A stretch of DNA of 43,339 bases, taken from NCBI RefSeq assembly GCF_003334315.1, contig NZ_QOWR01000042.1. The stretch is one strand, 5' to 3'. Numbering within the stretch: position 1 is the stretch's first letter; every line of letters begins with the position of its first letter. The notes under the pieces are model-generated. The model made no database searches. It was not told where the DNA came from and saw nothing but the letters and a program-made list of their open reading frames with translations. This document shows, in pieces, positions 1 to 43,339 of the stretch. Source of the DNA: Escherichia coli (GTDB lineage: Bacteria; Pseudomonadota; Gammaproteobacteria; Enterobacterales; Enterobacteriaceae). The position numbers and the translations under genes are program-made.

Positions 1-140
1 TAGGCCGGATAAGGCGTTCACGCCGCATCCGGCAGTCGTGCGCAGATGCCTGATGCGACGCTAACGCGTCTTATCAGACCTACAAATTCTCACGCCATCC
101 GTAGGCCGGATAAGGCGTTCACGCCGCATCCGGCAGTCGT
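1..140. repeat. REP/BIME cluster downstream of mhpE (three palindromic units)
   Basis: Two near-identical copies of TAGGCCGGATAAGGCGTTCACGCCGCATCCGGCAGTCGTG (1-40 and 103-142) flank an inverted copy GCCTGATGCGACGC...CTTATCAGACCTAC; this is the typical enterobacterial REP consensus. Confidence 0.8.
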
Positions 141-182
141 GCTGGGATGGGCATACAAAATGCACGTTCTCGGCAGTCATCA

Positions 183-1192
183 TTATTTGTTGTTGCGCAG
201 ATCCAGCGCCACGTCAACGATCATATCCTCCTGGCCGCCAACCATCCGGCGTTTGCCCAGCTCAACGAGAATATCCACCGCACTTAAGCCATAACGCGCC
301 GCCGCCGTTTCACAGTGACGCAGGAAGCTCGAGTAAACACCAGCGTATCCCAGCGCCAGCGTTTCGCGATCGACTCGTACCGGTCGATCCTGCAACGGAC
401 GCACCAGGTCGTCGGCGGCATCCATTAACGCATAGAGATCGGTCCCATGCTGCCAGCCCAGTTTATCCGCGGCGGCAATAAACACTTCCAGCGGTGCGTT
501 ACCTGCGCCCGCGCCCATTCCCGCGAGGCTGGCGTCGATTCGGTCGCAGCCCTCTTCCACCGCCGCGATAGAGTTCGCCACGCCAAGACTCAGGTTATGG
601 TGAGCGTGCATGCCAGTTTGCGTTTCTGGTTTCAGCTCTGCTTTCAGGGCGCGGAAACGGTCACGGATATCGCTCATGTTCATCGCACCGCCAGAATCCA
701 CCACATAAATACAGGTCGCACCGTAGCCTTCCATCAGCTTTGCCTGCTTGGCGAGATTCTCCGGCGTGGTCATATGGCTCATCATCAGAAAACCAACGGT
801 GTCCATTCCGAGCTCGCGGGCATACTGAATATGCTGGGCGGAAACATCAGCTTCGGTACAGTGCGTTGCCACACGAACCACCCGCGCGCCAGCCTGCCAG
901 GCATTTTTCAGATCGTGAATAGTGCCGATTCCTGGCAGCAACAACGTCGCGATTTTGGCGTGCTTCACCACATCCGCCGCCGCTTCAATCCATTCAAGGT
1001 CGCTATGTGCGCCGAAACCATAGTTAAAGCTGGAACCTTGCAAACCGTCGCCGTGGGCCACTTCAATCGAATCCACGCGGGCATCGTCCAGTGCTTTGGC
1101 AATCTGGCGAACGTTTTCCAGCGAATACTGATGACGAATGGCGTGCATACCGTCACGCAATGTGACGTCCGAGATATAAAGTTTTTTACCGT

Positions 1193-1196
<4 letters not shown>
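183..1196 (-). CDS. mhpE: 4-hydroxy-2-oxovalerate aldolase
   Basis: 337-aa ORF with an HMGL-like aldolase sequence, last gene of the mhp cluster; 4-bp overlap with the upstream ORF. Confidence 0.9.
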
Positions 1197-2958
<1,762 letters not shown>

Positions 2959-3825
2959 TTAAGGGCGTGCGAGGAAATTCAGCACCAGTTGATTGAAAGC
3001 GTCGGCATGTTCCCACTGCGCCCAGTGACCACAGTCGCGGAAGATATGCAGTTCAGAACCGGCAATGCCGGACAGCAGACGCAGCCCCGCATCCATCGGC
3101 ACAAAGCGGTCGTTGCGCCCCCAGACAATCAGGGTTTGCGCGTTGATTTCCGCCAGACGTGGGCCAAAATCCGGGAACTGTTTCGGATTAGCTTCCAGGC
3201 TCTTAACGAAGTTTTCCAGGTGATCGCGGCGCGACAGCATATTATTCAGGCGCGCTTCAAACAGGGCGTCGGTCAAATCGCTGGTATCAAAAACGAAGAT
3301 ATCCATCATCAGCTTCAGGTTTTCGATAGTCGGCTGACGATAAAGCTGATTCAGTCGCTTAATACCTTCGGTTGGCATCGGCGTAAACAAACTCATGCCG
3401 CCCGTACCGCCGCCCATCAGCACCAGTTTGCCGACGCGCTCCGGCCAGTTAAGGGTGAACGCCACAGAACTATGGCCGCCCATCGAGTTGCCCAGCAGGT
3501 GGATTTTGGCGATATCCAGTTGATCCACCACACTTTTCAGGATTCGTGCATTAAGATCCGATCGCGAACCACTATTAACGATCGAATCGCTCTTGCCCCA
3601 ACCCGGACAATCCAGCAGGATCACCCGATAGCCCGCCTCTACCAGCGGATCGATATTGCGGCTGAAGTTCGCCCAGCCAGTAGCACCCGGGCCGGAACCA
3701 TGCAGCAGGACAACGGTTTCGTCGCCTTGTCCGCAGTCATTAAAATGGATGCGCAGCGTTTTACCCGCTTCTTCTACATTCAGAAAACGGCTGGTGGCGG
3801 CTTCGGTTTGTGGCTGATAACTCAT
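2959..3825 (-). CDS. mhpC: 2-hydroxy-6-oxononadienedioate (meta-cleavage product) hydrolase
   Basis: Alpha/beta hydrolase with GNSMGG nucleophile elbow; the ORF extends to 3888 but I chose the internal ATG (MSYQPQ...) giving 288 aa, which avoids overlap with mhpB; the start is uncertain. Confidence 0.8.
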
Positions 3826-3842
3826 CATCTTCTCCTGCATAT

Positions 3843-4787
3843 TCAGTTCTCTGTTCTGGCGCTTAACGAGCCAAATCCGGCAATCCACTCCGGGATTGGG
3901 CGGTAATAACGCCCTTCGCTACGCCAGTTGCCAAATGCAGAAATAGCGGCAAAAGCGGCGACCCAGGTTTTGATTTCATGTGTCGACTTTCCGGCAATGG
4001 CGGAAAGCTCTTCGTTACTGACGGCATCCAGTTCCTGTATGCGTCCCTGCTCCAGCAAAGTCATGAACTGGTTATCCCAAATCGGGTTGAGCGGATGCAG
4101 AGTTCTCTGATCCTCAACAAACTTCTCAGCGGCGCTAATCACCCGTTGCTGACGCAATTCGCGCTCACTGGCGGGTAAATCTTTCCCGCTCCCCAACAGA
4201 CGGTCGCGCATATGGGCATCGGCTTTCGCCAGTTCGGGCACCGGCGGCTGATGGGAAAGCCCACCGGAACCCAGGAACAGCACGCGTTTATTGAGAGTGC
4301 TGGTGAAACGTCCAATGGCTTCACCCAACATGCGGGTACGCTGGAAACCGGGCAGCGGCGTGGCGACACCGTTGATGAACACAGGCAGAACTGGCACCTT
4401 ATCCAGCCCACCGAGCAGGAACTCCAGCGGCTGGGCGAACCCGTGGTCCACCTGCATACAGTAAGAAACGGCAAGATCGATCCCGCTCTTCATGACGGCA
4501 TGCGCACAGGCCTCCGCCAGCTCCACAGGCACGGGCAGCTCTCCTGCCGCACTGCCGAAATCACCAATTGCCGTCGCTCCAACGCCTAAACAGAACGGTG
4601 GCATCACGTCATAGAAAAAGCCGTTGTAGTGATCTGGCGCAAACAGCACCACCAGTTCAGGGGAGAATGCCGCAATACGCTCGCGGGCGCTGGCAATCAC
4701 GCCATTGACCTCATCGAGCACCTCTTGCGCCGGGTCGACATACCCCACCAGCGGCGAGTGGGAAAGACAGTGAAGATAAGCGTGCAT
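3843..4787 (-). CDS. mhpB: 3-(2,3-dihydroxyphenyl)propionate 1,2-dioxygenase (extradiol)
   Basis: 314-aa ORF, LigB-type extradiol dioxygenase, conserved position between mhpA and mhpC. Confidence 0.9.
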
Positions 4788-4788
4788 A

Positions 4789-6453
4789 TCAGGCTACCTT
4801 TTCGACAGAAACGTCGGCATCAGGGCGGGTCAGCGTCATCACCGACGCCAGTTTATTCAGGGTCTTGCCCAGGGTTTGCGGAATGGCGGTGGCGGCAACA
4901 AAGCGATCCGGGCGCATCACCACCAGCGAAGCATTGTGTTGCGCGAACCAGCTACGCAGGCGACCTTGCGTATCGCCCACGCGTAGTACGCCGTCGTGGT
5001 TATCCTGTGCGGTATGAATTTGCACTTCCGGCACCACCTGAATGAAGCGTGTGCCCAACGCGCGCCACTGCTGGATTTGCTCGTCGCTCATCCCCCACAG
5101 TGGATTGCATCCCCAGCCAATTACCGCGAAGTTCGCGCCGATCGCGTTATCGAGCAGCGTCACGTCGCCGTTTTCCAGCGTGACTTTCGGCTGAATAAAC
5201 ATCTTGCCGACCGGAGAGTGCTTCGCTTCGCCCTCACGCATCAGCGCACCGCCGTAATATTGCGGCATCGGCTTGAAGCGCATTTCGAGGAAGTAGCGTT
5301 TTACTGGCGGCAGATAATTCAACAGCCAGGAAACGCCGTCACGTAACGTACCCTGCCAGCGTTTCGGCGGAGCCAGCACGTTGCCCGCCGTCACGGACAG
5401 GTCAATCATCGCTTTGGCGTGATCGCGACGTTCTTGTTGATAGGTATCGAGCAGCGCATCGCGGGCTTTCCCCTGGATAACCAACGCCAGTTTCCATGCG
5501 AGGTTAAAGGCGTCGCGCATACCACTGTTATAGCCCTGCCCCTGCCACACCGGCATGATGTGCGCGGCATCGCCCGCCAGCAGTACGCGATCAATACGGA
5601 AACGTTGCGCCAGTCGCGCGTTGTGGGTGTAGACACGCTGGCGAATCAATTCAACATTGTCCGGATTAGGCAGCACTTTGCTTAACAGCTTGCGCATATT
5701 TTGCGGCTCACGCAGCTGTTCTTCGGTTTCTCCTGGCATCACCATAAATTCAAAGCGACGTACCGCATGAGGTAGCGCGGCAGAAACATACGGGCGCACC
5801 GGATCGCAACACAAATAGATATGCGGCGTACTTAACGGATCGTTGGCGATATCTACCACAATCCACTGATTTGGCGCAGTTTTACCTTCAAACGGCACAT
5901 TCAGGGTGCGACGGACAAAACTTGCCCCACCATCACAGGCCACCAGCCACTGGGCTTTGACTATTTCCCGCTGCCCTTCTGCCGTTTTCAGGTGCAAGGT
6001 CACTTCGTCATCTTGCTGACTGAAGGCCTCCAGCTCGCGGGAAAACAAGCAGCGCACATTCGGAAAACGCGACACCCCTTCCAGCATCACCGCATCGACC
6101 TGCGGCTGAATAAAGGCGTTACGGCGCGGCCAGCCAAATTCATCGGTCATTGGCTGAATATCAGCAAAACAGCGGCCTTTCGGGGTGAGAAAACGCATCG
6201 CGTGCCACGGCGTAGTGTGCGGCAGAACATCATCGACCAGGCCGACCGACTGCATGGTGCGCAGCGCCTCGTCATCAATACCAATCGCACGCGGGTAGTC
6301 GATCAACTTATCGAGTTTCTCCACCACCAGCACGTCAATGCCCATCTGGCCGAGATAGTTCGCCATCATCAGCCCAACCGGGCCGGCACCAGCGATCGCC
6401 ACCTGAACGCTATGGTTAACAGCAGGCTGGATGTCAGGGTGTTGTATTGCCAT
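4789..6453 (-). CDS. mhpA: 3-(3-hydroxyphenyl)propionate hydroxylase (FAD monooxygenase)
   Basis: 554-aa ORF with N-terminal FAD-binding [14 protein letters not shown]; first gene of the mhp operon. Confidence 0.9.
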
Positions 6454-6594
6454 TTCAGTACCTCACGACTCGGACAAAATGCCGTTGCGCGCACAGTACA
6501 GCGCAACTTATTTTGTTAAAAACATGTAAATGATTTTTTATTGTGCGCTCAGTATAGGAAGGGTGTTTTCGGCTACAATCAAAACATGCTCGAA

Positions 6595-6611
6595 TGTGCA
6601 CCAGGTGCACA
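6595..6611. promoter_or_regulatory. Candidate MhpR operator (17-bp palindrome TGTGCACCAGGTGCACA)
   Basis: Near-perfect inverted repeat TGTGCACC/GGTGCACA in the mhpA-mhpR divergent intergenic region; matches the palindromic operator type of IclR-family regulators. Confidence 0.5.
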
Positions 6612-6643
6612 ACGTTGTTTTAACTATAGAAATGTCAATTAAT

Positions 6644-7477
6644 ATGCAGAACAATGAGCAGACGGAATACAAAACCGTGCGCGGATTAACCCGCGGTCTA
6701 ATGTTATTAAATATGTTAAATAAACTTGATGGCGGTGCCAGCGTCGGGCTGCTGGCGGAACTCAGCGGCCTGCATCGCACCACTGTGCGGCGACTGCTGG
6801 AGACGCTGCAGGAAGAGGGATATGTCCGGCGTAGTCCCTCCGATGATAGTTTTCGTCTGACCATCAAAGTGCGGCAATTAAGCGAAGGATTTCGTGACGA
6901 ACAGTGGATTTCTGCACTGGCGGCCCCACTGCTGGGCGATCTGTTGCGCGAAGTGGTATGGCCGACAGATGTGTCCACGCTGGATGTTGATGCAATGGTG
7001 GTACGCGAAACCACCCACCGTTTCAGCCGCTTATCCTTTCACCGGGCAATGGTCGGGCGGCGTTTACCGCTTCTGAAAACCGCCTCGGGCCTGACCTGGC
7101 TGGCCTTTTGCCCGGAACAAGAACGCCAGGCGTTAATCGAAATGTTAGCCGCCCGCCCCGGTGATGACTATCAACTGGCACGGGAACCGTTAAAGCTGGA
7201 AGCCATTCTGGCGCGCGCGCGCAAAGAGGGTTACGGACAGAACTACCGCGGCTGGGATCAGGAGGAGAAGATCGCCTCTATCGCCGTACCGCTGCGCAGT
7301 GAACAACGGGTGATTGGCTGTCTGAATCTGGTGTATATGGCGAGCGCGATGACCATCGAACAGGCGGCAGAAAAACATCTTCCGGCGCTACAACGGGTAG
7401 CAAAACAGATTGAAGAAGGGGTTGAATCGCAGGCTATTCTGGTGGCCGGACGGCGAAGCGGCGTGCATTTACGTTGA
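6644..7477 (+). CDS. mhpR: IclR-family transcriptional activator of the mhp operon
   Basis: ORF 6530-7477; internal ATG at 6644 gives 277 aa (MQNNEQTEYKTVRGLTRG...), divergent from mhpA. Confidence 0.8.
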   Translation: MQNNEQTEYKTVRGLTRGLMLLNMLNKLDGGASVGLLAELSGLHRTTVRRLLETLQEEGYVRRSPSDDSFRLTIKVRQLSEGFRDEQWISALAAPLLGDLLREVVWPTDVSTLDVDAMVVRETTHRFSRLSFHRAMVGRRLPLLKTASGLTWLAFCPEQERQALIEMLAARPGDDYQLAREPLKLEAILARARKEGYGQNYRGWDQEEKIASIAVPLRSEQRVIGCLNLVYMASAMTIEQAAEKHLPALQRVAKQIEEGVESQAILVAGRRSGVHLR

Positions 7478-7489
7478 CACCATCGAATG

Positions 7490-7518
7490 GCGCAAAACCT
7501 TTCGCGGTATGGCATGAT
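7490..7518 (+). promoter_or_regulatory. lacI promoter (-35 GCGCAA, -10 CATGAT)
   Basis: Sequence GCGCAAAACCTTTCGCGGTATGGCATGAT upstream of the lacI GTG start; matches the remembered weak constitutive lacI promoter. Confidence 0.6.
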
Positions 7519-7553
7519 AGCGCCCGGAAGAGAGTCAATTCAGGGTGGTGAAT

Positions 7554-8636
7554 GTGAAACCAGTAACGCTATACGATGTCGCAGAGTATGCCGGTGTCTC
7601 TTATCAGACCGTTTCCCGCGTGGTGAACCAGGCCAGCCACGTTTCTGCGAAAACGCGGGAAAAAGTGGAAGCGGCGATGGCGGAGCTGAATTACATTCCC
7701 AACCGCGTGGCACAACAACTGGCGGGCAAACAGTCGTTGCTGATTGGCGTTGCCACCTCCAGTCTGGCCCTGCACGCGCCGTCGCAAATTGTCGCGGCGA
7801 TTAAATCTCGCGCCGATCAACTGGGTGCCAGCGTGGTGGTGTCGATGGTAGAACGAAGCGGCGTCGAAGCCTGTAAAGCGGCGGTGCACAATCTTCTCGC
7901 GCAACGCGTCAGTGGGCTGATCATTAACTATCCGCTGGATGACCAGGATGCCATTGCTGTGGAAGCAGCCTGCGCTAATGTTCCGGCGTTATTTCTTGAT
8001 GTCTCTGACCAGACTCCCATCAACAGTATTATTTTCTCCCATGAAGACGGTACGCGACTGGGCGTGGAGCATCTGGTCGCATTGGGTCACCAGCAAATCG
8101 CGCTGTTAGCGGGCCCATTAAGTTCTGTCTCGGCGCGTCTGCGTCTGGCGGGCTGGCATAAATATCTCACACGCAATCAAATTCAGCCGATAGCGGAACG
8201 GGAAGGCGACTGGAGTGCCATGTCCGGTTTTCAACAAACCATGCAAATGCTGAATGAGGGCATCGTTCCCACTGCGATGCTGGTTGCCAACGATCAGATG
8301 GCGCTGGGCGCAATGCGCGCCATTACCGAGTCCGGGCTGCGCGTTGGTGCGGATATCTCGGTAGTGGGATACGACGATACCGAAGACAGCTCATGTTATA
8401 TCCCGCCGTTAACCACCATCAAACAGGATTTTCGCCTGCTGGGGCAAACCAGCGTGGACCGCTTGCTGCAACTCTCTCAGGGCCAGGCGGTGAAGGGCAA
8501 TCAGCTGTTGCCCGTCTCACTGGTGAAAAGAAAAACCACCCTGGCGCCCAATACGCAAACCGCCTCTCCCCGCGCGTTGGCCGATTCATTAATGCAGCTG
8601 GCACGACAGGTTTCCCGACTGGAAAGCGGGCAGTGA
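7554..8636 (+). CDS. lacI: Lactose operon repressor
   Basis: GTG start at 7554 gives 360 aa (VKPVTLYDVAEYAGVSYQTVSRVVNQ... ends LESGQ); HTH at the N-terminus; the ORF track begins 9 nt upstream. Confidence 0.9.
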   Translation: MKPVTLYDVAEYAGVSYQTVSRVVNQASHVSAKTREKVEAAMAELNYIPNRVAQQLAGKQSLLIGVATSSLALHAPSQIVAAIKSRADQLGASVVVSMVERSGVEACKAAVHNLLAQRVSGLIINYPLDDQDAIAVEAACANVPALFLDVSDQTPINSIIFSHEDGTRLGVEHLVALGHQQIALLAGPLSSVSARLRLAGWHKYLTRNQIQPIAEREGDWSAMSGFQQTMQMLNEGIVPTAMLVANDQMALGAMRAITESGLRVGADISVVGYDDTEDSSCYIPPLTTIKQDFRLLGQTSVDRLLQLSQGQAVKGNQLLPVSLVKRKTTLAPNTQTASPRALADSLMQLARQVSRLESGQ

Positions 8637-8649
8637 GCGCAACGCAATT
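8629..8649 (+). promoter_or_regulatory. lac auxiliary operator O3
   Basis: GGCAGTGAGCGCAACGCAATT overlapping the lacI 3' end. Confidence 0.7.
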
Positions 8650-8671
8650 AATGTGAGTTAGCTCACTCATT
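8650..8671 (+). promoter_or_regulatory. CRP (CAP) binding site of the lac promoter
   Basis: AATGTGAGTTAGCTCACTCATT, a TGTGA-N6-TCACT palindrome. Confidence 0.75.
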
Positions 8672-8684
8672 AGGCACCCCAGGC

Positions 8685-8714
8685 TTTACACTTTATGCTT
8701 CCGGCTCGTATGTT
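8685..8714 (+). promoter_or_regulatory. lac promoter core (-35 TTTACA, 18-bp spacer, -10 TATGTT)
   Basis: TTTACACTTTATGCTTCCGGCTCGTATGTT read directly. Confidence 0.8.
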
Positions 8715-8720
8715 GTGTGA

Positions 8721-11833
<3,113 letters not shown>

Positions 11834-11839
11834 TAATAA

Positions 11840-13138
<1,299 letters not shown>

Positions 13139-13147
13139 GCAATCAAT

Positions 13148-13178
13148 GTCGGATGCGGCGCGAGCGCCTTATCCGACC
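13148..13178. repeat. REP element between lacY and lacA
   Basis: GTCGGATGCGGCGCGAGCGCCTTATCCGACC palindromic unit. Confidence 0.6.
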
Positions 13179-13203
13179 AACATATCATAACGGAGTGATC
13201 GCA

Positions 13204-13815
13204 TTGAACATGCCAATGACCGAAAGAATAAGAGCAGGCAAGCTATTTACCGATATGTGCGAAGGCTTACCGGAAAAAAGACTTCGTGGGAAAACGTTAA
13301 TGTATGAGTTTAATCACTCGCATCCATCAGAAGTTGAAAAAAGAGAAAGCCTGATTAAAGAAATGTTTGCCACGGTAGGGGAAAACGCCTGGGTAGAACC
13401 GCCTGTCTATTTCTCTTACGGTTCCAACATCCATATAGGCCGCAATTTTTATGCAAATTTCAATTTAACCATTGTCGATGACTACACGGTAACAATCGGT
13501 GATAACGTACTGATTGCACCCAACGTTACTCTTTCCGTTACGGGACACCCTGTACACCATGAATTGAGAAAAAACGGCGAGATGTACTCTTTTCCGATAA
13601 CGATTGGCAATAACGTCTGGATCGGAAGTCATGTGGTTATTAATCCAGGCGTCACCATCGGGGATAATTCTGTTATTGGCGCGGGTAGTATCGTCACAAA
13701 AGACATTCCACCAAACGTCGTGGCGGCTGGCGTTCCTTGTCGGGTTATTCGCGAAATAAACGACCGGGATAAGCACTATTATTTCAAAGATTATAAAGTT
13801 GAATCGTCAGTTTAA
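13204..13815 (+). CDS. lacA: Galactoside O-acetyltransferase (hexapeptide-repeat family)
   Basis: 203 aa from the TTG at 13204 (MNMPMTERIRAGKLF...); the ORF track uses an upstream ATG at 13153 that would overlap the REP. Confidence 0.85.
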   Translation: MNMPMTERIRAGKLFTDMCEGLPEKRLRGKTLMYEFNHSHPSEVEKRESLIKEMFATVGENAWVEPPVYFSYGSNIHIGRNFYANFNLTIVDDYTVTIGDNVLIAPNVTLSVTGHPVHHELRKNGEMYSFPITIGNNVWIGSHVVINPGVTIGDNSVIGAGSIVTKDIPPNVVAAGVPCRVIREINDRDKHYYFKDYKVESSV

Positions 13816-13827
13816 ATTATAAAAATT

Positions 13828-13890
13828 GCCTGATACGCTGCGCTTATCAGGCCTACAAGTTCAGCGATCTACATTAGCCGCATCCGGCAT
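13828..13890. repeat. REP pair downstream of lacA, convergent with cynX
   Basis: GCCTGATACGCTGCGCTTATCAGGCCTAC followed by a GCCGCATCCGGCAT half-unit. Confidence 0.6.
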
Positions 13891-13917
13891 GAACAAAGCG
13901 CAGGAACAAGCGTCGCA

Positions 13918-15072
13918 TCATGCCTCTTTGACCCACAGCTGCGGAAAACGTACTGGTGCAAAACGCAGGGTTATGATCATCAGCCCAACGACGCACAGCG
14001 CATGAAATGCCCAGTCCATCAGGTAATTGCCGCTGATACTACGCAGCACGCCAGAAAACCACGGGGCAAGCCCGGCGATGATAAAACCGATTCCCTGCAT
14101 AAACGCCACCAGCTTGCCAGCAATAGCCGGTTGCACAGAGTGATCGAGCGCCAGCAGCAAACAGAGCGGAAACGCGCCGCCCAGACCTAACCCACACACC
14201 ATCGCCCACAATACCGGCAATTGCATCGGCAGCCAGATAAAGCCGCAGAACCCCACCAGTTGTAACACCAGCGCCAGCATTAACAGTTTGCGCCGATCCT
14301 GATGGCGAGCCATAGCAGGCATCAGCAAAGCTCCTGCGGCTTGCCCAAGCGTCATCAATGCCAGTAAGGAACCGCTGTACTGCGCGCTGGCACCAATCTC
14401 AATATAGAAAGCGGGTAACCAGGCAATCAGGCTGGCGTAACCGCCGTTAATCAGACCGAAGTAAACACCCAGCGTCCACGCGCGGGGAGTGAATACCACG
14501 CGAACCGGAGTGGTTGTTGTCTTGTGGGAAGAGGCGACCTCGCGGGCGCTTTGCCACCACCAGGCAAAGAGCGCAACAACGGCAGGCAGCGCCCACCAGG
14601 CGAGTGTTTGATACCAGGTTTCGCTATGTTGAACTAACCAGGGCGTTATGGCGGCACCAAGCCCACCGCCGCCCATCAGAGCCGCGGACCACAGCCCCAT
14701 CACCAGTGGCGTGCGCTGCTGAAACCGCCGTTTAATCACCGAAGGCATCACCGCCTGAATGATGCCGATCCCCACCCCACCAAGCAGTGCGCTGCTAAGC
14801 AGCAGCGCACTTTGCGGGTAAAGCTCACGCATCAATGCACCGACGGCAATCAGCAACAGACTGATGGCGACACTGCGACGTTCGCTGACATGCTGATGAA
14901 GCCAGCTTCCGGCCAGCGCCAGCCCGCCCATGGTAACCACCGGCAGAGCGGTCAACAGGGCAGCCACGCTAAAGCTCATTCCGCTCGCCTGGCGCAATTG
15001 CGGTAGCAGTGGCCCGACGGAGGTGAGCAGTGGTCGCATATTAAGACCAATCAGCACCAGTACCAGCAGCAT
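13918..15072 (-). CDS. cynX: Cyanate transporter (MFS)
   Basis: ORF 13918-15099; internal start MLLVLVLIGLNMRPLL gives 384 aa; downstream of cynS. Confidence 0.8.
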   Translation of the reverse strand: MLLVLVLIGLNMRPLLTSVGPLLPQLRQASGMSFSVAALLTALPVVTMGGLALAGSWLHQHVSERRSVAISLLLIAVGALMRELYPQSALLLSSALLGGVGIGIIQAVMPSVIKRRFQQRTPLVMGLWSAALMGGGGLGAAITPWLVQHSETWYQTLAWWALPAVVALFAWWWQSAREVASSHKTTTTPVRVVFTPRAWTLGVYFGLINGGYASLIAWLPAFYIEIGASAQYSGSLLALMTLGQAAGALLMPAMARHQDRRKLLMLALVLQLVGFCGFIWLPMQLPVLWAMVCGLGLGGAFPLCLLLALDHSVQPAIAGKLVAFMQGIGFIIAGLAPWFSGVLRSISGNYLMDWAFHALCVVGLMIITLRFAPVRFPQLWVKEA

Positions 15073-15104
15073 CGTGAACGTCTTTTGATGGTTGCGCATG
15101 GCTG

Positions 15105-15593
<489 letters not shown>

Positions 15594-15605
15594 TTAAAAA
15601 TAAGG

Positions 15606-16265
15606 TTACGCTGCGGTCGGTTGGCGTAGCGGTATGGCACAAACGCGAGGATTAGCGGCCAGTGGCACAAACTGGCGGGTTGCGCCGTCAAAAGCTGCGA
15701 TGCTGCCGCTTTCAATGTCGTAGACCCAGCCGTGCAGGGCGATCCGCCCCTCTTCGAGCGCCAGGCGCACCGATGGATGAGTTTGCAAATTAGCCAACTG
15801 AGCAATGACGTTTTCACGTACCATCGCCGCAGCTTTTGACGGTAAATCGGAATGCGGGCGCGCCTCATTAACGACGCGGGCTGAATCGGCATAACGCAGC
15901 CAGTGGGAGACGGCAGGCATATGGTCCATGCACTGACAGCTGGCAATGGCGGTCATCGCGCCACAGTTGGAATGACCACAAATCACAATGTCAGATACCC
16001 GAAGCGCAGCGACGGCATACTCCACCGAAGCAGAAACGCCACCGGGTTCCGGCCCGTAGGAAGGGACGATATTGCCCGCGTTGCGAATAACGAACAGATC
16101 GCCAGGCTCACGTTGCGTCACCAGCTCAGGGACCAGACGGCTGTCGGAGCAGGAGATAAAAAGTGTGCGCGGGCTTTGCTGTGTCGCCAGCTGTTTAAAC
16201 AAGGCTTCCCGCTTCGGAAATGCCTCGCGCTGGAATTTAAGGAATCCATCAATAATCTCTTTCAC
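15606..16265 (-). CDS. cynT: Beta-class carbonic anhydrase
   Basis: 219-aa ORF with the beta-CA zinc-ligand motif CSDSR and an HxxC segment. Confidence 0.9.
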
Positions 16266-16373
16266 CGTTAACCTCTGTCTGTCTCTGGAATGAGAGGCAG
16301 ACTACTCGCCGATTGTCATAAGGTAAAAGTCTCATTTATGATGAGTTCCATTGGATTTACTTATAGGTTGCGA

Positions 16374-17273
16374 ATGCTCTCTCGACATATCAATTATTTT
16401 CTTGCCGTGGCTGAACATGGCAGCTTCACCCGTGCCGCCAGTGCGTTGCACGTCTCCCAACCTGCGCTTTCCCAGCAGATTCGCCAGTTAGAGGAGAGTT
16501 TAGGCGTGCCGCTGTTTGACCGTAGCGGGCGAACGATTCGTCTCACTGATGCAGGAGAAGTCTGGCGACAGTACGCCAGCCGGGCGTTACAGGAACTGGG
16601 GGCGGGTAAACGGGCGATTCATGATGTTGCCGATCTGACGCGAGGATCGCTGCGTATCGCCGTCACCCCCACCTTTACGAGCTACTTTATCGGCCCCTTA
16701 ATGGCGGATTTCTATGCGCGCTATCCCAGCATCACGCTCCAGCTACAGGAAATGTCGCAGGAGAAAATCGAGGATATGCTTTGCCGCGACGAGTTGGACG
16801 TTGGGATTGCCTTCGCGCCTGTGCATTCGCCGGAGCTGGAGGCAATTCCTTTACTGACAGAAAGTTTAGCGTTAGTCGTGGCGCAACATCATCCGCTGGC
16901 CGTCCATGAACAGGTGGCGTTGAGTCGCTTGCATGATGAAAAACTGGTCCTGCTCAGCGCGGAATTTGCCACCAGAGAGCAAATTGACCACTACTGCGAG
17001 AAAGCGGGGCTACATCCACAGGTGGTCATTGAGGCGAACTCAATTAGCGCGGTTCTGGAGCTGATTCGCCGCACTTCCCTTTCCACATTGTTACCAGCAG
17101 CGATTGCCACACAACATGACGGGCTTAAAGCTATTTCTCTTGCCCCGCCACTACTGGAGAGAACGGCGGTTTTGTTGCGGCGGAAAAATAGCTGGCAGAC
17201 AGCCGCCGCGAAGGCATTTTTGCACATGGCGTTGGATAAATGCGCGGTTGTTGGCGGAAATGAATCACGGTAG
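16374..17273 (+). CDS. cynR: LysR-family regulator of the cyn operon
   Basis: ORF 16290-17273; internal ATG ([40 protein letters not shown]) gives 299 aa; divergent from cynT. Confidence 0.8.
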
Positions 17274-17588
17274 CCGCTGACACAGGTCTGCGGCTGGAAT
17301 TGCCTGATGCGCTACGCTTATCAGGCCTACGAGTTCAGTGCTCTACGTAGGCCGGATAAGGCGTTCACGCCGCATCCGGCATAAACTACAGCTGGCAGAC
17401 AGCCGCTGCGAAGGCATTTTTGCACATGGCGTTGGAGGAATGCGCGGTTGTTGGCGGGAATGAATCACGGTAGCCGCTGACACAGATCAGCGGCTGGAAT
17501 TGCCTGATGCGCTACGCTTATCAGGCCTACGAGTTCAGTGCTCTACGTAGGCCGGATAAGGCGTTCACGCCGCATCCGGCATAAACTA
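17191..17588. repeat. Tandem direct duplication (2 x ~200 bp) of the cynR 3' end plus REP pair
   Basis: 17191-17388 and 17391-17588 are about 97% identical (6 mismatches); each unit holds the last ~28 codons of cynR, a short hairpin and a REP pair. Confidence 0.8.
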
Positions 17589-17609
17589 AGCTCGCTGTAA
17601 CCCAGTCGT

Positions 17610-18893
17610 TCAACGTTTGTAATCGATGGCTTCTGGCTGCTCCAGATATACGGTGGTTTGTGCCGGTTGTGTGCTGGCAATCACCTTGCCGCCACGTACC
17701 GAATAACGTACCGGAACCTGACGGCGCAGCGCATCAAACCCATTTTCAGCCGGCAGGATAATCAGGTTGGCGCTGTTTCCGGCGGCAATGCCGTAATCCT
17801 GCAAATTCAACGTCCTTGCGCTGTGGTGGGTGATTAAATTCAGGCCATCGTTAATCTGCCCGTAGCCCATCAACTGGCAAACATGCAGCCCCATATGCAG
17901 CACTTGCAGCATATTCGCCGTTCCCAGCGGATACCACGGATCGAAGACATCATCGTGACCAAAGCAGACGTTAATGCCGGACTCCAGCATCTCTTTAACG
18001 CGCGTGATGCCGCGACGTTTTGGATACGTATCGAAACGTCCTTGCAGATGAATATTGACCAGCGGGTTGGCGACAAAGTTAATACCGGACATTTTCAGCA
18101 AGCGGAACAGGCGTGAGGTATACGCCCCGTTATAGGAGTGCATTGCCGTGGTGTGGCTGGCGGTGACTCGCGCGCCCATGCCTTCATGGTGCGCCAGGGC
18201 AGCAACGGTTTCGACAAAGCGCGACTGCTCGTCATCGATCTCATCACAGTGAACGTCGATGAGACGGTCGTATTTTTGCGCCAGGGCGAAGGTTTTATGC
18301 AGCGACTCCACGCCGTATTCACGGGTAAATTCAAAATGCGGAATCGCCCCCACTACATCTGCCCCTAAGCGTAACGCCTCTTCCAGCAACGCTTCACCGT
18401 TGGGATACGACAAAATCCCTTCCTGAGGGAAGGCGACGATTTGCAGATCAATCCACGGCGCGACTTCCTGCTTCACTTCCAGCATTGCTTTCAGCGCAGT
18501 TAGCGTTGCATCCGAAACATCGACATGGGTACGCACATGCTGAATGCCGTTGGCAATCTGCCATTTCAGCGTTTGCCATGCGCGTTGTTTCACATCGTCA
18601 TGGGTTAATAACGCTTTGCGCTCGGCCCAGCGTTCAATGCCTTCAAACAGCGTGCCGGACTGATTCCAGTTCGGTTGTCCGGCGGTTTGCGTGGTGTCCA
18701 GGTGAATATGTGGCTCCACAAACGGCGGTATAACTAAACCTTGTTCGGCATCCAGGCTGTTTTCAGTTATGGGCATCACGCCGGATTGCGCATCAATGGC
18801 GCTGATTTTTCCGTCCTGCAGATGAATCTGCCACAGCCCCTCTTCGCCTGGTAACCGGGCGTTAATAATTGTTTGTAAAGCGTTATTCGACAC
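17610..18893 (-). CDS. codA: Cytosine deaminase
   Basis: Amidohydrolase with metal-binding HIH (EPHIHLD); GTG start giving 427 aa ([10 protein letters not shown]...); overlaps the codB 3' end by 11 bp. Confidence 0.9.
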
Positions 18894-20142
18894 TGTTAGC
18901 CTCCACATGCGTCATTGCTGCTGTCGTTTTACGATTCAAAATCGGGTTAAGGATCAGATAGCTCAGCGCGCCACCTAATACCGCGTTGACCGGAACAATT
19001 CCCGGTAACCAGTGGCCTGCAGCAATCCCCAAGGCGACCGCCAGAATCGCCACCCAATTGACACTCATCATACGCGTGGTCGCAAAGTGCTCATAGCGGC
19101 GACGGTTCATCAGATAGTCGGCAATGATCACGCCACCCACCGGAGGAATAGCTGCCGAAAGGAAGGTCAACCAGCCGACAAAATTGTTATACAGCCATAA
19201 TGCGCAGACCGTACCGATAATACCGTTGATTACCGAAAGGGTTTTGCTCGACATCCCGGTAATGTTGGCGAAACCTAAACCCGACGCATAGAGCGCGTTA
19301 TCGTTGGTGGTCCAGATATTTAGCCCCAGCACCACAATCGCAGGCAACAGCAGGCCCTGAGCAATCATCACATCAGAGATATCCGCCATCCCCAGTGCCG
19401 CAGCGCCCGCTGCACCGAAAATAAACATCAACGAGTTGCCGAGGAAAAAGGCCACCATCGCCACCAGCACCGCCAGTTTGGCATTGCGACCAAAGCGGAC
19501 AAAGTCAGCGGTGAGCGTGCCCGCACTGATAAATGACCCCACAACCAGCGCCAGCGCGACATTGAAATCTAACGGTTGTGCGGGAACGACCGCTTTTAAG
19601 GCGTCCAGGCCGCCCATGCCGTTAACGGCCAGCCATACGGAATAACCGCCAAGACAGGCGATAGCCGGAACCGCAATCACCGAAAGAACCGTCAGCGCCG
19701 AAATGCCAAAGAAGACGGTGACGGTCATCAGTAAACCGGAAACGGCAATCAGCAAATTAATATCCAGCCCGGTTGCCTTACCCACCGGAATAGCAAACAT
19801 CGCCACACCGACGCCAAACCAGCCAACCTGGGTGCCGCCCAGCAGCAGTGAAGGCAGCCATGAGCCTTTAACACCAAAAGAGAAGCGAGCAAGAAGATGA
19901 GTGGTCAGGCCGGTTTTTGCGCCAATGTAACCGAGAAATGAAGTGTAAATACCGAGGAGAAGATTACCGATGAGAACTGCGAGGAAGAAATCATGATAGC
20001 TAAGACCGGTTCCGAGAGTACCGCCGGTCCACATACTGGCGGAAAAGAAGGTTAATCCCAGCATGACGAACGTCAATGCCAATACCCCTTTCCGCGCCGA
20101 CTGCGGGACTGGCCCCTGGCTAAAGTTGTTATCTTGCGACAC
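18883..20142 (-). CDS. codB: Cytosine permease (NCS1 family)
   Basis: 419-aa polytopic membrane ORF upstream of codA. Confidence 0.9.
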
Positions 20143-20208
20143 GAAATTCCCCCTTTTTGCTGTTTGAAACCCAAAAAATCCGCCGCATTCTATTCATCTG
20201 AAGATAAA

Positions 20209-20224
20209 AAGCAATCGTTTTCGT
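20209..20224. promoter_or_regulatory. Candidate PurR operator upstream of codB
   Basis: Minus-strand ACGAAAACGATTGCTT resembles the PurR box (ACGCAAACGTTTGCGT-like palindrome), about 70-80 bp upstream of the codB start. Confidence 0.35.
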
Positions 20225-20294
20225 GGGGAAATATATTTTTTATATGAATGAGTGCAAAAAGGTGGGGGAAAAATTATCGGTGTAAAAACAGTGG

Positions 20295-20560
20295 GTAGGC
20301 CTGATAAGACGCGTCAGCGTCGCATCAGGCATCTGAGCATGGTGTCGGATGCGGCGCGAGCGCCTTATCCGACCTACGGTTCAGACCTGTAGGCATGATA
20401 AGACGCGCCAGCGTCGCATCAGGCATCGGCGCGGGGTGTCGGATGCGACGCGAGCGCCTTATCCGACCTACGGTTCAGGCCTGTAGGCATAATAAGACGC
20501 GGTAAGCGTCGCATCAGGCATCGGCGCATGGTGTCGGATGCGCCACGCGACGCATCCGAC
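20295..20560. repeat. BIME (three ~97-bp REP-pair units) between codB upstream region and the prpE 3' end
   Basis: Three tandem units of GTAGGCCTGATAAGACGCG...GTCGGATGCGGCGCGAGCGCCTTATCCGACCTAC. Confidence 0.8.
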
Positions 20561-20566
20561 AATACC

Positions 20567-22453
20567 TTACTCTTCCATCGCCTGGCGGATCTGATCCAAC
20601 GACGCAGGATCATCAATGGTCGTCAGATCTCCAGGATCGCGTCCTTCGCAAATCGCCTGGATCGTGCGGCGCAGCATTTTTCCGGATCGCGTTTTTGGCA
20701 ATTGCGAGACAAACCAGACGTGCGCCGGGCGGCCAAAGTTGCCAATCTGGCTGTCCACCAGCGCCATAATCGCCTTCTCTTGCGAATGCGCCACATCACG
20801 ATCTTCCAGACTGTCGCTCTCTTTCGGAATGACAAACGCCACCGCCACCTGCCCTTTCAGCGCATCTTTCACCCCAACCACCGCCACTTCGGCAACGCCC
20901 GGATGGCTGGAGATACTCTCTTCAATCTCGCGCGTCCCCAGCCGATGCCCGGCAACGTTAATTACATCGTCAGTGCGCCCGAGAATAAAGTGATAACCGT
21001 CAGCGTCACGGATGCCCCAGTCAAAGGTGGCGTACACCGGGCGGGAAAACAGCGACCAGTAAGTCTTCACAAAGCGGCCGTCGTCGCCCCAGATGGTCTG
21101 AATACACCCCGGCGGCAGCGGCCCTTCCACCACCAGCATCCCTTTCTCGTTGACGCCACACGGTTCGCCGGTGACTTCATTAAGCAACTGCACGTTATAG
21201 CCATACATCGGCACACCGGGGCTTCCCAGACGCGTCGGCCTGTCGTCCAGACCGCGAGCAATCGCCATAATCGGCCAGCCGGATTCGGTCTGCCAGTAGT
21301 TGTCGATGACCGGCACATCCAGCGTATTGCTCACCCAACTGGCGGTCGGCTCGTCCAGCGGTTCTCCAGCCAGATAGAGCACTTCCAGCGACGAGAGATC
21401 GTGTTTGCGAATTTCAGCGGTAGGGAATTTTTTCAGCACGCGAATGGCGGTCGGCGCTGAGAACATCCGGCTAACCTGATATTTCTCGACGATTTTCCAC
21501 CACACGCCGCAGTCCGGCCAGGTCGGTAATCCTTCGTAAACGATAGTCGCCATCCCCGCCAGCAGCGGCGCGTAGACGATATACGAATGCCCCACCACCC
21601 AGCCGATATCCGATGCGCAAAAGAACACGCTGCCCGCTTTGCCGCCAAAAATGGTGTCCATCGAGGTCGCCAGCGCCACCGCATATCCGCCGACGTCACG
21701 CTGCACGCCTTTAGGTTTGCCGGTCGTGCCGGAAGTGTAGAGAATGCAGGAGGTTTCGTTGGATTCCAGCCACGCCACCGGTACCCGCGCGCCGATGTGT
21801 TGATGGCGCAACGACGCGAAATCGACATCCCGCCCGCTGACGCGCGCCATTTTCGCCAGCCCGCGATCCACCAGCAAAACATGGCGTGGCTGGTGCTGCG
21901 CCTGACTTATCGCATCGTCGAGCAATTTTTTATAGGGAATGATTTTGCCACCGCGCGCTCCGGCATCAGCCGAGACAATCAGCACCGGTTTAGCGTCATC
22001 AATTCGCGCCGCCACGCTGTGCGAGGCAAATCCACCAAACACCACCGAGTGAATAGCGCCAATGCGCGCGCAGGCCAGCAGAGTAATATGCGCTTCGGCA
22101 ATCATCGGCATATACACCAGCACCCGATCGCCGCGCTGCACACCCAATGAACGCAACATTGAGGCCACCGCGTTCACTTCGTCATGCAGCTGACGAAAGG
22201 TAAAGGTGCGCTCTTCTTCTGTTTCCGAAGAGACGGCAATCAGCGCCAGCGCCTCTGGCTGTTTCTCCAGCCAGCGGTCGATGGCGTTGTGGCACAAGTT
22301 GGTTCGGCCTTCACAAAACCAACGGGCAAACGGCGGATTGCTGTGATCGAGCGTTTGCGTAAAGGGCATCTGCCAGTCAATACGCCGGGCCTGCTCGGCC
22401 CAGAACTGCTCCGGTTCGTTAATCGAACGCTGATAAAATTCGCTAAAAGACAT
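20567..22453 (-). CDS. prpE: Propionate-CoA ligase (propionyl-CoA synthetase)
   Basis: 628-aa acyl-CoA synthetase with AMP-binding motif YTSGTTGKPKG. Confidence 0.9.
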   Translation of the reverse strand: MSFSEFYQRSINEPEQFWAEQARRIDWQMPFTQTLDHSNPPFARWFCEGRTNLCHNAIDRWLEKQPEALALIAVSSETEEERTFTFRQLHDEVNAVASMLRSLGVQRGDRVLVYMPMIAEAHITLLACARIGAIHSVVFGGFASHSVAARIDDAKPVLIVSADAGARGGKIIPYKKLLDDAISQAQHQPRHVLLVDRGLAKMARVSGRDVDFASLRHQHIGARVPVAWLESNETSCILYTSGTTGKPKGVQRDVGGYAVALATSMDTIFGGKAGSVFFCASDIGWVVGHSYIVYAPLLAGMATIVYEGLPTWPDCGVWWKIVEKYQVSRMFSAPTAIRVLKKFPTAEIRKHDLSSLEVLYLAGEPLDEPTASWVSNTLDVPVIDNYWQTESGWPIMAIARGLDDRPTRLGSPGVPMYGYNVQLLNEVTGEPCGVNEKGMLVVEGPLPPGCIQTIWGDDGRFVKTYWSLFSRPVYATFDWGIRDADGYHFILGRTDDVINVAGHRLGTREIEESISSHPGVAEVAVVGVKDALKGQVAVAFVIPKESDSLEDRDVAHSQEKAIMALVDSQIGNFGRPAHVWFVSQLPKTRSGKMLRRTIQAICEGRDPGDLTTIDDPASLDQIRQAMEE

Positions 22454-22492
22454 AATGCTCTCCTGTTGAACTTACGCCTTACCGCCGTTTAC

Positions 22493-23944
22493 TTAAATGA
22501 CGTACAGGTCGAGATACTCATTGACCGGCATCTGTTCCAGGCGAGCTCTGTCGAGAGAAACCTCCAGAATGCGCTGCTGTTGGCGAGTCGGGAACTGGCG
22601 CGCGAGATTGATTTTGAATTTATCGACCAGTTTCGGAATACCATCCTGACGGCGGCGAGCATGACCAATGGGGTACTCCACCACCACTTCTTCAAATCGT
22701 GTGCCGTCGGTGAACTCAAGGGTAATGGCATTGGCGATGGCGCGTTTTTCCGGGTCGTGGTAGTCAGCGGTAAATGCCGGATCTTCAAAGCAATTGATCT
22801 TCTCGCGCAGGGCGTCAATGCGTTTATCTTGCGCAACGTTGTCCTCGTAATCTGCCGCCGTTAAGCGCCCGAATAGCAGCGGGATCGCCACCATGTACTG
22901 AATGCAGTGATCGCGGTCTGCCGGGTTATTGAGCGGCCCTTTTTTGTCGATGATGCGAATACAGGCTTCGTGGGTGCGAATGGTCACTTTTTCGATATCC
23001 GCCGCCGTTTTGCCTGCTGCCTGCATCTGTTCATAGAGCGTCATCGCTGCTTCAACTGCCGTCTGGGAGTGGAACTCCGCCGGGAAGGAGATTTTGAACA
23101 GCACATTTTCCATAACGTAGGAACCGTACGGGCGCTGGAAGCGGAACGATTCACCTTTAAAGGAGACGTCGTAGAAGCCCCACACCGGCGCAGTCAGGGC
23201 TGACGGGTAACCCATTTCGCCCGTTTTCGCCATCAGTGCCAGACGTACCGCGCGGGAAGTGGCATCGCCCGCCGCCCAGGATTTACGCGTGCCGGTGTTC
23301 GGCGCATGGCGATAGGTGCGCAGCGACTGACCGTCCACCCACGCCAGCGAAACGGCGTTGAGAATTTCCTCGCGGGTCAGGCCGAGCATTTCGGCGACCA
23401 CGGCGGTGGAAGCCACTTTCACTAACAGAACGTGGTCGAGGCCGACGCGGTTAAAGGAGTTTTCCAGCGCGATGCAGCCCTGAATTTCATGGGCTTTGAT
23501 CATTGCGGTCAGCACCTGTTTCATGGTCAACGGCGCTTTGCCGCTGGCGACCGCGTTGCGCGAAAGCCAGTCCGCCGTTGCCAGAATGCCGCCGAGGTTG
23601 TCGGAAGGATGGCCCCACTCCGCCGCCAGCCAGGTATCGTTGAAATCGAGCCAGCGGATCATCGCGCCGATGTTAAATGCCGCCTGGACGGGGTCGAGCT
23701 GGAACTGAGTTCCGGGGACGCGCACGCCGTTGGGTACGACGGTGCCGGGAACAATTGGCCCCAGCAGTTTTTTACAGGCCGGGTATTCGAGAGCTTCCAG
23801 ACCGCAGCCGAGCGTGTCGAGCAGGCAGTAATGTGCGGTGTCGTAGGCCACTTTAGAGCTGATTTCGTAGTTCATGACGTAATCGACGATATCAACGATT
23901 TCACGATCAAATTCCGGGCGGATGTTGTTGATTTGAGCTGACAT
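22493..23944 (-). CDS. prpD: 2-methylcitrate dehydratase
   Basis: 483-aa MmgE/PrpD-family ORF in conserved prpBCDE order. Confidence 0.9.
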
Positions 23945-23977
23945 TGGGTACGTTTCCTTATTGTTATTCGTAGAGGT

Positions 23978-25147
23978 TTACTGGCGCTTATCCAGCGCGA
24001 CAAACGGGCGGTCTTCCGGTCCAACATAATTGGCGGAAGGACGGATAATTTTGTTGTCCTGACGTTGTTCGATAATGTGCGCCGCCCAGCCGGTGACGCG
24101 GGCGATAACAAACAGTGGTGTGAACATCTCGGTGGGAACGCCCATCATGTTGTAGGAAACAGCAGAGAACCAGTCGAGATTGGGGAACATCTTTTTGCTC
24201 TCCCACATCACCGTTTCCAGGCGATCGGCGATGTTGTACATCTTCAGCGAGCCGCCTTCCTGCGAGAGCTGCTTCGCCACACGTTTAATCACCTGGTGGC
24301 GCGGGTCAGCGATGGTGTAAACCGGATGACCAAAACCAATGACCACTTCTTTGTTTTCCACGCGCTTGCGGATATCTGCTTCGGCTTCGTCCGGCGTTTC
24401 GTAGCGTTGCTGGATCTCCAGCGACACTTCATTCGCCCCGCCGTGTTTTGGCCCGCGCAGTGCGCCAATCGCGCCAATAATCGCGGAATACATATCAGAG
24501 CCAGTACCCGCAATCACCCGACTGGTAAAGGTGGAGGCGTTAAACTCGTGTTCGGCGTACAGCACCAGCGAAATATGCATCGCCTTTTCCCAGCTTTGCG
24601 ATGGCTTTTCGCCATGCAGCAGATGCAGGAAGTGACCACCGATGGAGTCGTCATCGGTTTCCGGCTGGATACGTTCGCCGTTGTGGCTGTAGTGATACCA
24701 ATAAAGGAGAATCGAGCTAAGTGATGCCAGCAGTTTGTCGGCAATATCCCGCGCACCGGAGACAGTGTGCCCCTCTTTTTCTGGCAGCGTGCAGCCGAGC
24801 ACGGAAACACCGGTGCGCATAACATCCATCGGGTGTGACGCCGCCGGTAAGGCTTCCAGCACAGTACGCACATTAGCCGGTAAACCGCGCAGGGCTTTCA
24901 GTTTCGTTTTGTAGGCGGCAAGTTCGTCACGGGTCGGCAGTTTGCCGTGGATCAGCAGGTGCGCCACTTCTTCAAATTCGCAATGTTCCGCCAGATCAAG
25001 AATATCGTAGCCACGGTAATGCAGGTCATTGCCACTTTTACCCACGGTGCAGAGCGCCGTATTGCCCGCCGGAACGCCAGAAAGCGCCACAGATTTTTTC
25101 GGTTTAATGACATGGGTACTGTTTTGCAGGATCGTTGTGTCGCTCAT
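23978..25147 (-). CDS. prpC: 2-methylcitrate synthase
   Basis: 389-aa citrate-synthase-family ORF. Confidence 0.9.
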
Positions 25148-25189
25148 GTTGTCCTCGTCATTGTTATCATTTGTAGGGTCGGGATTGTT

Positions 25190-25468
25190 GTCGGATGCGA
25201 CGCCATGCGTCTTATCCGACCTACAGTTCAGTTCACCCCGCAGGCCTGATAAGCCGCGTCAGCGGCGCATCAGGCATCGGTTGTCGGATACGACGCCATG
25301 CGTCTTATCCGACCTACAGTTCAGTACATCCCGTAGGCCTGATAAGTCACGTCAGCGGCGCATCAGGCATCGGTTGTCGGATGCGACGCCATCCGTCTTA
25401 TCCGACCTACAGTTCAGTGCACCTCGTAGGCCTGATAAGTCGCGTCAGCGACGCATCAGGCATCGGCT
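25190..25468. repeat. BIME (three 93-bp units) within the prpB-prpC intergenic region
   Basis: Units start at 25190, 25283 and 25376; GTCGGATGCGACGCCATGCGTCTTATCCGACCTAC... alternating with GTAGGCCTGATAAG... Confidence 0.8.
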
Positions 25469-25493
25469 GTCGAATACAATCAACGGGCGTTTT

Positions 25494-26384
25494 TTATTTC
25501 ACCTGGCTACGGGCAAACAGGTTGTCGAGCTTCTCTTCGTACTGGTAGTAGTTGATGCTTTCGTACAGCTCGTTGCGGGTCTGCATGGTGTCGATGACGC
25601 TTTTCTGCGTGCCTTCCTGGCGCAGGACGTTGTAGACATGTTCAGCGGCGCGGTTCATGGCGCGGAACGCTGAAAGTGGGTACAGCGCCATTGCGACATG
25701 GGCGCTGCGTAATTCGTCGGTGGTAAACAGCGGCGTGGCACCAAATTCGGTGATGTTGGCGAGGATCGGCACCTGCACCGCATCGGCAAACTGGCGGTAC
25801 ATGGCGAGTTCGGTAATCGCCTCCGGGAACAACATCTCGGCACCCGCTTCAACATAGGCCTGCGCACGCTCGATCGCCGCATCCAGCCCCTCTACCGCCA
25901 GAGCATCGGTGCGCGCCATGATCACAAAATCAGGATCGGTTTTCGCATCCACCGCCGCGCGGATCCGATCCACCATCTCTTCTTTCGAGACGATCGCTTT
26001 ATTCGGACGATGACCGCAGCGTTTCGCACCAACCTGATCTTCAATATGCAATCCTGCCGCACCGGCTTTAATCATCGATTTCACGGTGCGCGCCACGTTA
26101 AAGGCCGAAGAACCAAAACCGATATCCGCATCCACCAGCAGCGGCAGCGAACAAACGTCGGTGATACGGCGAATGTCGGTCAGCACATCATCAAGGGTAG
26201 AAATACCGAGATCGGGCAGCCCCAGCGAACCTGCCGCCACGCCACCGCCAGAAAGATAAATTGCCTGATATCCGGCACGCTGCGCCAACAGCGCATGATT
26301 AGCGTTGATGGTGCCAACAATCTGCAATGGATTTTCTTTAGTCAGTGCAGCGCGAAACGCTTTACCTGGAGAGTGTAGAGACAT
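25494..26384 (-). CDS. prpB: 2-methylisocitrate lyase
   Basis: 296-aa isocitrate-lyase/PEP-mutase family ORF; first gene of the prp operon. Confidence 0.9.
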
Positions 26385-26430
26385 AGCCCATCCTTTGTTA
26401 TCAACTTGTTATTTGCGTTGATAAAGACAA

Positions 26431-26447
26431 AGCAAGGGGTGTGCCAC
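26431..26447 (-). promoter_or_regulatory. Sigma-54 (-24/-12) promoter of prpBCDE
   Basis: Minus strand reads TGGCACACCCCTTGCT (GG-N10-GC spacing), about 50 bp upstream of the prpB start; divergent prpR encodes a sigma-54 activator. Confidence 0.65.
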
Positions 26448-26518
26448 AATTGCCTTAATAAAATTAAATGTTTAATTTCAATTTGTTAGAGATAAAGTCA
26501 TGAACTAATCCGCAAATA

Positions 26519-26580
26519 TGCGTTTCAGTTAACGTTTCAGGCAATGTTTCACCGCGTTTCATTGCAACAATTATGAAACA
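26519..26580. promoter_or_regulatory. Candidate PrpR enhancer (repeated CGTTTCA motifs and GTTTCAT-N10-ATGAAAC palindrome)
   Basis: Four CGTTTCA/TGTTTCA repeats and a 24-bp palindrome lie 75-135 bp upstream of the sigma-54 promoter; the AT-rich stretch between them could hold an IHF site. Confidence 0.4.
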
Positions 26581-26622
26581 AGACTAAACCCAATATTCGG
26601 TTTCTTAACTTTGCGGTGCGCT

Positions 26623-28209
26623 ATGGCACATCCACCACGGCTTAATGACGACAAACCGGTTATCTGGACGGTATCTGTAACGCGCCTGTTCGAGCTGTTT
26701 CGCGATATCAGCCTCGAGTTTGATCACCTGGCGAACATTACCCCTATTCAGCTTGGCTTTGAAAAAGCAGTGACCTACATCCGCAAGAAACTGGCAAACG
26801 AACGCTGTGACGCCATCATCGCGGCTGGCTCTAACGGCGCGTACCTGAAAAGCCGCCTGTCAGTGCCAGTTATTTTGATTAAACCGAGCGGCTACGATGT
26901 GTTACAGGCACTGGCAAAAGCCGGAAAACTCACCTCTTCTATCGGCGTTGTCACCTATCAGGAAACCATTCCAGCGCTGGTGGCGTTTCAAAAAACCTTT
27001 AATTTGCGCCTCGACCAACGTAGCTACATTACCGAGGAAGACGCACGCGGGCAGATTAACGAGCTAAAAGCTAACGGCACCGAAGCGGTGGTCGGCGCAG
27101 GGCTGATTACCGATTTGGCAGAAGAAGCCGGAATGACCGGAATTTTTATCTATTCCGCCGCCACCGTGCGCCAGGCGTTCAGCGATGCGCTGGATATGAC
27201 GCGCATGTCGTTACGCCATAACACTCACGATGCCACCCGCAACGCCCTGCGTACTCGTTACGTGCTGGGCGATATGCTCGGTCAATCACCACAGATGGAA
27301 CAAGTACGGCAGACTATTTTGCTGTATGCCCGCTCCAGTGCGGCGGTGTTGATTGAGGGGGAAACGGGGACGGGCAAAGAGCTGGCGGCCCAGGCGATTC
27401 ATCGGGAATATTTTGCCCGCCACGATGCGCGACAGGGCAAAAAGTCGCATCCGTTTGTTGCCGTCAACTGCGGGGCGATTGCCGAATCGCTGCTGGAAGC
27501 AGAACTGTTTGGCTATGAGGAAGGGGCGTTTACCGGCTCGCGACGCGGAGGTCGCGCCGGGCTGTTCGAAATTGCCCACGGCGGTACGCTGTTTCTGGAT
27601 GAGATTGGCGAAATGCCGCTACCTTTGCAGACCCGGCTGCTGCGGGTGCTGGAAGAAAAAGAGGTCACCCGCGTCGGCGGGCATCAGCCTGTTCCGGTAG
27701 ATGTACGGGTCATTAGCGCCACTCACTGCAATCTGGAAGAAGATATGCAGCAAGGACGTTTTCGCCGTGATCTGTTTTATCGGCTGAGTATTTTGCGTCT
27801 GCAATTGCCACCACTGCGCGAGCGGGTGGCGGATATTCTTCCGCTGGCGGAAAGCTTTTTGAAAGTGTCTCTGGCGGCGCTCTCCGCCCCATTTTCTGCT
27901 GCATTACGCCAGGGGTTACAGGCAAGTGAAACTGTGCTGCTGCACTACGACTGGCCAGGCAATATTCGTGAACTGCGCAATATGATGGAACGACTGGCGC
28001 TGTTTTTAAGTGTGGAACCGACGCCGGATTTAACGCCGCAGTTTATGCAACTGCTACTGCCGGAACTGGCGCGCGAGTCGGCGAAAACTCCCGCTCCACG
28101 CTTACTGACACCACAACAGGCACTGGAGAAATTTAATGGCGATAAAACAGCAGCGGCGAATTATTTAGGCATCAGCCGGACGACGTTCTGGCGGCGGCTG
28201 AAAAGCTGA
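26623..28209 (+). CDS. prpR: Sigma-54-dependent transcriptional activator of the prp operon
   Basis: ORF 26611-28209, start taken at [13 protein letters not shown] (528 aa); AAA+ Walker A GETGTGKE and the GAFTGS sigma-54 contact motif; C-terminal HTH. Confidence 0.85.
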
Positions 28210-28306
28210 ACTGCCGAATGCAGCGCGAACGCTTTATCCGGCATAAATTTCAATAGATGATCACCGATAAACTTACGCATCGGAGATGTTTACATAGGAT
28301 TCAGAA

Positions 28307-28582
28307 TTACTTCTTCTTATAAATATTTGCCGTGCCGTGGATCTTATTGTCAGTTTGACCGGAGGTCAGTACCAACACATCAGCCCCTTTTTCATCCGCT
28401 TTTTTGATCAAATCTTCTTTTGCATCTGCAGTCGACATTTCATTGCTGGTTGAAATATCACCTATTTTTTCATACTGCGATTCAACTTTTTCAAATTCCG
28501 CTTTGGTCATCAATTCAGCGGCATAGACATTGGTAACGGCTAACGCTAACGCACCGACTAACATTTTAGAGATTATTTTCAT
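28307..28582 (-). CDS. yahO: Small secreted DUF1471 (YhcN/BhsA-like) protein
   Basis: 91-aa ORF with N-terminal signal peptide [21 protein letters not shown]|AE. Confidence 0.8.
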
Positions 28583-28728
28583 ATTACGGCTCCAGAGTTG
28601 TTATCACACTATCACCCACCCACATTATTGGGTTGATTAATAATTAGTTCAGTCAGGGCATAAACGCCAGTAACCGGAAATAAGACACTTTGTGATCTCT
28701 CTCGCACCCGATTATTTTTGGTAGAAAT

Positions 28729-29400
28729 ATGATGCAGTTAGTTCACTTATTTATGGATGAAATCACTATGGATCCTTTGCATGCCGTTTACCTGACCGTA
28801 GGACTGTTCGTGATTACTTTTTTTAATCCGGGAGCCAATCTCTTTGTGGTAGTACAAACCAGCCTGGCTTCCGGTCGACGCGCAGGGGTGCTGACCGGGC
28901 TGGGCGTGGCGCTGGGCGATGCATTTTATTCCGGGTTGGGTTTGTTTGGTCTTGCAACGCTAATTACGCAGTGTGAGGAGATTTTTTCGCTTATCAGAAT
29001 CGTCGGCGGCGCTTATCTCTTATGGTTTGCGTGGTGCAGCATGCGCCGCCAGTCAACACCGCAAATGAGCACACTACAACAACCGATTAGCGCCCCCTGG
29101 TATGTCTTTTTTCGCCGCGGATTAATTACCGATCTCTCTAACCCGCAAACCGTTTTATTTTTTATCAGTATTTTCTCAGTAACATTAAATGCCGAAACAC
29201 CAACATGGGCACGTTTAATGGCCTGGGCGGGGATTGTGCTCGCATCAATTATCTGGCGAGTTTTTCTTAGTCAGGCGTTTTCTTTGCCCGCTGTGCGTCG
29301 TGCTTATGGGCGTATGCAACGCGTTGCCAGTCGGGTTATTGGTGCAATTATTGGTGTATTCGCGCTACGCCTGATTTACGAAGGGGTGACGCAGCGGTGA
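28729..29400 (+). CDS. yahN: LysE/RhtB-family amino-acid exporter
   Basis: 223-aa hydrophobic ORF; family assignment from memory. Confidence 0.8.
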   Translation: MMQLVHLFMDEITMDPLHAVYLTVGLFVITFFNPGANLFVVVQTSLASGRRAGVLTGLGVALGDAFYSGLGLFGLATLITQCEEIFSLIRIVGGAYLLWFAWCSMRRQSTPQMSTLQQPISAPWYVFFRRGLITDLSNPQTVLFFISIFSVTLNAETPTWARLMAWAGIVLASIIWRVFLSQAFSLPAVRRAYGRMQRVASRVIGAIIGVFALRLIYEGVTQR

Positions 29401-29416
29401 GCAGATAATTTACTCT

Positions 29417-43339: not shown

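Follow-up and report, generated by a model that had tools for sequence, protein, structure and literature searches.

The 200-bp tandem duplication found between the convergent genes cynR and codA of the window (the whole stretch of Escherichia coli DNA that was analysed, 43,339 nucleotides) is very probably an old duplication of single origin, founded by a homology-independent join, later altered in copy number by unequal crossing-over, and of little phenotypic effect. The repeat is real and ordinary, since it is normal in K-12 and in approximately one quarter of E. coli strains and is mentioned in the literature; it is the K-12 allele, already known, and other alleles of this spacer are common as well. 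Ton-Hoang et al. 2012 (NAR 40:3596, PMC3333891) give codA-cynR in E. coli as an example of gene-fragment sequestration by a BIME, and assign Supplementary Fig. S7 to it; the locus and the species are the same, and structurally nothing appears to be different. No other paper linking cynR with BIMEs was found in the literature searched, and a search on REP, duplication and RAYT gave nothing further of relevance. The present analysis adds population frequencies, the structure of a 3-unit allele, the outgroup state, and a misfit with the C|T cleavage rule.

Structure of the duplicated module

A direct-repeat search identified two 199-nt direct repeats (17190-17388 and 17390-17588, 97% identical, spacing 200), and TRF reported a tandem repeat at 17190-17592 (period 200, 2.0 copies, 96% matches, 0% indels, score 755). 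Alignment of 17190-17389 with 17390-17589 by MAFFT gave seven differences (unit positions 18, 48, 49, 69, 97, 100 and 200) and no indels, an identity of 96.5% over 200 nt that is well past chance level. All differences except that at position 200 lie in the first half of the unit, and unit positions 101-199, comprising the REP pair and its tail, are identical in the two copies. The original prediction had placed the units at 17191-17388 and 17391-17588 with six mismatches, which are six of the seven found by MAFFT, and the pairwise alignment that it proposed as a check came out far above the identity of approximately 80% that it had set as its lower limit. With head-to-tail copies, high identity, a constant period, a single-copy state in relatives, and an observed arrangement that is reproduced by duplicating that single copy, this is a tandem segmental duplication, and its parts are those predicted (the 3' end of cynR, a hairpin and a REP pair).

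Unit 1 (Table 1) begins at an exact codon boundary and consists, in order, of cynR codons 273-299 with the TAG stop codon (17190-17273), a 24-nt hairpin that overlaps the stop codon, GGAAT, a z2 iREP, a 16-nt linker (GAGTTCAGTGCTCTAC) across which the z2 REP and the y REP stand head-to-head, the y REP, and a tail, TAAACTAC. The cynR reading frame is intact because unit 1, which contains the last 84 nt of the gene, supplies its full 3' end. The second copy of these 84 nt had been called an orphan, and it is one: no ORF of at least 25 aa is present in its frame, and in PGAP annotations it stands as a partial pseudogene of 84 nt ("hypothetical protein, incomplete, missing N-terminus"). The spacer between the two convergent genes is 336 bp. 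The C-terminal tail of CynR is polymorphic at codons 288-289 (17236-17241), where the K-12-type ending differs from that of many strains (for example, ...ALEECADVGENESR), with an intermediate D-E in E. whittamii and E. coli strain 100117.

Table 1. Features of the cynR-codA region, with positions in the window
Feature	Position	Strand	Evidence
cynR (LysR-type regulator, 299 codons + TAG)	16374..17273	+	ORF call; RefSeq naming (CynR) of identical DNA
Repeat unit 1, 200 nt	17190..17389	+	direct-repeat search, TRF, alignment
Hairpin 1, AGCCGCTGAC-ACAG-GTCTGCGGCT, 10-bp stem with one T.T mismatch	17272..17295	.	inverted-repeat arms and fold
z2-type REP of unit 1, iREP orientation, CTAC at end	17301..17330	+	exact 30-mer match
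y-type REP of unit 1, 5' GTAG	17347..17381	+	exact 35-mer match; sub-threshold Rfam naRNA4
Repeat unit 2, 200 nt, orphan copy of the unit 1 module at +200	17390..17589	+	7 differences from unit 1
Orphan cynR 3' fragment, 27 codons + TAG, without 5' part	17390..17473	+	alignment, ORF list, PGAP
Hairpin 2, AGCCGCTGA-CACAGA-TCAGCGGCT, 9-bp perfect stem	17472..17495	.	inverted repeats and folds
z2-type iREP of unit 2	17501..17530	+	exact-string match
y-type REP of unit 2	17547..17581	+	exact-string match; sub-threshold Rfam naRNA4
Unique right flank GCTCGCTGTAACCCAGTCGT, reaching the codA stop codon	17590..17609	.	sequence comparison
codA (cytosine/isoguanine deaminase), convergent with cynR	17610..18893	-	ORF end at 17610; RefSeq length 1284 nt

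A canonical BIME-2 array at 34951-35496 of the window (period 93, 5.9 copies) contains the z2 30-mer and the y 35-mer of the units letter for letter, which identifies the REP pair, by sequence, as an ordinary BIME-2-type module: a z2 REP and a y REP of inverse orientation, with GTAG/CTAC, are separated by a short linker, in keeping with the definition of BIME-2 (z2 and y REPs, S and s/l/r motifs) in PMC3333891. The Rfam family naRNA4 (REP-derived nucleoid-associated RNA) matches the two y REPs at 39.4 and 38.3 bits, below its gathering threshold of 59.5, and these matches amount to generic REP similarity only. The cynR-codA array resembles canonical BIME-2 arrays such as that at 34951-35496 in its REP sequences, their inverse orientation, its tandem layout and its strain-variable copy number, with alleles of 0, 1, 2 and 3 units among strains. 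The 200-bp unit is nevertheless atypical because unique DNA, including coding sequence, belongs to the repeat: canonical units are approximately 93-101 bp in length and contain only REPs and short linkers, whereas in the cynR-codA unit the outer linker is replaced by 115 nt of unique DNA (the 84 nt from cynR, the non-REP hairpin and GGAAT) together with the tail.

Three canonical BIME arrays of the window (20295-20542, 25187-25477 and 34951-35496; period 93-94 bp; 2.6, 3.1 and 5.9 copies, respectively) differ from their MG1655 counterparts by approximately +1, -1 and +2 units, unlike the 200-bp array, the copy number of which is equal in the window and in MG1655. The window itself begins within the mhpE-mhpT BIME array (1-140, with an exact y REP at position 101), which in MG1655 has a period of 101 and 4.4 copies.

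Distribution and history of the repeat

Over a 543-bp stretch that spans the 3' end of cynR, the spacer and the 3' end of codA, the window is identical to K-12 MG1655. The original prediction of a structural variant relative to the reference does not hold, as the spacer of MG1655 is also exactly 336 bp. Among 5426 complete E. coli genomes, 1541 (28%), including DH1 and W3110, contain the junction of units 1 and 2, as detected by a 70-nt probe that spans it (at least 80% coverage), and BL21(DE3) and NCTC86 match a unit-plus-junction probe in full, as do 2-unit genomes. The identical allele is present in MG1655, DH1, W3110, BL21(DE3), NCTC86 and more than 1300 further genomes finished independently. 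An artefact of assembly, whether by collapse or expansion of a repeat or by a mis-join, for which there is only the general risk attached to repeats, is therefore rejected as an explanation; its probability is practically nil, given an identical allele in MG1655 and over a thousand genomes finished independently with different technologies, the recurrence across genomes of the seven diagnostic sites between the units, and the internal consistency of each of the 1-, 2- and 3-unit alleles.

Spacers of six lengths were observed: 39 bp, with the hairpin alone and no REPs (locus L006); 120 bp, with the hairpin and a REP pair carrying an internal 16-nt deletion (L011, strain 100117); 132 bp, with the REP pair and a truncated hairpin (O157, L005; MSHS133, L010); 146 bp, with one full unit (VREC0761, L004; CX08, L015); 336 bp, with two units (K-12 MG1655 and the window); and 536 bp, with three units (L003 and L012). 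By rough estimates from evenly spaced rows of the probe-match listing, three units are present in approximately 5% of genomes, two in 23% and one in 17%, while 27% have no BIME and 28% have no cynR. The original prediction that the repeat is a potential site of further amplification is borne out by the 3-unit allele: approximately 216 records from complete genomes match a probe for the transition from one second-type unit (U2) to another at 99% identity or more, and at least 60 genomes contain the whole allele at 100% identity. None of the 5426 genomes matched a synthetic 4-unit query in a single piece.

The 16-nt deletion of the 120-bp spacer took away the end of the linker together with the 5' portion of the y REP (…CAGTGC|AAGGCGTTCAAGCC…), and this single-unit allele is an example of BIME erosion at the locus. 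In strain 11899A_LBHALD (NZ_CP130447.1, positions 2171-3751; L013), the orphan fragment and the junction adjoin remnants of an IS3-family transposase, with a truncated DUF6531/Rhs-type gene beside a T6SS vgrG also nearby, and no cynR is annotated in the 5.2-kb stretch examined; this locus is rearranged or misassembled. The window as a whole is 99.4-99.9% identical to MG1655, with differences in BIME copy number. At 43137-43339 it contains the left end of an IS1 element (GGTGATGATGCCAACTTACTGATTTAGTG...), inserted upstream of pdeL in the source strain; the corresponding yahV-pdeL intergenic DNA of MG1655 is uninterrupted, and the source strain is therefore K-12-like, not MG1655.

Outside E. coli, when one genome per species was scanned for the pattern, the 3' end of cynR turned up only in Escherichia whittamii, which has a single unit followed by ACTAC|GCTCGCTGTAAC, with a short right flank of the K-12 type. 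The addition of a second copy of the first 200 nt to this 224-nt stretch (the 200-nt unit and 24 nt of flank) gives 424 nt, exactly the K-12 length. The starting state was one copy of the cynR 3' end, the hairpin, the z2/y REP pair and the tail, directly followed by that flank, a form that is still present in E. whittamii and in single-unit E. coli strains. In each of the five single-unit alleles with the REP pair, ACTAC is followed by GCTCGC, and the same is true of the second unit of the divergent 2-unit alleles of strains M8 and 18SZHZ655Rt (C at the unit end); the C-to-A change at position 200 of the last K-12 unit is, judged from these alleles, derived. The alleles of M8 and 18SZHZ655Rt also have the K-12 junction, together with the states at positions 18, 48, 49, 97 and 100 that distinguish the first type of unit (U1) from U2. 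That such divergent alleles share both the junction and the distinguishing sites points to a single origin of the duplication.

The inter-unit divergence of 3.5% is high for an event within a species, and requires either considerable age or allelic recombination. The coding variant of U1 (GATAAA...GGAAAT) is a natural cynR allele found in the single-unit strain MSHS133, and VREC0761 and CX08 have that of U2 (GAGGAA...GGGAAT) as their cynR allele. Compared with U1, the CX08 unit has differences only at positions 48, 49 and 69, which are clustered; compared with U2, it has them at positions 18, 97, 100 and 200. Recombination with other cynR alleles would account for the clustering, and the pattern favours recombination into unit 1 over decay of the orphan copy.

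Once two direct repeats are present, copy number rises and falls via RecA-dependent homologous exchange. The 3-unit allele has the order U1, U2 ending in C, U2 ending in A, so that its middle unit is a hybrid, with the states of U2 at positions 18-100 and that of U1 (C) at position 200; its left part is that of the distal unit and its right part that of the proximal unit. This is the product expected of a crossover in positions 101-199, and the structure of the allele thus suggests that copy number changed by unequal crossing-over within the REP half of the unit. After the duplication, homologous exchange in this 100% identical half would have generated the U1-U2-U2 allele. Homologous exchange between direct repeats would shift copy number at cynR-codA as in other REP-associated duplications. 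The recombining homologies in classical REP-mediated duplications are two distant REPs, and the duplicated segments span kilobases; at cynR-codA, in contrast, the unit itself encloses the REP pair, and the founding join was free of homology.

The founding junction

The junction of the two units is ACTAC|AGCTGG, with 0 nt of microhomology: aligned in register, the two sites have no common base to the left of the join (…AAAAAT versus …ACTAC) or to its right (AGCTGG versus GCTCGC). The original prediction had invoked a short motif shared at the junction, and hence a duplication mediated by short homology. ATAAACTA was found at 17381 and 17581 alone, where the units end, and the sequence upstream of unit 1 is GCGGAAAAAT; the arrangement expected of a microhomology-mediated duplication, with the same motif at both sites and one copy left at the junction, is absent, and that part of the prediction fails. 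Because the join is without microhomology, it was presumably illegitimate and homology-independent. In a single event, cynR codon 273 (AGCTGG...) would have been attached to the base that lies 8 nt beyond the y REP (...ACTAC), so that the hairpin, the REP pair and 84 nt of cynR coding sequence were copied. Candidate agents of such an event include template switching at REP hairpins during stalled replication, gyrase-associated illegitimate recombination at a BIME-2, and the REP-associated transposase TnpA_REP.

Slipped-strand or microhomology-mediated duplication between two copies of a short motif, the mechanism originally predicted, is improbable. Apart from the missing left-hand copy of the motif and the lack of identical in-register bases on either side of the join, recombination at GCT, a trinucleotide found at unit positions 2-4 and again directly after the unit in the ancestral flank, 1 nt out of register, predicts a period of 199 nt and the junction ACTACGCTGG, whereas the period is 200 and the junction is ACTACAGCTGG. 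There is, in addition to GCT, a loose A-rich similarity near the two sites (AAAAATAGCT versus AAACTACGCT), and stalling of polymerases by REP hairpins, reported in PMC3333891, favours template switching; GCT slippage together with a 1-nt insertion yields the observed junction, and slippage at weak homology is therefore compatible with it.

Somewhat less improbable, yet still unlikely, is the origin by TnpA_REP that the same paper proposes for codA-cynR itself. In this model, the Y1 transposase TnpA_REP (RAYT) binds the y or z2 REP, cuts single-stranded DNA on both sides and rejoins it, adding a BIME with part of cynR; cleavage at C|T at a distance from the BIME captures flanking sequence, and rolling-circle-like amplification is proposed (PMC3333891). 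In vitro, C|T cleavage by the enzyme reaches across more than 400 nt of DNA surrounding a BIME (PMC3333891). The model gains from the presence of GTAG/CTAC in both REPs, from their letter identity to the REPs of the canonical BIME-2 arrays in the window, from the variation of those arrays in copy number relative to MG1655, and from the C|T dinucleotides that lie within the unit at 3 nt from either end (AGC|TGG and AAC|TAC). The y REP, with the same GTAG as the y REPs of the other arrays, is a candidate binding site of TnpA_REP, the gene for which lies outside the window. However, when all top-strand joins of one C|T to another were enumerated from the ancestral flanks, none gave the observed junction, the nearest (ACTACGC|TGGCAG) being one A short; on the bottom strand there is no C|T at the right-hand site; and the observed join keeps 3 nt beyond each nearest C|T. 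The junction is not a fusion of two C|T or CC|T cleavage sites, and therefore does not fit the simple TnpA_REP model, to which processing of the ends could still apply. It is improbable that the array is an in vivo footprint of TnpA_REP which captured host coding sequence at a distance from the BIME. If TnpA_REP made the join, its rules of cleavage and joining in vivo must differ from those in vitro, for example by end processing, and the single-unit alleles of E. whittamii and CX08 would be defined substrates for reconstituting the event.

Consequences of the extra unit

The hairpin that follows cynR shows a compensatory change of A:T to G:C in its stem among alleles (AGCCACTGAC/GTCAGTGGCT versus AGCCGCTGAC/GTCAGCGGCT), and perfect versions exist, which suggests that the hairpin itself matters and that its stem is possibly under selection. 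Stem variants were observed at loci L006, L011 and L014, with an A.C intermediate in E. whittamii, and the K-12 hairpins (17272-17295 and 17472-17495) have a different single mismatch in each unit. The hairpin is probably a 3'-end structure for the convergent transcripts, and the orphan fragment would be untranslated pseudogene sequence in their shared 3' region.

Any phenotypic effect of the additional hairpin and REP pair is most likely slight or nil, and at most they would add 3'-end protection of the REP type, or spacing. That the extra unit is functional and selected, modulating termination, stability or cynR expression through its hairpin and BIME or through the orphan cynR antisense segment borne on a codBA read-through transcript, is very improbable. 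Such a role might be read from the frequency of alleles with two or more units (28% of genomes), the fixation of the 3-unit form in successful clones, the strong folding of the spacer RNA on both strands (z-scores of -5.9 and -6.0) and the one compensatory pair change among hairpin alleles. However, clonal descent accounts for the allele frequency, strong folding is expected of any REP-rich sequence, and alleles of 0, 1, 2 and 3 units coexist within E. coli. A scan of the spacer found no promoter-like site and no canonical intrinsic terminator after either hairpin, and the Rfam matches are sub-threshold and REP-like; the sole terminator-like matches are weak minus-strand stems within cynR (17190-17207), at chance level.

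In itself the repeat matters little, as an allele of the reference genome that is present in the REP/BIME literature and leaves cynR intact. It is a clean natural example of a REP/BIME module that took part of the adjacent gene into a tandem array, the 200-bp repeat of which then shifts copy number (1, 2 or 3) within one species. Under automatic annotation, the orphan pieces end up as spurious partial "hypothetical protein" pseudogenes. Models of BIME amplification are constrained by the homology-free junction to a small extent.

Follow-up and report, generated by a model that had tools for sequence, protein, structure and literature searches.

The 16-bp sequence ACGAAAACGATTGCTT, which precedes the codBA operon of Escherichia coli, is very probably a functional PurR operator of the codBA promoter, with its right half-site likely doubling as the -35 hexamer. 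It was located on the minus strand (20224..20209) of a 43,339-nucleotide stretch of an E. coli genome (contig NZ_QOWR01000042.1), the whole of which is called the window here. The corresponding plus-strand sequence is AAGCAATCGTTTTCGT. The feature is the codBA PurR site that has already been documented, and as such it is already known. A preliminary description of this DNA had reported a 16-bp PurR-like sequence on the minus strand upstream of codB. This is borne out, the 3' end of the box being situated 66 nt from the GTG start codon. Since codB is encoded on the minus strand, the box is in the sense orientation. Beyond lying upstream of codB, as that description had it, the box likely extends over the -35 hexamer of this promoter.

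The genes of the window are arranged in the order mhp, lacIZYA, cynXST/cynR, codAB, prpEDCB/prpR and the yah genes, and the intergenic region between prpE and codB is 424 bp long. The features assigned to the codBA region are listed in Table 1. In a search of 5,426 complete E. coli genomes, a 701-bp stretch around the box was matched in every one, falling in the interval annotated as prpE-codB. The same stretch is identical in E. coli C, to which the window as a whole is about 98.9% identical over its full length, with insertions and deletions. Between E. coli strains (the window and the aligned locus L002) the flanking bases differ while the box is unchanged.

Table 1. Features of the codBA region in the window. 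Promoter positions are relative to the A start at 20179.
Feature	Coordinates	Strand	Remarks
PurR operator ACGAAAACGATTGCTT	20209..20224	-	-45 to -30; centre about -37.5
codB, cytosine permease, 419 aa	18883..20142	-	GTG start at 20142; open reading frame and RefSeq annotation, matching E. coli genomes
codA, cytosine deaminase	17610..18893	-	overlaps the end of codB; open reading frame and annotation
NAC-like element ATA-N9-TAT, ATATAAAAAATATAT	20231..20245	.	strand unassigned; pattern match; centre -59; AT-rich
Likely -35 hexamer TTGCTT	20209..20214	-	3/6 match to TTGACA; 16-bp spacer to -10
-10 hexamer TAGAAT	20187..20192	-	followed by GCGGCGG; T, A and final T unchanged across 30 Enterobacterales promoters
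Start region G(20180) A(20179) TTTTTT G	20172..20180	-	UTP-sensitive start-site switching and reiterative transcription; published sequence
Shine-Dalgarno sequence AAGGGGG	20149..20155	-	GG..G conserved

Several repeats are present in the window. Three tandem units of about 94 nt, composed of REP-like palindromes, form a BIME-type array at 20295-20561, between the stop codon of prpE and the codB promoter. This array is the cause of the many extra matches per genome that were obtained in the 701-bp search. Further internal repeats with a periodicity of about 93 nt are situated at 25187-25472, between prpC and prpB, and at 34951-35496, near yahH/yahG. The window has more repeat copies at 34951-35496 than E. 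coli C, which accounts for the difference in length between the two.

Compared with the published consensus ACGNAAACGTTTGCNT, the box has one mismatch in the 14 specified positions and contains the central CG. It is the sole match in the window when at most one mismatch is allowed, with 0.02 matches expected from dinucleotide-preserving shuffles. A tolerance of two mismatches, at which 0.46 matches are expected per window, is not discriminating by itself. Leaving out the codBA site, we derived a weight matrix from the remaining 27 PurR motifs that Cho et al. (2011) list in their Table 1. With this leave-one-out matrix the box scores 22.31 bits, the highest value in the window, and the next independent match is 8 bits lower. 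The exact tail probability of the score is 1.6e-8 per position. At this score one would expect 0.0014 matches per window, 1.3e-5 for the intergenic region of 424 bp and 0.15 for a genome of 4.6 Mb. Upon scoring each of the 28 ChIP-defined PurR sites in the same leave-one-out manner, the box was found to rank 4th. The preliminary description had proposed such a scan and named a poor matrix score as a refutation; this outcome is absent. The second and third matches to the matrix (3707-3722, 14.4 bits, and 2877-2892, 12.6 bits) fall in coding sequence, the former in that of mhpC. Both are at chance level, with 0.36 and 0.96 matches expected per window, respectively.

The PurR site of codBA in E. 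coli K-12 MG1655 is an identical 16-mer in the same prpE-codB context, and the window shows no substantive difference from it. The distance from the box to the codB start in MG1655 is presumably also 66 nt, as computed from the codB start coordinate that we assume for that strain. The canonical pur operators (purT ACGAAAACGTTTGCGT, purF/cvpA, purHD and purL) are, like the codBA box, 16-bp imperfect palindromes with a central CG, and their scores range from 22.2 to 25.4 bits, a range that includes the 22.3 bits of the codBA box. The codBA box departs from them at position 10, where A replaces T, and at position 15, where T replaces G. Unlike the canonical operators, it also has a right half-site that probably doubles as the -35 hexamer, and it belongs to genes of pyrimidine salvage and nitrogen scavenging rather than of purine synthesis.

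The same 16-mer was given as the PurR motif at 354064-354079 of the MG1655 genome (Cho et al. 2011, PMC3159470). In that work tagged PurR was used for ChIP, and a peak at 354056-354323 in the ChIP-chip profile was assigned to codB-codA. The peak has a moderate log2 ratio of 1.41 and was observed with adenine only. It covers some 270 bp, within which the motif was located by motif search (PMC3159470). Adenine represses codB 34.5-fold, which is among the strongest effects on adenine-repressed genes, and both codA and codB are affected by deletion of purR and are included in the 23 genes directly repressed by PurR (PMC3159470). The curators of RegulonDB assign the codBA PurR site to their strong-evidence class, and the 1989 paper of Andersen, Kilstrup and Neuhard names a role of purR in the regulation of codA in its title. 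No in vitro PurR binding to the codBA box or mutagenesis of this operator was found in the literature covered here, in which the primary codBA promoter papers (Danielsen 1992, Qi and Turnbough 1995, Muse 2003 and Andersen 1989) figure through citations and titles. The purine-repressor control of codBA that the preliminary description had proposed is therefore supported by the identical published ChIP motif, the PurR repression of codB and codA, the RegulonDB classification, the matrix score and the cross-species footprint described below. The box combines a consensus palindrome with a score above background, a promoter position and conservation among orthologues, which places it among the PurR operators.

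The initially transcribed region of codBA has been reported to be 5'-ATTTTTTG (PMC7039003, citing Qi and Turnbough 1995). Within the intergenic region this octamer is found a single time, on the minus strand at 20179..20172. The start nucleotides G 20180 and A 20179, which we take to be the G7 and A8 starts of Qi and Turnbough, are situated 7 and 8 nt after the -10 hexamer, which is the preferred distance. The sequence TAGAAT-GCGGCG-G-A-TTTTTT-G (20192..20172), in which the G and A starts are followed by at least six T, has the organization of a UTP-sensitive promoter of the codBA/upp type. The codBA start region GATTTTTTG has the same start-site switching and U-tract slippage as that of upp (GATTTTTTTTG). 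This likeness to the upp-uraA and pyrBI promoters concerns the start region beside the box, where UTP is sensed by RNA polymerase and no repressor takes part.

The last six bases of the PurR box, TTGCTT, are taken to be the -35 hexamer because of their spacing to the conserved -10 hexamer and to the known start region. An operator overlapping core promoter elements has been reported for 44% of PurR targets (PMC3159470). A different promoter, TTTGCA-17-TATATT at 20258..20230, was proposed by a consensus promoter scan, and relative to it the box would lie at about +1 to +16. This candidate was rejected, as it is not conserved across species and the published start ATTTTTTG lies about 50 nt downstream of it, behind the conserved TAGAAT.

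The conservation of the box was examined in 80 codB loci, which were collected by a protein-anchored search independent of the presence of a box. The 300 bp upstream of each codB gene were scored with the leave-one-out matrix. Boxes of at least 15 bits occupy one fixed position in the codB promoters of 28 of 29 Enterobacterales and of 9 of 10 Pasteurellaceae. In 300 bp, a match this good has a probability of 0.0018 by chance, and about 230 control segments of 300 bp from the same loci reached a maximum of 10.2 bits. The Enterobacterales boxes score 16-23 bits and have their 3' ends 57-67 nt from the start codon; they are found in genera that include Escherichia, Hafnia, Proteus, Citrobacter, Salmonella, Kluyvera, Edwardsiella, Morganella, Providencia, Budvicia, Pragia and Leminorella. 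The lone exception in this order is a Pluralibacter MAG, whose box, at the same place in the alignment, is degenerate. The Pasteurellaceae boxes score 18-21 bits and are situated 58-60 nt from the start codon. These promoters have the same composite layout, in which a box with TTGCTT as its last bases is followed by a spacer, by TAGAAT or TATAAT and then by GATTTTTT.

A MAFFT alignment of 30 enterobacterial promoters is free of gaps from the box through the -10 hexamer to the T-tract. In terms of mean column information, the box reaches 1.65 bits, the -10 hexamer 1.48 bits and the start region 1.88 bits, compared with 0.71 bits at unassigned promoter positions. Positions 3, 5, 6, 8, 9 and 11-14 of the box are invariant in these promoters and positions 4, 7, 10 and 15 vary. 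The conservation of each position among orthologues correlates with the information content of the PurR matrix, which was derived from unrelated E. coli promoters (Spearman coefficient 0.88, p = 6e-6). The variable positions thus mirror the degeneracy of the PurR matrix, as would be expected if the promoters were under selection for PurR binding beyond the -35 function.

Position 15 of the box (20210) coincides with position 5 of the putative -35 hexamer. All 30 Enterobacterales promoters have T, A or C here and the 9 Pasteurellaceae promoters have T or C, so that G is absent throughout; among the 27 other PurR sites of E. coli, 17 have G at this position. Position 15 may be under a dual constraint from the operator and from the -35 hexamer. 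A tentative interpretation, which we consider possible rather than probable, is that the operator, both promoter hexamers and the UTP-sensing start region together make up a module of about 55 bp with fixed spacing across Enterobacterales and Pasteurellaceae, in which the avoidance of G at position 15 would represent a compromise between operator strength and promoter strength.

A comparative study of 2008 found PurR in gamma-proteobacteria and reported that S. typhi and S. typhimurium are the only ones among 20 genomes to retain the link between PurR and codBA (PMC2329645). As judged from the promoter sequences, this claim is contradicted by the footprint with its fixed geometry, which all but one of the 29 Enterobacterales and all but one of the 10 Pasteurellaceae share. 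The Vibrionaceae have a different core promoter, and a good box is present in a minority only, upstream of the -35 hexamer. Loci lacking a box are those of Spirabiliibacterium, Marinobacter and Pseudoalteromonas and many of Vibrio. The codB promoters of Vibrio and Photobacterium (L027-L069) share a conserved core of TTGACT, about 17 nt, CATAAT and then CGCGCCGTTTGCC, situated about 60-130 nt upstream of codB. Their GTTTG resembles the reiterative start GUUUGC of carAB P1, which suggests that codB of these genera may have a different UTP-sensing start region. PurR-like boxes were also observed about 320 nt upstream of codB in three loci (L028, L037 and L081; 1170-1187).

The E. coli CodB protein is 94% identical to that of Hafnia paralvei (L003) and only 82-85% identical to those of Citrobacter or Salmonella. 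The codB promoters of E. coli and H. paralvei are nearly identical, including the unusual A at position 10 of the box. This hints that codBA might have been exchanged horizontally between the E. coli and Hafnia lineages.

Other explanations of the box have to be weighed against a PurR operator that overlaps the -35 hexamer. Short motifs do arise by chance, and with two mismatches allowed the window would be expected to hold 0.46 of them. However, the single mismatch of the box (0.02 expected), the tail probability of its score (1.6e-8) and a fixed position kept across two bacterial orders make a chance match without function exceedingly improbable. The conservation might also reflect the core promoter alone, the resemblance to a PurR box being incidental, as the 3' six bases of the box are the probable -35 hexamer. 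Yet the conservation reaches 10 bp upstream of the hexamer, with positions 3, 5, 6, 8 and 9 invariant, and the variable positions track the PurR matrix. The hexamer itself matches TTGACA at only three of six positions, and both PurR ChIP enrichment and purR-dependent expression have been published, so that this explanation is hardly credible. It is equally hard to believe that another repressor of the LacI/GalR family, recognizing a similar palindrome, occupies the box in place of PurR. The operators of this family share the central CG and the general palindromic layout, but the score of the box is among the top known PurR sites, the ChIP was performed with tagged PurR, and expression was changed in the purR deletion.

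The way in which PurR represses from this position may be considered together with the NAC-like element, which ends 6 bp upstream of the box. The 2003 study of Muse et al. is said to have given ATA-N9-TAT as the NAC consensus, with the codBA site at -59. Activation of codBA by NAC has been reported, and expression of the operon is Nac-dependent under nitrogen limitation. Two E. coli strains share the element although bases next to it are substituted. Its mean information across the Enterobacterales is 0.67 bits, and it is not conserved across the order. Its closeness to the box and the Nac-dependent expression would be compatible with PurR acting mainly by blocking activation by NAC, rather than by excluding RNA polymerase. 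This is unlikely, as the overlap of the box with the -35 hexamer is itself sufficient for direct occlusion, the spacing between box and promoter is kept in taxa where the NAC-like site is not conserved, and strong repression by adenine is seen in ordinary medium and not specifically under nitrogen limitation. Interference with NAC may make an additional contribution but is not needed to explain the repression.

Exclusion of RNA polymerase by PurR is suggested by the position of the box over the -35 hexamer, and steric occlusion at -35 is the most likely mechanism. PurR, a dimeric member of the LacI/GalR family, needs hypoxanthine or guanine as corepressor in order to bind DNA. With either purine in good supply, the dimer carrying its corepressor would occupy the imperfect 16-bp palindrome. 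Situated between -45 and -30, it would keep region 4 of sigma off the -35 hexamer, and the sigma-70 RNA polymerase would be blocked. Initiation at codBA would then be prevented, shutting off both cytosine uptake (codB) and cytosine deamination (codA). Two other signals also reach this promoter. The nitrogen signal acts through NAC, at a putative site centred near -59. The pyrimidine signal acts at the start region, where the use of G or A as start depends on UTP and is followed by reiterative transcription along the T6 tract.

The analysis confirms that a true operator is recognizable in this promoter from its sequence alone. As a minor correction to the literature, the link between PurR and codB is found at a fixed promoter geometry in at least two gamma-proteobacterial orders, beyond Salmonella. 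The site ties the availability of purines to the salvage of cytosine, and existing knowledge of this connection is unchanged.

Follow-up and report, generated by a model that had tools for sequence, protein, structure and literature searches.

The DNA between prpR and prpC in this Escherichia coli strain is probably best explained, taking the interpretation as a whole, as the regulatory and intercistronic DNA of the prpR/prpBCDE propionate (2-methylcitrate cycle) divergon. It lies within a 43,339-nucleotide stretch of contig NZ_QOWR01000042.1, referred to here in its entirety as the window, in which the prpBCDE operon occupies the minus strand and prpR is divergent on the plus strand. The promoter is PprpB, the sigma-54/PrpR promoter known from earlier work on the E. 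coli propionate operon and employed in pPro expression vectors and in biosensors for propionate. REP and BIME elements in intercistronic spacers are likewise a long-known class, and stabiliser and attenuator roles have been shown for them elsewhere. The finding is real but ordinary: published work has already drawn attention to the prpB-prpC repeats. It carries little weight as a discovery and its residual value is practical. The genes concerned are:

26623 to 28209, plus strand: prpR, sigma-54 enhancer-binding activator (open reading frame 26611 to 28209, with an in-frame ATG at 26623)
25494 to 26384, minus strand: prpB, 2-methylisocitrate lyase, 296 aa (stop codon TAA at 25496-25494)
23978 to 25147, minus strand: prpC, 2-methylcitrate synthase, 389 aa
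22493 to 23944, minus strand: prpD, named from the RefSeq annotation of homologous loci
20567 to 22453, minus strand: prpE, matching TIGR02316 at 1305 bits

PrpB and PrpC were identified through NCBIfam models NF008455 (561 bits against a cut-off of 353) and NF009006 (722 bits against 550), respectively, and PrpE, like both, scores above the curated NCBIfam cut-off. The PrpR product carries the Pfam domains PrpR_N (1.2e-51), Sigma54_activat (1.4e-65) and HTH_8 (5e-10). The divergent gene thus encodes a sigma-54-interaction AAA+ domain, as is expected of a cognate enhancer-binding protein.

Four features were delimited in or next to the 238-bp region between prpR and prpB:

26431 to 26446, minus strand: sigma-54 promoter PprpB, -24/-12 element TGGCAC-ACCCC-TTGCT, an exact consensus match
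26385 to 26420, minus strand: predicted 5' UTR of prpB; transcription is predicted to begin about 36 nt before the ATG
26462 to 26488, no strand assigned: AT-rich stretch separating enhancer from promoter; its IHF-like sites differ from WATCAANNNNTTR by a single mismatch
26521 to 26579, no strand assigned: PrpR enhancer (UAS) with five GTTTCA/TGAAAC half-sites

The identity of the promoter as the sigma-54- and PrpR-dependent PprpB is near certain. The motif TGGCACACCCCTTGCT at 26446..26431 on the minus strand is an exact TGGCAC-N5-TTGCW sequence that points towards prpB. The original prediction had placed a near-consensus sigma-54 promoter about 50 bp upstream of prpB; the element is indeed present, with its 3' end 46 nt upstream of the prpB ATG (26384), but its match is exact and not merely near-consensus. 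The motif scan proposed at the same time as a check was carried out as a consensus scan of the 43-kb window and returned this one exact match, at 26446..26431, against 0.14 expected from shuffles. Exact matches occurred in 14 of 100 shuffled windows, and by position alone a chance origin, while of low probability, is only modestly improbable. The promoter call is instead supported by the placement of the motif relative to the prpB ATG together with its conservation and published binding data. The region between prpR and prpB shows no difference from that of E. coli K-12 (238/238 identical positions), including the -24/-12 motif of site OS01. The K-12 motif GTGGCACACCCCTTGCT coincides with an in vivo sigma-54 ChIP-seq peak at this site (PMC4591121) and with an in vitro RpoN-holoenzyme gSELEX peak (PMC8743547). 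Further, TGGCA.A.C..TTGCT is invariant in 12 Enterobacteriaceae; in Photorhabdus, Xenorhabdus, Morganella, Providencia and Oxalobacteraceae the motif lies 56-90 nt before prpB.

The start of transcription was predicted with a rule taken from PMC4591121, which yields a distance of 36 to the ATG; the E. coli prpB start site is itself a predicted one, with EcoCyc status 'P' (PMC4591121). An inverted repeat, TTATCAAC-N11-GTTGATAA, is present at 26397-26425 in the region of the predicted 5' UTR. A scan of 25000-26700 for sigma-70-like promoters returned none, which argues against an internal promoter for prpC.

Upstream of the promoter, CGTTTCA occurs on the plus strand at 26521, 26533 and 26555. 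Counting both strands, five of the 28 copies of the GTTTCA hexamer in the window fall within 58 bp (26522-26579), a cluster with a Poisson P of about 6e-10 per stretch; every other 60-bp stretch holds at most one copy. The distal part of the cluster is an inverted repeat, GTTTCAT-N10-ATGAAAC (26556-26579), and the proximal half-sites at 26522, 26534 and 26546 recur in direct orientation at intervals of 10-12 bp. The half-sites are located at -143 to -195 from the prpB ATG, within the range of about 80-200 bp upstream that is typical of a UAS. In Salmonella enterica, where prpR is likewise divergent, the enhancer consensus of PrpR is CGTTTCATGAAACG (PMC4987338), and the CGTTTCA motifs of the window are half-sites of this sequence. 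The two arrangements differ in the proximal site, which is a perfect palindrome in Salmonella and Citrobacter, whereas E. coli has direct TGAAAC repeats. The Salmonella system is roughly threefold stronger than that of E. coli. The UAS block is conserved across 12 Enterobacteriaceae, and genera further removed have a cluster of half-sites at -140..-260. The suggestion that repeated CGTTTCA motifs and a palindrome are candidate PrpR sites is well founded in that they are present, match the published consensus and keep their position across genera, but they fall outside the interval 25190-26447 for which it was made. Conservation of both the promoter and the cluster of half-sites spans the Enterobacterales and reaches into Oxalobacteraceae.

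The AT-rich stretch at 26462-26488 may serve as a candidate DNA-bending site, as its imperfect IHF-like sites weakly suggest. The only exact IHF consensus of the intergenic region, at 26399-26411, was rejected for this role because it lies past the promoter, within the 5' UTR; 1.65 exact matches are expected per window. As summarized in a review, rpoN, prpR and ihf are needed for expression of Salmonella prpBCDE, and CRP control of prp has been reported (PMC5566544). A search of 26385-26622 for the CRP site TGTGA-N6-TCACA, allowing up to three mismatches, found none. In the proposed sequence of events, PrpR with 2-methylcitrate would bind the GTTTCA/TGAAAC half-site cluster at 26521-26579, and bending in the AT-rich stretch would bring it into contact with sigma-54 RNA polymerase in a closed complex at 26446..26431. 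ATP hydrolysis would then yield the open complex, with the transcript starting about 36 nt upstream of prpB.

The spacer that separates prpB from prpC measures 346 bp and holds three units of 93 bp, with six hairpins in all. Its parts, all on the minus strand, are:

25462 to 25493, minus strand: 32-nt leader from the prpB stop to the first palindromic unit, resembling a degenerate half Y unit
25190 to 25461, minus strand: BIME-2 array (three units, 93 bp each), contained entirely in the prpB-prpC spacer
Unit 1, minus strand: Z2 at 25461-25426, inverted Y at 25410-25376
Unit 2, minus strand: Z2 at 25368-25333, inverted Y at 25317-25283
Unit 3, minus strand: Z2 at 25275-25240, inverted Y at 25224-25190
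25148 to 25189, minus strand: 42-nt spacer tail with the prpC translation-initiation region, Shine-Dalgarno GAGGA at 25156-25152

The expectation of a three-unit BIME at this place was borne out: Tandem Repeats Finder reports 25187-25477 with a period of 93, 3.1 copies and 91% matches, and six palindromic units could be mapped. Along the transcript each unit consists of Z2 (36 nt), a 15-nt linker, an inverted Y-like element (35 nt) and a 7-nt linker, and position 25190 is the prpC-proximal end of the last palindromic unit. All six palindromes, of 35-36 nt, have the CTAC (or CTGC) or GTAG end of REPs; a REP pattern with up to three mismatches has 6 sites in the window against 0 expected. Single hairpins have energies of -14.4 to -23.5 kcal/mol, and for the RNA of the entire spacer the folding energy is -152.3 kcal/mol (z = -8.4). 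Some substitutions preserve the hairpins: between units, a U-A pair of the inner Z2 stem is replaced by C-G in a compensatory change, and the Y stem has a variant, GGTCGG/CCGACC, in which both sides have changed together. The GACGAGGACAAY-ATG sequence at the start of prpC is conserved in Escherichia, Citrobacter, Kluyvera and Salmonella. A scan of 25000-26700 for intrinsic terminators was empty, which argues against a classical terminator in the spacer, and the spacer has a C/G ratio of 0.93, without an obvious C-rich rut site.

BIME-2 elements are defined by alternating y and z2 REPs in inverse orientation (PMC3333891), and the hairpins of the K-12 REP325 array (naRNA1-6, between yjdM and yjdN) are described as Y and Z2 (PMC4550694). 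A module-by-module alignment with the REP325 units assigns the prp palindromes to the same two types, the Y being the compensated variant. The linkers are short (15 and 7 nt); a long L linker with an IHF site is the mark of BIME-1, and no exact IHF consensus was found inside the prpB-prpC array. Being tandem, extragenic and copy-variable as well, the element is classed, by its sequence, as a BIME-2 array. It resembles REP325 in being intercistronic between co-oriented genes and in the order of Z2, linker, inverted Y and linker, in the same orientation to transcription; the Rfam model derived from REP325 matches it above the gathering threshold, and neither array has a U-tract terminator. The two differ in size (3 units of 93 bp against 6 of 100 bp), in their linkers (15 and 7 nt against 17 and 11, of unrelated sequence) and in the GGTCGG/CCGACC Y stem, which belongs to the prp array and not to REP325.

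The same Rfam model, RF02564, raises the question of whether the units code for small RNAs of the naRNA4 type, which would associate with the nucleoid, bind HU and condense the chromosome, as was originally claimed for REP325 (PMC4550694). Its match at 25243-25314 (minus) scores 64.4 bits against a gathering score of 59.5, and the other prp units score 29-58 bits. However, RF02564 matches at nine places, in the four arrays of the window and on both strands. Because the model was built from one BIME-2 unit and has nine matches in four arrays, it recognises the generic Y and Z2 pair. In addition, a 2026 follow-up from the same laboratory found no measurable compaction by REP325 or the naRNAs (bioRxiv 10.64898/2026.03.23.713779). 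We consider this explanation extremely improbable, and naRNA4 as a specific gene was rejected, since the model matches every BIME-2 array in the window.

A weak Rfam match to the leader region (25429-25501, 35 bits, below threshold) gave rise to the idea that the stop and last codons of prpB derive from a degenerate Y unit. This was not adopted, because PrpB of the REP-free Pseudocitrobacter has the same length and a similar C-terminus.

The leader also bears on a proposal in which the first REP lowers PrpB synthesis as terminating ribosomes stall at the stop codon (the Liang-Rudd-Deutscher mechanism). This mechanism is documented, as outlined in PMC12306157, for REPs less than 16 nt from a stop codon, and such proximity exists in Citrobacter, Kluyvera and Salmonella arizonae/diarizonae, where a REP adjoins the prpB stop codon. 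By contrast, all E. coli alleles examined, that of the window included, have a first stable hairpin that begins 32 nt after the TAA, and we give the proposal almost no credence here.

The number of units varies widely among strains. In a sample of 60 E. coli genomes, drawn as evenly spaced rows and with unit number derived from spacer lengths via record spans, the array was absent from 24; 16 genomes carried one unit, 2 carried three, 15 carried four and 2 carried five. One two-unit example was also found among E. coli alleles. The allelic series was sampled across 5,219 E. coli genomes with the locus. For counting empty alleles, a 164-bp empty-site query at a minimum of 80% coverage is unfit, as the flanks alone cover 81-85%; with an 851-bp query, alleles with at least four units split into separate places, and four of these were resolved from their loci and from K-12. 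Filled and empty alleles are separated by a clean indel between TAAAA..AACG and AA..ATCTCGACC, and the allele of the window equals the four-unit allele minus one internal unit, as unequal recombination would give. Given this distribution, and the REP-free spacers of 39-57 bp in Pseudocitrobacter and Shimwellia, the array is dispensable as well as copy-variable and could be selectively neutral; with about 40% of the sampled E. coli genomes lacking it, it would be a modulator and not a required part of the operon. Spacer length thereby differs by up to about 490 bp among E. coli strains, which matters for the engineering and comparison of propionate catabolism. The locus further offers a natural allelic series of 0 to 5 units with near-identical flanks, suited to measuring BIME dose against operon polarity and RNase R-dependent decay. 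Natural alleles of this series are those of S10 (0 units), APEC37 (1), the window (3), K-12 (4) and MZ1211 (5).

Such polymorphism is what would be expected of a selfish or neutral insertion of REP/REPIN type that is tolerated in the spacer, its effect on expression being incidental and unselected. The clean indel and the loss of one internal unit fit this explanation, as do the four such arrays within the window and the documented strain-variable copy number of BIME-2, with cleavage and recombination mediated by TnpA(REP) (PMC3333891). Several observations weigh against it. REPs are found in the same spacer in Escherichia, Citrobacter and Salmonella arizonae/diarizonae, with a remnant in Kluyvera; they differ in type and orientation among these four genera, suggesting a favoured target or retention. 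The hairpin-preserving substitutions in the prp array, the experimental effect of the equivalent REP325 on both flanking genes and the induction of prpB above the downstream genes (PMC7360682) also speak for more than tolerance. Overall, a neutral insertion seems unlikely, if far from negligible; it is a statement about selection, not about mechanism, and can be compatible with a measurable effect on expression.

The array could also act as DNA, by binding gyrase and being cleaved by it (or by binding Pol I), and so manage supercoiling upon strong induction. It fits the BIME-2 sequence definition, and gyrase cleaves other BIME-2 in vivo (Espeli and Boccard 1997, as referenced in PMC3333891 and PMC4550694). 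The roughly 40% of strains that live without the array, together with the local transcript-level effects of REP325 and its lack of any effect at the chromosome level (bioRxiv 10.64898/2026.03.23.713779), make this role very unlikely.

Action of the array on the transcript is the reading that we prefer. REP325 is reported to stabilise the mRNA of the gene before it, yjdM, and to lower that of the gene after it, yjdN, about 8-10-fold; the attenuation is partly bicyclomycin-sensitive and Rho-dependent, and genome-wide the expression of tandem gene pairs with a REP is biased towards the upstream gene (bioRxiv 10.64898/2026.03.23.713779). The REPs of malE-malF and hisJ-hisQ likewise form stable hairpins after a promoter-proximal gene, and for these, stabilisation of the upstream gene through a block to 3'-to-5' exonucleases was shown experimentally (Newbury et al. 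1987, as cited in PMC6061677). The prp spacer is of the REP325 kind, with co-oriented genes of one operon, stable hairpins and neither an intrinsic terminator nor an internal promoter in the scanned region. It is plausible on these parallels that the prp array stabilises prpB, attenuates prpCDE, or both, as the original prediction had tentatively proposed. At the locus itself, induction of prpB exceeded that of the downstream genes in strain ZvL2, whose repeat number between prpB and prpC differs from that of K-12, and post-transcriptional control via these repeats has already been proposed (Pobeguts et al. 2020, PMC7360682). That study addressed the same locus and repeats in two strains; the present analysis adds the series of 0-5 units and other genera. 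Under anoxia, RNase R hydrolyses the prpBCDE mRNA (Simonte 2017, as cited in PMC5371410, PMC10240344 and PMC7360682).

On this basis, the array probably skews expression towards prpB. The 346-nt spacer would be transcribed within the polycistronic mRNA, and the array may act both post- and co-transcriptionally. Its hairpins would block the 3'-to-5' exonucleases RNase II and PNPase, and RNase R would pass; because of this block, we propose, the prpB segment would outlive prpCDE. Also, the long, untranslated and structured spacer would cause a partial, probably Rho-assisted, loss of read-through, with the net outcome of more prpB than prpCDE. An excess of prpB would favour the removal of 2-methylisocitrate over its production and would damp the PrpE/PrpC-dependent inducer loop, which may be the rationale of the arrangement. 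REP effects are strongly context-dependent, with no general gain in half-life from a terminal REP and no Rho sensitivity of fragments with 2-4 hairpins (bioRxiv 10.64898/2026.03.23.713779), so that the size, and even the direction, of the effect at prp cannot be assumed. Because the array is mobile, recombines and ranges from 0 to 5 units among strains, any effect would be a strain-specific modulation.

A bolder, rather doubtful extension is that unit number is a heritable rheostat, setting the prpB:prpCDE ratio and the RNase R-dependent shut-off under anoxia, with the recurrence of REPs being selected tuning. If true, it would help to explain why strains differ in the use and tolerance of propionate in the gut, such as AIEC or B2 strains (0-1 units) as compared with K-12 or B strains (4 units). 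On that view, the repeated occupation of this spacer by REPs in Escherichia, Citrobacter and Salmonella would be the product of selection for tuning.

A further array of the same class is present at the distal side of the operon:

20295 to 20468, minus strand: second BIME-2 (two units), between prpE and codB, some 100 nt past the prpE stop

This second BIME-2 lies at the 3' end of the prp operon.

The window comes from E. coli: a 1,551-bp query across the finding was matched at ≥95% identity in 5,221 of the 5,426 complete genomes of that species, and the matches fall under annotated prpR, prpB and prpC. The prp operon lies on the minus strand, and the relevant features are as follows.

26623..28209, plus strand: prpR (Pfam PrpR_N, Sigma54_activat and HTH_8)
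26446..26431, minus strand: sigma-54 -24/-12 element TGGCACACCCCTTGCT, exact TGGCAC-N5-TTGCW
26384..25494, minus strand: prpB (NCBIfam, over curated cut-off)
25148-25493: prpB-prpC spacer, 346 bp
25147..23978, minus strand: prpC (NCBIfam, over curated cut-off)
23944..22493, minus strand: prpD
22453..20567, minus strand: prpE (NCBIfam, over curated cut-off)

The sigma-54 promoter proposed near prpB is borne out. TGGCACACCCCTTGCT ends 46 nt from the prpB ATG and is the sole exact TGGCAC-N5-TTGCW match in the window. Shuffled windows held a mean of 0.14 exact matches (14 of 100 shuffles had one), so the motif by itself is just mildly improbable and the promoter call is settled by context. The 238-bp prpR-prpB intergenic region is fully identical to that of K-12 MG1655, where the same motif, GTGGCACACCCCTTGCT (site OS01), coincides with a sigma-54 ChIP-seq peak and has a start site predicted 36 nt from prpB (PMC4591121). 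Genomic SELEX with reconstituted RpoN holoenzyme also gave a peak in the prpR/prpB spacer (PMC8743547), and EcoCyc lists the prpB promoter as predicted, without a mapped start site. A -24/-12 element is found 56-90 nt 5' of prpB in Escherichia, Citrobacter, Kluyvera, Salmonella arizonae and diarizonae, Pseudocitrobacter and Shimwellia, as well as in Photorhabdus, Xenorhabdus, Morganella, Providencia and the betaproteobacterial Oxalobacteraceae; TGGCA.A.C..TTGCT is invariant in an enterobacterial alignment of 12 species. No sigma-70-like promoter was found in a scan of 25000-26700.

Upstream, CGTTTCA occurs at 26521, 26533 and 26555. Counting both strands, five GTTTCA copies fall within 58 bp (26522-26579) against 28 in the entire window (Poisson P about 6e-10), and any other 60-bp stretch holds at most one. 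Given the Salmonella PrpR enhancer consensus CGTTTCATGAAACG, as listed in Table 1 of PMC4987338 (citing Palacios and Escalante-Semerena 2004), these repeats are half-sites of the PrpR enhancer; the original prediction of their role thus stands, though they fall outside the interval 25190-26447 in which it had placed them. The palindrome it reported further upstream was recovered as GTTTCAT-N10-ATGAAAC (26556-26579), an inverted repeat more strongly conserved than the rest of the region across all genera examined. Several Citrobacter species and Salmonella arizonae (homologous loci L015, L016 and L026, around -175 to -188) have a perfect palindrome, CGTTTCATGAAACG, as their proximal PrpR site; in Escherichia (window 26521-26551) this site is degenerate and consists of direct repeats of TGAAAC spaced 10-12 bp. 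This degeneracy may be tied to the roughly threefold greater strength of the Salmonella prpR-PprpB system (PMC5566544). It is established that PrpR, bound to these clustered half-sites, activates the sigma-54 polymerase sitting on the -24/-12 element, and a review gives IHF, PrpR, sigma-54 and 2-methylcitrate as required (PMC5566544). An AT-rich stretch between enhancer and promoter (26462-26488) holds candidate IHF-like sites with one mismatch. The CRP consensus TGTGA-N6-TCACA was not found with up to three mismatches in the prpR-prpB intergenic region (26385-26622); reviews state direct CRP activation of both prp promoters. An inverted repeat, TTATCAAC-N11-GTTGATAA (26397-26425), spans the prpB 5' UTR and its predicted start site and contains the region's sole exact IHF-consensus match, which lies downstream of the promoter; the inverted repeat is kept in Escherichia, Citrobacter and Kluyvera, without conservation in Salmonella.

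The three-unit BIME described between the prpB stop and the prpC start was likewise recovered: Tandem Repeats Finder reports 25187-25477 with period 93, 3.1 copies and 91% matches, and the spacer could be mapped in transcription order.

Leader: 32 nt, prpB side
BIME unit, three times: Z2 (36 nt), linker (15 nt), inverted Y-like unit (35 nt), linker (7 nt)
Tail: 42 nt, carrying the prpC Shine-Dalgarno GAGGA

Z2 units end CCTAC (CCTGC in the third), and the inverted Y-like units begin GTAGG. BIME-2 elements are defined by inversely oriented z2 and y REPs with short linkers, in tandem and in strain-variable number (PMC3333891), and the prp array shows all of these properties. The spacer RNA folds at -152.3 kcal/mol (z = -8.4 vs shuffles) and individual palindromic units at -14 to -24 kcal/mol; a scan of the spacer found no U-tract terminator. 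Rfam naRNA4 (RF02564), a model derived from the REP325 array, exceeds its gathering score of 59.5 on one unit, at 64.4 bits; the remaining units reach 29-58 bits, and hits fall on both strands. As the model also matches three more arrays within the window, it detects generic BIME-2 units and no specific gene; a naRNA4-like nucleoid role is a candidate undermined by a 2026 preprint (bioRxiv 10.64898/2026.03.23.713779), and action at the DNA level via gyrase is a further, unlikely candidate. An opposite-strand 117-aa ORF (25195..25548, plus strand) was rejected as a gene, being an artefact composed almost wholly of BIME sequence; in the five-unit strain NZ_CM144251.1, PGAP annotates a 'hypothetical protein' at its position. 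In K-12, locus tag b0332 is absent between prpB (b0331) and prpC (b0333).

The nearest tested analogue is REP325, the K-12 array between yjdM and yjdN, whose hairpins are Y and Z2 (PMC4550694) and whose units align module by module with the prp array in the same orientation relative to transcription. Its deletion raised downstream yjdN about 8-10-fold and lowered upstream yjdM 3-fold to 160-fold, and read-through rose from 23% to 39% under bicyclomycin with the full array only; genome-wide, upstream/downstream ratios are higher in REP-containing tandem gene pairs, with context-dependent effects and no general lengthening of half-lives (bioRxiv 10.64898/2026.03.23.713779). REP hairpins also act as exonuclease barriers following Rho-dependent termination (PMC6061677). 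For prp itself, PMC7360682 (Pobeguts et al. 2020) describes stronger induction of prpB than of the genes behind it, and a number of prpB-prpC repeats that differs between strains ZvL2 and K-12. RNase R-dependent post-transcriptional prp control, with the prpB-prpC repeats as a possible target, was reported by Simonte et al. 2017, as summarized in PMC7360682 and by two further papers. These reports together favour a reading in which the array would shield the prpB segment against 3'-to-5' decay and lower read-through into prpCDE, giving prpB > prpCDE; for the prp locus itself this is our inference. Such an outcome would help to clear toxic 2-methylisocitrate and would dampen the inducer loop that involves PrpE and PrpC, a rationale of our own. 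The original observation is confirmed and its interpretation sound. Translation stalling, described for REPs lying <16 nt beyond a stop codon (PMC12306157), does not apply to the window's prpB, where the first hairpin lies 32 nt from the TAA.

All of that observation was already known or in print as a hypothesis, and the sole additions here are a population-wide allelic series and a cross-genus picture of REP occupancy. Spacer lengths, measured on fetched loci except for the two-unit example, define the following alleles.

44 bp: 0 units (S10)
155-159 bp: 1 unit (O157:H7, APEC37)
253 bp: 2 units (one example, outside the 60-row sample)
346 bp: 3 units (window)
439 bp: 4 units (K-12, C41(DE3), ES1)
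532 bp: 5 units (MZ1211)

In 60 evenly stepped rows from the 5,221 ranked matching records, queried with the empty site joining both flanks, 0, 1, 3, 4 and 5 units occurred 24, 16, 2, 15 and 2 times, with one truncated locus; the three-unit form is therefore a minority allele. A different query, applied to an independent set of 60 rows, yielded 23, 16 and 5 for 0, 1 and 3 units, its 15 split rows being either unresolved or at least four units. The window's allele equals the four-unit ES1 allele less one internal unit. Alleles without the array are set apart from those with it by a clean indel and by a 9-bp repeat before the prpC ribosome-binding site. This repeat, TAACAATGA, is lacking in 0-unit alleles (locus L002, 1449-1492, vs window 25148-25189), so the allele classes also differ in the prpC translation-initiation region. 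NZ_CM135829.1, labelled DH5alpha, has a 0-unit allele (97.9% identity, 4.83 Mb); the label is probably wrong, since K-12 strains carry four units.

The main rival to a regulatory role is a neutral or selfish insertion, to which the absence of the array from about 40% of genomes, its variation by whole units and the documented TnpA(REP)-linked dynamics (PMC3333891) all point. Pure neutrality is nevertheless opposed by REPs in this spacer in four genera and by hairpin-preserving changes in the array, namely a compensatory U-A to C-G change between units in the inner Z2 stem and a compensated Y stem variant (GGTCGG/CCGACC vs canonical GGCCGG/CCGGCC). Flanks as in E. coli enclose 3.5 units in E. 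albertii and a single unit in a cryptic Escherichia clade; Citrobacter species carry REPs of other types, one or two of them, Salmonella arizonae and diarizonae carry two REPs, and Kluyvera a half-REP remnant, while the Pseudocitrobacter and Shimwellia spacers (39-57 bp) are REP-free. In several Citrobacter, Kluyvera and both Salmonella subspecies (homologous loci L010, L011, L017, L021, L026, L027 and L077, locus position ~3380) the prpB TAG stop is supplied by the REP's GTAG, and PrpB is then 292-295 aa vs 296. These stop-abutting REPs belong to the <16-nt class reported to stall terminating ribosomes, unlike that of E. coli (32 nt).

A second BIME-2 (20295-20468, minus strand) has two units, scoring 75 and 66 bits with naRNA4, and is located about 100 nt 3' of the prpE stop, ahead of codB. 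The prp mRNA therefore has REP hairpins in two places, behind prpB and at the 3' end, which bears on the reported 3'-to-5' RNase R decay. Two further BIME-2 arrays gave naRNA4 matches over threshold: one at the window's very start (3-83, plus strand), and one of five units with the 93-bp period of the prp array (35000-35441, plus strand), between a carbamate-kinase ORF (33951..34901, minus strand) and an ORF at 35509..36927 (minus strand).
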